The notes under the pieces: model-generated
What the model was told of the DNA's origin: nothing
What the model saw: the letters and a program-made list of their open reading frames with translations, nothing else
Database searches by the model: none
Assembly: GCA_021781915.1 (NCBI GenBank)
Contig: JAJXVX010000001.1
Span: 1 to 50,331, forward strand
Direction of reading: 5' to 3'
DNA: 50,331 nucleotides
From: a bacterium
GTDB taxonomy: Bacteria > Patescibacteriota > Saccharimonadia > Saccharimonadales > UBA4665
Position numbers and translations under genes: made by a program
In this document: positions 1 through 50,331 of the stretch, one piece after another
Layout of the letters: each line of letters starts with the position of its first letter
Numbering within the stretch: position 1 is the stretch's first letter

Positions 1-852
1 AAGTGGACTAGGTAAAAATTCAACTACAGCATCGAGTAATTTTTCAACTATAACACCACGGCCATCTCCACCAGACACGGCAAAAAATTTACCGCCAAGA
101 ACTGCTCTTTTGATAGCCTCTTTAATTTCTTCCTCACTTAGACCTTCTTCGCCAACTTCTAGATACTTTTCGAGCATTTCTTCATCTTCAGCTACAGCAT
201 TTTCTACAAGAAGTGATCGGTATTTATTAACCTGGTCCATCATATCGGCTGGAATCTCACCAACTATAAGTTCATGGTCGGTAAAACTTTTGTAGGAATA
301 CGATTTCATCGATATTAAGTCAACAACACCGCTAACTGATTGCTCAAAGCCAATTGGCAAATGAATTGGAAACGCTCTTTTAGATAAACGATTATGAATA
401 GACTCGAGAGATTTATAGAAGTCTCCACCGGTTTGATTTATTTTATTAATAAAACAAATCCTAGGTACTCCGTATTTATCGGCTTGTCGCCAAACAGTTT
501 CTGATTGACTTTCAACACCCATTTTACCGTCGAATACAACTACAGCACCATCTAGTACTCGAAGACTTCGTTCAACCTCAACAGTAAAGTCAATGTGTCC
601 CGGAGTATCGATAATGTTAATTTGGTGATTCTTCCAATAACAAGTAACAGCTGCGGAAACAATGGTGATCCCACGTTCTCTTTCTTGAGCCATCCAATCA
701 GTTGTAGTTTCACCCTCATGGACTGCTCCAATCTTATGCTTTAAACCAGTACGATAAAGTATTCCCTCAGTAGTAGTAGTTTTACCTGCATCAATGTGAG
801 CAATGATTCCAATGTTTCTTAACTTATCAATCGTGTATTGTTTTTCTGCCAT
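1..852 (-). CDS. fusA: Elongation factor G, N-terminal 284 codons (gene runs off the window's left edge)
   Basis: Hand translation from ATG at 852-850 gives MAEKQYTIDKLRNIGIIAHIDAGKTTTTE...DTPGHIDF...INKINQTGG, which are the G1/G3/G4 GTPase motifs of EF-G. Lies downstream of rpsL-rpsG as in the str operon. Not in the ORF track because no stop falls inside the window. Confidence 0.95.
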   Translation of the reverse strand, partial: MAEKQYTIDKLRNIGIIAHIDAGKTTTTEGILYRTGLKHKIGAVHEGETTTDWMAQERERGITIVSAAVTCYWKNHQINIIDTPGHIDFTVEVERSLRVLDGAVVVFDGKMGVESQSETVWRQADKYGVPRICFINKINQTGGDFYKSLESIHNRLSKRAFPIHLPIGFEQSVSGVVDLISMKSYSYKSFTDHELIVGEIPADMMDQVNKYRSLLVENAVAEDEEMLEKYLEVGEEGLSEEEIKEAIKRAVLGGKFFAVSGGDGRGVIVEKLLDAVVEFLPSPL

Positions 853-873
853 AATAGTCCCTTTTTATTTGAT

Positions 874-1356
874 TTAAGCCATTCGAGCGAAATGAGCAAA
901 TGCTCGGTTCGATTCAGCCATCTTATGCGTATCTTCTTTTTTCTTAACAGATGTACCGGTATTGTTATAAGCATCAACCAGCTCTGAAGCAATACATTCA
1001 GTCATGTTAGTGCCTTTTTTGGCCCTACAAGCTGCCACAAACCACATAGTTGTAAGATGGTTTTGTCTTTGGCCTCTTACTTCAAAAGGTATTTGATAGT
1101 TAGCACCACCGACTCTTCTGGATCGTGTTTCCATATGTGGTTCAATGTTCCTAAAGGCTTGTTCAAAGACATCCAGAGGATTATCGACTTTTAATTTTTT
1201 GGCAGCAAGTGCCATACCGTCATAAACCAATTTCTCGGCTAACTGTTTTTTGCCTTGTTTCATGATACGGTTGATTAACTTCTGTACCTTGATGTTGTTA
1301 TAAACTCGATCAGGTTTAACTTGTCTAATTAATGATTTAGTGACTTTTCTAGGCAT
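874..1356 (-). CDS. rpsG: 30S ribosomal protein S7
   Basis: 160 aa, MPRK...IRQVKPD..., with the typical S7 C-terminus ...KKEDTHKMAESNRAFAHFR. Sits in the rpsL-rpsG-fusA order. Its start overlaps the rpsL stop (TAATG). Confidence 0.97.
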   Translation of the reverse strand: MPRKVTKSLIRQVKPDRVYNNIKVQKLINRIMKQGKKQLAEKLVYDGMALAAKKLKVDNPLDVFEQAFRNIEPHMETRSRRVGGANYQIPFEVRGQRQNHLTTMWFVAACRAKKGTNMTECIASELVDAYNNTGTSVKKKEDTHKMAESNRAFAHFARMA

Positions 1357-1769
1357 TATTTTTTCTCCGCCTTAGCACCGTATTTAGAACGACCTTGTTT
1401 ACGGTTGTTAACGCCTTGCAAATCGAAAGCACCTCTAACGATGTGGTATCTCACACCTGGTAAATCTTTAACACGTCCGCCGCGAACTAGGACTACAGCA
1501 TGTTCCTGTAAATTGTGGCCTTCGCCACCAATGTAAGCCCAAACTTCATAACCATTAGTTAAACGAACACGCGCAACTTTTCGAAGTGCTGAGTTTGGTT
1601 TCTTTGGTGTTTTAGTAGTAACCTTAACGCAAACTCCACGTTTAAATGGTGAAGGCTTTTCGTAAGATTTATTTTTTAGATTATTCACCACTCTGCCCAT
1701 AGCTGGTGATTTTGTCTTAGTAGTAGTCTTTGATCTAGACTTCCTGACTAATTGATTAATAGTTGGCAT
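1356..1769 (-). CDS. rpsL: 30S ribosomal protein S12
   Basis: 137 aa, [10 protein letters not shown]...KSPA...[28 protein letters not shown]. Strong SD AAGGAGA (1774-1780) lies 4 nt upstream of the ATG. Confidence 0.97.
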
Positions 1770-1897
1770 TTATTCTCCTTGTGTTTAACTCTACCGCTTC
1801 AGGGGATTGTCGCCAGATGCCGCTAACAACAATTATTCCCTTCTTATTCAAAGCTCGGAGTCTTAAATAATATATATTCCGATATACTTTAGCAAAC

Positions 1898-4800
1898 TTA
1901 TGCTAAATTATCAACTAAGTCGACATCTTTAACTTCTAAATTGACGTCTTCCTTACTCCTATAACCAGTACCGACAGGTATCTTTCGTCCTAATATAACA
2001 TTTTCTTTAAGACCGAATAGTTTGTCAGTTTTACCGCTAGTAGCAGCAGCTATTAGTACCCTTGTTGTGTCCTGGAAGGATGCTGCAGAAAGGAATGAGT
2101 CGGTTGAAAGACTAGCTTTAGTAATTCCCAACAATAGTTGAATCACGACAGCTGGTTGCTTATTGTCGTTGACCAGACGCTCATTTTGTTCAGCAACAGA
2201 TAATTTTGAAACTATATCGCCAGTTACGAAATCACTATCGTTCGGCTCTTCGACTTGAACTCGTGAGAACATTTGTCGAACTATAATCTCAAGGTGCTTC
2301 GAAGAAATGTTCTGGCCTTGGCCGGCAAAGATTCGTAGAATTTCATTCATGATGTATCTTTGAGTCGCTTCAACTCCTTGAAGTCTCATCAAATCTTGCA
2401 GATTAATTGATCCGTTAGTTAATCTCTGTCCAGCAACAACACTGTCACCATCTTTAATCATTATCTGTTTGAAACTTGGGATTTCATATCTCAAGACACT
2501 TTGTTTAGAAGGCGTCAAAATTATATCAGTTTTGGTGACTTCAACCGAACCACCGATTGGAGCTAAGATTGGCTCTGAATTATCTTCATGAGCAGCTAGT
2601 AATTGGCCTAAGGCAACTTCAGACTTATCGGCAACAAAAGCTTTTCTGTCGGTAAGCTTAAATTTAATTGGCTTAACATTATCAGGTGTTACCGAAATTA
2701 TGTACTGGTTACTCTCTTCACTTAGAGTTGCTACACCGTCAATTTCTGACAGATAGGCTTGACCTTTTGGATTCCTAGCTTCAAACAACTCTTCAATACG
2801 AGAAAGACCCTGTGCAGTTTCATCAAGCATAACAGAACCACCTCGGTGTTTACTGTCTAGGGAAAGCTGAGTACCAGGCTCACCTATACTTTGAGCTGCA
2901 ATTACGCCAATTGGATGACGATCCGCGACTAACTCATTTGATGATGGATCTAGTCCATAAGATTTTTGAGGAATTCCCCAAACACTAGTACAGCTTAATG
3001 CGCTCATTATTTTAACTGCATCAACGTTTTCATCTTTTTCCATTTTTTCAGCGATTTCTGCAGTAATTAGTTCGCCTTTTTTGACGTATCCTTTAACAGC
3101 ATCAGCAGCGTATCGTCCAGTTAATCGGAATGAATAGCTTACTCCGATTTCAGCTGCATCGGATCTAAGCATCGTAAATCCAGGATCATTTTCATCGTCT
3201 GAAATAGTAAAGACGTCTTGCGCCACATCAACCAATCGTCTTGTTAGATAACCAGCATCGGCAGTCTTTAGGGCGATATCTATTAGAGACTTTCTGGTAC
3301 CTCTAGTACCGGTAAAGTACTCTAGTGGTTCGAGTCCCTTCATATAGCTTGACTTAATTGGTAATTCAATAGCTTGTCCCGAAGCATCGGATCTAATACC
3401 AAGCATACCTACTGTGTCTTTCATGGAAGAAATATTACCTCGAGCACCTGAATAAATAGCAATAGCCATGGATGAGTCGACGTTGACCATCTGTTTTGAA
3501 AGCATATCACCAACTCTGGCATCAACTTTAGTCCAGTGTTCAACAATCAATCGATGTCTTTCATCATCATTTATGAATCCAGCGGCGAAATCATCAGCAA
3601 TTTTAGAAGCAATATCTTCACCTTCATCAATAACCTTATCCATACCCTCAACCGGTACGAAGTCATTCATACCCATTGATAACCCCGATACTGTTGCATA
3701 GTAAAATCCTACCTCTTTAAGGGTATCGGCAATTTCGGCTGTCATTTCCTGGCCGTACTTAGCGTAAATGTCTACCATTAACTTCTGTAAACGCTTCTTG
3801 GTCATAACATCGTCTTGAAAATCAAAATCTTCCGGAAATGCTTCATTGAACAAAATTCTTCCAAAAGTAGTATGCCTAATCTGACCCTTAAACGGCAATT
3901 TAACAAAACTTTGAACGGCAATTATACCAGCGTCGTAAGCCATCGAGGCCTCATCTAAGGACTCAAACACTTTAGTGTCTTCGATTGAGTACTTTTGTTT
4001 AATATAGGTCAAGTAGTAGCAACCAAGTACGATATCCTGTTCAATGTGAAGAATTGGAGAACCATCAGCTGGTTTAAGCAAGTTTTTGCTAGCAACCATG
4101 ATATCTCTGACCTCAGCTTGTGCTTCATCACTCAGAGGAAGGTGTACGGCCATTTGGTCACCATCAAAGTCGGCGTTAAAACCTTTACATACTAGTGGGT
4201 GAAGCTGTATAGCTCGTCCTTCAATAAGTACTGGCATAAAAGCTTGAATACTTAATCGGTGAAGACTAGGCGCACGGTTTAGTAAAACATACTTATCTTT
4301 AATAACTGTATCAAGAGCATCCCAGACAACTGTTTCACCCATTTCGATTAATCGAGTGGCGCTTCTAATGTTGTGTGCTAGCTCTTTTTCAATTAGTTCT
4401 CCTATGACAAACGGTTTAAACAATTCAAGTGCCATCATTTTCGGCAAACCACATTGATTAATCTTAAGATCTGGTCCGGCAACTATAACTGAACGACCAG
4501 AATAATCTACTCTCTTACCGAGTAAGTTTTGTCTAAAACGTCCTTGCTTACCTTTTAGGAGGTCGGATAAACTCTTCAATTTTCTTCTCTGTCCGGTTGA
4601 GGCAACTGCCCGGCCGCTTCTAGTAGAGTTGTTATCTATTAAGGCATCAACTGCTTCTTGTAACATTCTCTGTTCATTCCGTCTAATTACTTCCGGAGCG
4701 TTTAATTCGATTAGTTTTTTCAATCGATTGTTTCGATTGATTACTCGTCTATAAAGATCGTTAAGATCGCTAGTGGCAAACCTTCCACCAGTTAGCTGTA

Positions 4801-5734
4801 CCATTGGTCTCAAATCTGGAGGGATAACAGGTAAAACAGAAATACATAAAGAACTTGGCTCGATATTAGCTTTTTTCATACTCTCAATCAAGCGAAGTCT
4901 CTTCATGATTTTTTTCTTTCGCTGACCCTTAGCATCTTCGGCTTCTTTGCTTAAATCGTCGATTAATGAATCGAGATTTACAGCTTCAAGTAAATCACGA
5001 AGGGCTGAGCCACCCATACCAACCGTAACTAGCTCTTTTAAATTATCTGGTAAATTTCGATAATCGGTTTCCGAAATTAAAGCAAACTTATTAAGCCCGT
5101 CTATTTGTTCTTTAAATTCGTTGAAATTATCGACTAACTCGGTCATTTCTTTATTCTGTAGTTCAGCGAGTGCCTTTACATTAGAGTCTTCATTTTTAAC
5201 TTCATTTTCAAAACGTAGTTTAATAGCTTCTTTAGCGGCATTGAACTCAGCTTCTTTGTCAGCCAATAATTGTTCTTTTTTAGCTGTATCAACTGTTTTA
5301 ATAACGTAAGATGCGAAGTAGGCAATCTTTTCTAGATTTTTAACAGTTAGACCTAGAATTAATCCCATAGCACTCGGAGTGCCCTTTAAGAACCAAATAT
5401 GAGCAACTGGTACTGCAAGACTAATATGACCCATTCTCTCACGTCGAACTATTGATTTAGTGACAAGCTCACCTTTTTTGTCAACAGCAGCTTCTCGGCT
5501 TCGAACACCTTTGTATTTAGCATCATGTGGGTTAATGTCTTTAACTGGTCCGAAGATTCTTTCACAAAACAAGCCGTCTCTTTCCGGTTTTTGAGTACGG
5601 TAGTTAATTGTCTCGGGCTTGGTTACTTCTCCGTAACTCCAGTCTAAGATATCGCCAGGACTTGCAACAGCCAGTCGAACGGCATCAAACTCAGAAATAT
5701 CAGCGCTAAGCGATTGATAGTAATTTGGATTCAT
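1898..5734 (-). CDS. rpoC: DNA-directed RNA polymerase subunit beta-prime
   Basis: 1278 aa containing the catalytic NADFDGDQMAVH motif. The ATG overlaps the rpoB stop by 1 nt (TAATG). Confidence 0.98.
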   Translation of the reverse strand: MNPNYYQSLSADISEFDAVRLAVASPGDILDWSYGEVTKPETINYRTQKPERDGLFCERIFGPVKDINPHDAKYKGVRSREAAVDKKGELVTKSIVRRERMGHISLAVPVAHIWFLKGTPSAMGLILGLTVKNLEKIAYFASYVIKTVDTAKKEQLLADKEAEFNAAKEAIKLRFENEVKNEDSNVKALAELQNKEMTELVDNFNEFKEQIDGLNKFALISETDYRNLPDNLKELVTVGMGGSALRDLLEAVNLDSLIDDLSKEAEDAKGQRKKKIMKRLRLIESMKKANIEPSSLCISVLPVIPPDLRPMVQLTGGRFATSDLNDLYRRVINRNNRLKKLIELNAPEVIRRNEQRMLQEAVDALIDNNSTRSGRAVASTGQRRKLKSLSDLLKGKQGRFRQNLLGKRVDYSGRSVIVAGPDLKINQCGLPKMMALELFKPFVIGELIEKELAHNIRSATRLIEMGETVVWDALDTVIKDKYVLLNRAPSLHRLSIQAFMPVLIEGRAIQLHPLVCKGFNADFDGDQMAVHLPLSDEAQAEVRDIMVASKNLLKPADGSPILHIEQDIVLGCYYLTYIKQKYSIEDTKVFESLDEASMAYDAGIIAVQSFVKLPFKGQIRHTTFGRILFNEAFPEDFDFQDDVMTKKRLQKLMVDIYAKYGQEMTAEIADTLKEVGFYYATVSGLSMGMNDFVPVEGMDKVIDEGEDIASKIADDFAAGFINDDERHRLIVEHWTKVDARVGDMLSKQMVNVDSSMAIAIYSGARGNISSMKDTVGMLGIRSDASGQAIELPIKSSYMKGLEPLEYFTGTRGTRKSLIDIALKTADAGYLTRRLVDVAQDVFTISDDENDPGFTMLRSDAAEIGVSYSFRLTGRYAADAVKGYVKKGELITAEIAEKMEKDENVDAVKIMSALSCTSVWGIPQKSYGLDPSSNELVADRHPIGVIAAQSIGEPGTQLSLDSKHRGGSVMLDETAQGLSRIEELFEARNPKGQAYLSEIDGVATLSEESNQYIISVTPDNVKPIKFKLTDRKAFVADKSEVALGQLLAAHEDNSEPILAPIGGSVEVTKTDIILTPSKQSVLRYEIPSFKQIMIKDGDSVVAGQRLTNGSINLQDLMRLQGVEATQRYIMNEILRIFAGQGQNISSKHLEIIVRQMFSRVQVEEPNDSDFVTGDIVSKLSVAEQNERLVNDNKQPAVVIQLLLGITKASLSTDSFLSAASFQDTTRVLIAAATSGKTDKLFGLKENVILGRKIPVGTGYRSKEDVNLEVKDVDLVDNLA

Positions 5735-8700
5735 TATGCTAACTCCTTTTCTTCTTCATCGTTTGTTGTAGTCTGGTCATCGTCATCATCATTAACATTT
5801 ACCGATACAGTGAAATCATCAGATAAATCATCATCTAAATCAACTAGAGATAGATCATCACCCGGAACTTCATCGGTTACATCAATATCGGAAGCAATCG
5901 GCTCTGGAACATCGACTGTTGATGGATGGACAGCTTCCTCGTGAATATTAGAAGCTAATATATCCTCAGCATCAATAATGCTTTCTGATTTAATTAAATC
6001 AACCTTCAAACCGAGACCTTGTAGTTCTTTAACTAAGACATTAAAGCTTTCTGGAACTTTAGGTCCAAGTATTTTATTTTTCTTAATGATTGATTCATAG
6101 GCTTTTGATCGTCCATAAACATCATCGGACTTAATAGTTAACATTTCCTGTAATGTGGTAGCTGCACCATAAGCCTCTAGCGCCCATACTTCCATTTCAC
6201 CAAATCTTTGCCCACCATTTTGAGCTTTACCGCCAAGAGGCTGTTGAGTAACCATGGTGTACGGACCAGTCGAACGAGCATGAATCTTGTCGGTTACCAT
6301 GTGGTTTAACTTGTTCATATACATTGAACCAACAGTGGTTTTTTCCTTGAAAGCCTCACCGGTACGACCATCAAATAACTGCTGCTTACCATCTTCTGGT
6401 AACTTAGCTTCTTTAAGCAATTCTTGAATTTTCGATAAAGAAACACCGTTGAAAGATGGTGAGGCAACTTTAATTCCAAGTGCCCTAGCAGCCATTCCCA
6501 AGTGAACCTCAAATAGCTGTCCTAGGTTCATACGTGAAGGCACACCTAATGGGTTTAGAATAATGTCAACTGGAGTACCATCCTCCATATAAGGCATATC
6601 TTCAATTGGAAGAATTCTGGCGATAACACCTTTGTTTCCGTGTCGACCACCTAATTTATCTCCGACTGATATTTTTCTCATTTGGGCGACAAATACTTTG
6701 ATTTGCATGATAACACCAGCTTTTAAGTCGTGACCGGTTTCTTTGGAGAAAATTTTAACGCCGACGACTTTACCGTGTTTACCATTACTCATTCTTTGTG
6801 ATGTATCACGAACTTCTTTAGCTTTTTCGCCGAAAATAGCACGTAGTAGTCTTTCTTCGGAGCTTAATTCTTGTTCTCCTTTTGGTGTAATTTTTCCAAC
6901 CAGGATATCTCCAGGGTGAACTTCAGCACCAATTCTGACTATGCCGTTTTCATCCAAATGTCTTAATGACTCTTCAGATACATTAGGAATATCTCTTGTA
7001 ACAATTTCCGGACCAAGCTTAGTCTCGCGAACTTCAATCATAAAATCTACGATATGAATCGAGGTCAAAGTATCGTCTTCAACTAATTTACGACTAATGA
7101 TGATAGCGTCTTCAAAGTTGTAGCCAGACCATGGCATAAATGCAGTAACAAGATCTTTGCCAAGAGCCAATTCACCATCTTTAATGGACATTCCTTCTAG
7201 TATCACATCGCCTTTTTTGACTGTCTCACCTGATCTTACAACAACTTTTTGATTTATTGAGGTACCCTCATTGCTTCGAACAAACCTAGCTGGTAAGTAG
7301 GTTTTACTACCGTCCTTATATTCAATTACGACTTTTTTAGCACTAGCGCTAATAACTTTACCGTCAGCCTCAGCTACTACTATTTGACCAGTATTCCTAG
7401 CAACAATCTCTTCCAGACCAGTTCCAACAATTGGACTTTCTGGTTGAATTAAGGGCACAGCCTGTCGTTGCTGATTAGAACCCATTAGACTTCTAAGAAC
7501 ATAGTTTTTTTCAATAAATGGAATTAGGCCGGCTGTTGATCCAATAATCTGGTTGTGAGCTGCATCAATATAATTAACTTCGTCAGCACTGACTTCACCA
7601 GCTTTTAGATTTATTCTGGCGCTTACGCGTTCACTAACAAAGTAGCCTTTTTCGTCTACTTCAGATCCGACTGATGCAATCACGACCGAAGCCTCTTGAT
7701 CGGCATCCAAATAAACAATTTCGTCACTTACTCTAGCTTTTACAGGCCAAGTGATTCTAGATTTAACTTTAGATAATTTAGCGATGTCGTCCTTAGTGAT
7801 GACTTTATCGGCTTTAACTAATACTTTTTCTTTTTCATCAACATAATCGACTAAAGAAATTTCACCTAAAAGTTTATCGGTTGGCAAGGCATTGATAACT
7901 TTTCGATAAGGGGTCTCTAAAAATCCGAATTCATTAACCTTGGTGTAACTTGCCATATTTAGTACCAATCCAATGTTGGCACCTTCAGGAGTTTCAACGG
8001 CACAGATTCGTCCATAATGGGTAGCATGAGCATCACGAACATCAAAACCAGCTCTTTCTCGGTTAAGTCCACCTGGACCCATTGATGACAATCGTCTCTT
8101 AGTAGCAAGTTCAGATAATGGGTTGATTTGATCCATGAATTGCGATAACTGGGAAGATGCAAAGAACTCACGTACAGAAGCAACAATTGGACGTGCATTG
8201 ATTAACTGAGTTGGCGAAACAGCCTCAATATCCGACATAGACATTCGATCTTTGGTGTTTCTTTCCATACGCAATAAGCCGATTCTGAATTGTCGTTGAA
8301 CTAATTCGCCGACTAGTCTTATTCTTCTAGAAGCCAAACTATCAATATCATCTGGTTGTTCCTGAGTATTATTAAGACGGATAATTTCAGCTATGATTGC
8401 CAAAATATCCTCAAGTCGCATAACACGATTTTCAATCGTATTTAGAACATCCATATTTAGCCGCTTATTCATTCTGTAACGTCCAACTCTTGAGAAATCA
8501 AAACGCTTAAAGTTATAGAACATGTTTTCAATTAACGTTTTAGCGTTGTCTACAGTGGCTAAATCACCCGGTCTAAGCCTTCGATAAACTTCAATTAAAG
8601 CTTCGTTTTGACCCTTAGACGGATCTTTATCTAGAGTAGCTTCAACGTAACTTACTCGGCCAGTATCGACATGTTTCATCTGATCTTTGATAGCCGACTC

Positions 8701-9306
8701 AGTCATGCCTAAAGCTTTTAGTAGAGTCGTAACGGGCAACTTTCTCTTTCGGTCAATTTTGACATATATAGACCCATTGGCGGCAGTTTCAAATTCTAGC
8801 CAAGCACCTCGTCCCGGAATAACTTTAGCTCCGTAAAGCAAATTCAGAGCATGCTGTTCGCCGGTAAAGAAAACACCAGCTGATCTGATAAGCTGGCTAA
8901 CGACAACTCTTTCAGCGCCGTTTATAACAAATGTCCCACGGTCTGTCATCCAGGGATAGTCACCAAGATAGATTTCCTGTTCTTTAACTTCTCCGGTTAT
9001 TTTATTAGTTAACTCAACTCGAGCTAGTAACGGAGCTTCATAGGTAACATTATTCTCACGAGCTTCCCACTCAGAAATCTTTGGCTCATCGAAATGATAA
9101 TCGAGAAACTTAAGAGTTAATTTAGTGCCAGTATAGTCTTCAATTGGACTTATCTCAGCGAATAACTCACCTAAACCTTCTTGAACCAACCAAGCGAATG
9201 ACTTGTTTTGATGCTCAATCAAGTTTGGAATTTCAATATAGTTATCTTTTTTAGTGTAATAGACTCGCTTCTCGTTTTTAGATTTGACGACACTAGAATT
9301 GACCAT
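5734..9306 (-). CDS. rpoB: DNA-directed RNA polymerase subunit beta, with a roughly 85-aa acidic C-terminal tail
   Basis: 1190 aa with conserved beta-subunit blocks (GDKLGGRHGNKGV, NPLGVPSRMNLGQ, QRFGEMEVWALEAYGA). The tail after ...LVKELQGLGLKVDLI is D/E rich. Confidence 0.98.
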   Translation of the reverse strand: MVNSSVVKSKNEKRVYYTKKDNYIEIPNLIEHQNKSFAWLVQEGLGELFAEISPIEDYTGTKLTLKFLDYHFDEPKISEWEARENNVTYEAPLLARVELTNKITGEVKEQEIYLGDYPWMTDRGTFVINGAERVVVSQLIRSAGVFFTGEQHALNLLYGAKVIPGRGAWLEFETAANGSIYVKIDRKRKLPVTTLLKALGMTESAIKDQMKHVDTGRVSYVEATLDKDPSKGQNEALIEVYRRLRPGDLATVDNAKTLIENMFYNFKRFDFSRVGRYRMNKRLNMDVLNTIENRVMRLEDILAIIAEIIRLNNTQEQPDDIDSLASRRIRLVGELVQRQFRIGLLRMERNTKDRMSMSDIEAVSPTQLINARPIVASVREFFASSQLSQFMDQINPLSELATKRRLSSMGPGGLNRERAGFDVRDAHATHYGRICAVETPEGANIGLVLNMASYTKVNEFGFLETPYRKVINALPTDKLLGEISLVDYVDEKEKVLVKADKVITKDDIAKLSKVKSRITWPVKARVSDEIVYLDADQEASVVIASVGSEVDEKGYFVSERVSARINLKAGEVSADEVNYIDAAHNQIIGSTAGLIPFIEKNYVLRSLMGSNQQRQAVPLIQPESPIVGTGLEEIVARNTGQIVVAEADGKVISASAKKVVIEYKDGSKTYLPARFVRSNEGTSINQKVVVRSGETVKKGDVILEGMSIKDGELALGKDLVTAFMPWSGYNFEDAIIISRKLVEDDTLTSIHIVDFMIEVRETKLGPEIVTRDIPNVSEESLRHLDENGIVRIGAEVHPGDILVGKITPKGEQELSSEERLLRAIFGEKAKEVRDTSQRMSNGKHGKVVGVKIFSKETGHDLKAGVIMQIKVFVAQMRKISVGDKLGGRHGNKGVIARILPIEDMPYMEDGTPVDIILNPLGVPSRMNLGQLFEVHLGMAARALGIKVASPSFNGVSLSKIQELLKEAKLPEDGKQQLFDGRTGEAFKEKTTVGSMYMNKLNHMVTDKIHARSTGPYTMVTQQPLGGKAQNGGQRFGEMEVWALEAYGAATTLQEMLTIKSDDVYGRSKAYESIIKKNKILGPKVPESFNVLVKELQGLGLKVDLIKSESIIDAEDILASNIHEEAVHPSTVDVPEPIASDIDVTDEVPGDDLSLVDLDDDLSDDFTVSVNVNDDDDDQTTTNDEEEKELA

Positions 9307-9355
9307 TTAAAATCAACGCCCCCTATATTATTCTTGATAATAACTAATAATTAAC

Positions 9356-9377
9356 AAATGGGGTTTTAAACCCATTT
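9356..9377 (-). other. Hairpin in the rpoB 5-prime leader (AAATGGG / CCCATTT, 8-nt loop)
   Basis: 7-bp perfect inverted repeat at 9356-9362 and 9371-9377, followed on the minus-strand RNA by a U-rich stretch (UUUGUUAAUUAUU). Located about 50 nt upstream of the rpoB ATG. Folded by eye only. Confidence 0.35.
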
Positions 9378-9484
9378 TTATCTGTTTTATTGTATTTTTG
9401 TTTATAATTCGCGCGAAGGAAACTAAGCAGGGGGTTTTTAGATAAATACATAAAAAGCCTGTCTTACACTACTTCTTGTATTAC

Positions 9485-9514
9485 ATTCTAAACTGTTTCT
9501 AGAACAATTGTCAA
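9485..9514 (-). promoter_or_regulatory. Candidate sigma-70-type promoter for rpoBC (TTGACA-N18-TAGAAT)
   Basis: On the minus strand, TTGACA is at 9514-9509 and TAGAAT at 9490-9485. This implies a leader of about 170 nt before the rpoB ATG at 9306. Confidence 0.4.
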
Positions 9515-9590
9515 CTACATTAGAAAGAGTCTAATTATCATACTTGTATTTTTCAAATAATATTATAAAATACTACGAACTAAGGCATCT

Positions 9591-10268
9591 ATGTATAAAC
9601 AGCGAAATGCTCATTTGTTGAATCGAAACGGAGAACAAATCTTTTACAATGATATCGGTCGGCCGCTACAAGCCGGTGATAATCTTGATTTATTAAGTAA
9701 AATAAATCAAATTGCCAGTCAAAACTCTTGCCAAATTATTTTTAAAAGTACGCCTGGCGTAGTATATGCCTTAGGTTCGGAAATTAAATCGGCTCGACAA
9801 AAAAATAATCCACTAGTTGAGGGGACGACATCGTCCGATGAAGTAATAGACAAAATCAAAACCTCAACTTTATTTCCCGTCCTACAATTAGATTATGGTC
9901 TAAAAACCAAAATTGACTCTGTAGAATGTAAGACCCTAAAAAAAGATAATCTTAAAGACATTCGATTAAAACTTAACAATATAACAAATTTTAACGAAGA
10001 AGGATCAGTTATATATGAAGAACGGCACGCCGTTCAGTTTGGTCTCGGTCTACTCAGACCCAGACTTAATCAAGATATATCAGATAATTCCAAAGCCCAC
10101 AAACCAACGCCCGTAACACTTCTTTTGGGCGTATTCGAAGCCGATACTACTGCTAATGAAACTCCACTTATCAAGAATTTAAATGAAGTTTTAGAGGGTC
10201 AGACTATCTATCTTGGAAAACTATCTGTTTACAATGCGTTCTCTAACCAATCGAGACAAACTATTTAG
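9591..10268 (+). CDS. Hypothetical protein, 225 aa, no recognisable motif
   Basis: Long ORF with an AAGG SD-like element 6 nt upstream of the ATG. Fills the gap between the divergent rpoB and the convergent clpP. Its stop overlaps the clpP stop by 4 nt. Confidence 0.5.
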
Positions 10269-10864
10269 ACTGCTTTTATTATTTTATCAGCTAACCCGTA
10301 TTTAACAGCTTCGTCGGCCGATAACCATTTGTCTCTTTCCATATCCTGGTGAATGATTTCCGCTTTTTGACCAGTATTTCCGGCCATAATAGATTCTAAC
10401 AGTCTTTTTAGTCGGAGGCTTTCTTGTAAATCAATTTCCTGATCAGTTACCTTGCCTCGTGTTCCTGAACTAGGCTGATGAATCATTACCGTTGAATTGG
10501 GTAATAAAAATCTTTTGCCTTTGGTACCGGAACTAAGCAGAAATGCAGCAGCTGAAGCTTGAACACCGATACCAAATGTTTGAACATCGTTTTTAACAAA
10601 CTTCATCGTGTCGTAAATAGCTAGCGCGTCATAAACACTACCACCCGGACTATTTATATACAGATAAATATCTTTACTCGAATTTTCGGCCTGCAGGAAT
10701 AACAACTGAGCTACAATTAGATTGGCCGTTACTTGATTTACTTCATCACCTAAAAAGATAATTCTCTCTTTTAAAAGGCGAGAGTAGATATCATAGGCCC
10801 TTTCATATCGTCCTTCATTTTCAATAACCGTTGGCACTAACACAGATTGTGGATTGTTTATCAT
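10265..10864 (-). CDS. clpP: ATP-dependent Clp protease proteolytic subunit
   Basis: [39 protein letters not shown]... carries an active-site Ser ([11 protein letters not shown]), MIHQP His and [11 protein letters not shown] prefer the ATG at 10864. The ORF-track GTG start at 10894 lies inside the CIRCE element. Confidence 0.93.
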
Positions 10865-10872
10865 ATAAATAC

Positions 10873-10901
10873 ATAGTAGATTATTGGCACTCACATGTCA
10901 A
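10873..10901 (-). promoter_or_regulatory. Candidate clpP promoter TTGACA-N17-TACTAT, with the -10 box 8 nt from the ATG
   Basis: On the minus strand, TTGACA is at 10901-10896 (inside the CIRCE spacer) and TACTAT at 10878-10873. The ATG is at 10864 and no SD lies in the 8-nt gap. Confidence 0.5.
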
Positions 10902-10910
10902 GAGTGCTAA
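10884..10910. promoter_or_regulatory. CIRCE-type inverted repeat (HrcA operator consensus TTAGCACTC-N9-GAGTGCTAA)
   Basis: The minus strand reads TTAGCACTC TTGACATGT GAGTGCCAA, matching 17 of 18 arm positions. It lies in the 48-nt tig-clpP spacer. Confidence 0.8.
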
Positions 10911-10912
10911 TT

Positions 10913-12199
10913 TTATTTATTTAACAGAGTATCTAGATGATCGAGAGTCTTCTCGATTTGCATTCTATTTTTTATATCAAGTTGGGCATCTTCTGTCTCG
11001 AGCTCTTTAACCATATAATCATCTGACTGATAATAACTCTTAAGCAAATTGAGTCGAGTTTTTAGTTCATCGTCGCTAACCTTAATACCTAGGTCGGAAG
11101 CTAATTTAGATAGCACTAAGCCAGCTTTGATTTGTTTCTCTGCTGCATCGCGATTCTGTTTAGTGTGTTCTTCTTCGCTAACACCTTCATCTTTCAAATG
11201 ATCAGCAAATGTCTGACCTCGAGATTCAAGAGCAGCTTTATCTTGTTGCAAAATTCTTTCTAGCTCAGTGTTAATTAAACTTTCTGGTAATTCAATCTTG
11301 GTCTTAGCGACCAATTCCTCAACTATTTGATTATCAAAAGTTTGTTTATTTCTCGACGCATCTTCCGATTCTATTTGCTGGGCGACTGCTTTTTTTAGGT
11401 CATCGATAGTTTTAAAAGGCCCGAATTTAGCTAGTAATTTCTCGTCTAATTGTGGTTTTACGAGTTTATTGACTGATTTAATCTTGACTTTGAAGACTGT
11501 TTTTTTGTTACGAAGTTTAGCTTGATGGTAGTCGGCTGGAAATGTAATCTTAAACTCTTTACTATCACCTTTTTTTAAACCAACTAGCTGCTCCTCGAAA
11601 CCCGGTATAAAACTGTTGGAGCCCAAAACTAGAGGATAATCATCAGACTTAGCGCCATCAATGAGTTCTTTGGTTTTCTCGTCACTGCCTTCGAAATCAA
11701 AAATAACTTCATCATTTAATTTAGCTGGCTGTTTAGATTCTTGTCTGACAGACTCTTTAGCAATTAAATCATCGACTACCTTATCGATATCTTTTGAAGA
11801 AGCAATCGCTTTCTTTTTTCTAGTTGATAGCTTTTTAAGATCTGGTAATAATATGTCAGCTACTCTTTCCACATCAAAGGTTACTTCAAGAGTCTCGTAT
11901 GGTACAAATTTTTTTATCGAAACATTTGGTTTATCGACTGGCATAAGCTTCAATTCTCGAATAGCCAAAGTATATAAATCGTTTAGCGCCGAGTCCAAAA
12001 ATTCTGTTTGGAGAGTCGATGGATCAACATTCTTTTCAACAATTGATGTTGGTATGTGACCTTTTCTAAATCCAGGCAATGATAAGGTTTTAGCGAATTG
12101 ATTAAGAACCAAGTTTAAATGCTTATTTAAAAGCTCCTTATCTGCGATGGCAGAAAAAGTTACTTTTGTCGGTTTATTGTCGGTGATATTTACTTGCAT
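10913..12199 (-). CDS. tig: Trigger factor (ribosome-associated peptidyl-prolyl isomerase/chaperone)
   Basis: 428 aa with ...LPGFRKGHIPTSIVEK... (the trigger-factor ribosome-binding signature GFRxGxxP) and a central FKBP-like segment. Shows the classical tig-clpP synteny. Confidence 0.9.
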   Translation of the reverse strand: MQVNITDNKPTKVTFSAIADKELLNKHLNLVLNQFAKTLSLPGFRKGHIPTSIVEKNVDPSTLQTEFLDSALNDLYTLAIRELKLMPVDKPNVSIKKFVPYETLEVTFDVERVADILLPDLKKLSTRKKKAIASSKDIDKVVDDLIAKESVRQESKQPAKLNDEVIFDFEGSDEKTKELIDGAKSDDYPLVLGSNSFIPGFEEQLVGLKKGDSKEFKITFPADYHQAKLRNKKTVFKVKIKSVNKLVKPQLDEKLLAKFGPFKTIDDLKKAVAQQIESEDASRNKQTFDNQIVEELVAKTKIELPESLINTELERILQQDKAALESRGQTFADHLKDEGVSEEEHTKQNRDAAEKQIKAGLVLSKLASDLGIKVSDDELKTRLNLLKSYYQSDDYMVKELETEDAQLDIKNRMQIEKTLDHLDTLLNK

Positions 12200-12207
12200 A
12201 GACTAAA

Positions 12208-12236
12208 ATGATAACAGGATTTTGAAATTTGGACAA
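12208..12236 (-). promoter_or_regulatory. Candidate tig promoter TTGTCC-N17-TATCAT, with the -10 box 8 nt from the ATG
   Basis: On the minus strand, TTGTCC is at 12236-12231 and TATCAT at 12213-12208. The ATG is at 12199. All of this sits within the 45-nt hisS-tig spacer, with no SD. Confidence 0.45.
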
Positions 12237-12244
12237 AAAAATAT

Positions 12245-13537
12245 TTATTTGTCATTAAAGAAATTAATCAGTTCAGAAGTATCAAGTTTGTATTCTTTTT
12301 TAGTTGATAGCTCTTTGAGGGTAAGTTTTCCGGTCTTGATCTCTTCGGGACCGATTATTAAAACATAAGGGATCTTTTTCTTAAGTGCAATGGTAATTTG
12401 ATCGCTCATTTTTTTTCCTCGCCAACCTTCAGCAATGTTAATCCCATTACGCCTAATTGATTTCAAAATCGAATTGATTGATTCTAGGTCGACATCTAAT
12501 GAAATAGCATAGATATCAGTCTCAGTCGGTAGATCAGGTAATAGTCCATGATTATTGACGAAGTTGAATAAAGTTGCATCACCCAAGCCAAAACCAACTG
12601 TCGAGATAGGCTCTACACCAAACAAACCAACTAAACCGTCGTATCGTCCACCGCCCATCATAGAACGATTATTATCAGGGTCTTCATCAAATACTTCAAA
12701 GACAATATCGGTGTAATAATCAAAACCACGCATAATTGTTGGGTCGAAGACTAAATTTATCTTATCGTCGTTAAGTCGGAAGACTTCTTTGATAGTATCA
12801 AGTGAAGAATGATTTTTCAGCTTGTCCGGTAAATCCTTGATTTTATCTGTTTTGATTAAGTCAATTAGTTTTTCTACCACTAGTCTTTGGCGATCGGAAT
12901 CATCAATAATCTCATCAACCTGTGATATAAAATCAGTTATGGCCATTTTATGAACACCATCTATTAACTTCATTATAAGTTTAGTTTTTTCATCGTTGAG
13001 ACCAAGAAATTCATTAAAGAAATATTCCATGAATTTTCGACTGTTTAACTTAATCTTATACATTTTGCGGCTAGCGCCTAGTGCTTGAAAAATATCATCA
13101 GCGACTGAAATAATTTCGTTATCACCTTGAAGACCGCTCAATCCGAATAAATCAACATTTAACTGCCAATGTTCCCGGAAACGGCCCTTTTGCTGTCTCT
13201 CATAGCGCCAGAGGTTCGGAATACTGTATAACCTTAACGGATAACTTAGTTCTTGTCTTTTCCTGGCAACCATTCGACTAACGGAAGGTGTCATTTCGGG
13301 TCTAATTGCTAATTTTCTGCCAGCTCGGTCTGTAAAATTATATGTCTGTTGAGAAACTATCTCGGTCCCGCTCTTGGCAGCATATAGGTCATACTCTTCA
13401 AGCATAGGCGCATCATATTCTTCGTAACCATAGCTCTGCACAACAGTTGTTAATTTAGCAAACAGGTACTTCAAAACCCTTTTATCTTCAGGATAAAAAT
13501 CTCTCGAACCTTTGTAGGGGTTTATGTTTAATTTCAT
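12245..13537 (-). CDS. hisS: Histidine--tRNA ligase
   Basis: MKLNINPYKGSRDFYPED...LAIRPEMTPSVSR...RYERQQKGRFREHWQLNVD... are class II aaRS HisRS motifs. The start is set at ATG 13537 because the ORF-track extension to 13588 runs through the tRNA gene. Confidence 0.92.
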   Translation of the reverse strand: MKLNINPYKGSRDFYPEDKRVLKYLFAKLTTVVQSYGYEEYDAPMLEEYDLYAAKSGTEIVSQQTYNFTDRAGRKLAIRPEMTPSVSRMVARKRQELSYPLRLYSIPNLWRYERQQKGRFREHWQLNVDLFGLSGLQGDNEIISVADDIFQALGASRKMYKIKLNSRKFMEYFFNEFLGLNDEKTKLIMKLIDGVHKMAITDFISQVDEIIDDSDRQRLVVEKLIDLIKTDKIKDLPDKLKNHSSLDTIKEVFRLNDDKINLVFDPTIMRGFDYYTDIVFEVFDEDPDNNRSMMGGGRYDGLVGLFGVEPISTVGFGLGDATLFNFVNNHGLLPDLPTETDIYAISLDVDLESINSILKSIRRNGINIAEGWRGKKMSDQITIALKKKIPYVLIIGPEEIKTGKLTLKELSTKKEYKLDTSELINFFNDK

Positions 13538-13546
13538 AATATTAAA

Positions 13547-13630
13547 TGGTGCGCGAGAGAGGACTTGAACCTCCATGCCTTGCGGCACATGCTCCTAAGG
13601 CATGCGTGTCTACCATTTCACCACTCGCGC
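13547..13630 (-). tRNA. tRNA-Leu (anticodon UAG), type II with long variable arm, CCA encoded
   Basis: Hand fold: acceptor GCGCGAG/CUCGCGC, D stem GUG/CAC, anticodon stem CAUGC/GCAUG with loop CUUAGGA. The variable arm is UGCC-GCAA-GGCA and the T arm is GGAGG-UUCAAGU-CCUCU, followed by discriminator A and CCA. Confidence 0.9.
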
Positions 13631-13671
13631 GAATTTAGTGGCTTTATAGTTATATATTTTACAGTATTAAT

Positions 13672-14217
13672 TTATTTTTTATAAATTAGAATTAAAACTT
13701 TGCCATATTCTTTTTGCTTTAACAATTTTAGATCCAAGAACTGCTGTTTAATGGCTTGCTCATTTTGTTTTGGTACTGATAAAATCAACAAGCCTTCACT
13801 GGCTATTTTAGTATTAAGGTCAGCAAAGTTTGACGGTAAATCATCGTATGGTGGATCGGCAAAAACAATATCAAACTTGTTGCCGTTATTATCCTTTAAA
13901 TAAGCTTCGCTTGATATAGGCATAAGCTTTAGTTGGTTTGATAATTTTAATCTTTTGATAGATGTCTTAATGGCGCTAATAGCCAAGTAATTATTTTCAA
14001 CCATAACTGCACTTTCTGCTCCTCTTGAAATAGACTCAATACTAAAGGCTCCACTGCCAGCGAAAACATCAAGTATGCTCAACCCTGAAATATCCCCCAA
14101 CATATTAAAGATTGCTTGTCGGACTTTAGAGCTCATTGGATGAGTTTTAGGACTATCAGGCGAATAGAAAGTTCGATTTTTTAAAGTTCCGGCGACGACA
14201 GTCAAATCAAGTTTCAT
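13672..14217 (-). CDS. rsmD: 16S rRNA (guanine966-N2)-methyltransferase RsmD family
   Basis: 181 aa with the SAM motif LDVFAGSGAFSIE and the catalytic FADPPYD motif. Size and layout are typical of RsmD. Confidence 0.75.
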   Translation of the reverse strand: MKLDLTVVAGTLKNRTFYSPDSPKTHPMSSKVRQAIFNMLGDISGLSILDVFAGSGAFSIESISRGAESAVMVENNYLAISAIKTSIKRLKLSNQLKLMPISSEAYLKDNNGNKFDIVFADPPYDDLPSNFADLNTKIASEGLLILSVPKQNEQAIKQQFLDLKLLKQKEYGKVLILIYKK

Positions 14218-15017
14218 TTTTTACTATCAATATATGCACTGTACCAAGCAATTGTGACTGATTTAATTAATACAGGGGCTAAATATTTACGAATTTTAGA
14301 AGATAGATTAATAGTCCAGCCATGCTGATAAAAGTCATCGTATAAACCGTGGGATGCAATGTCTTGAGCTAAACGACGATACCACTTATCTATCCCTAGT
14401 CTGAACTGTTCAATATCACTTTGGCTTGGAACAGATTTTTTAAAAGACAGTGGAGCCATAATTCCGGCAACGCCAATCTCAAAGGCGGCATGGGTTATAA
14501 AAAGTCCTTTAGGACCCCACATTCGCCAGTTATTATGAATTATATGTCTCTTTTTCTCACCGCTCATGATCAGTCGATTCCTGAGAGTATCTCTGGTGTC
14601 TCGAGTCTGTCCCATCCGTAGTTCCTCCAGTTTTTCTTCATAAGGGTAGTGGTGGGCCGGCGTCAGGCCATCAACTAGAGCATGTGACAGCCATGCTGCT
14701 TCAAAAGCTGATCTTTCATTATTTTTGTTTCTTAAAGCTAAGACTAAATTATTGTAGTGATACGTAATCGCGTGAATCAATTCATTATCATCGATATCAT
14801 ACGGTGAAATAAAATGCCAAGGTTCATTTTTGGCCGGGCTTTTTCTTTTAATCGCATCTGGACCGTTATAACCTTCAAAATGCAAAATACTTTTAACTGA
14901 CGGAAACCTGATGGCGCCGTCGACAAGATTAAGATTTCTTCTAGCTAATCGGTCAATTTTTTGATGAACGCCGATAATTTTGCCTGAATTTTTTCGAAAA
15001 GTTGTACCTGAATACAT
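14214..15017 (-). CDS. Zinc-dependent phospholipase C / S1-P1 nuclease superfamily-like protein (no signal peptide)
   Basis: 267 aa. Ligand-like residues H18, D54 and H68 (WHFISPYD) are present, plus H112-x3-D116-x5-H122 (SHALVDGLTPAH) and a later H-x3-E (THAAFE). This mirrors the Bacillus cereus PLC zinc ligands H14, D55, H69, H118, D122, H128, H142, E146. Its stop overlaps the rsmD start (ATGA). Confidence 0.6.
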   Translation of the reverse strand: MYSGTTFRKNSGKIIGVHQKIDRLARRNLNLVDGAIRFPSVKSILHFEGYNGPDAIKRKSPAKNEPWHFISPYDIDDNELIHAITYHYNNLVLALRNKNNERSAFEAAWLSHALVDGLTPAHHYPYEEKLEELRMGQTRDTRDTLRNRLIMSGEKKRHIIHNNWRMWGPKGLFITHAAFEIGVAGIMAPLSFKKSVPSQSDIEQFRLGIDKWYRRLAQDIASHGLYDDFYQHGWTINLSSKIRKYLAPVLIKSVTIAWYSAYIDSKK

Positions 15018-15055
15018 AAACCAATATCTATTTTATGCTATTAATCAATCACTAC

Positions 15056-17110
15056 CTAATCTAACGTTCGAATAGAAGCCAGTTCCGAAACCTTATCGTC
15101 TAAATCTTTAAAGTCACTGATACGATTATCTGTGAAAAACCGAAGAGCGACTGTTTTAACTTTTTTGATAAATTCCAGATTAGAAAACTCGGTAAATTTG
15201 AGATCAGTCAGTCCGTGCTGTGATAGTCCGTAAAATGCTCCCGGCCCTCTTAATTTAAGATCTACCTCGGCCAGTTCGAAACCGCTCGATAAACGCACTA
15301 ATGAATTCATCCGTTCATTTTTTAATATATCTTCATCTCCTATCAGGAAACAGAAACCGCTATGTTTACCTCGACCAACTCGACCACGAAGCTGATGTAT
15401 CTGAGCAAGACCAAATGATTCAGCGTCAAAAATAACCATAACAGTCGCATTGGGTACATCTACACCAACTTCAATAACGGTAGTAGAGACTACTAAGTCG
15501 AGTTTTTTGGTAACAAAATCAGATAAAACCCTGTCTTTTTCATCGGCCGATAGCTTACCGTGGAGAAGTCCAAGCCTAAACTTAGGGAAAACCTCTCCAA
15601 GCTCTTGATAAACAGAGTGAACATCTTTCCGTCTTGATTTAGTTTCTGATTTAATAATCAACGGGCAAACCACAAAAACCTGATGACCTTGCTTAATTTC
15701 TTGTTCTATTACACTGTAGGCATGATTGATGTTGCTCTCAGCAATTATTTCAGTTTTGATATTCGTCGATTGGTGTGGTTTTTCAGTTAGCCGAGAAATT
15801 GATAACTCACCGAAAAGCGTTAAGGCTAGACTCCTTGGTATTGGCGTAGCGGAAAGAGTCAGTAAATGTGGAATTGTATCAGCATTTAACTGTAATATTT
15901 TCCTTTGGTTAACTCCAAACCGATGCTGTTCATCAACAATTAAAAGAGCTAATTGTTTAAGTGATACATCGCTCTCCAGCAAAGCATGAGTACCAACTAT
16001 TAATAAAATTTCATTTTTAGCTAATTTTTCTTTGACAATTTTTTTCTGGTTTAAAGACATACTTCCGACCAATAAGCCAACTTTTTTTTCAAGACCAAGC
16101 CCTTTAAGTAATTTAAAAATAGTATTGGCATGTTGTTTGGCTAAAACCTCGGTTGGGGCTAAAAAGGCGACCTGCCAACCTTTATTCATGACCATTAAGG
16201 CGCTCATTAATGCCACTACAGTTTTCCCGGATCCAACATCACCTTCCAATAATCTGTTCATTGGTCTATCTTTTGCTAAATCTAAATAAATCCGCCAAAT
16301 TACAGCTCGCTGAGAATCAGTCAAATTAAAAGGTAGCTTTTTTATAAACTTTTTAGCAAGATCAACATCTATTTCAACGACATTAGCATGCTCATTTTTT
16401 AGAATTTCTCGGTTTTTGAAGCTAACCAGACTGAGAGCAAATATTTCGTCAAAACTTAGTCTTAGCCTAGCTAAGCTTAAGTCCTCTTGTGATTTCGGGA
16501 AATGTAGATTTTTCAAGGCTGCCGCAAGCGATATTAAACCTTCCTGCTTAATTACTATCGGGGGCATATAATCTTTTATTTTAAAATTACGGCTGTAGAT
16601 CGCCCGGATACTACGCCTTATCTGGGTTATGGTTAAGTTTTTATTAGTCTTATATACTGGCAAAATTCCATTAGTGTTGATTGGGAAATCAGACTCGATT
16701 TCGATGGCTGGACTTACTATTAACATCCGACCTGAAGACAGACCAAATTTACCAGATACATAGTAGACTACGCCGTTTTTGATGTTTTTAACTCTATAGG
16801 GTTGATTAAACCATACCAGCCTGACGCTGCCGGTTTCATCACTACCCAAAGCCTCTGTAATATGAAGTCCACGACGAACATATCTTCCACTTACATTATT
16901 AATAGTTAGTTTTGCACTGATTAGTCCAGGTTTAAATTGTTTAACTTTTAACAGCTCAGAATAATCATCATATCGACGAGGTGCATAATAAATTAAATCC
17001 CTAACAGTGTTAATATTTAAAGTTTTAAAATTATTACTGAGAGATGGCCCGACGCCTTTAATCAGAGACAAATTATCGTCTAAATTAATCGAGGAAAACA
17101 TTTCAGACAT
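15056..17110 (-). CDS. recG: ATP-dependent DNA helicase RecG
   Basis: N-terminal wedge/OB region followed by an SF2 helicase core (GDVGSGKTVVA, DEQHRFG, SATPIPRS, QLRGRVGRG). The start is placed at ATG 17110 (MSEMFSS...). The ORF-track start at 17176 overlaps the upstream gene. Confidence 0.9.
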   Translation of the reverse strand: MSEMFSSINLDDNLSLIKGVGPSLSNNFKTLNINTVRDLIYYAPRRYDDYSELLKVKQFKPGLISAKLTINNVSGRYVRRGLHITEALGSDETGSVRLVWFNQPYRVKNIKNGVVYYVSGKFGLSSGRMLIVSPAIEIESDFPINTNGILPVYKTNKNLTITQIRRSIRAIYSRNFKIKDYMPPIVIKQEGLISLAAALKNLHFPKSQEDLSLARLRLSFDEIFALSLVSFKNREILKNEHANVVEIDVDLAKKFIKKLPFNLTDSQRAVIWRIYLDLAKDRPMNRLLEGDVGSGKTVVALMSALMVMNKGWQVAFLAPTEVLAKQHANTIFKLLKGLGLEKKVGLLVGSMSLNQKKIVKEKLAKNEILLIVGTHALLESDVSLKQLALLIVDEQHRFGVNQRKILQLNADTIPHLLTLSATPIPRSLALTLFGELSISRLTEKPHQSTNIKTEIIAESNINHAYSVIEQEIKQGHQVFVVCPLIIKSETKSRRKDVHSVYQELGEVFPKFRLGLLHGKLSADEKDRVLSDFVTKKLDLVVSTTVIEVGVDVPNATVMVIFDAESFGLAQIHQLRGRVGRGKHSGFCFLIGDEDILKNERMNSLVRLSSGFELAEVDLKLRGPGAFYGLSQHGLTDLKFTEFSNLEFIKKVKTVALRFFTDNRISDFKDLDDKVSELASIRTLD

Positions 17111-17138
17111 ATTTAAATCTATTGTATCAACTAATAGA

Positions 17139-17906
17139 TTATTTTTTGCAGAGCAAGAAGAAGATGCTCGGACCAAAATATGTTCCGGACAAAGGTTGTT
17201 GCAAAACTTTTTCTAAAAACAATAAAGCGGACATCGGTAAAATAGATTTAAAAATTCGATGTCGAAGATTAGAAACTGACAATACTCTCTCAACTATCAA
17301 ACCAGCTTGATCGAACTGCCAAATAACCGTTCTTGGGTTATGGTTAACAAAAGGTATCTCGTTTTGATTACGATGCTCTTTTGACCGAATATCGACCGGC
17401 GTGGTTGGTAATTTCTTCCCTTTAACGAATAACCTAATTCGATTTAAGAAATGAGCATAATTAGCTACCTCTATGATAGCGTAGCCATCTTTAGATAAAA
17501 CCCGGGATATTTCGGCTAATTCGACTGAAGGCTCGGGCAAATGATGCATAACTCTAACCATGGCCAGAAGATCTACCGAACCGGTTGGAAATTCAAGATT
17601 ATCGGCCTGCATAATTTTTCTTTCAATTGAAGGAAAATCTTTCAGATACTTTTTGGCAATATCGAGTTGTTGTGATGAAGGCTCGGACAAAACAACCTTA
17701 TCAGAATATTCAGCCAATACTGTTGATAGCCTACCGTAACCACCGCCTAAATCAACCGCTAATTTAAAATGTTTGCCGCTCAGTAATTTGTTAATGGCGA
17801 TAACTTCAGCTTGATTTTCGTATTTACGATTATCCCAGTATCTTAAATAATTATGATTCTCGTCATTATATTGATCCGCTTTTTTCAAGTTTTTTTGATT
17901 TGCCAT
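17139..17906 (-). CDS. Class I SAM-dependent methyltransferase (substrate unknown)
   Basis: 255 aa with motif I VDLGGGYGRLS and a Methyltransf_11-like layout. Confidence 0.8.
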   Translation of the reverse strand: MANQKNLKKADQYNDENHNYLRYWDNRKYENQAEVIAINKLLSGKHFKLAVDLGGGYGRLSTVLAEYSDKVVLSEPSSQQLDIAKKYLKDFPSIERKIMQADNLEFPTGSVDLLAMVRVMHHLPEPSVELAEISRVLSKDGYAIIEVANYAHFLNRIRLFVKGKKLPTTPVDIRSKEHRNQNEIPFVNHNPRTVIWQFDQAGLIVERVLSVSNLRHRIFKSILPMSALLFLEKVLQQPLSGTYFGPSIFFLLCKK

Positions 17907-17914
17907 AGTTATTC

Positions 17915-17943
17915 AATATACTAAAGTGCGTTAAATTAGCCAA
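17915..17943 (-). promoter_or_regulatory. Candidate promoter TTGGCT-N17-TATATT, with the -10 box 8 nt from the ATG of the methyltransferase gene
   Basis: On the minus strand, TTGGCT is at 17943-17938 and TATATT at 17920-17915. The ATG is at 17906. It fits exactly into the 38-nt tyrS-MTase spacer, with no SD. Confidence 0.45.
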
Positions 17944-17944
17944 G

Positions 17945-19198
17945 CTAAAGTGCAATTAAAGCGCTGTCTTTAAACGCTTTACCCTTTTTAATTAGAGCAA
18001 GGCCGTTCAGAAAATCTGATTCAGTTAAGTTTTCTCTATCGATCTTATTAAAATTAATCGAAATGGAGTCAGATTTAAGTAAATTCCGAGCGTCTGTTTT
18101 CGAAACAGCTAAACCAACATCAACTAGGATATCAATTATCGAACCGTTATTATCTACTTGTTTAAAGGTCACTTCTTGTTTGAGGCCGTTCATCTCCTCT
18201 TGGGAGAGTTGTGTTAAAGGTATTTGACCAGTTAAAACTTGCGAGACTTTAACAGCCAAGTCAGCGCTATTCTTGCCATGAACTATCTTTGTTACTTGAT
18301 AGGCCAGCTCTTTTTGTCCAATCCTAGAAGCCGGTTCAGCTTTGTGGCGACTAACCAATTCATCAACTTCATTTTTATTCATAAATGTATAAGCTTTGAC
18401 TAGATATTCTAAATCGTCATCAGTGGTATTTATGAAAAATTGGTAAAACATAGTTGGGGTAGTCATTTTATCGTCTAGCCAAACCGCGCCAGACTCGCTT
18501 TTTCCAAATTTAATACCAGTTGTACGGTTGATAATAAGAGGAATGGTCAAGGCATTAACTTCTGCATTTTCTTTTTTTCTAATTAAAGAAACACCGGACA
18601 AGAGATTACCCCATTGATCTGAACCACCAATCTGTAAATCAACACCGAAATTCTTAAACAGATGCCAAAAGTCATACCCCTGAATAAGGGTGTAGCTAAA
18701 TTCAGTGTAGCTTATACCGTCACCTAACTCATCTATTCTTGTTTGAACAAAATCTCTGTTAACTAAATCAGAAATAGCAAAATACTTACCGGTTTCTCTC
18801 AGAAAATCCATCAATTTAATATCTTTAAACCAATCATAATTATTGACAAACGATATCGGGTGACCACTTACATTATCATTAAAAATCTTTTCAACCTGCT
18901 TTTTGATTGATTCGGTATTATGTCTAATCTCTTCAACTGATTTTAGGTTCCTTTCGGTCAGTTTTCCAGAAGGATCCCCAACTAAAGAGGTAGCTCCGCC
19001 AATAAGCATAAAGACTTTATGGCCAGCTGAGACAAATCTCATAAGCAACATTAAAATAGCTAAGTTTCCAATTGTTAGGCTATCGGCCGTACCATCGACA
19101 CCTAAATATAAAGCGTGTGGTTGATCTAGATATTTATCATCAGTGAAGGTTTTATCCTTAATACTGCCACGCCAGACCAATTCTTCGCTTAATTTCAT
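17945..19198 (-). CDS. tyrS: Tyrosine--tRNA ligase
   Basis: 417 aa with class I motifs (the HIGH-region equivalent ...DSLTIGNL, and KMSKS as KFGKSESG) and a C-terminal S4-like domain. Confidence 0.95.
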   Translation of the reverse strand: MKLSEELVWRGSIKDKTFTDDKYLDQPHALYLGVDGTADSLTIGNLAILMLLMRFVSAGHKVFMLIGGATSLVGDPSGKLTERNLKSVEEIRHNTESIKKQVEKIFNDNVSGHPISFVNNYDWFKDIKLMDFLRETGKYFAISDLVNRDFVQTRIDELGDGISYTEFSYTLIQGYDFWHLFKNFGVDLQIGGSDQWGNLLSGVSLIRKKENAEVNALTIPLIINRTTGIKFGKSESGAVWLDDKMTTPTMFYQFFINTTDDDLEYLVKAYTFMNKNEVDELVSRHKAEPASRIGQKELAYQVTKIVHGKNSADLAVKVSQVLTGQIPLTQLSQEEMNGLKQEVTFKQVDNNGSIIDILVDVGLAVSKTDARNLLKSDSISINFNKIDRENLTESDFLNGLALIKKGKAFKDSALIAL

Positions 19199-19336
19199 CT
19201 TCTTATCAGCCTTTCTATGTATAAACTGATTATTATCTTATCTAAAATTTTATCATAAGATATATCTATAAAAACTAATTTCTTATTGTTATAATAAGAT
19301 TTAATACTTGGATGTTGATTAGGAGTTTTAAGAATA

Positions 19337-22300
19337 ATGCAAGGTTCAAACGATAAAAATAGATCAAGACGTCGGAATAATCTAAAAACAAAAAGTGGTA
19401 AAGTTATCTCTATTAACCGAACTATTTCCGAAAGTCGGAAAGACAAAAAATCAGAAAAAGCCACTCGAAAAGCTCTCTACTTAAGAAGTTTACCTAAAAA
19501 TAAATTCTTAAGGGTAGCCTACCGATTACATCCAAAACACCAATTCGAATATTGGTTTAGCCGAGATGGTCTGATTATGTTCCTTAAGCTTTTTGGAATT
19601 CTTATAGTTATAGGATTCTTTCTAATAATCGGATTGTTTGCTTACTTTAGAAAAGACTTACCTCAATTAAATAATATAACTGGAAGTAACGTCGGTGGTA
19701 GCGTAACTTATTATGACAGCACAGGTAAAACGGTTCTGTGGCAAGATTACAGCGCCGTCAAACGTATACCAGTTCCTTCGAGTCAAATTAACAATTACAT
19801 GAAAGAAGCGACTGTAGCCATCGAAGATAAAAATTTTTATCACGAAGGTGCGTTTTCGATTACCGGTACAGTTAGAGCCGCTGTCAACGACCTTACCGGT
19901 GGATCTCTGCAAGGTGGATCTACATTAACTCAGCAACTAGTCAAACTAAATGAAAACTGGACAGATAATCGTACTATTATAAGGAAAGTCAAAGAACTAA
20001 TTTTAGCCGTTGAAGTAGCAAGAGAATACTCGAAAAATGATATTTTGGTCGGTTATCTTAACCTCGCTCCTTACGGTGGAGTCGACTATGGTGTTGAAGC
20101 CGCTGCCGAAGATTATTTCCAAACCTCAGCAGCCAATCTAACGCTAGCTCAAGCATCGATGCTGGCTGCCATACCCCAAGCACCTACCTATTATTCGCCC
20201 TACTCAGATAGTAAATATAACCCAGCTGTTACAGGCAATTACTTTTCTCAGTCAGCACTCTTAAATAGACAACATTACGTCTTGCAACAAATGGTATCGT
20301 TGCATTACATTACTCAATCGCAAGCCGATGCAGCTGCTTCGGTTGATATTATGTCCCAGATTCATCAACAACAAGGGCTTTATCAAAATATTAAGGCACC
20401 TTACTTCGTCTTAGCAGCCAAACAACAACTGATCAGCCAATTTGGTAGCTCAGTCTATCTAAAAGGTGGTTTAAAAGTTATAACTACTCTTGATATGTCA
20501 ATGCAAACTCACGCTGAGCAATTGGTGGCCCAAAATTACCCAAGCGTCCAACGAATGACTGCCGGCCGAGCCGACGAAGAAGCCACCGTAACCGAAGATG
20601 TTAAGACTGGTTGGATAGTCGATTTAGTCGGAGGCGTGGATTTCAACAATCCGACAGATGGACAGATTAACTATGCGGCCTCCGTTTTAATTCCACCCGG
20701 TTCAAGTTTTAAACCGTATGATTATTCAACTTTAATTAATAATAACAACAATGTCGGAGCCGGATCGGTCTTATACGATCAAACTGGACCTCTACCGGGT
20801 TATCCGTGTACCAACAAAGCCTTACCTGTTAATGGTGGTAATTGTCTTGAAGACTATGATTTCTTGTCTCCAGGTCCACTTACTTTGAGGTATGCCTTAG
20901 GTGGATCACGTAATATTCCTGCTGTCAAAGCGATGCTTGAAGCTGTACCTAACGATAATTCCTACGAACATGTTAATTCAATCAATAAAGTGATTTCAAC
21001 CGCCAGTGCTCTAATGGATAACACCACCGCACAATCCTTACATCAAAACACCTATAACTGCTATAAACCAGGCACAGACATGACAACAGCTTCTTATTCT
21101 GACACTACCCAATGTTACGCTGCTTCAGCTATTGGAGACGGTGGATTCCTTTACCTTGATGATCATGTCAACGGCTTAGCTTCTATTGCAAGACTGGGTG
21201 AAGCCATACCAAGAACCTTCATTGTTAGAATAACCAACTCAGACAATAAAGTCCTCTACCAGTGGACTCAACCTAAAGGTACTCAAGTTTTGAAACCAGA
21301 TGCTGCCTACATTGTAGACAATATGCTATCCGACCCAAATGCCAGCTACTTACCGGGCTCCTGTTCAGCGACTAACTGTACTCCTCTATCGCATTTCGGC
21401 TACAAATTCCACCGTTTCAACGGCTGGGACTTCGCTATAAAGACCGGTACTACAAATAATGGTTACGATGGACTAATGGCTTCCTGGTCAACTCAATACG
21501 CTACAGTCAGCTGGGTTGGTAATCACACTAGAAATGTTAACCTCTGTCTTTCCTCTGAATGTACAATGGAATATCTAACTGAACCACTAACCCGAGGCAT
21601 GATGGAATTCGCCCACCAAAATCTAAAACCACAAAACTGGGTTCAGCCTAGTGATATAAAGGTTTTGCCTGCATTCGTAGTTACGAAACATGTCCACTAC
21701 GGTGATGTCGAACCAAGTCCAGCCAACGAATTATTCCCATCTTGGTATGTTGGCAATGCTAAAACCTCTAACTCATCAGTTAAAATTGATAAAGTCTCTG
21801 GACTAGTCGCTACTACCTGTACGCCAGCCGATGCAATCGAGCAACAATCCAACACTGATACAGCAAATTGGAATATTGATATTTTTGTTAACGGTGGTAC
21901 ACCGAATATATCAACTAATGGATCAGGGACAACTTCTTCCTCACCAACCAAAACAGATAATGTTCATAACTGTAACGATAACCTTCCTACCGTCACCCTA
22001 ACCGCCAATAATCTTTACGGATCCAAAAATAATATCTGTGACGGTTCGTGTAATTTCATGGCCACAGTTAAACAAGGTACTCATCTGTTGACTGATCCAA
22101 CAAACTATCCTCAGTTCCCTGGCAATATCGCAATGGCGATTAACGGTCAAACGATTCAAATTTCATCCAACGGTTCTACTGCAGGCCCGTCAATCCCAAT
22201 TACACAACCAGACATTCAGTCGATACCAATTACCTTCACGCCCACTTCAAGTGGATCAGGTAACTTAATAGCGACGGTCACCGACAGCGTACTTTACCAA

Positions 22301-22564
22301 GGCAATAGTTCTCCATTATCGATTACTTTTGTTGCGATACCTACAATTACATCCGTTACCAATAACAACAGTGATATCTCATGGACTGGAGGAATTGGTC
22401 CATATACAATCAAAGATGTAACTACTGGTTTAACTCTCTGCGATACTTCATTAACTACCCAGCCAGACGCAACTTCTTGTACCACCAAAATACCAATTAT
22501 CTCCGGTGATCAACTTAGTATCTCAGATGCCTATGTACAGGGTACTGACTACACTGTTCAATGA
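19337..22564 (+). CDS. Class A penicillin-binding protein (GT51 transglycosylase plus transpeptidase) with a long C-terminal extension
   Basis: 1075 aa. A basic N-terminal cytoplasmic segment is followed by one TM helix. The GT51 motifs are EDKNFYHEG and GGSTLTQQL, and the transpeptidase motifs are SSFKP (SxxK) and KTGTT. The last roughly 285 aa are T/S/N/G-rich and contain Cys pairs. SD AGGAG lies upstream. Confidence 0.9.
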   Translation: MQGSNDKNRSRRRNNLKTKSGKVISINRTISESRKDKKSEKATRKALYLRSLPKNKFLRVAYRLHPKHQFEYWFSRDGLIMFLKLFGILIVIGFFLIIGLFAYFRKDLPQLNNITGSNVGGSVTYYDSTGKTVLWQDYSAVKRIPVPSSQINNYMKEATVAIEDKNFYHEGAFSITGTVRAAVNDLTGGSLQGGSTLTQQLVKLNENWTDNRTIIRKVKELILAVEVAREYSKNDILVGYLNLAPYGGVDYGVEAAAEDYFQTSAANLTLAQASMLAAIPQAPTYYSPYSDSKYNPAVTGNYFSQSALLNRQHYVLQQMVSLHYITQSQADAAASVDIMSQIHQQQGLYQNIKAPYFVLAAKQQLISQFGSSVYLKGGLKVITTLDMSMQTHAEQLVAQNYPSVQRMTAGRADEEATVTEDVKTGWIVDLVGGVDFNNPTDGQINYAASVLIPPGSSFKPYDYSTLINNNNNVGAGSVLYDQTGPLPGYPCTNKALPVNGGNCLEDYDFLSPGPLTLRYALGGSRNIPAVKAMLEAVPNDNSYEHVNSINKVISTASALMDNTTAQSLHQNTYNCYKPGTDMTTASYSDTTQCYAASAIGDGGFLYLDDHVNGLASIARLGEAIPRTFIVRITNSDNKVLYQWTQPKGTQVLKPDAAYIVDNMLSDPNASYLPGSCSATNCTPLSHFGYKFHRFNGWDFAIKTGTTNNGYDGLMASWSTQYATVSWVGNHTRNVNLCLSSECTMEYLTEPLTRGMMEFAHQNLKPQNWVQPSDIKVLPAFVVTKHVHYGDVEPSPANELFPSWYVGNAKTSNSSVKIDKVSGLVATTCTPADAIEQQSNTDTANWNIDIFVNGGTPNISTNGSGTTSSSPTKTDNVHNCNDNLPTVTLTANNLYGSKNNICDGSCNFMATVKQGTHLLTDPTNYPQFPGNIAMAINGQTIQISSNGSTAGPSIPITQPDIQSIPITFTPTSSGSGNLIATVTDSVLYQGNSSPLSITFVAIPTITSVTNNNSDISWTGGIGPYTIKDVTTGLTLCDTSLTTQPDATSCTTKIPIISGDQLSISDAYVQGTDYTVQ

Positions 22565-22571
22565 ATATCTA

Positions 22572-23909
22572 CTAAAAATAATTCAAAATTATCTCGGCCA
22601 AGTTTCTAGCTTGATTATTGCCTGACAAATTCTCCTTAGTCTTGGGTCCTAAACAACCATCAAAACCAAGTTTTTTTGCTTCTTTAAGTCTTTTATCCAC
22701 ATAAGCGACATGCCTTATCTCTCCCGAAAGTCCTACTTCACCAAAAATAACTAAATTTTTCTTAATTTTCGTACCAAGATGAGCTGATATAATAGCTAGA
22801 CAAATTGCTAAGTCAGCAGCCGGCTCGTTTAAGCTAATACCACCCACAACATTGATATAGACATCCTTAGAAGACAGCTTAACTTTTGTCCGTTGTTCGA
22901 TCACGGCAATTAATAGATTCAATCTGTTTATGTCGAAACCACTGGCTGTCCTTTTCGGGTAACCAAAATTTGTCGCGCTGACTAAGGCCTGAACTTCAAC
23001 TAAGACTGCTCTGGAGCCCTCCATTGCAGCCGTTACAACTGATCCGTCAATGTCTAGTCTTTCGTCAAGTAAGATTTCTGAAGGATTACTAATAGTCTTA
23101 AAGCCACTGCTCGTCATCTCGAATATTGCGACTTCATTAGTCGACCCAAACCTATTCTTAAGCGATCTCAGCAATTTAAAACCACCATACCTATCACCCT
23201 CAAGCGAAAGAACGACATCAACCATATGTTCCAGGATTTTTGGACCAGCAATCGAACCGTCTTTAGTGACATGTCCTATTATAATTACTGCTGTGTTAGA
23301 ACTTTTAGCCGATGTAATGATAGCCTGTGCTGAATTGGAAATTTGTCCGACCGAACCCGCCGATGAGCCTACCCAGCTGCAAGAAATAGTCTGAATTGAA
23401 TCGATGATAACTAAATCGTAATCGGCGCTATCTATGCTGGCGGCTATATCATCAGTTGAATTACTATTAGAGATTGATAGGTTTTCACTACTGCCTTTGA
23501 TTCGAAGCTTTCTTTGATCTACTTGATAAGTTGTTTCTTCTGAGGATACATAGAGTACTTTTTTGTTTTTGGCTATATTAAGGGCCATCTGGAGTATTAA
23601 GGTACTCTTTCCTATGCCTGGCTGACCAGTTAAAAGTATAACGCTACCCGATAGCACTCCACCGCCTAAAACTTCATCGATATCTTCAAAGCCAACTGGA
23701 TAACGTTGATTACTATCCATTCCGAGAGGGCTGTCTAGTTTAAGGATATTTAACGGCCGACCAGTTTTAAGTTTTGATGAACTAATTGAAATTGGAGCTT
23801 GTTCTTCTAAGGTATTCCACTCCATACACCTTGGACAACGACCACTCCACTGATTGAAGGTCGCCAAACAGCTCGAACATACAAAACTGACTGCCTCTTT
23901 TTTTGCCAT
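22572..23909 (-). CDS. radA: DNA repair protein RadA/Sms
   Basis: N-terminal zinc ribbon CSSC...CPRC, Walker A GQPGIGKST, the KNRFG motif (LKNRFGS) and a Lon-like C-terminal domain. Confidence 0.95.
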   Translation of the reverse strand: MAKKEAVSFVCSSCLATFNQWSGRCPRCMEWNTLEEQAPISISSSKLKTGRPLNILKLDSPLGMDSNQRYPVGFEDIDEVLGGGVLSGSVILLTGQPGIGKSTLILQMALNIAKNKKVLYVSSEETTYQVDQRKLRIKGSSENLSISNSNSTDDIAASIDSADYDLVIIDSIQTISCSWVGSSAGSVGQISNSAQAIITSAKSSNTAVIIIGHVTKDGSIAGPKILEHMVDVVLSLEGDRYGGFKLLRSLKNRFGSTNEVAIFEMTSSGFKTISNPSEILLDERLDIDGSVVTAAMEGSRAVLVEVQALVSATNFGYPKRTASGFDINRLNLLIAVIEQRTKVKLSSKDVYINVVGGISLNEPAADLAICLAIISAHLGTKIKKNLVIFGEVGLSGEIRHVAYVDKRLKEAKKLGFDGCLGPKTKENLSGNNQARNLAEIILNYF

Positions 23910-23935
23910 ATCTAAACAATATTATAGTTTAAAAA

Positions 23936-24913
23936 CTACTTGGTTGGTATAGTCGGTGGGCTTATCTCAGTCTCTAGAGAAACTAGGGCAATCGATATTT
24001 GATTTCGTTGACTGACTAGTTGGTTATAATTGGTTATTTCAGCAGAAATATTTGTAACTAGGTTATTGTACTGATTAACCTTGCTGTTATAGGAATTAAT
24101 TAGATCGTTAATAGCCGGGTCACTCGGGTTAGAATTAATATAATTTAGTTGATTATTCAATGATAAGTATAGTGCTTTAGCCTGATTTTGTTGATTAGTT
24201 ATAGTGGCATTCATAGATAAGAGTGTACTGTCGTAAGAGGATAGCTGAGTTTTCTTATTAAGAAATACCTGCTGATAGGCTTGCTCATAAGCAACAACTT
24301 TACTTCTATTGTAAAAGTATTTTGTATAAAAAGATTCCAGTTGCGGCGTTAGTGTGGCGCACTCGGTCGGAAAGGTTGAATTCATTTCGTCATAAACTGA
24401 ACCAGGCTCAGTTTTCATATAAATTGCCACCTCATCTTTAATCCTTTGATTAGTCAAATCGTGTTTATAAAAATTTAATAGCAATCCATCGAGGTAATCT
24501 TTTTGAGATGATGATAGTCTGGAATAAACACCGTGGAGCATTTCATGGGCAGCCGTTACCTGCATAATGCCATTTAAGGTAGGATCAGCTACACTTAAAA
24601 TATAAATACCATTTTCATTCGGATAATAACATCCCAGGATTATCTCCTCAGAGGGATGATAGTTGGGACAAAGTTTAGAAAAATGTATCTTATCCAAAAA
24701 GGTTGGATGATTGATATAAAATATCTGTCGGGAAATTGGCGTCATACTATCTTCAGTCGCCAGCTGATTAACTAATGCTGGAACTTTATAGTTATATAGA
24801 ATGGCCTCATCATAGAGGCTGAAACGATTGTAATAAACTAAATATCCAACCAAAAACAGAACTATTAAAACAATAAACGGTTTTAAGCCCTTTTTTCGAC
24901 TCATCCTAACCAT
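23936..24913 (-). CDS. Membrane-anchored hypothetical protein with an HExxH motif and a Q/N-rich coiled-coil-like tail
   Basis: 325 aa with an N-terminal TM helix (FIVLIVLFLVGYLVYY). The only catalytic-looking signature is AAHEMLHGVY, and the C-terminal roughly 110 aa are N/Q/S-rich. An alternative start is at 24904. Confidence 0.5.
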   Translation of the reverse strand: MVRMSRKKGLKPFIVLIVLFLVGYLVYYNRFSLYDEAILYNYKVPALVNQLATEDSMTPISRQIFYINHPTFLDKIHFSKLCPNYHPSEEIILGCYYPNENGIYILSVADPTLNGIMQVTAAHEMLHGVYSRLSSSQKDYLDGLLLNFYKHDLTNQRIKDEVAIYMKTEPGSVYDEMNSTFPTECATLTPQLESFYTKYFYNRSKVVAYEQAYQQVFLNKKTQLSSYDSTLLSMNATITNQQNQAKALYLSLNNQLNYINSNPSDPAINDLINSYNSKVNQYNNLVTNISAEITNYNQLVSQRNQISIALVSLETEISPPTIPTK

Positions 24914-24927
24914 TCTAAGATAAAAAT

Positions 24928-27429
24928 CTATTTAGATACAGTAGATTCGTTTAGTATCTTGTAGTCTAGCTGACCAGCTTTAGCAGAGACTGAAACTATA
25001 TCACCTTTGGACAATTTATTAGCAAGCAGATTGGTCGATATATAGTCTTCAATAGTGTCTTGGATTAATCTTCTAAGCGGTCTAACGCCGTTTTTAGCAT
25101 CGTAACCCTCTTTAAGAAGGTAGTTCTTACCGCTTTCACTGAGCAAAATACCAATTCCAAATTTGACCATCCTGCTTTTCAGTTCATTTATTTGCAGGTC
25201 GATAATCTTTTTAACATCAATCTTGGTTAAGGCCCTAAAAACAACTACTTTATCAATCCGATTCAACATCTCAGGTCGAAGCAGACGGTTTAATTCTTCC
25301 ATTACATTCAGCTTATTCGCTTGATGAATTTGATCCAAATCTTCTAGCTGTGATTTGTCTGATATGCTAAAACCATAGGCAGCTTCTTTCTGTAGCTTAT
25401 CAGCGCCCAGGTTCGAGGTCATGATTATTATAGTATTGGTAAAATCAATCTTCTTGCCTTTAGCATCACTTAAGTAGCCGTCCTCCAAAATTTGAAGCAT
25501 CATATTGAAAACATCCGGATGGGCTTTTTCAATTTCATCAAATAGAACAAGACTGTAGGGTTGACGTCGTATTTTATCAGTCAACTGACCGCCCTGCTCA
25601 TATCCAACATAACCAGCTGGCGCACCGACTAGTCTCGAGACCGTGTGATGCTCACCGAATTCACTCATATCAATTTTAATAAGGGCTGACTCTGAACCAT
25701 AAAATTCTCTAGCCAGAACTCTGGCTAATTCTGTTTTTCCAACACCCGTCGGACCGAGGAAAACAAATGAACCAATTGGTCTTTTCTCGCTAGAGACGCC
25801 TGAACGGTTGCGACGAATGGCTGAAGCGACTACTTTAGTTGCTTCATCTTGTCCTATGACTTGTTTGCCTAGTATTTTTTCAAGTTGCAATAAATATGAG
25901 GCTTCTGATGCGATTACTTTTTTTAGTGGAATTCCGGTCATTCGTGAAACAACATCAGACAAGTCTTCTACACTCAATGTTAATCTTTGTTTATTCTTTT
26001 GAGCTTTATCCAACTTGTTCAACTCGGAATTAATCTGTGATGCTTTAGTTTTATACTGAGCTGCTTTTTCATAATCTTCAGAATCGACAGCGTCTTCTAT
26101 GCGAGCATTTAGTAATTTAAGTTCTTTTTGCAGATTTCTAATTTCTGGGCTGGTTTTGACTTTTAAGACCTTTAAGTGAGCAGCAGCTTCGTCGATTAAG
26201 TCTATTGCCTTATCTGGCATAAAACGATCATGAATATAACGTGATGCTAATCGAACAGCATCTTCTAAGACTTCATCGGAAATACTAACACCGTGATACG
26301 ATTCATAGTGTTTCTTTAACCCCTTTAATATGGCCAGCGTTTCCGACGGTGATGTTTCCTGAACTTGAATAGGCTGAAGTCTTCTCTCTAAGGCAGCGTC
26401 TTTTTCTATATATTTGGTATACTCAGCGGTGGTCGTAGCTCCTATTAGATGAATTGTGCCTCTGGCAAGAGCTGGTTTTAATATATTACCTGCATCCATC
26501 GATCCTTCGGCTGAACCGGCGCCAACTATCAGATGTAGCTCATCGATAAAAAGAATAGTCTTTTTGTCTTTCTCTAGCTCTTGCATGACTTTCTTTAGTC
26601 TCTCTTCAAATTCACCACGATATTTAGTTCCGGCAACCATTGCGGCCAAATCGAGTACAACAATTTTTTTATCAAGTAAACTATCGGGGACGTCCTCAGC
26701 GACAATTCTTTGAGCTAGACCCTCGACGATGGCCGTTTTTCCAACTCCTGGCTCACCGATTAAAACAGGGTTATTCTTTGTTCGTCGATTAAGTATGGTA
26801 ATTAAACGGCTTATTTGATCGTCTCGCCCAACAACCGGATCTAACTTATGGCTTTTGGCCATTACAGTCAGATCAGTGCCAAAGGATTCTAAGGCTGATT
26901 TTTGAAAATTCTTGGTCGCTTTTTTAGAACCAATACGATAATCTCTGGTATCTTCTTCATATTGTTGACGGTTTAAAAGATTAGTCAGTTCATTTAGTAC
27001 TGAGCTAACATCAGCATTAACATTCTTTAGCAGTTCGGTTGCTTTAGAATTCTTCTGATTTAGAATTGAAAAGATTATATGTTCTGTACCGCAAAATTCT
27101 TGGTTAAACTCCTGAGAAACATCATAGGCCATTTTTAAAGTTAATTTGGCGGTTTCGGAAAAACCTTTCATCGGCTCATTTAATGCTATGCTTTTAGGTT
27201 GAACCTTTATAGCTAAACGAGTTTTTTCAAACGTCACACCAGCTTTATCAAAAATTTTAGCACCAATTGACTCTTTTTGAGCTAAAACTCCTAATAATAG
27301 ATGTTCAGTGCCGACATATGAGCTGCCCAAACTTCGAGCAATCAATTCGGCCTGACGCAATGAAGATATCGCATTGTTAGTTAAGTGATTTAAAAATTCT
27401 CTAAAATCAGGATCGTTATTTGGAAACAT
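24928..27429 (-). CDS. clpC: AAA+ ATPase ClpC (Clp protease ATP-binding subunit)
   Basis: 833 aa with two Clp_N repeats and two Walker A sites ([18 protein letters not shown]). Has a short middle/UVR-like region ([12 protein letters not shown]) and a ClpP-docking YGF loop (AAYGFSIS). Confidence 0.9.
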
Positions 27430-27490
27430 ATTATCTTTCTTATTATAGCTTTATCTAACAGCAATTTATTGAAAAATTGCTTATAAGTAA

Positions 27491-27519
27491 ATAATAAGAA
27501 ATTAGCACTCACATGTCAA
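27491..27519 (-). promoter_or_regulatory. Candidate clpC promoter TTGACA-N17-TATTAT
   Basis: On the minus strand, TTGACA is at 27519-27514 (inside the CIRCE spacer) and TATTAT at 27496-27491. This leaves a leader of about 55 nt to the ATG at 27429. Confidence 0.5.
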
Positions 27520-27528
27520 GAGTGCCAA
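27502..27528. promoter_or_regulatory. CIRCE-type inverted repeat (second copy)
   Basis: The plus strand reads TTAGCACTC ACATGTCAA GAGTGCCAA, matching 17 of 18 arm positions. Its 21-nt core GCACTCTTGACATGTGAGTGC is identical to the clpP copy. It begins 6 nt after the nusA stop. Confidence 0.8.
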
Positions 27529-27533
27529 TTTAT

Positions 27534-28721
27534 TTATTCGCCGTGTTCTTCGATGGCTTCGAGTAATTCGTTTTCAAGGTCTGTTTTTTTCTTTAGCTTA
27601 CCCGATTTAACTGTTTCAACTTTCATATTAGTGGCTTCTACGGGCTGATTGATTTCAACCTCAGCTACCTTCTCGGGTTGACTAACAGATGCCTTAATAT
27701 CTATTTCAAAGCCAGTTAATTTTGAGGCCAAACGAACATTTTGACCACTCTTACCTATAGCTATACTCTGTTGATCCTCATCTACTAAAACAATTGCTCT
27801 AGCTGGTTCACCTTCGAAAATAACATCGTTAACCCGGGTAGGACTAAGTGCATTAGTGATAAACTTCTTTGGATCTTCATCAAAAATAATAATATCAACT
27901 TTTTCTTGATCACCAATTTCTGACATAACTGCATTAACGCGAGTACCGTGACCACCTACGAAAGTACCTACCGGATCAACTCCCTTAATAGCTGAAGAAA
28001 CAGCCAGCTTAGTCCTGACTCCGGCCTCACGAGCGATTGCTTCTATCTTTACTGCGCCGCTTTCCATCTCTGGAACTTCGTTTCTGAACAAAAGCTCAAC
28101 AAACTCAGCACAACCCCTGGACAGCAGTAGTTGCGGACCGCGAAAACCCTTTTCAACATCCTTTAAATAAACTTTAAGCCGTTGACCAGGGTAATAATGC
28201 TCATTTGGAATTTGTTCGGCTTTGGGCATAATGCCTTGAATTCGACCTAAATCAACTCTAACTAAATTATTTTCCACACGAGCAACATTAGCATTAATGA
28301 TAGTGCCAATTTTATCTTCAAATTCTTCTAAGATGATATCTCTCTCAGTCTCGCGAAGCTTTTGAACCATTACTTGTTTCGCCGTTTGCGCGGCTACCCG
28401 ACCAAAAGTTTCAACTTTTTCATGAACTTCGATTTCATCACCAATCTTTACGTCTTTTTTCATGACTGAAGCGTCTTTGAGTGAAATCTCAAAAGTAGAG
28501 TGTTCAACCTTATCGACGACTGATTTAGTAGCATATATGTCCACATCACCGGTATTCAAATTAATATTGGCTCTGATTTCTTGTTCTCGATCACCAAAGT
28601 CTCTTTTGTAAGCGGCGATCAATGCCTGTTCAACAATTGATTTAACAACATCTTCCGGTAAATTCTTTTCTTCTGCGATTGTTCTAATAGCGAGAGCTAA
28701 CTGCTTAACATCTAAATCCAT
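27534..28721 (-). CDS. nusA: Transcription termination/antitermination factor NusA
   Basis: 395 aa with an N-terminal RNAP-binding domain, an S1 domain and two KH domains (...GRVAAQTAKQV..., ...AIGKSGQNVRLASKLTG...). SD AGGAG lies 6 nt upstream. Confidence 0.95.
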   Translation of the reverse strand: MDLDVKQLALAIRTIAEEKNLPEDVVKSIVEQALIAAYKRDFGDREQEIRANINLNTGDVDIYATKSVVDKVEHSTFEISLKDASVMKKDVKIGDEIEVHEKVETFGRVAAQTAKQVMVQKLRETERDIILEEFEDKIGTIINANVARVENNLVRVDLGRIQGIMPKAEQIPNEHYYPGQRLKVYLKDVEKGFRGPQLLLSRGCAEFVELLFRNEVPEMESGAVKIEAIAREAGVRTKLAVSSAIKGVDPVGTFVGGHGTRVNAVMSEIGDQEKVDIIIFDEDPKKFITNALSPTRVNDVIFEGEPARAIVLVDEDQQSIAIGKSGQNVRLASKLTGFEIDIKASVSQPEKVAEVEINQPVEATNMKVETVKSGKLKKKTDLENELLEAIEEHGE

Positions 28722-28742
28722 CTGTTACTCCTAACCTTAATT

Positions 28743-28766
28743 AAAAAAACCGACCTGTCGGCCGGG
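28743..28766 (-). terminator. Weak intrinsic-terminator-like element in the nusA leader (short GC hairpin plus U7)
   Basis: The minus-strand RNA reads CCCGGCCGACAGGUCGG followed by UUUUUUU (28749-28743). It lies between the predicted promoter and the nusA SD, with the stem CCGA/UCGG to CCGAC/GUCGG. Folded by eye. Confidence 0.4.
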
Positions 28767-28779
28767 ATTCACTCAGTTC

Positions 28780-28809
28780 ATTTTAACTTAAAACAGATCT
28801 TTAAGTCAA
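28780..28809 (-). promoter_or_regulatory. Candidate nusA promoter TTGACT-N18-TAAAAT
   Basis: On the minus strand, TTGACT is at 28809-28804 and TAAAAT at 28785-28780. Confidence 0.4.
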
Positions 28810-28854
28810 TTATTAAAATGGACGAGACTATTTTGATTTTGATAAACTATTAAA

Positions 28855-31443
28855 ATGCCTAAACTAAGACGCCTGTCCTCTTACTATAAACCGAACCGCT
28901 ATGATTTAAAATTAAACATCGACAAAACAGCCATGGCATTTAACGGTGAGGTCGTTGTAGATGGTTTTAAGATAGGCAAGCCTTCTAAAAGGATTACATT
29001 TCATCAAAAAGATCTAAAAATCTTATCAGCCGAAGTTACGCATATAGATAAAGGAGTTAAGACTGCCCTGGAAATTTTTCGGATAAATCATCAAAGAAGT
29101 TTTGATGAAGTTAGATTACATTTCAATAAATTAATCTATCCCGGTCATTACGTAGTAAAGCTAGCTTTTGAAGGTGGCATAACTAAACATCTAGACGGTA
29201 TTTATCCTTCCAGGTTTGACGATAATAATGGCAAAGAAAAAATTATCATAGCTACTCAATTTGAGAGCCATCATGCCCGACAGGCCTTCCCTTGTATCGA
29301 CGAACCTAATGCCAAGGCAATATTTAAACTGTCGCTGTCTTCAGATAAATCGGATGTAATTATATCCAACACTAAAGAGGAATCAACATTGATTAAAAAT
29401 AGCTTAAAAACAGTTGTTTTTAAAGAAACTCCCATGATGAGCACCTATCTACTTGCCTTTGCCTGTGGCGAAATAGATTATCAGGAAAGAATAACTGAAT
29501 CTGGTGTGACTATCAGGTCTTACGCGACGCCGGATAAAAAACATATGACGGCGTTCAGTCTAGATATAGCCGAAAAATCTTTGGCTTTTTTTGAAGATTA
29601 TTTTGGGGTTGAATATCCTTTAGACAAATTGGATTTACTTGCTCTACCTGATTTTAGTTCAGGAGCGATGGAGAATTGGGGTTTAATTACATTCAGAGAG
29701 ACAGCTCTTTTAATTAATGATGGATCCGACAACATTGACGTCAAACAACAAATTACACTGGTAATCTGTCACGAAATATCCCACCAATGGTTTGGTAATT
29801 TAGTAACAATGGAATGGTGGGATGATTTATGGCTCAACGAAAGTTTTGCTAACTTAATGGAATATCGAGCGACTGATAAAATTTTTCCTGATTGGCAAAT
29901 TTGGCAGCATTTCGTCTCCCATGAAGTTATTGGCGCTAAAAAACGTGATGGACTGCTTGATGTCCAGCCAATTCATGCTAAAGTTAGTCACCCAGACGAA
30001 ATATCAACTTTATTTGACCCTTCAATAGTCTATTCAAAAGGTGGTTCCGTTCTTTATATGTTAATAAACTATATCGGCGAAGAGTCATTTAGATTAAGTT
30101 TATCTAATTATTTTAAGAAATACGCCTATAAAAATACTAAGGCAGATGATTTATGGCAAGAAATGTCTAAAGTAACTAATCGTAATATCTCTGCTTTTAT
30201 GAATAATTGGTTGTACTCACCAGGGCTTCCACTATTAAATATCGACTACATGCCAGGTCGAAAAACTATTAAAGTATCACAACAAAGATTCTTGCTTGAT
30301 CCATCTCATCAGTCTGATTCAGACAATAATTTGTGGCAAATACCTTACTCAAGTAATCAAAAACTAAAAACTGAGTTATTGACCAAAAAAGCAACTCAAC
30401 TGTTATTGGTTAATCAACCGACCGATCCTTTAATTTTTAATCAAAATGGGCTTTCTTATATGTTGGTCAACTATCTTAATAAAGGTCACCTAGCAAACAT
30501 ATGTGCCAATGTAGACGAACTTACAACCATAGATAAGTTTCTTTTATTAGATAATTATTATTTACTGGAACGTTCGACCAAGATTAGCCTCATCGAAGCG
30601 CTAGATTTAATTTCTTACTTTAAAAGCGAATCGGATGATATTATTTGGTCGAGTATTTCATTACTACTATCTGAGGTAAAAAGATTATTAGAATCATCTT
30701 CGTCTGATAGAAAAAAAATAAATAGTCTCATATCCGACTTTGTTGATGAAAAACTAAAGATGATTCCGTTCAAGCAGTCACCAAATGAATCATCTAAACA
30801 AATCAGATACAGGTCAATCTTATTCTCACTAGGAGCCATGTCGAATAATGACTACATTATAGAAAAATTCAAAGAATTATTCAGAAACTTTTCTAAACCA
30901 ACTGATATTAATCCTAATATCAGAAATATTGCATACTACATCGCGGTAAAAGAACAGGTAAATTTTGATAAACTATTTAAAATTTATCAAAAACTTTCCG
31001 ACCATGAAGAAAAAGAAGAGATTATTTTTGCACTGGCTAGTACAAAAAAAAGTGATAATATAAGTCAACTTCTTGATTTAATCAAAGACAAGGACACTCG
31101 GTCTCAAGACATACTAACAATTTACGGGTCTATTTTTCGAAACTCATATGCCCGAGATCAAGCTTGGAAATGGTTTAAAGCAAATTTTGATTTTCTAAAA
31201 GAAACTTTTAAAACAGATAAGAGCTACGGATATTTTGTTAGAATTATTGCCAACTACTTTGATAAACCGACAGAACTAAAGGAATTCAAAAATTTCTTTG
31301 AACCAAAACTTGAAGACATTTCTTTAAAACGAGAAATTAGCCTCGGTATTATGGAAATTAATAATCGTAAAAACTGGCGAGATAAAAATGAAGACAGCGT
31401 GAAACAATGGCTTCACAAAACTAACGATTTGATAAAACTTTAA
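28855..31443 (+). CDS. pepN: M1-family aminopeptidase N
   Basis: 862 aa with the GAMEN exopeptidase motif (SGAMENWG) and HEISHQWFGNLVTMEWWDDLWLNESFA (HExxH-x18-E). An ERAP1-like C-terminal domain follows. Confidence 0.92.
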   Translation: MPKLRRLSSYYKPNRYDLKLNIDKTAMAFNGEVVVDGFKIGKPSKRITFHQKDLKILSAEVTHIDKGVKTALEIFRINHQRSFDEVRLHFNKLIYPGHYVVKLAFEGGITKHLDGIYPSRFDDNNGKEKIIIATQFESHHARQAFPCIDEPNAKAIFKLSLSSDKSDVIISNTKEESTLIKNSLKTVVFKETPMMSTYLLAFACGEIDYQERITESGVTIRSYATPDKKHMTAFSLDIAEKSLAFFEDYFGVEYPLDKLDLLALPDFSSGAMENWGLITFRETALLINDGSDNIDVKQQITLVICHEISHQWFGNLVTMEWWDDLWLNESFANLMEYRATDKIFPDWQIWQHFVSHEVIGAKKRDGLLDVQPIHAKVSHPDEISTLFDPSIVYSKGGSVLYMLINYIGEESFRLSLSNYFKKYAYKNTKADDLWQEMSKVTNRNISAFMNNWLYSPGLPLLNIDYMPGRKTIKVSQQRFLLDPSHQSDSDNNLWQIPYSSNQKLKTELLTKKATQLLLVNQPTDPLIFNQNGLSYMLVNYLNKGHLANICANVDELTTIDKFLLLDNYYLLERSTKISLIEALDLISYFKSESDDIIWSSISLLLSEVKRLLESSSSDRKKINSLISDFVDEKLKMIPFKQSPNESSKQIRYRSILFSLGAMSNNDYIIEKFKELFRNFSKPTDINPNIRNIAYYIAVKEQVNFDKLFKIYQKLSDHEEKEEIIFALASTKKSDNISQLLDLIKDKDTRSQDILTIYGSIFRNSYARDQAWKWFKANFDFLKETFKTDKSYGYFVRIIANYFDKPTELKEFKNFFEPKLEDISLKREISLGIMEINNRKNWRDKNEDSVKQWLHKTNDLIKL

Positions 31444-31999
31444 CCGGTTTATAACTAAGACGATGGATAGGTGTTGATCCATATTTCTTGAGCGCATCAA
31501 TATGTTTTTTAGTTCCATAACCAAAATTAGATTCAAAACCATATTCCGGGTAGGTACTAGACAATTTAATCATTAAATTATCTCGATATACCTTAGCTAT
31601 AATACTGGCGGCCATAACCGTCGGTACTTTAGCATCAGCCTTAATCAAAGTTTCGACATTATCCAGGTTTTGCAAGAAATTATAGTTGCCGTCAATTATA
31701 ATTTTATTATAGTCTTGACCTTTTAAATCCTGAACTGCGCTCTCCATAGCCAAGCTTATAGCTTTAGTTAGACCAATTTTATCAATAATTTTCGCCGATA
31801 TTTCAGAAACAGCAATCAAATTAGTTTTACTTCTAATTAGTGTGTCTAGCTGAGCTCTTTTTTTAAAACTGAGCACCTTAGAATCATTTAGACCGTTTAT
31901 TTCATCTTTTAAAATAACTGCCGCCACAACCAAAGGGCCGGCCCAAGACCCGCGACCTACTTCATCAAGTCCAATTAGTAAGCTGTTTGGTCCTCTCAT
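31421..31999 (-). CDS. rnhB: Ribonuclease HII
   Basis: 192 aa with GLDEVGRGSWAGPLVVAAV and ...DSKVLS.... Its 3-prime end overlaps the pepN 3-prime end by 23 nt (convergent). Confidence 0.92.
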   Translation of the reverse strand: MRGPNSLLIGLDEVGRGSWAGPLVVAAVILKDEINGLNDSKVLSFKKRAQLDTLIRSKTNLIAVSEISAKIIDKIGLTKAISLAMESAVQDLKGQDYNKIIIDGNYNFLQNLDNVETLIKADAKVPTVMAASIIAKVYRDNLMIKLSSTYPEYGFESNFGYGTKKHIDALKKYGSTPIHRLSYKPVKVLSNR

Positions 32000-32018
32000 T
32001 TGGACTAAATCAGATTTA

Positions 32019-32519
32019 CTAAGCCTTAGGTTCTGTTTTTGGAGATACTTTAGATTTGCTAGCTACTTTAGGAGTCGAAACTGATTTTTCGGTAATATCG
32101 GTTTCTGGAATGGTAGTTTCCTGAGGTTCTTTGGTTGAAACTGGTTTACTCTCTTCTTTAGGTTGCTCATAATTTACTGAACTAAGTCTGGCTGCTTTGC
32201 CGGTTCTTTGTCTCATATAAGATAAATAATTTCTTCGGACTTTTGAACGTCTTAGTATCTCGATTTTATCAACAAGCGGACTATTTACGAGAAAACTTTT
32301 TTCAACTCCAACACCAGAAGCTACTCTTCTAACGGTAATTCTGAATAAATAAGAAGATGTCTGATCGGTTCTAATGACCAGCCCCTGAAATGCCTGGATT
32401 CTTTCCTTATTACCTTCTTTAATTTTTTGGTGAACACGAACAGTATCACCACTTCTAATAGGTAAATGGTTTTTAGGATTTATATATTTTTTGGTAATTT
32501 CTTTTAATAATTCCGCCAT
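32019..32519 (-). CDS. rplS: 50S ribosomal protein L19 with a roughly 54-aa K/E/P/S/T-rich C-terminal extension
   Basis: MAELLKEITKKY...IRSGDTVRVHQKIKEGNKERIQAFQGLVI...GVGVEKSF...RRSKVRRNYLSYMRQRTGKAARL, then a low-complexity tail. I prefer the ATG at 32519 over the ORF-track TTG at 32525. Confidence 0.93.
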   Translation of the reverse strand: MAELLKEITKKYINPKNHLPIRSGDTVRVHQKIKEGNKERIQAFQGLVIRTDQTSSYLFRITVRRVASGVGVEKSFLVNSPLVDKIEILRRSKVRRNYLSYMRQRTGKAARLSSVNYEQPKEESKPVSTKEPQETTIPETDITEKSVSTPKVASKSKVSPKTEPKA

Positions 32520-32531
32520 AGTCAATTGATT

Positions 32532-32560
32532 ATTATATCCTATAAAACTCTTTAATGCAA
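32532..32560 (-). promoter_or_regulatory. Candidate rplS promoter TTGCAT-N17-TATAAT, with the -10 box 12 nt from the ATG
   Basis: On the minus strand, TTGCAT is at 32560-32555 and TATAAT at 32537-32532. The ATG is at 32519, with no SD in between. Confidence 0.45.
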
Positions 32561-32569
32561 AACTAAAAT

Positions 32570-34183
32570 TTAAAAATCTAGAACTCGAGCAATTTCAGAT
32601 ATGGTAGTCATTCCAGCCAATACTTTGGCCATCCCATCGCCGTACATATTGTTAAGACCACTCCGATCAGCTGCTTCATTAATAAGATCGGTCGAAATTA
32701 TTCTAGAATCATGGCTCTTAGAAATTACCTGTTTTATCTCTTCTGTCATTAAGTATTGTTCCCTGATAGCTATCTGCCCATTGTAACCGAAAGGATTTTG
32801 ATCGTTAACAATTGGCCTAAAGAGCATAGTCGAATCATTGATATCTGGTTTTAAAATGTTATTTGGCATCTTTTCAAGAAGTCTCATCAACATATCTCTT
32901 TCTGCCTGATCTGGTTGATAGCTCTCTTTATAAGTATCGTCTAGCTTTCGGACCAGTCTTTGGGCCATTATCAGGCGAATTGCAGAAGTGAACAAACTGT
33001 TTTCTTCAATCACTGAACCTAGCCTGGTTAAGGCGGCAGCTGCTGAGCCTGCGTGAAAAGTAGCCAATACAAGATGTCCGGTTAAAGCGGCCTGAAGTGC
33101 TGTCTTGGCAGTATCTTCATCTCTAATCTCACCAATCATAATGACATCCGGGTCAATTCGAAGGACTGCCTTTAAGCGATCGATGAAATTACTATCATTA
33201 TGCTCGCCTTTCGAATCAATCGACATCTGAGTAACGCCTTCAAACTGGTATTCGACAGGGTCCTCAACTGTAATAATTTTTCTCTGATCATTATTAAGCT
33301 GATTTAACATTGAATAAAGAGTCGTAGTTTTACCTGAGCCAGTCGGACCTACCACCATAACAAGACCGGTTGGCTTAGCTATAATGTCATTAACGACAGC
33401 TCTTTCGCTATCAGATAATCCCAATCTATCTAGGTTATACATCGATTGGTACATATTGAACAATCTCATAACAATATCCATACCGTTAACTGTTTGAACT
33501 GTCTCAACACGTAGATTAACATCAACGTTAGTATGATCGGCCATTTCCACTTTTTGAGATATATGACCCTGTTGAGGTTCGGTTGATGAAGTAGAAATAT
33601 TAGAAGCCGAAGCAACTGCTGAGACTAATATTCTATATTTTTCAAAAGATAGCTTGGCTACAATGTGAAGTACGCCATCAATTCTAAATCTTATTCTAAC
33701 GTCATTACGTTGTGTCTCGATATGAATGTCGGAAGAGTTGAGCTTATGAGCCTGAGAGACAAGGTACGCCAACATATCATCGGCGTTAACCTGATTTAAA
33801 ATATCAGAAATTTGACTAACAGTATCGGTTTGGTTCTCAGAAATATTTATATCTTGGTAAACGATTTGTTTGGGTGGATCAAATAACTTCATGTAATCTC
33901 TAAATCCACTGTCAGAAATTAATGCAAAGTTAACTCGTTGATCTAGAAAATGTTCTCTTATATATTTGAGACTGTTTTGAGATGTGACTGTAGTAATACC
34001 GAATAGGACATTGCTTTGATCGGCTACTAAAGGCACAATCTTAAACTGATACATTTCATCATTGGTTAAGACATTTTTGATTAAATTCTTGTCTTGAATA
34101 TTGGTATCATAATAATCTAGGCCCAATACTTGAGCCCGTCTAAGCGTAGATTGCTCTTCGTCTTGTCTGGCGTCTTGACTCAT
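32570..34183 (-). CDS. GspE/PilB-family secretion or type IV pilus assembly ATPase
   Basis: 537 aa with an N-terminal T2SSE_N-like domain, Walker A GPTGSGKTTT, Walker B DVIMIGEIRD and the His box GHLVLATFHA. The protein contains no cysteine, so the usual tetracysteine zinc site is absent. Confidence 0.85.
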   Translation of the reverse strand: MSQDARQDEEQSTLRRAQVLGLDYYDTNIQDKNLIKNVLTNDEMYQFKIVPLVADQSNVLFGITTVTSQNSLKYIREHFLDQRVNFALISDSGFRDYMKLFDPPKQIVYQDINISENQTDTVSQISDILNQVNADDMLAYLVSQAHKLNSSDIHIETQRNDVRIRFRIDGVLHIVAKLSFEKYRILVSAVASASNISTSSTEPQQGHISQKVEMADHTNVDVNLRVETVQTVNGMDIVMRLFNMYQSMYNLDRLGLSDSERAVVNDIIAKPTGLVMVVGPTGSGKTTTLYSMLNQLNNDQRKIITVEDPVEYQFEGVTQMSIDSKGEHNDSNFIDRLKAVLRIDPDVIMIGEIRDEDTAKTALQAALTGHLVLATFHAGSAAAALTRLGSVIEENSLFTSAIRLIMAQRLVRKLDDTYKESYQPDQAERDMLMRLLEKMPNNILKPDINDSTMLFRPIVNDQNPFGYNGQIAIREQYLMTEEIKQVISKSHDSRIISTDLINEAADRSGLNNMYGDGMAKVLAGMTTISEIARVLDF

Positions 34184-34247
34184 TTAAGAGATATTATATA
34201 ACGATTATGCTTGGATTTAAAACTGATTAAAAGATAGACTAGGAGAT

Positions 34248-34754
34248 ATGGCTAAATTAATAATAGTTGCGAACAACCTCAGGTCAATCCATAATGTTGG
34301 TTCCATCTTTAGAACCGCAGAGGGACTAGGCGTCGAAAAGCTCTACCTTACTGGCTATACTCCCTACCCAAGACTTGAAAATGACGATCGGTTGCCGCAT
34401 CAGATAAATAAACTAGATAAAGCAATCAGCAAAGTCTCTCTGGGCGCAGAGAAAAATCTTGATTTTGATTACCACGACGATATCTTTGAGTTAATTAAAA
34501 AATATAAACAAAAAAACTATCGCATCGTAGCACTAGAACAGGCTAAGAATAGTGTAAATATTCTTGACTATAAACCAATGGAAAAATCCATCCTGATTAT
34601 TGGTAATGAGGTTGACGGCATAGAACAATCGGTCCTCGAATCGTCTGAAGATATTTTAGAAATTCCCATGATGGGAAAAAAAGAGTCATTTAATGTTGTT
34701 CAGGCCATGGCAATAGCATCGTTTTATCTCATCAACCAACAACTTACAAAATGA
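34248..34754 (+). CDS. SpoU/TrmH-family RNA 2-prime-O-methyltransferase
   Basis: 168 aa with ...NNLRSIHNVGSIFRTAEGLG..., IIGNEVDGI and ...IPMMGKKESFNVVQAMAIA, which are SPOUT motifs 1-3. Confidence 0.8.
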   Translation: MAKLIIVANNLRSIHNVGSIFRTAEGLGVEKLYLTGYTPYPRLENDDRLPHQINKLDKAISKVSLGAEKNLDFDYHDDIFELIKKYKQKNYRIVALEQAKNSVNILDYKPMEKSILIIGNEVDGIEQSVLESSEDILEIPMMGKKESFNVVQAMAIASFYLINQQLTK

Positions 34755-34766
34755 TATAATCATAAT

Positions 34767-35582
34767 ATGACCCTGCAAAAACAAAAAAAACAGGTGATTT
34801 CAAAAGATAGTTTTCACTACAAACATTTCAAGAAAAAAAAGTCACACCACTATCTAAAACCGTACTACCCCTACTTACCTATGTTAGCCTTGATAATAGT
34901 TGGTTCTACTATTCTAATTAATATCAATAAACCAACTAATTTTTCAATCAGTTCTCTGATTAATTCAACTAATCAGGCTAGACTGAGCAATAATCTAAAC
35001 TCAGTCAATCTCAATAAAAATCTGTCCGTCCTCGCTCAAGACAGTGCTAGCAAGATTGCCGACAGGTCAACTACCAGCACAAGTGTCGGTACCGTTGCGG
35101 AAGGCTTTAATAACTCAAGTCAAATAATTAGCGCCTGGCTAAGTAATAACTCTTCAAGAGTTCAGTTGCTAAGTGGCAATTTACAGAATATTGGTTTTGG
35201 TATTGCTAAAACCTCTAACCAATCAACTAAGTACGTCGTTGTAGCAATGTATCAGTCAACTTCTGGAGAAGTCAGCCATATCACCTTTTATGTGCCACCT
35301 CGCCAAACTGGCAATAAGACCAATTCCAATACCACTCTATCGAATCAAAAATTAATATCACGAATTATACTAATAACTAACAATACCTTTTATCAAGAAC
35401 TACTGATCGTTGGAGTATTTATCTTGGCAACACTATTTTTCTTAAGACACCTCATCTTTTTTAAAAAAGTCTTGGTTCAGGGAGAAAAAATACTGCTAAA
35501 CAACATCTGGCTAGATATTGTGGTCATAGTTGCGATATTTATTGGAGTTTACTTTATTCAAACCGTCGGATTTATTAGCTAA
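34767..35582 (+). CDS. Membrane protein with a degenerate CAP/SCP (YkwD-like) extracytoplasmic domain
   Basis: 271 aa with an N-terminal TM, a central region resembling CAP domains and C-terminal TM helices. The central region reads ...LAQDSASKIA..., ...AEGFNNSSQIISAWLSNNSSRVQLLSGNLQNIGFGIA...YVVVAMY, but the usual His residues are replaced. Weak call. Confidence 0.4.
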   Translation: MTLQKQKKQVISKDSFHYKHFKKKKSHHYLKPYYPYLPMLALIIVGSTILININKPTNFSISSLINSTNQARLSNNLNSVNLNKNLSVLAQDSASKIADRSTTSTSVGTVAEGFNNSSQIISAWLSNNSSRVQLLSGNLQNIGFGIAKTSNQSTKYVVVAMYQSTSGEVSHITFYVPPRQTGNKTNSNTTLSNQKLISRIILITNNTFYQELLIVGVFILATLFFLRHLIFFKKVLVQGEKILLNNIWLDIVVIVAIFIGVYFIQTVGFIS

Positions 35583-38500
35583 TATTCTTTTATATAAATA
35601 TTCTCTTGTCCAACAATACCAGACAGCTCATCTTCAGTTTCATTAGAATAATTAAATCCATAAGGGATCCGGATAGCCTGTTTATTACTTTCATCGCCGA
35701 GAACTAAAACTACCTCGCTCGTACCACTGTTCCCGTCAATTGTTTGTTTAATTTTAACTAGTTTGGCAGTATCGGAACTGTCTGCTAGCCGAATAAACAC
35801 TCGCCGGTTAAGCGGATTTTCGACAACTACCTTTAATGGATTATTAACTACGGCAGATTTAGAACGCCGGGTGGATGGAAGAAATGCTTTGGCTTGCTCA
35901 TAAGTCACTTCGCGAGCATCGTCGACTAACATTTTTTTTGTGTCCGACTCAAAACTAGCCTTCCCTTTAACTATCATTACCCGATCTTTTTGCCATAAGC
36001 CAACAGTTTCAGAATAAGTTTTCGGGAACAGGACTAACTCGATTGAATCATCCATATCTTCCATGCTGGCAAAAGCCATTCTTTTGCCATTTTTGGTCGT
36101 AATCTCTTTAAAATCAGTGATAATACCACCGATAGTAACCGTTCTGTCCTGTTTTGATTTATCAATCGAATTAATCGGAGAAGCTTTCTCGCTCAATATT
36201 GCCCGATAGGACATTAAAGGATGCTCGGATAAATAAAGTCCAAGCAACTCTTTTTCCCACATTAAAATTTGTTTTAGATTAACCTCTCTGTTGATCGGTT
36301 TTAGCTCTAGTTTGGCCCCGTTATTATCATCAACGTTATTAAACATATTAAATAAATCGGCTTGACCAGATTTATTTTCCTTTTGTATGCGAGAGCTAAA
36401 CGACAAAATTAAATCAAGATTTTCTAGTAATTGTTCTCGGCCACCAAACGAATCTAGTGCACCAGATTTTATTAAGCTTTCTAAAGTTTTTTTATTAATT
36501 AGCTTATAGTCAACTCTTCTAATAAAATCACTTAAATCCTTAAAAATTCCTTCTTCACGAATTTTGATAATTTCAGATACAACATTACTGCCAACATTTT
36601 TAATAGCAGCTAGACCAAACCTAATCTTATTTTCTCCAGGAACAATTGAAAACTCAAGAAACGACTGATTAATATCGGGTAGCAAAACCTCTATGCCCAT
36701 GTGTTTACACTCGTTAATTTCAATCGATAACCTATCTAAATCATCATAGTCAGAACTCATCAGAGCTGCCATAAAAGCGACTGGATAATTAGCCTTGAGA
36801 TAAGCGGTTTGGTAAGAGATAAGTCCGTAACACGCAGAATGGGATTTATTAAAACAATAATCCGCAAAACCTAGCAGCTGTACCCAGAAATCAGTAATCA
36901 ACTGTCGGTCAATGCCTCTTTCGACTGCTCCCTCTATAAACCTGGTTTCCATTTTCTGCATCATATCGCGTTTTTTCTTACCGATTGCTTTTCTCAAAGT
37001 ATCAGCTTCAGCACCACTGAAACCACAGACATCTCGAGAAATTTGCATGAACTGCTCCTGATAAACCAATACTCCGTAGGTAGATTCAAGGGCTGATTTC
37101 ATGTTTGGATGCGCGTAAGTGATATCTTCTTGTTTATTTTTACGACGAATATAGCTATCTGTCAGTCCGGCGCTAAGTGGACCAGGACGGTACAAAGCAC
37201 CCATCGCGACAATATCATTAAATTCAGTTGGGCGAAGATCTTTAAGATACTTCTTCATGCCAGAGGATTCAAACTGGAATACCCCAGTAGTGTCACCGCG
37301 CCTTAATAATTCATAGGTTTTCTTATCATTTAGTTTCAAGTTATTTATATCGATGTCTTCAGAATAAACTTTTCGAATAATTCTAAGGGTATTATTAATA
37401 ATGGTTAGGTTAGATAAACCAAGAAAATCCATTTTAAGTAATCCGATTTCTTCTATTGGTGACATTGAGTATTGAGTCGCAACGAAGCCCTTCTGAGCCA
37501 TTTCAAGTGGCGTATAGCGAACTATATCTTCCGGTGCAATCACAACACCAGCTGCGTGTACGCCATGGCTTCTAATCGTACCTTCAAGCTGGAAGGCTAG
37601 GTCAAAAATTTTTTTGGATGAATCGTTTTCGGCGTATTCGGTTTTTAGAACCGGGTCGTTCTTGGTTGAGACGGCTAGTGGAATGTGCCTTCCTTGAACT
37701 GGCGGTGGAATTAACTTGGCTAAACGATCTGCTTCAGAGTAAGGTATGCCTAAAACCCTAGCTACATCACGTACAGCATTTCGAGCCGCCATCCGGCCGA
37801 ATGTTACAATGTTGGCAACTCTGTCTTGACCATATTTTTCAATACAGTATTCAATAACCTCTTGTCGTCGATTATCTTGAATGTCTATATCAATATCAGG
37901 CATGCTAATTCTCTCTGGATTTAAGAATCTTTCGAACAATAGATCATATTTCAACGGATCCAACTCAGTAATCCGTAGACTATAGGCTACTATAGATCCA
38001 GCTGCACTACCTCTGCCAGGACCAAACACAATACCCTTATTTTTACCCCAATTAATAAAATCAGAGATGATTAAAAAGTAACCATTAAAGCCCATCTTGT
38101 CTATAATGCCGAGTTCATACTCGACACGTTCTTTGACGTCATTTGGTAGTTTAGAGTGAATATCGTCTTGAGAAACAAGATTTTGCGATTTTTCGTCTAG
38201 GTATCTCTTTTTTAAACCATGATAAACCTGTTCATGTAAATATTCTTTTTCTGTTAGATTATTTTCGAGAGGAAAGGTAGGTATTAATAAGTTGCCAAGA
38301 GAAATTTCAATCGAACAACGATCGGCTATTTTTTTAGAATTCAATATTACTTCTGGGTGTTCATCGCCCCAACGCTCAATAAGTTCTGTTGGATTAGTAA
38401 CATGAAGGTCGAACTCTTTTAGGCTCATCCGATTTTGATCATCTAGTAATGAACCTGTCTGTACGCACAGTAAAATCTCGTGAGCAGTTTGATCATCTTC

Positions 38501-39178
38501 ACTTAAATAGTGAGCATCACAGGTCAAAACACAATCGACACCCATCTCTTGACCTATTTTTAGTAGTTTATCATTGACTGCCACTTGCTCATCCCAGAAC
38601 TTAGGATGAGAAGGATGTCCATGATCCTGAATCTCCAGATAATAACGATCGCCAAAAACATTTCGATACCAATTAATTACTTCTTTAGCTTCTTTGATTT
38701 GGTTTTGACGGAGTAAATCGCCAACCTCGCCACCTATACATCCAGATAAGCAGATTAATCCTTCGCTATATAATTCTAGTGTTTTTTTGTCTAGCCTTGG
38801 CTTGTAATAGAATCCTTCCAAATTTGCCAAAGTAGAAAGTTTCATTAAATTTTGATAACCTTGGTTATTCATTGCTAAAAGCGTCAAATGATAATTCTGT
38901 TTATCTTTTGAAACGTCACGATCAGACATCGATCGAGTAGCCATGTAAGTTTCAATGCCTATAATCGGCTTTACTTTGTTATCAAGACATTCTTTATAAA
39001 ACTCAATCGATCCGCCCATCGTACCATGATCTGTTATAGCAATAGCTTCCATGCCAACATCTTTAACAAACTTAACCAGAGGTGGAATTTTAGTTAGTCC
39101 ATCCAACAGCGAGTACTGTGTGTGATTGTGTAGGTGGACATAGTCCGATGATTTTAGCTTGTTTTTATTTGACCCCAT
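35579..39178 (-). CDS. dnaE: DNA polymerase III alpha subunit
   Basis: PHP domain (HLHNHTQYSLLDG), polymerase core (...GRGSAAGS..., PDIDIDI) and an OB fold near the C-terminus. The start is set at ATG 39178, preceded by GGGGAG. The ORF-track TTG at 39217 lies inside a promoter-like TTGTATAAT. Confidence 0.95.
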   Translation of the reverse strand: MGSNKNKLKSSDYVHLHNHTQYSLLDGLTKIPPLVKFVKDVGMEAIAITDHGTMGGSIEFYKECLDNKVKPIIGIETYMATRSMSDRDVSKDKQNYHLTLLAMNNQGYQNLMKLSTLANLEGFYYKPRLDKKTLELYSEGLICLSGCIGGEVGDLLRQNQIKEAKEVINWYRNVFGDRYYLEIQDHGHPSHPKFWDEQVAVNDKLLKIGQEMGVDCVLTCDAHYLSEDDQTAHEILLCVQTGSLLDDQNRMSLKEFDLHVTNPTELIERWGDEHPEVILNSKKIADRCSIEISLGNLLIPTFPLENNLTEKEYLHEQVYHGLKKRYLDEKSQNLVSQDDIHSKLPNDVKERVEYELGIIDKMGFNGYFLIISDFINWGKNKGIVFGPGRGSAAGSIVAYSLRITELDPLKYDLLFERFLNPERISMPDIDIDIQDNRRQEVIEYCIEKYGQDRVANIVTFGRMAARNAVRDVARVLGIPYSEADRLAKLIPPPVQGRHIPLAVSTKNDPVLKTEYAENDSSKKIFDLAFQLEGTIRSHGVHAAGVVIAPEDIVRYTPLEMAQKGFVATQYSMSPIEEIGLLKMDFLGLSNLTIINNTLRIIRKVYSEDIDINNLKLNDKKTYELLRRGDTTGVFQFESSGMKKYLKDLRPTEFNDIVAMGALYRPGPLSAGLTDSYIRRKNKQEDITYAHPNMKSALESTYGVLVYQEQFMQISRDVCGFSGAEADTLRKAIGKKKRDMMQKMETRFIEGAVERGIDRQLITDFWVQLLGFADYCFNKSHSACYGLISYQTAYLKANYPVAFMAALMSSDYDDLDRLSIEINECKHMGIEVLLPDINQSFLEFSIVPGENKIRFGLAAIKNVGSNVVSEIIKIREEGIFKDLSDFIRRVDYKLINKKTLESLIKSGALDSFGGREQLLENLDLILSFSSRIQKENKSGQADLFNMFNNVDDNNGAKLELKPINREVNLKQILMWEKELLGLYLSEHPLMSYRAILSEKASPINSIDKSKQDRTVTIGGIITDFKEITTKNGKRMAFASMEDMDDSIELVLFPKTYSETVGLWQKDRVMIVKGKASFESDTKKMLVDDAREVTYEQAKAFLPSTRRSKSAVVNNPLKVVVENPLNRRVFIRLADSSDTAKLVKIKQTIDGNSGTSEVVLVLGDESNKQAIRIPYGFNYSNETEDELSGIVGQENIYIKEY

Positions 39179-39267
39179 AACTCCCCTTATGGAAAAAAGT
39201 GTATCTAAATTATACAAAACTAAAGCAATAAAAAACTAGACTTAAATTAACAACACCCGCAAAATAA

Positions 39268-39459
39268 CTATTTAAAAAACAGATTAGACAGTTTGTCTTT
39301 CATCTTAGATAAGTTTTCGATCTTTCTTTCAGTATCATCAGTTATTTTCTTGGCTTTTTTAAGAATTTTAAAAATCCAGCTAAATATTACTACTAACATC
39401 ACAAAAACCAATAACTCTAAAATCATCATGATTGTAGTTATAACTTCTAAATAGTGCAT
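39268..39459 (-). CDS. Small hypothetical membrane protein (63 aa)
   Basis: One hydrophobic helix (ITTIMMILELLVFVMLVVIFSWIF) followed by a charged helix. It fills an otherwise empty gap between galU and dnaE on the same strand. Coding status is unproven. Confidence 0.35.
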   Translation of the reverse strand: MHYLEVITTIMMILELLVFVMLVVIFSWIFKILKKAKKITDDTERKIENLSKMKDKLSNLFFK

Positions 39460-39491
39460 AAGCTCATTCTAATTCTAAAAATAGAAAAATA

Positions 39492-40388
39492 CTATTTTAA
39501 TTTATCTTTTAAATATTCGCCCAGTTCTTGACCGATGTCTTTACGTTGAAGCGCAAAATCAAAAACAGTCTTCAGATAATCTAGTACATTTCCTGTATCA
39601 TATCTTTTCGAGTTCTTAATCTCATAAGCATACACCGAGACTCCATCTTGAATCATTGGTTCAATAATATAATCGGTTGCGAAAAACTCTTTATTCTTTG
39701 GAATATTTTGATTAGCCTTCTTTACGTACTTCATAACTTCCGGAGAAAACAAATATCCAACCACAGATGCTAGGTTTGACGGAGCGTTTTTCTTACCAGG
39801 TTTTTCAATAATTTGATTAACTTTCAAAACCCCATCATAAAATTTTTCTCCCGATATAATACCGTAACGATCGAAGTCTTTATCATCGTTTACTGTTATA
39901 CAAGGCATGATTGTGCTTTCTAGCTCATAATAAAGATCAATCAGTTGTTTGAAGGGGTTGGGTTTAGAAATAATTAGATCATCTGCAAAAGTGTAGATGA
40001 AAGGTTCATCGCCAATTAAATGAGCGGCATTCGAAATTGGCGTAGCGGTGCCGTAAGGACCTTTTTGCCTAACATAAGCGAAGTTAGCTAGATTAGCAAT
40101 TTTTTCCAGATCATCTATGTAATGTTTTTTAGAAGGGCCACCACTAATCAAATTATTTAGCAAATCTTGATTGGGACTATCGAAATGATCTTCGATACTT
40201 CTTTTAGAATATCCGTTAACAATAATAATGTCTTTGATACCTGCCTCAACTAAATCCTCTACAACGTACTGTATCACCGGTTTATCTACTAGGGGGAGCA
40301 TTTCTTTAGGCATTGCCTTAGTCTGAGGTAAAAATCTAGTACCGAACCCGGCGGCGGCGATAACTGCTTTAGTAACTTTTTTGACCAT
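39492..40388 (-). CDS. galU: UTP--glucose-1-phosphate uridylyltransferase
   Basis: 298 aa, AVIAAAGFGTRFLPQTKAMPKEMLPLVDKPVIQYVVEDL... (the GalU GxGTRxLPxTK signature). Confidence 0.88.
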   Translation of the reverse strand: MVKKVTKAVIAAAGFGTRFLPQTKAMPKEMLPLVDKPVIQYVVEDLVEAGIKDIIIVNGYSKRSIEDHFDSPNQDLLNNLISGGPSKKHYIDDLEKIANLANFAYVRQKGPYGTATPISNAAHLIGDEPFIYTFADDLIISKPNPFKQLIDLYYELESTIMPCITVNDDKDFDRYGIISGEKFYDGVLKVNQIIEKPGKKNAPSNLASVVGYLFSPEVMKYVKKANQNIPKNKEFFATDYIIEPMIQDGVSVYAYEIKNSKRYDTGNVLDYLKTVFDFALQRKDIGQELGEYLKDKLK

Positions 40389-40401
40389 CTTCGTTATTCC
40401 C

Positions 40402-41889
40402 TTATTTTAATAAATTAATTTCTTGGCTGATTAGTTGATTTACGATCTGTGGGTTAGCCTGACCTTTAGTTTCTTTCATAATTTGTCCGACCAAAAACCC
40501 GACTGCTTTTGTCTCGCCTAGTAAAATATCATTGACTACTTTTGGGTTTTTTTGAATAACGCTCTTAACAATAACAGCTAACTCATCCTGATTAGAATTT
40601 TGTAGATAACCACTGTCTTTGGCCCATTGTAATATATCACTGATTTTATCTTTCGAAATTAATAATTCCCCTATTAGTTCAGTTAATTTAGTTGAGTTTA
40701 TCTGTCCAGTTATCTTTAGAGAATAGGCTGCTTCAAATACATTCTGCCGTGTTTGACTTGAAATAATAAGATTTTCGCCAGCCTCTTCGCTACGCTCTAG
40801 TAATGGTAGCTCAATGTTCATAATCCAATTGGCATAGGTCTTAGCCTTATCGGTTTCATCTATGGCTTGGTCAATTAAACTAAGTGGCGAGCTATCATAG
40901 TCCGCTTCAGCCAAAAGAAGCAGATTAGTCGTTTCAAGTTCTAGTCCCAAAGATATTAATTTATTACGCCAGAGCTGAGCCGAAACTGGCATAGTTTTTT
41001 TATTAGATAGCAGCTCGTCTTTAGTGATTATTATGGGTGGGATGTCTGGGTCGGGCATATATCTATAGTCATCGGCGTTTTCTTTGATTCTTTGAGTAAA
41101 TGAAACCTGTTTAGCGTCATTCCATCCCCTAGTCTCCTGCCTAATCTGACCGCCTTTTTCCAGAATTTCTATTTGACGGATTACCTCATAATCAATCGAT
41201 TTTTCGACTGCTCTAAAACTATTCAAATTTTTTGTTTCAGTCCTCGTTCCCAAATCATCGGTCTTTGAAACAGACACATTAACATCAAACCTCATATTGC
41301 CATAAAACAAATTGACATCTGATACCTTAGCGAACTTCATGGCCAAATACAAATTAAAGCAATACTCTTTGGCCTCAGCAGAAGTATGCATTTGAGGTTC
41401 TGATACTATTTCAAGCAAAGGTGCGCCGGCTCGATTTAAATCAACTAAACTATAATTAGCGCCAGCCGGATGAGTACTTTTACCAGCATCAGCTTCAAGG
41501 TGAGCTCTGGTAATTTCAATTCTTTTTATCTGACCGTCTGAAATTATTTCGACGTAACCTCCCTTTAATATAGGATATTCAAATTGAGTGATCTGGTATC
41601 CCATCGGCAAATCGGGATAAAAATAATGTTTTCGATCAAACTTAGAAAAGACTTGAGCTTCGGTATTAAGGGCATAACCAGCTCTAATAGCTAGCGTAAT
41701 GGCTTCCCGATTGACGAATGGCAATGCGCCTGGTAAACCAAAATCTATATGATTGGTCTGATGATTAACTGTATTAGTAGTTGAATCGTTGATACTGCCT
41801 GAAAATAACTTAGTTTTCGTATTTAACTGGACATGGCACTCTATACCAATCGTAACTTTATATGAATCTCGGACTTTTTGTTCGATCAT
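40402..41889 (-). CDS. gatB: Asp/Glu-tRNA amidotransferase subunit B
   Basis: 495 aa with ...IGIECHVQLNTKTKLF..., ...DLNRAGAPLLEIVSEP... and a C-terminal YqeY-like tail. Its start overlaps the stop of the preceding ORF (ATGA). Confidence 0.95.
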   Translation of the reverse strand: MIEQKVRDSYKVTIGIECHVQLNTKTKLFSGSINDSTTNTVNHQTNHIDFGLPGALPFVNREAITLAIRAGYALNTEAQVFSKFDRKHYFYPDLPMGYQITQFEYPILKGGYVEIISDGQIKRIEITRAHLEADAGKSTHPAGANYSLVDLNRAGAPLLEIVSEPQMHTSAEAKEYCFNLYLAMKFAKVSDVNLFYGNMRFDVNVSVSKTDDLGTRTETKNLNSFRAVEKSIDYEVIRQIEILEKGGQIRQETRGWNDAKQVSFTQRIKENADDYRYMPDPDIPPIIITKDELLSNKKTMPVSAQLWRNKLISLGLELETTNLLLLAEADYDSSPLSLIDQAIDETDKAKTYANWIMNIELPLLERSEEAGENLIISSQTRQNVFEAAYSLKITGQINSTKLTELIGELLISKDKISDILQWAKDSGYLQNSNQDELAVIVKSVIQKNPKVVNDILLGETKAVGFLVGQIMKETKGQANPQIVNQLISQEINLLK

Positions 41890-42305
41890 TTCTTATCGTC
41901 CTTTAGTAATTCTAAATCTATTAAGGATTGGCGGCAGGAGTGTATTAAACGTAAAACGGTATCTTTATCTTCGAGTAATGTTTTATCATCCAAAATTTGA
42001 GTGGCTAATTTATGACAAAACCAAACATCATCATTATTAGAAAATTTGTGTTGGGCTGAGACGATTTTTTCACCAGCACTGTGGCCTTTAAAATGTTTAA
42101 ACTTAAGAGTGTCAATGATTAATTTATCAGCTTCAACGGCAAACTGAGACCATTTATTTTTTTTACTGACCAGCTTCATTAATGAATTCCACCTCTTAAT
42201 CAATCTTTTTTTCTGTAAATTTTGACGATAAATTAAATAGAATACCGTAATTAAAATAATTAAAGCAGCTGAAATCACTAAGACTAATTTTGAATTGCTG
42301 ATCAT
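41886..42305 (-). CDS. Hypothetical single-pass membrane protein (139 aa) embedded in the gat operon
   Basis: N-terminal TM helix (LVLVISAALIILITVFYLIY) followed by a roughly 110-aa soluble domain. It has ATGA stop/start overlaps with gatA upstream and gatB downstream. Confidence 0.5.
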   Translation of the reverse strand: MISNSKLVLVISAALIILITVFYLIYRQNLQKKRLIKRWNSLMKLVSKKNKWSQFAVEADKLIIDTLKFKHFKGHSAGEKIVSAQHKFSNNDDVWFCHKLATQILDDKTLLEDKDTVLRLIHSCRQSLIDLELLKDDKK

Positions 42306-43732
42306 TTAAATTGCCTCTCGACTATTTCGGATACTTGTAATAATTGTCTATCAGCCTTAAAAGGTGCCATAATTTGAAATCCAACAGGTAAATCATCTAT
42401 CATCCCAACCGGCAATGAAATCGCCGGAATCCCAGTCAGATTTGCGGCAACAGTCATAACATCTGAAAGATACATCTTTAATGGATCATCGGTTTTTTCA
42501 CCAATTTTAAACGGTAAATCTGGTGATACCGGACTAACTAAAAAATCAACGGCCGAAAAAGCCTGTTTAAATTCATTAATCAATTTAGTTCTGACTTGTT
42601 GAGCTTTTTTATAGTATGCATCGTAATAACCACTACTTAGAACATAAGTACCAATCATAATTCTACGTTTTGCCTCAGCGCCAAAACCTTCAGATCGAGA
42701 CTTCAAATAATAATCCTCTAGGTCAACAGCCGAATCATCATGATGACCATATCTAATACCATCATAGCGACTTAGATTAGAGCTAACTTCTGCTGGGCAA
42801 ACTATATAGTAGACCGCTAAAGAAAGATCGATTGAAGGAATCGAGATATCGACAATTTCCGCTCCAAGTTTTTTTAAACTATCGATTACTTCCTGCGTAC
42901 GAATTTTAATCTTATCGTTTAAGCCTTCGTTCATGAGATCATTTAAAACACCTATTTTGACACCTTTAAGATCTTTTAGTGGCTCAAAATTCCCATATCC
43001 ATCCTTATCTTTTTCAATCATGGTTGAATCAAGTTGATCGGGTCCACTCATAACATCTAAGATTAGTGCGCCATCAGATACGTTGTTAGTTAGAGGCCCT
43101 ATCACATCGAGACTTGACGCCATTGCTACTACACCGCTCCTAGATACTAACCCATAGCTTGGCTTGATGCCGACAACATTACAAAAGCTAGCTGGTGTAC
43201 GAATTGATCCGCCAGTATCACTACCGAGTGAAAATGGCGCCATATCAAGCGCAACAGCTGCTGCCGAACCACCAGACGAACCGCCGGCTACCCGTGTTTC
43301 ATTAAACGGATTCTTAGTAATCATAAAATCACTATTTTCAGTCGACGCACCATGCGCAAAAGCATCTAAGTTAGCCTTGCCAACTAAAATAGCACCTTCA
43401 TCTAATAACCGAGTGATAGACGTTGCCTGATAAGGAGCCTTGAAGTTCCGAAGCATGTTAGATCCAGCCGTTGTATAACCATCGAAGGTTAAAAAATTAT
43501 CTTTTGCAATAAAAGGGATGCCCGCTAGTCTTCCGACGTCTTGTCCGTTTTTTATCTTATTATCAATCTCAGTAGCTCGAGCATAAGCTTGCTCTTTTAA
43601 TTCTGAAATTAACACATTAAAATGTCGATTTTTATCTATAAAAGAAAAAGCTTTATCGACTAAATCTTTAGCACTAACCTGTCCACTTTTTACTTGTTTT
43701 ACTAATACATCGATAGAAGGCCAATTACTCAT
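42302..43732 (-). CDS. gatA: Asp/Glu-tRNA amidotransferase subunit A
   Basis: 476 aa with the amidase signature GGSSGGSAAAVA and ...GSDTGGSIRTPAS.... Confidence 0.95.
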   Translation of the reverse strand: MSNWPSIDVLVKQVKSGQVSAKDLVDKAFSFIDKNRHFNVLISELKEQAYARATEIDNKIKNGQDVGRLAGIPFIAKDNFLTFDGYTTAGSNMLRNFKAPYQATSITRLLDEGAILVGKANLDAFAHGASTENSDFMITKNPFNETRVAGGSSGGSAAAVALDMAPFSLGSDTGGSIRTPASFCNVVGIKPSYGLVSRSGVVAMASSLDVIGPLTNNVSDGALILDVMSGPDQLDSTMIEKDKDGYGNFEPLKDLKGVKIGVLNDLMNEGLNDKIKIRTQEVIDSLKKLGAEIVDISIPSIDLSLAVYYIVCPAEVSSNLSRYDGIRYGHHDDSAVDLEDYYLKSRSEGFGAEAKRRIMIGTYVLSSGYYDAYYKKAQQVRTKLINEFKQAFSAVDFLVSPVSPDLPFKIGEKTDDPLKMYLSDVMTVAANLTGIPAISLPVGMIDDLPVGFQIMAPFKADRQLLQVSEIVERQFK

Positions 43733-43748
43733 AAAACCAATTAGACCT

Positions 43749-44051
43749 TTAACTTTCGCTCAACATTTTAGGTACTTTAATATAGTCACCTTCACTATAA
43801 GGCACATTGCTCATTAACTCTGTAATATCGTAACCATAGTCGGTCGGATTGTCCTCCCGAAGTACAGATTCTAGTCCAGTCACCTGATCTGATACTTCCA
43901 GATTATCAACCTTGGCCTCAGATAATTTGGACACAAAATCAATAATCGAAGAAAGTTCTTTTTGCATCTCATCGACTTCTTTGTCCGATAAAATTAGCCT
44001 GGATAATTTTGCCAATTTTAATATCTCGTCTCGGGATAGAGTGTTTGCCAT
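43749..44051 (-). CDS. gatC: Asp/Glu-tRNA amidotransferase subunit C
   Basis: MANTLSRDEILKLAKLSRLILSDKEVDEMQKELSSIIDFV... is a typical GatC. I prefer the ATG at 44051 over the ORF-track TTG at 44069. Confidence 0.85.
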   Translation of the reverse strand: MANTLSRDEILKLAKLSRLILSDKEVDEMQKELSSIIDFVSKLSEAKVDNLEVSDQVTGLESVLREDNPTDYGYDITELMSNVPYSEGDYIKVPKMLSES

Positions 44052-44072
44052 TTGGATGTATTGTAGCAAATA

Positions 44073-46055
44073 TTATCTTGAATGTTTAATTTTTTTATCT
44101 GATTCAAGCGACTTTATAATATCTCTTAGTTCTGCCGCTAACTCAAACTCTAGATTAGCCGAAGCTAATTCCATTTGTGAGGTTAAGTCGGTAATTATTG
44201 TGCCGTACTCTTCCTTAGGAATCTTTTTAAGATTAAGCTTTGTTTGCTTAGCTTCCTCGGACATGACTCCATGCATCGTTTCTTCAACCTCTCTAGAGAT
44301 GGTTTTCGGCGTAATGTGATTGAGTTGATTATAACGAAGTTGTATCTCTCGATTAGAATTAGTTAGATCAATGCACCTCTTCATGCTATCGGTTATTCGG
44401 TCAGCATACATAATGACTCGGCCGTCAACATGCCTAGCCGCTCGACCGGCTGTTTGAATTAAAGCTGTATCACTTCTAAGAAATCCTTCTTTATCTGCAT
44501 CGAGGATTAGTACTAAGCTAACTTCCGGCAAGTCTATACCTTCTCTTAATAGGTTAATCCCCACTAACACATCAAAGACTCCAAGTCTAATATCTCTTAA
44601 AATATCGGTTCTATCCAAAGTATCAACGTCACTGTGAATGTAAGCTACTTTGATACCGGCCTCATTGAGATATTCGGTTAAGTCTTCAGCCATTCTTTTG
44701 GTCAAAGTAGTTATCAGGACTCTTTGGTTTTTTTTAATGTTATCTCTAATCTCAGCAATCACATCGTCTATTTGATTATTAGTCGGCCGAATCTCAATTT
44801 CAGGATCGAGTAAGCCAGTCGGTCTAATTAACTGTGAGACGATTAAATTATTTGAGTCCTTAATCTCATAGTCAGCTGGCGTAGCGGAGACATAAAGTAC
44901 ATTGTTCATATGTTTTTCAAACTCCAGAAAAGTTAAAGGTCGGTTGTCTAAAGCACTAGGTAGGCGAAAACCATATTCAACAAGCGTTTCTTTTCTAGCT
45001 CGGTCTCCATTGTACATACCCTTAATTTGTGGAACTGTCATGTGCGATTCATCGATAATCATCAGATAATCATCTGGAAAATAATCCATTAAAGTCGCCG
45101 GTTGCTCGCCTTCCTCACGATTAGTTAAATAACGGGAGTAATTTTCAATACCCTTGACAAAGCCAGTCTGTTCGAGCATCTCAAGATCGAAATTAGTTCT
45201 TTGAGTAATACGTTGAATCTCAAGCAATTTATTTTGGCCTTTAAAAAATTTAATTCGACTATCAAGCTCTTCTCTTATTTTACCGATTGACATCTTGACC
45301 TTATCTTGTGTTGTAACATAATGTGAATTTGGATAGATAGTGTAAGAATCTAGTTTTCTTAAAATCTCGCCGGTCAAAGGATTAAATTGAAGAATACGTT
45401 CAATGGTTTCACCGTACATATCTATTCGATAGGCCACTTCTTCGCCGGCTGGGTAGATATCAAGAACATCGCCTTTAACTCGAAAAATACCTCGGTGAAA
45501 GTCTATTTCATTTCTTTGATATTGAATATCGGTCAGCTGACGAATTAACTTATCTCTCAATCTCTTTTGACCAACTTTTAGTTTAATTGACAAATCAGCG
45601 TAGTCATCAACCGATCCAATTCCGTAAATACAACTAACGCTAGCTACAATGATTACATCTTTTCTAGATAAAAGTGCGTCAGTCGCAGCATGTCTTAAAC
45701 GATCGATTTCTTCGTTAATCTTAGAATCTTTTTCTATATAGACATCCGACCGAGCAATATAAGCTTCTGGTTGGTAATAATCAAAATAAGAAACAAAATA
45801 ATGAACGGCCGCATCGGGAAAAAAATGTTTAAATTCATTATAAAGTTGAGCAGCTAAAGTTTTATTATGGGAAACCACTAGGGTTGGTTTATTTAATTTT
45901 TCTATCACATTGGCCATCGTAAATGTCTTTCCAGAACCAGTAACACCCCGAAGAACTTGGCGTGAACGCCCTCGATCAAAATTTGACACAATAGTCTCAA
46001 TAGCCTGGGGCTGATCCCCGGTGGGTTTAAATGAACTTTTTATCTTAAGTGCCAT
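44073..46055 (-). CDS. uvrB: Excinuclease ABC subunit B
   Basis: 660 aa with GVTGSGKTFTMA, DESHMTVPQ, the beta-hairpin region YYQPEAY and a C-terminal UVR domain (...FELAAELRD...). Confidence 0.97.
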   Translation of the reverse strand: MALKIKSSFKPTGDQPQAIETIVSNFDRGRSRQVLRGVTGSGKTFTMANVIEKLNKPTLVVSHNKTLAAQLYNEFKHFFPDAAVHYFVSYFDYYQPEAYIARSDVYIEKDSKINEEIDRLRHAATDALLSRKDVIIVASVSCIYGIGSVDDYADLSIKLKVGQKRLRDKLIRQLTDIQYQRNEIDFHRGIFRVKGDVLDIYPAGEEVAYRIDMYGETIERILQFNPLTGEILRKLDSYTIYPNSHYVTTQDKVKMSIGKIREELDSRIKFFKGQNKLLEIQRITQRTNFDLEMLEQTGFVKGIENYSRYLTNREEGEQPATLMDYFPDDYLMIIDESHMTVPQIKGMYNGDRARKETLVEYGFRLPSALDNRPLTFLEFEKHMNNVLYVSATPADYEIKDSNNLIVSQLIRPTGLLDPEIEIRPTNNQIDDVIAEIRDNIKKNQRVLITTLTKRMAEDLTEYLNEAGIKVAYIHSDVDTLDRTDILRDIRLGVFDVLVGINLLREGIDLPEVSLVLILDADKEGFLRSDTALIQTAGRAARHVDGRVIMYADRITDSMKRCIDLTNSNREIQLRYNQLNHITPKTISREVEETMHGVMSEEAKQTKLNLKKIPKEEYGTIITDLTSQMELASANLEFELAAELRDIIKSLESDKKIKHSR

Positions 46056-46092
46056 TAAGATAATTTTAACAGATTAATCTGAAAGGATTGAC

Positions 46093-46656
46093 TTAATAGA
46101 GATTCTTATACTGTCGATGTTCGATATCAAGATGTTTGGTTAATTCTTTAATTAACTGCTCAGCCGAATCATTAAAGGTTACTAGTGAACCTCGCTTGAT
46201 TGGATGAGACAAACCTATTAAGGTGTGGATTTCATCACTGATACCTCCTGCGCCCTGTAAGAAACCAATTGGAGTTGACGATTCCATGGCTATAGTAAAC
46301 TCATGAAGTGTACCTAACCTACCTCCAATACTTATTACAGCATCAGATGATGTAATAAGTAGCGTGTCTCGGCCAACATAATGAAGCCCGCTGTATAAAA
46401 TTGTGTCGTAGAACTCAGTTGGTAAACGGTATTTCATGACATGCTCCACTTTAGAGGCAGCTGGAGAGATACCTAGACTCATGCTTCCACCAGCCTTTTT
46501 GTAGGCTTCAGCGGCATAGTTAGGTAAGCCTATTGTTGCTCCACTTAATAAACTATGACCGGCCTTGGCAATGGCGACGCCAATCGATTCAGCCAATCTT
46601 TTGCCTTCTTCGACGCTTTCGCCTTTAGCTGCTCCTGAAACACAAATCTGATACAT
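46093..46656 (-). CDS. LOG / TIGR00725-like (SLOG superfamily) Rossmann-fold protein
   Basis: 187 aa with an N-terminal glycine-rich loop (ICVSGAAKG) and GGRLGTLHEF, which matches the LOG-family PGGxGTxxE motif. An AAAGGG SD lies 6 nt upstream. Confidence 0.7.
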   Translation of the reverse strand: MYQICVSGAAKGESVEEGKRLAESIGVAIAKAGHSLLSGATIGLPNYAAEAYKKAGGSMSLGISPAASKVEHVMKYRLPTEFYDTILYSGLHYVGRDTLLITSSDAVISIGGRLGTLHEFTIAMESSTPIGFLQGAGGISDEIHTLIGLSHPIKRGSLVTFNDSAEQLIKELTKHLDIEHRQYKNLY

Positions 46657-46676
46657 TAATTACCCTTTTAATTCCG

Positions 46677-47870
46677 TTAGTTTACAAATACTTCTTTTAA
46701 TAAATTGTCGGTTCTGACCTTAGCTATACCTGATATATATTCTAGTAGTCCACTGAAACTGAAATACTGATTAATCAGTTCTTTTTTCAAAGACTGTTGA
46801 GCGTTAGATAGACTACGATAGGCAAAATCTACTCCATTTATCATATCTCCGACTATATCCTTAACATTAAACGATACCGCTTGGTGGTGATTAACCTTAA
46901 GTAAATAATTTGTATCAGACCAGAAATCTAAGTTACTCAAATGAAGGATTTTGTTATCTAAACGAGTAAGTGGTGATTGCTGCTGTTCCAAATCAAGATC
47001 TTCTAGAATCGAGTTAAACATATTAATATCGCTAAACTTGGAAACAAACTTGTCTAAAAATTCATTAGGCAAAAGACTAGTGTCGCTCAACATAAAATTA
47101 TAAAAAACAGAAAAATCATCTCGGAATTTTACGAAATCTAACACTCTATCTTTTAAGACCCAAGTATTTATGATTTCGCCGACTTCAATTAAAAGTTTAA
47201 CTAAATTACCCTTACCGGCTAGAGCCTGATCGTTTAAATAAATTGTTGCTGATTTAAAATCGGCCATTACCGAAGTTTCAAATCGTGACTTAATATCTTT
47301 TTTAAATATAATCGGCGAGTAAGACAGGTCATTTATGCTAATGTTTTTAAGTTCACTACGGAGAGATTCTACAGTGCTTAAGGATTCGAATTTTTCAGCC
47401 GACAAATAAATCAATGACATCGGTTCTCGTTTGAACATTGACGATTTAGTGCGGTAGCCTAATGCTTTAACAGTTTTTTTTAGAGGTAATTGATTAAGTT
47501 TGGTTTTTAAAAAGCCGCCCCGTAACGAAAGTAAGTTCATGCCTTCAGTCGCCTGATTAAGTCTCAAGACTAGTCCATCAACTAAATTAGCCTCAGCCGA
47601 TATTCTGTTAGCAGCCAAATACCTAAGGTTGTGAGTTAAGCTATTTTCATCAATCTTCAATTTTTCTCTAAGTGCAAAATACAATTCTTCTGAGGTAGTG
47701 TCGTGTGGATCAAGGCCAAGCATCCTTAACTTTGATCTAATTAAATAACTCATTTTCTCGGTAAAATAGATGTCGTTATTGAATTTACCGCTAATCTGAT
47801 TAATCTTTAATATACCCTGATGAAAACTCGGGTGATGTTGTCCTAATGCAATTTTTAAGAATTTAGTCAT
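46677..47870 (-). CDS. Hypothetical protein, 397 aa, no recognisable motif
   Basis: Long uninterrupted ORF with no TM helix or signal peptide obvious. It ends 20 nt before the LOG-like gene on the same strand. Confidence 0.5.
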   Translation of the reverse strand: MTKFLKIALGQHHPSFHQGILKINQISGKFNNDIYFTEKMSYLIRSKLRMLGLDPHDTTSEELYFALREKLKIDENSLTHNLRYLAANRISAEANLVDGLVLRLNQATEGMNLLSLRGGFLKTKLNQLPLKKTVKALGYRTKSSMFKREPMSLIYLSAEKFESLSTVESLRSELKNISINDLSYSPIIFKKDIKSRFETSVMADFKSATIYLNDQALAGKGNLVKLLIEVGEIINTWVLKDRVLDFVKFRDDFSVFYNFMLSDTSLLPNEFLDKFVSKFSDINMFNSILEDLDLEQQQSPLTRLDNKILHLSNLDFWSDTNYLLKVNHHQAVSFNVKDIVGDMINGVDFAYRSLSNAQQSLKKELINQYFSFSGLLEYISGIAKVRTDNLLKEVFVN

Positions 47871-47937
47871 TTTTTATTTTTAGCTTACTATCTATATTTT
47901 AGCATAAGCACTCAAGTCCGACCTAAAGCAGATAAAC

Positions 47938-48942
47938 TTAAGACAGACGGCTCGGACGATACCAATCGGGTGATTCTCGGAGGTACTTAGTAATCTCTTC
48001 TTCACTCAGCAGACCTTCTTGTGCGCCGGTGTATTGTAAAACGTTCATTGAGTTAATCGGCGCCCACTGTAATGCGCCTTCAATTGAATTTCCTTTAATT
48101 AAAGCCGCCACAAAAGTTGAAGCAAAAGCGTCACCAGCACCTGTCCTATCCTTTGGAGCAGCGCGGTCAGGGTAGAGTGGCATTTGATATCGTTCATTAC
48201 CATTCGAAGCGTACGCACCGTGAGGTCCATCGGTTATAACGACTATTTTTGGACCAAGCTGATGTAACCGATTAAATAAATCATTCATATCCTCGTGATT
48301 TCCGCCTGAAACTAATACAGCTTCCTCTCGATTTAAAATCAAGACTTCGGTTTTTTCGTATATTCGTTTCAATCTTTCAACACCAAATTCCATCTGAAAA
48401 GTACCTGGTTGAAAAGCCATTTTAACTGATGGGTTTTTATCTAGCCAATCAGAGACTCGGTCATGAAAATCTAGTGCCTTATGACTAATCGAACTAAAAT
48501 AAACCCATTTTGGTGTCTCGGCTTCGGTTATTAATGGCCAGTGATAGGGGTAGTCTTCATGTTTGACTAGAATGGTTCTTTCTTCCTTATACCACAATAC
48601 ATAATGATAGTTGCTAGCCATGCCCGAGTTTATTTTAACGAACCGGGTATCAACTTTGTTTTTCTCAAGAGAAGCTATCATGTCACGACCATGCGAATCA
48701 TCGCCAACGTTAGCAACAAAAGATGAGTTTAAGCCGAGGCGAGCAAATGCAACGGCAGCATTAGCTGAATTACCGACCGCTTCAATTATTTCAGCGTGAT
48801 CATAAGGTAATTTGGTACCAAATTCCATGGTAATAAGTTGCTTACCTTCACTATCACTAATTGTTGCTTCACTATCTATTAGTTTAATAAAGGCGTCAGT
48901 TACGATATCGCCTATACTTATAACATCTATTTGATTGTTCAA
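47938..48942 (-). CDS. PfkB-family carbohydrate/nucleoside kinase
   Basis: 334 aa with ISIGDIVTDAF near the N-terminus and DRTGAGDAF (the PfkB DTxGAGD signature) near the C-terminus. Uses a TTG start preceded by GGGGGG and a 4-nt gap. Confidence 0.85.
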   Translation of the reverse strand: MNNQIDVISIGDIVTDAFIKLIDSEATISDSEGKQLITMEFGTKLPYDHAEIIEAVGNSANAAVAFARLGLNSSFVANVGDDSHGRDMIASLEKNKVDTRFVKINSGMASNYHYVLWYKEERTILVKHEDYPYHWPLITEAETPKWVYFSSISHKALDFHDRVSDWLDKNPSVKMAFQPGTFQMEFGVERLKRIYEKTEVLILNREEAVLVSGGNHEDMNDLFNRLHQLGPKIVVITDGPHGAYASNGNERYQMPLYPDRAAPKDRTGAGDAFASTFVAALIKGNSIEGALQWAPINSMNVLQYTGAQEGLLSEEEITKYLRESPDWYRPSRLS

Positions 48943-48978
48943 TTTGCCCCCCTGTTTTTATTTAACTAGTCGTTATCT

Positions 48979-49893
48979 CTAATATATCGCTTTTCCAGAA
49001 GAATTAAAATCTTCAATTTTACTCTCAACTACTGCTTGAACTGCTGGAATGACGGAATTTTTAATCAATTTGGCGACTGAATATTCGTCTTTATTCTCGG
49101 CTAGTATCTTTTCTAGAGTCGTCCTGTAGGCATACCTCATGTCGGAATTAATATTAACTTTAGATACTCCAATCGCTACGGCATCTCTAAAATAATGCCC
49201 CGGGGTATCTGACCCACCGTGAAGAGATATATTGCAATCGATGGCATTTCGAATTTCTTTTAATAAATCTAAGTCTAAGATTTTAGGAACAGGATACTTA
49301 CCGTGGAGGTTACCTATTGCCGCCGCGAACGTGTCGATACCAGTAGCTTCTACGAAATGTCTAGCTCCATCTGGCGTTGAAAAAGTTTTCTTAATCTCAT
49401 CATAATCAATTGTTTCGGAATGCAAATTCGAACTACCGCCGAAATAATGAGGTTCACTTTCAACTAGTGCGCCGGTTAGTCTTGCATATTCGACAATTTC
49501 TTTAGTAGAAGCAATGATGTCTTCATCGCTGGCGTCATGGTTGGCTTGAGAGACATCAATATGGATAAATTCAAAACCGGCCTCAATACCTAGCTTTGCT
49601 GCTTCAACTGATGGGCTATGATCTAGATTAATATAGACTTCGGCCTGATACTCAGCTTTTAAGTTATCTACCATATCCCGTACAGTATCTAAGCCGATAT
49701 CATCTACCTCACCTTGACTAACTTCGACCAAAACCGGTGCCTTTTTATTAGCTGCTGCTGCTAAAACCGCCCTAAGAGTCGCTTCGTCGTCTAGGTTGAA
49801 TGCTCCGAAAGCCCAGTGTTCATATCTTGCCTGATTCATTCTTTCTCTGGCTTTATAACAGTTGAGTTTAATTTGCCTAAGACTTATGGCCAT
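48979..49893 (-). CDS. fba: Class II fructose/ketose-bisphosphate aldolase
   Basis: 304 aa with ...WAFGAFNLDD..., ...LDHS..., ...HIDVS... and ...SLHGGSDTP.... This is the class II aldolase pattern with zinc-ligand His residues. Confidence 0.88.
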   Translation of the reverse strand: MAISLRQIKLNCYKARERMNQARYEHWAFGAFNLDDEATLRAVLAAAANKKAPVLVEVSQGEVDDIGLDTVRDMVDNLKAEYQAEVYINLDHSPSVEAAKLGIEAGFEFIHIDVSQANHDASDEDIIASTKEIVEYARLTGALVESEPHYFGGSSNLHSETIDYDEIKKTFSTPDGARHFVEATGIDTFAAAIGNLHGKYPVPKILDLDLLKEIRNAIDCNISLHGGSDTPGHYFRDAVAIGVSKVNINSDMRYAYRTTLEKILAENKDEYSVAKLIKNSVIPAVQAVVESKIEDFNSSGKAIY

Positions 49894-50331
49894 TATTTTT
49901 CCTTTCCATAATATGATGGACGGCTAAACGAATATGTTCAGCATCAAGCCCAAAATGTTTTAATAATTCGTTAGGGTTACCGGACTCTCCAAAACGATCT
50001 TTAATGCCAATTCGGTGAAGCGGAATGGGAAGATTTTCGCCGATTAACTCAGCAATAGCTCCACCGAGACCGCCATTAATTTGTCCTTCTTCAATTGTGA
50101 CAACCGCACCCGTCTTAGACAGACTTTGTAAAATCGTCTTTGTATCTAAGGGTTTTATAGTCGGTACATGGACGACTTCCAAGTCAATTCCATCTTTGTA
50201 GAGCAAGTCAACAGCAAGTAAAGCTTGAAATGTCATTGATCCAGTCGAAACAACAGTTACATCACTGCCCTTTTCAAAAACATAGGCTTTACCAATTTCA
50301 AACGGAGTTTTATCGGTCGTAAATATACCGG
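49877..50331 (-). CDS. Transketolase C-terminal subunit, 3-prime part (gene runs off the window's right edge)
   Basis: The reading frame stays open upstream of the ORF-track Met. It reads ...FEIGKAYVFEKGSDVTVVSTGSMTFQALLAVDLLYKDGIDLEVVHVPTIKPLD...GGLGGAI, the transketolase C-terminal domain pattern. Confidence 0.85.
   Translation of the reverse strand, partial: GIFTTDKTPFEIGKAYVFEKGSDVTVVSTGSMTFQALLAVDLLYKDGIDLEVVHVPTIKPLDTKTILQSLSKTGAVVTIEEGQINGGLGGAIAELIGENLPIPLHRIGIKDRFGESGNPNELLKHFGLDAEHIRLAVHHIMERKNNGHKS

Follow-up and report, generated by a model that had tools for sequence, protein, structure and literature searches.

The 27-bp palindrome between tig and clpP in a Saccharibacteria (TM7, Patescibacteria) metagenome-assembled genome is most probably a working CIRCE operator for the HrcA repressor of this lineage, fused with a sigma-70-type clpP promoter; we put the probability of this reading at roughly 85%. 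A second element with the same spacer lies in the promoter of a clpC-like gene within the same window, by which we mean the whole stretch of DNA analysed (50,331 nucleotides, GC 37.4%), and the same combination of operator and -35 box recurs in relatives ahead of dnaK, hrcA, hsp20, clpC and clpP. Every close match that our searches returned belongs to a Saccharibacteria metagenome-assembled genome.

On the minus strand, the palindrome at clpP agrees with the CIRCE consensus TTAGCACTC-N9-GAGTGCTAA at 17 of 18 arm positions, the single mismatch falling within an otherwise regular 9-bp inverted repeat with a 9-nt spacer. The elements of the locus are as follows.

10884-10910, minus strand: CIRCE-type inverted repeat, putative HrcA operator of clpP, TTAGCACTC-TTGACATGT-GAGTGCCAA
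10896-10901, minus strand: -35 hexamer TTGACA, the first six bases of the clpP CIRCE spacer
10873-10878, minus strand: -10 hexamer TACTAT, 17 nt past the -35 hexamer and 8 nt ahead of the clpP ATG
10265-10864, minus strand: clpP, 199 aa (NCBIfam PRK00277, E 2.8e-85, above the curated cutoff)
10913-12199, minus strand: tig (trigger factor), upstream neighbour of clpP (TIGR00115, E 1.6e-96)

These features bear out what an earlier note had read at this site: a CIRCE match at 17 of 18 arm positions; a TTGACA in the spacer, TACTAT 17 nt further on and the clpP ATG 8 nt past that, with every coordinate correct; and the ATG at 10864 as the start of ClpP, which indeed opens the 199-aa PRK00277 protein and is also the start called in assembly GCA_027459425.1. 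The element sits inside the 48-nt tig-clpP spacer, after the tig stop codon, and TTGACA-17-TACTAT is the top promoter returned for the clpP region by a promoter scan (10/12). Judged by its letters and position, the palindrome is a predicted HrcA-type operator fused to the clpP -35 box. A terminator scan returned no terminator-like site between tig and clpP, so that read-through transcription from tig is possible; tig has its own -10-like hexamer 8 nt ahead of its ATG, and no CIRCE was found upstream of it. On the other side of clpP, and convergent with it, an open reading frame of 225 aa (9591-10268, plus strand) has no Pfam or NCBIfam match.

Exactly two CIRCE matches with at most three mismatches occur in the 50-kb window, and the second, absent from the earlier note, lies 16.6 kb from clpP in the promoter of a gene for a ClpC-like ATPase.

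27502-27528, minus strand: second CIRCE, putative HrcA operator of clpC, TTGGCACTC-TTGACATGT-GAGTGCTAA
27514-27519, minus strand: -35 hexamer TTGACA within the second CIRCE (promoter scan)
27491-27496, minus strand: -10 hexamer TATTAT, 17 nt past the -35 hexamer (promoter with 11/12 matches)
24928-27429, minus strand: clpC-like AAA+ ATPase, 833 aa, with two Clp_N repeats, two AAA modules and a short UVR-type middle motif
27534-28721: nusA, upstream neighbour of the clpC-like gene, with the second CIRCE between the two

This site too matches the consensus at 17 of 18 arm positions. Against the ClpB and ClpA models the ATPase stays below the curated cutoffs, and we call it ClpC-like because of its domain architecture and a YGF tripeptide seen by eye. 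The two sites have an identical spacer, TTGACATGT, which is asymmetric and oriented in both cases toward the downstream clp gene, and at both genes the operator overlaps the core promoter at its -35 box. Since the only two CIRCE elements in 50 kb both fall in clp promoters, they mark both parts of ClpCP. Two further features were observed in the clpC 5' UTR, a perfect 8-bp inverted repeat (AGCAATTT-N6-AAATTGCT, 27460-27481, minus strand) and a -10-like TATAAT at 27442-27447, 12 nt ahead of the clpC ATG, with no good -35 box; a second weak promoter and an RNA element are both possibilities for them. Between clpC and radA lies an open reading frame of 325 aa with a hydrophobic N-terminus (23936-24913, minus strand), again with no Pfam or NCBIfam match.

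Palindromes of this kind could in principle arise by chance or be copies of a small repeat element without a regulatory role, and the two copies do share, besides their spacer, a AATAAATAAA stretch just upstream. Shuffled windows, however, yield an expectation of only 0.02 matches, and none of 100 shuffles gave two; the window holds two copies and no more, both in clp promoters; and species with Tig proteins only 34-41% identical to that of the window retain the element at the orthologous site. We regard chance or repeat copying as scarcely credible.

That conservation was assessed in a motif-blind sample, obtained by scanning metagenomes with the Tig of the window (21 loci, 25-54% identity). 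Three of these loci (L131, L132 and L133), with ClpP at least 55% and Tig 34-41% identical to those of the window, carry a CIRCE with one or two mismatches 20-24 nt ahead of clpP. With the genome scan described below, which contributed L031, L051, L064 and L103, a CIRCE with at most two mismatches was found upstream of clpP in seven further loci, all from different contigs and assemblies. In the operator-bearing loci tig and clpP lie between 48 nt and 1.6 kb apart; the flanks cannot be aligned, yet the arms are kept. In ten more distant tig-clpP loci (ClpP at most 59% identical) the best CIRCE match has at least seven mismatches, so the alignment of orthologous spacers that the earlier note had proposed as a check finds the element retained upstream of clpP in relatives and absent from those ten distant loci. 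The locus with the closest Tig (L130, 54% identity) contains neither a CIRCE nor clpP within the 121 nt past tig, at which point its sequence ends. In L131 and L132 the -35 hexamer is shifted, TTGACG being made up of the last five bases of the spacer (5-9) plus the right arm's first base, and on this sequence evidence the predicted overlap of CIRCE and -35 box is kept even where its exact arrangement has changed. In L031, clpC and clpP each have a CIRCE site of their own. In a gut-type Saccharibacterium (L075, 2289-5376) clpP (194 aa) lies directly behind clpC (833 aa) under a single CIRCE promoter, an operon that would achieve the same co-regulation by another route.

The same comparisons bear on whether the inverted repeat, rather than being an operator in DNA, acts mainly in RNA at the 3' end of tig or nusA, where it would form a terminator or a stabilising hairpin. 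At clpP the hairpin folds weakly (-9.2 kcal/mol, z -1.4) and no U tract follows it, and a terminator reading of this site was rejected on those grounds and for want of a terminator-like site. Its clpC-side counterpart (27480-27545, minus strand) fits a role in RNA better, being stable (-16.7 kcal/mol, z -4.0) and followed by UUUCUUAUUAUUU, a partial U tract; it has a 9-nt loop and lies just past the nusA stop codon, and both sites start a few bases past the stop codon of the upstream gene. Even so, the terminator scan was negative at both sites, and relatives keep the position of the element relative to the downstream gene and the -10 box although tig may be 0.2-1.6 kb away; nor would a role as a hairpin conserve the exact CIRCE arms or the TTGACA in the loop. 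A mainly RNA-level function is, on balance, very unlikely, and the DNA operator remains our preferred reading, with the qualification that the clpC-side hairpin might also help to end nusA transcripts as a secondary role.

If the palindrome is an operator fused to a promoter, the same fusion might recur elsewhere in the lineage, and a scan of one genome per species with the pattern RGCACTC-TTGACANNN-GAGTGCY, that is, a CIRCE with TTGACA in its spacer, identified at least 119 loci. Among the loci listed, 82 carry the label of Saccharibacteria or of a genus within it, and the remainder are mostly other Patescibacteria, with some Chloroflexi, a few hrcA promoters of the Streptococcus mitis group and scattered others. 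Each match was classed by its first downstream gene, with the following counts among the matches listed.

DnaK: 45
HrcA: 32
Hsp20: 15
ClpC-like: 10 (nine labelled Saccharibacteria and one Fervidobacterium)
ClpP: 4
ClpB: 2
GroES: 1, in a Dehalococcoides locus (L043)
Other or no gene: 12

As predicted from these neighbours, the gene set is the composition of a heat-shock regulon, the gene of its repressor included. That dnaK, a member of the classical regulon, carries the same operator in relatives (45 loci among the matches listed) answers another check put forward in the earlier note. The sampled loci (L005-L123, among the matches listed) contain no groES or groEL of Saccharibacteria, whether directly after the module or at another position, and a tblastn search of these loci with an E. 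coli GroEL sequence matched only the Dehalococcoides locus L043. The module was also observed at clpC-like genes or clpB outside Saccharibacteria, in Fervidobacterium (L008), at two Patescibacteria clpB genes (L010 and L117) and in Spechtbacteria (L048); HrcA control of Clp ATPases may, by this measure, be wider than the textbook picture.

Whether the TTGACA of the spacer serves as a promoter element could be judged from the hexamer TAnnnT, which lies outside the search pattern. It stands 16-18 nt past TTGACA in 107 of 123 module hits (87%), the figure at six control offsets being 4-21 of 123 (among the matches listed), and this enrichment at the proper spacing indicates that the TTGACA in the CIRCE spacer is a real -35 box. 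The predicted fused operator and -35 promoter is, by its recurrence, a standard cassette of the lineage. Some promoters have in addition a second CIRCE (at most three mismatches) directly past the -10 box, with the following frequencies among the matches listed.

dnaK promoters: 35/45
hrcA promoters: 8/32
hsp20 promoters: 1/15
clpC promoters: 0/11
clpP promoters: 0/5

The dnaK loci of this kind (for example L014, L012, L021, L063 and L104) thus have one operator on the -35 box and one past the -10 box. Two operators at dnaK and one at clpC, clpP and hsp20 suggest a graded repression, as far as promoter sequences can indicate it.

The repressor itself was sought around the window by reading its flanks on contig DAIDII010000002.1 (84,897 bp) of GCA_027459425.1, so that about 75 kb were covered (record positions 1-66,120). 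No hrcA was found in the window, in the 10 kb beyond its start or in the 6.7 kb beyond its other end; the flanks hold a ribosomal protein operon beyond the start, and pentose-phosphate and glycolysis genes beyond the other end. The hrcA loci of relatives share no genes with the window and its flanks except a paralogous GTPase. This GTPase, 33-41% identical to the EF-G of the window, shares an 8-kb locus with hrcA in eight cases (L007, L027, L040, L055, L062, L065, L071 and L089) and is probably LepA; in Firmicutes, lepA has a similar neighbourhood with hrcA-grpE-dnaK.

In the relatives, HrcA-like genes were present in 58 of the fetched loci, and the module stands directly upstream of hrcA in 32 hits (both among the matches listed), an arrangement that for this lineage corresponds to autoregulation. 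One locus has the gene order hrcA, grpE, CIRCE, dnaK (L074). A homologue search returned at least 8000 HrcA proteins with E < 1e-20, the best 120 of which are all at least 81% identical to the query. The HrcA of the lineage is short, 217-256 aa (about 234) vs 344-360 aa in the Streptococcus copies, and lacks about 100 central residues relative to streptococcal HrcA. Examples are as follows.

L038, 1616-2317: short HrcA
L074, 3875-4579: short HrcA
30 other loci, in Saccharibacteria and other Patescibacteria: short HrcA

Its winged-helix region aligns with that of Thermotoga maritima HrcA (PDB 1STZ, residues 16-101) with E 3.8e-18, and Pfam matches were obtained to PF01628 (profile positions 108-215 of 215 only) and PF03444, while an AlphaFold2 model of the short protein has a mean pLDDT of 53 and is too poor to interpret. 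Because about 100 residues are missing, DNA binding, dimerisation and stress sensing by this protein are assumed by us. As read from genome sequences, the repressor is established for the lineage and not for this genome.

Both the negative search for hrcA in the window and its read flanks, and the atypically short protein of the lineage, leave some room for another repressor of the lineage that reads the CIRCE-like palindrome at the clp genes with no involvement of HrcA. The palindrome has arms that equal the CIRCE consensus, however, and the identical module precedes hrcA (32 loci) and dnaK (45 loci, both among the matches listed), the short HrcA and its T. maritima counterpart have a well-conserved winged-helix in common, and nothing points to a second regulator. 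We consider such a substitute highly improbable.

Other known regulators of clp genes were looked for in the same spacers. A search of the whole window for CtsR boxes, as the tandem heptad direct repeat RGTCAAANANRGTCAAA with at most three mismatches, gave 14 matches vs 9.2 expected, none of them in the clpP or clpC promoter regions, and inspection of both spacers by eye revealed nothing similar to a ClgR- or sigma-32-like promoter. With no CtsR box at either clp promoter, HrcA would be the only recognisable control of these genes.

The architecture of the clpP promoter also bears on translation. No Shine-Dalgarno sequence was found between the -10 box and the ATG, and as the -10 box ends 8 nt before the start codon, the clpP mRNA is expected to be leaderless or nearly so. 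If it is leaderless, any tig read-through transcript would be translated poorly at clpP, making the gene's own promoter the effective route to its expression. A simple motif test detected no Shine-Dalgarno sequence at 21 of 30 genes in the window. In several of these, as in clpP, a TAnnnT hexamer was observed 6-9 nt before the ATG, for example in tig (10913-12199) and those at 32570-34183, 34767-35582, 17139-17906 and 28855-31443, and 11 nt before the ATG of radA (22572-23909). These sequence features suggest widespread leaderless transcripts in this genome.

Taking the operator and promoter as read above, we infer the following course of regulation. An HrcA dimer on both arms would cover the -35 box, which occupies bases 1-6 of the spacer and thus the same DNA as the operator, and would keep RNA polymerase off the promoter. 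Under heat or proteotoxic stress HrcA would lose its DNA binding; RNA polymerase could then use TTGACA-17-TACTAT on the freed promoter and would begin transcription 0-2 nt ahead of the ATG, and the resulting clpP mRNA would be leaderless or nearly so. The identical module would govern the gene of the clpC-like ATPase, placing both parts of ClpCP under co-regulation with the dnaK, hrcA and hsp20 of the lineage. Chaperones and protein degradation would then probably share one stress switch. The earlier note had proposed that the protease arm of proteostasis belongs to the HrcA regulon, and at the level of the lineage this proposal gains support from the twin site at clpC, the shared module and its conservation.

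Passages of PMC3192767, PMC3842655 and PMC6305308 describe class I heat shock in Bacillus subtilis as the action of HrcA and CIRCE at the dnaK and groE operons, citing Zuber and Schumann 1994; repression by HrcA is described as preventing the recruitment of RNA polymerase (PMC6305308). The operator sequence is the same here, TTAGCACTC-N9-GAGTGCTAA, and a relative (L074) shows the hrcA-grpE-dnaK arrangement with hrcA preceded by its own operator. In B. subtilis CIRCE lies between the transcription and translation starts, and this classical position is that of the second operator at the dnaK promoters of Saccharibacteria (35 of 45 among the matches listed), whereas the operator described here has the -35 box at its centre and provides that box from its spacer. 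The targets also differ, being clpP and clpC in the window, as does the repressor, about 234 aa in this lineage vs about 340 in B. subtilis.

Control of proteolysis by HrcA has precedents, so the surprise is smaller than the earlier note assumed, and its premise that clp genes stand outside HrcA control in characterised bacteria was overstated. In Mollicutes the HrcA regulon comprises the dnaK operon together with clpB and lon, HrcA is among the very few conserved regulators, and some promoters have two CIRCE copies (PMC5138195); expression of clpL in Lactobacillus gasseri is likewise regulated by HrcA (PMC3192767). Mollicutes resemble the present case as genome-reduced bacteria whose HrcA regulon includes an AAA+ protein and a protease, but their protease is Lon and not ClpP, and no clpC or clpP targets are reported there. 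In streptococci the HrcA and CtsR regulons overlap in part, according to passages of PMC6305308. The CtsR regulon of Firmicutes (clpP, clpC, clpE and others) resembles the one predicted here in placing clpC and clpP under one heat-responsive repressor, although its operator is a tandem heptad repeat (PMC6305308) and ours a palindrome. In the window, nusA and not ctsR, mcsA or mcsB lies upstream of clpC, and radA follows within about 1 kb past clpC. The Firmicutes cluster ctsR-mcsA-mcsB-clpC-radA likewise runs from clpC to radA. A further parallel is Streptococcus salivarius, in which clpP is reportedly under both CtsR and HrcA (Chastanet and Msadek 2003); if so, it is a direct precedent for control of clpP by CIRCE and HrcA, but in a Firmicute that also has CtsR, whereas the present sites belong to Patescibacteria and show no CtsR box at the clp promoters. 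CIRCE and HrcA at clp genes are, in sum, already known, and what is new is their predicted presence in Saccharibacteria, apparently without CtsR.

To our knowledge almost nothing is known of how Saccharibacteria and other ultrasmall Patescibacteria regulate their genes. A literature search found nothing linking HrcA or CIRCE to Saccharibacteria, Patescibacteria, the Candidate Phyla Radiation, TM7x or Nanosynbacter, and heat shock, chaperones, Clp and repressors all go unmentioned in a 2024 perspective on Patescibacteria. A bolder reading, which we hold only tentatively and think doubtful as a whole, is that a mini-HrcA of about 234 aa could be the single master regulator of proteostasis in Saccharibacteria, perhaps in wider Patescibacteria, governing chaperones (dnaK and hsp20) and the whole of ClpCP through the fused cassette, often with leaderless mRNAs and with two operators at dnaK and one at the clp genes, and sensing stress by a means that may differ from titration by GroE.

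The locus and its relatives define a concrete and testable regulon of dnaK, hrcA, hsp20, clpC and clpP, among the first such regulons available to biologists of Patescibacteria, although it would hold no great surprise for a heat-shock specialist. They also provide a promoter consensus of the sigma-70 type for the lineage, TTGACA-17/18-TAnnnT, and many promoters of this form appear to drive leaderless transcripts. Further interest lies in the phylum-wide fusion of operator and -35 box in one cassette, the pattern of one or two operators, the leaderless architecture and the short HrcA. The predicted arrangement brings in a further phylum whose Clp protease would be under HrcA with no recognisable CtsR, and extends a trend known from Mollicutes and certain streptococci. 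The module could also find use as a compact, stress-inducible promoter and operator cassette in the genetic systems that are now appearing for Saccharibacteria.

Follow-up and report, generated by a model that had tools for sequence, protein, structure and literature searches.

[quoted passage not shown] The clpC gene of the same bacterium lies in the operon ctsR-mcsA-mcsB-clpC-radA(sms)-disA, which is said to belong to the regulon of another repressor, CtsR. Dual CtsR/HrcA control of clp genes occurs in lactic acid bacteria, e.g. at clpP of Streptococcus salivarius and clpL of Lactobacillus gasseri. [quoted passage not shown] In the literature searched, no paper linking HrcA or CIRCE to Saccharibacteria, Patescibacteria or the candidate phyla radiation was found and the papers on the TM7x transcriptome gave no usable heat-shock data; the HrcA regulon has apparently not been described for this phylum. 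To our knowledge, very little has been learned so far about how genes are regulated in the candidate phyla radiation.

The window analysed here, i.e. the whole stretch of 50,331 nt, comes from a Saccharibacteria (TM7) MAG and has a GC content of 37 %. Between nusA and clpC it carries a 27-bp palindrome (27502..27528, − strand) that is very likely a CIRCE operator for HrcA overlapping the −35 element of a sigma-70-type clpC promoter. The + strand of 27502-27528 reads TTAGCACTC-ACATGTCAA-GAGTGCCAA and the gene (−) strand reads TTGGCACTC-TTGACATGT-GAGTGCTAA. This 9-bp inverted repeat with a 9-bp spacer agrees with the CIRCE consensus used in this work, TTAGCACTC-N9-GAGTGCTAA, at 17 of the 18 positions. 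The nusA stop codon TAA occupies 27536-27534 and the operator starts at the sixth base past it, with 5 nt between the two. A sister copy, also matching at 17 of 18 positions and read on the gene strand as TTAGCACTC-TTGACATGT-GAGTGCCAA, is located in the clpP promoter between tig and clpP (10884..10910, − strand). Each of the two window copies has one mismatch to the full 27-nt consensus, and the two share a 21-nt core without any difference (27505-27525 and 10887-10907, 16,618 bp apart). The palindrome, its placement just past the nusA stop and the core common to the clpC and clpP copies had been described in an earlier note on this DNA, and re-reading of the sequence gave the same result, as it did for the promoter hexamers TTGACA (27519-27514) and TATTAT (27496-27491) and the 17 nt that separate them. 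The note had also argued that two copies with the same operator-in-promoter arrangement are unlikely to arise by chance. A scan of the 50 kb window for CIRCE with up to 3 mismatches returned only the clpC and clpP copies, that is 2 sites where 0.02 would be expected by chance, and the two 10-kb extensions added as flanks contained no further copy.

The −35 hexamer TTGACA (27514..27519, − strand) fills the first six positions of the CIRCE spacer and is followed after 17 nt by the −10 hexamer TATTAT (27491..27496, − strand), which sits 8 nt past the right half-site. Together the two hexamers are the best sigma-70-type match (11/12) within 22.0-29.2 kb. Matches of equal quality number 2 in the window against approximately 2.6 expected at 37 % GC; taken on its own the clpC promoter match is not significant, and it is conservation that supplies the evidence for this predicted promoter. 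The clpP promoter is built in the same way, as TTGACA-17-TACTAT, and the clpP ATG at 10864 follows its −10 by 8 nt. Public gene calls give a ClpP of 199 aa from this ATG. The start assigned mechanically to the clpP ORF, a GTG at 10894, was rejected, as it lies inside the operator and makes the protein longer than the 199 aa of the public calls. Because transcription is proposed to start downstream of the palindrome, CIRCE would not be included in the clpC mRNA.

The predicted clpC 5' UTR contains a palindrome of its own, GCAATTT-TTCAAT-AAATTGC (27461..27480, − strand, −8.7 kcal/mol). In approximately 14 of 38 orthologous clpC leaders, among them those of loci L135, L137, L149, L173, L186, L197 and L203, a palindrome TAGCGAA-N10-14-TTCGCTA is found directly past the −10, and it retains the outer TAGC/GCTA of the CIRCE arms. 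Possible roles of the clpC leader palindrome are those of a second, degenerate operator and of a stem-loop at the 5' end. Rfam, searched with the nusA-clpC spacer, returned sub-threshold noise only.

The first gene behind the operator, clpC (24928-27429, − strand), encodes a protein of 833 aa and has as its upstream neighbour nusA (27534-28721, − strand), recognised by both NCBIfam and Pfam. By its domains the product is a ClpC-type AAA+ unfoldase with a double ATPase: Pfam detects PF02861 (two Clp_N repeats), PF00004, PF07724, PF17871, PF10431 and PF02151 (UVR), and the ClpP-binding loop YGF is present in the context ...EAAYGFSIS.... No NCBIfam equivalog cut-off was reached by the window ClpC. 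The next gene, designated here gene X (23936-24913, − strand, 325 aa), starts 14 nt after clpC and belongs to no Pfam or NCBIfam family. Its product has an N-terminal hydrophobic helix and a zincin-like HExxH motif (HEMLH), and the motifs C...GC...TAAHExLH are invariant in the family. The AlphaFold model of the protein (pLDDT 93.5) has a long helical hairpin with abundant YN repeats; comparison with the PDB gave no significant match, the top one being anthrax lethal factor with E 0.07. The homologues are annotated as Saccharimonadales and gene X is specific to Saccharimonadia. The third gene, radA (sms; 22572-23909, − strand; TIGR00416, 484 bits), starts 26 nt after gene X, and the unit ends against the convergent PBP1A gene (19337-22564, + strand). 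The identities of the genes downstream of the operator (clpC, the HExxH protein and radA on one strand) and the 14- and 26-nt gaps given in the earlier note were thus found to be correct. Since the gaps are short and the gene order is conserved, clpC, X and radA are very probably transcribed together. The X-radA gap (23910-23935, − strand) holds a TATAAT, so a weak internal radA promoter is possible.

Among all window ORFs, neither Pfam nor NCBIfam detected hrcA, ctsR, mcsAB, groEL or dnaK; the lack of ctsR/mcsAB ahead of clpC, to which the earlier note had drawn attention, was confirmed for the window, and the gene directly upstream is nusA. Control of clpC and clpP by CtsR was rejected, there being no CtsR box in either promoter and no ctsR/mcsAB at the locus. 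The search of the window for the box (A/G)GTCAAANAN(A/G)GTCAAA with up to 3 mismatches gave 14 matches in comparison to 9.2 expected by chance, none of them in the clpC or clpP promoter. The nearest CtsR-box-like match, at 27266-27282, falls within clpC.

To assess conservation, 80 metagenomic loci orthologous to the clpC locus were gathered through gene X, hence independently of CIRCE, and 37 of them had enough upstream DNA for the operator to be assessed. CIRCE was found in all 37, at 15-18 of the 18 positions and 43-222 nt upstream of the clpC start. TTGAC is present in the spacer at 35 of the 37 loci and in most of these opens it, and in most orthologs a −10-like hexamer of the TATnAT type follows 16-18 nt after it. 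The palindrome had been taken in the earlier note for a CIRCE-type operator on the clpC promoter, and both the 17/18 match and its retention upstream of clpC at all 37 orthologous loci uphold this identification. The predicted CIRCE on the clpC promoter is conserved throughout the Saccharibacteria class. The nusA-clpC-X-radA order is near-universal among the 80 loci, gene X being placed between clpC and radA in nearly all of them, so the clpC-radA linkage remarked on for this genome is a feature of the class. No ctsR, mcsA or mcsB was found in the 80 orthologous loci.

The information content per position was 2 bits in the half-sites, which are invariant, 1.4-1.8 bits in TTGAC, 0.1-0.4 bits in the last four spacer bases and next to none in the flanks. 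The combination of invariant half-sites with free flanks and free last four spacer bases indicates a protein-binding site fused to a −35 element, not an RNA hairpin. Across the orthologs no compensatory changes were observed in the CIRCE arms, which places the constraint on the DNA sequence (the protein site and the −35) and not on RNA pairing. These data bear directly on the proposal that the palindrome functions mainly as an RNA hairpin, namely the intrinsic terminator of nusA, its likeness to CIRCE being secondary. The 3' end of nusA read as RNA (27485-27540, − strand) does form a hairpin (−16 kcal/mol, z = −5.5) whose stem has 12 bp and whose loop has 9 nt, with CUUAUUAUUU behind it, and this hairpin begins 5 nt past the nusA stop and has a U-rich, interrupted tail. 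However, in the orthologous loci, most of which have nusA upstream of clpC, the nusA-clpC gap varies between 64 and 1073 nt, whereas the distance of the palindrome to clpC and to the −10 is kept; termination is therefore not the conserved function. The stem positions are invariant and show no covariation, and the same element precedes dnaK, hrcA and hsp20 where there is no immediate upstream gene. Moreover, the clpP copy gives a weak fold (−9.2 kcal/mol, z = −2.1) and a terminator scan makes no call at nusA, the 9-nt loop being outside the scan criteria. A terminator as the main role is thus improbable, but the operator palindrome may double as the nusA terminator in this genome.

The distribution of the operator-promoter combination was followed by scanning for GCACTCTTGACANNNGAGTGC in one genome per species, which returned at least 119 loci with 116 assessable sites. 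Approximately 85 of the loci listed belong to Saccharibacteria and most of the others to further Patescibacteria; the remaining matches listed come from a few Chloroflexota, Streptococcus, a Fervidobacterium, a Dialister and a Waddliaceae. A downstream ORF is present at 116 of the 116 assessable sites listed and it is a heat-shock gene at 111 of them. Among the matches listed, the first downstream gene encodes DnaK in 47 cases (40 in Saccharibacteria, 7 in other lineages), HrcA in 32 (14 and 18), Hsp20 in 15 (12 and 3), ClpC in 13 (9 and 4) and ClpP in 4 (4 and 0), with another product in the remaining 5 (0 and 5). The ClpP cases, again among the matches listed, are 4 other Saccharibacteria species with clpP first behind the same operator-promoter. 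The canonical HrcA targets dnaK, hrcA-grpE and hsp20 are headed by this operator-promoter in the lineage, which supports the reading of the earlier note. The predicted HrcA regulon of Saccharibacteria consists of dnaK, hrcA(-grpE), hsp20, clpC-X-radA and clpP.

None of the loci listed represents the source species, the best ClpC identity being 68 %, and the association with clpC extends to Saccharibacteria whose ClpC is only approximately 48 % identical to that of the window. Locus L040, which has an identical 21-mer, was considered as a close relative and ruled out by its GC content of 48 % in comparison to 37 % in the window.

With these data at hand, the idea that the two window copies regulate nothing, being either a palindrome formed by chance or members of a dispersed repeat, can be discarded. 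Nothing speaks for it except the two identical 21-mers. Against it stand the number of sites in the window relative to chance expectation and the heat-shock genes to which 111 of the 116 assessable copies listed elsewhere point. The earlier note had named copies at non-promoter positions as the sign of such a repeat; no such copy occurs in approximately 70 kb of the source genome, and the 523 kb of orthologous loci contain 0 other CIRCE-like sites, which excludes a dispersed repeat. This explanation, to which hardly any weight could be given, is already refuted by the data.

The same collection helps to decide where clpC transcription starts. The operator could be real and the spacer TTGAC could serve HrcA recognition only, with the clpC promoter placed elsewhere, e.g. 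at a TATAAT (27442-27447) that precedes the clpC ATG by 12 nt. This hexamer lacks a −35-like hexamer at 16-18 nt, whereas a −10-like hexamer is found 16-18 nt past TTGAC in most orthologs and, among the matches listed, in 12 of 13 clpC and 47 of 47 dnaK promoters. Among the matches listed, the start codon comes 6-9 nt after the −10 in 8 of the 13 clpC genes, and the range is 6-13 nt when the many hrcA genes of this type are included. This leaves no room for another promoter, hence the operator-embedded promoter must be functional there. A separate clpC promoter is accordingly unlikely, and the −35 within the CIRCE spacer is preferred. The mRNAs with a start codon 6-13 nt after the −10 are probably leaderless, as judged from this spacing. 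Leaderless mRNAs appear to be common in the HrcA regulon, e.g. at L009, L017, L061, L075 and L100.

In 39 of the 47 dnaK promoters among the matches listed (e.g. L006, L007, L011, L012, L014, L018 and L057), the CIRCE over the −35 is accompanied by another immediately past the −10. A second CIRCE is present in 0 of 13 clpC, 0 of 4 clpP and 1 of 15 hsp20 promoters, also among the matches listed. The difference between two copies and one suggests graded repression within the regulon. The −35-in-spacer geometry was also seen outside Patescibacteria, in Fervidobacterium (L008), Dehalococcoides (L043), Chloroflexota (L016, L023 and L034) and Waddliaceae (L101), and clpC of a Thermotogota MAG is among these cases. 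Such a promoter layout may therefore be of ancient origin and not peculiar to the candidate phyla radiation.

The HrcA proteins of Saccharibacteria and other Patescibacteria are short, with approximately 225-258 aa (about 235) in comparison to approximately 340 aa in Streptococcus and Thermotoga. Those encoded behind the operator have 227-243 aa and are recognised by two Pfam families, HrcA PF01628 (E 2.5e-19) and the HrcA DNA-binding domain PF03444. A sequence match to Thermotoga maritima HrcA (1STZ) was obtained with E 1.1e-16 and covers the N-terminal winged-helix domain only. The AlphaFold model (pLDDT 90) superimposes on 1STZ with a TM-score of 0.79 normalised to the query and 0.59 to the target (E 1.7e-13). 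According to the model, the short HrcA (L036, L089, L217 and others) retains two domains of 1STZ, the winged helix and the GAF-like one, and lacks approximately 100 residues, which we take to be the inserted dimerising domain. A profile search collected 2911 short HrcAs (database clusters). Dimerisation and stress sensing of the short HrcA may differ from the models established for other bacteria.

The missing part of the protein leaves a further explanation to be weighed, namely that a regulator other than HrcA binds the site, for instance because the truncated HrcA has lost CIRCE binding. Both the absence of approximately 100 residues present in the characterised HrcAs and the restriction of the 1STZ sequence match to the winged-helix domain could be cited in its favour. 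However, no part of the protein is better conserved than this DNA-binding winged helix, and the half-sites do not deviate from the canonical CIRCE arms. In addition, hrcA itself is found behind the same operator at 32 loci among the matches listed, a classic sign of autoregulation with which its own CIRCE is consistent, and the sites listed head a regulon of heat-shock genes (111 of 116). Binding by another regulator is therefore very improbable, and HrcA is retained as the predicted ligand of the operator.

The earlier note had made its case depend on the presence of HrcA. This part of it stands for the lineage, since hrcA is present across Saccharibacteria and Patescibacteria and, at more than 30 loci of Saccharibacteria, is no more than a few kb away from dnaK. 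It does not stand for the DNA of the source organism that was read, as hrcA was not found in approximately 70 kb (the window and the two 10-kb flanks). The flanks encode ribosomal-protein and pentose-phosphate genes only, and no ctsR/mcsAB either. Three HrcA candidates for the source, P0123, P0133 and P0188, were assigned to other organisms by sample, and P0133 also by GC content. The presence of HrcA in the source organism is thus inferred from the lineage and not from the genome.

The following mode of action is proposed. Under non-stress conditions an HrcA dimer bound to the half-sites would keep RNA polymerase off the −35 region. Heat or protein-folding stress would inactivate HrcA and free the near-consensus clpC promoter, from which clpC and, very probably, gene X and radA with it would be transcribed. 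The same operator-promoter on clpP would co-regulate the partner peptidase with clpC, so that clpC, X, radA and clpP would be expressed in step with dnaK and hsp20 under stress. HrcA would in this way fill in Saccharibacteria the role that CtsR has for clp genes in Firmicutes. Behind this operator-promoter no groES/groEL was seen at any of the more than 100 Patescibacteria loci listed, which implies that stress sensing may bypass the GroE-titration loop; the literature on GroEL in Saccharibacteria yielded nothing useful. Stress sensing could be intrinsic to HrcA or could proceed through DnaK or ClpCP, both of which are regulon members. A more far-reaching version, in which the truncated mini-HrcA is the single master regulator of a proteostasis set made up of dnaK, hsp20, clpC-X-radA and clpP, acting through −35-in-spacer operators in Saccharibacteria and the wider Patescibacteria, is put forward tentatively and is itself rather doubtful.

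The operator and its conservation provide a concrete and testable regulon for ultrasmall episymbionts, in which one repressor, HrcA, would govern chaperones, the Clp protease machinery and radA. The regulation of the clpC-radA module would then have been solved differently in lineages without CtsR. If the more far-reaching version is true, gene X would encode a novel zincin-like, membrane-anchored protein that is under heat-shock regulation and linked to ClpC and RadA; this conserved gene of no known family and the shortened HrcA are both flagged as targets. Saccharibacteria are now genetically manipulable (PMC10633639), and the compact 40-bp promoter-operator, likely to be heat-inducible, might find use as an expression tool.

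Comparison with the CIRCE/HrcA class I regulon of B. subtilis (dnaK, groESL) reveals the same operator consensus, matched here at 17 of 18 positions, an HrcA homologue in the lineage, hrcA behind its own CIRCE and dnaK within the regulon. The differences lie in the targets, which here are clpC-X-radA and clpP, and in the position of the −35 inside the spacer. The repressor of the lineage, with its approximately 235 aa, differs from T. maritima HrcA (1STZ) by the lack of approximately 100 residues, and in contrast to the GroE-modulated HrcA no groES/groEL stands behind the operator in the more than 100 Patescibacteria loci listed.

The CtsR regulon is similar in that a heat-shock repressor, here a predicted one, acts on both clpC and clpP and that clpC and radA lie on one strand. 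Unlike in that regulon, the operator is CIRCE, and the clpC and clpP promoters have no CtsR heptad repeat in their vicinity. The Saccharibacteria locus also differs from the B. subtilis clpC operon in having no ctsR, mcsA, mcsB or disA and in having a lineage-specific HExxH protein between clpC and radA. The statement of the earlier note that the unit mirrors the Firmicute CtsR operon is therefore valid, as an analogy, for the clpC-radA linkage but not for the regulatory parts, which are not homologous. Lactic acid bacteria resemble the present case by having CIRCE upstream of a clp gene, there in combination with CtsR and here with HrcA apparently alone.

The nearest precedent for HrcA acting on AAA+ protease and disaggregase genes is found in Mollicutes (PMC5138195). 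They belong to another phylum and their targets are clpB and lon instead of clpC and clpP; a conserved −35 in the spacer is not reported for them (PMC5138195). Promoters with two CIRCE copies are common to both groups, being represented here by 39 of the 47 dnaK promoters among the matches listed, and in both cases HrcA/CIRCE is the conserved stress regulator of genome-reduced bacteria (PMC5138195).
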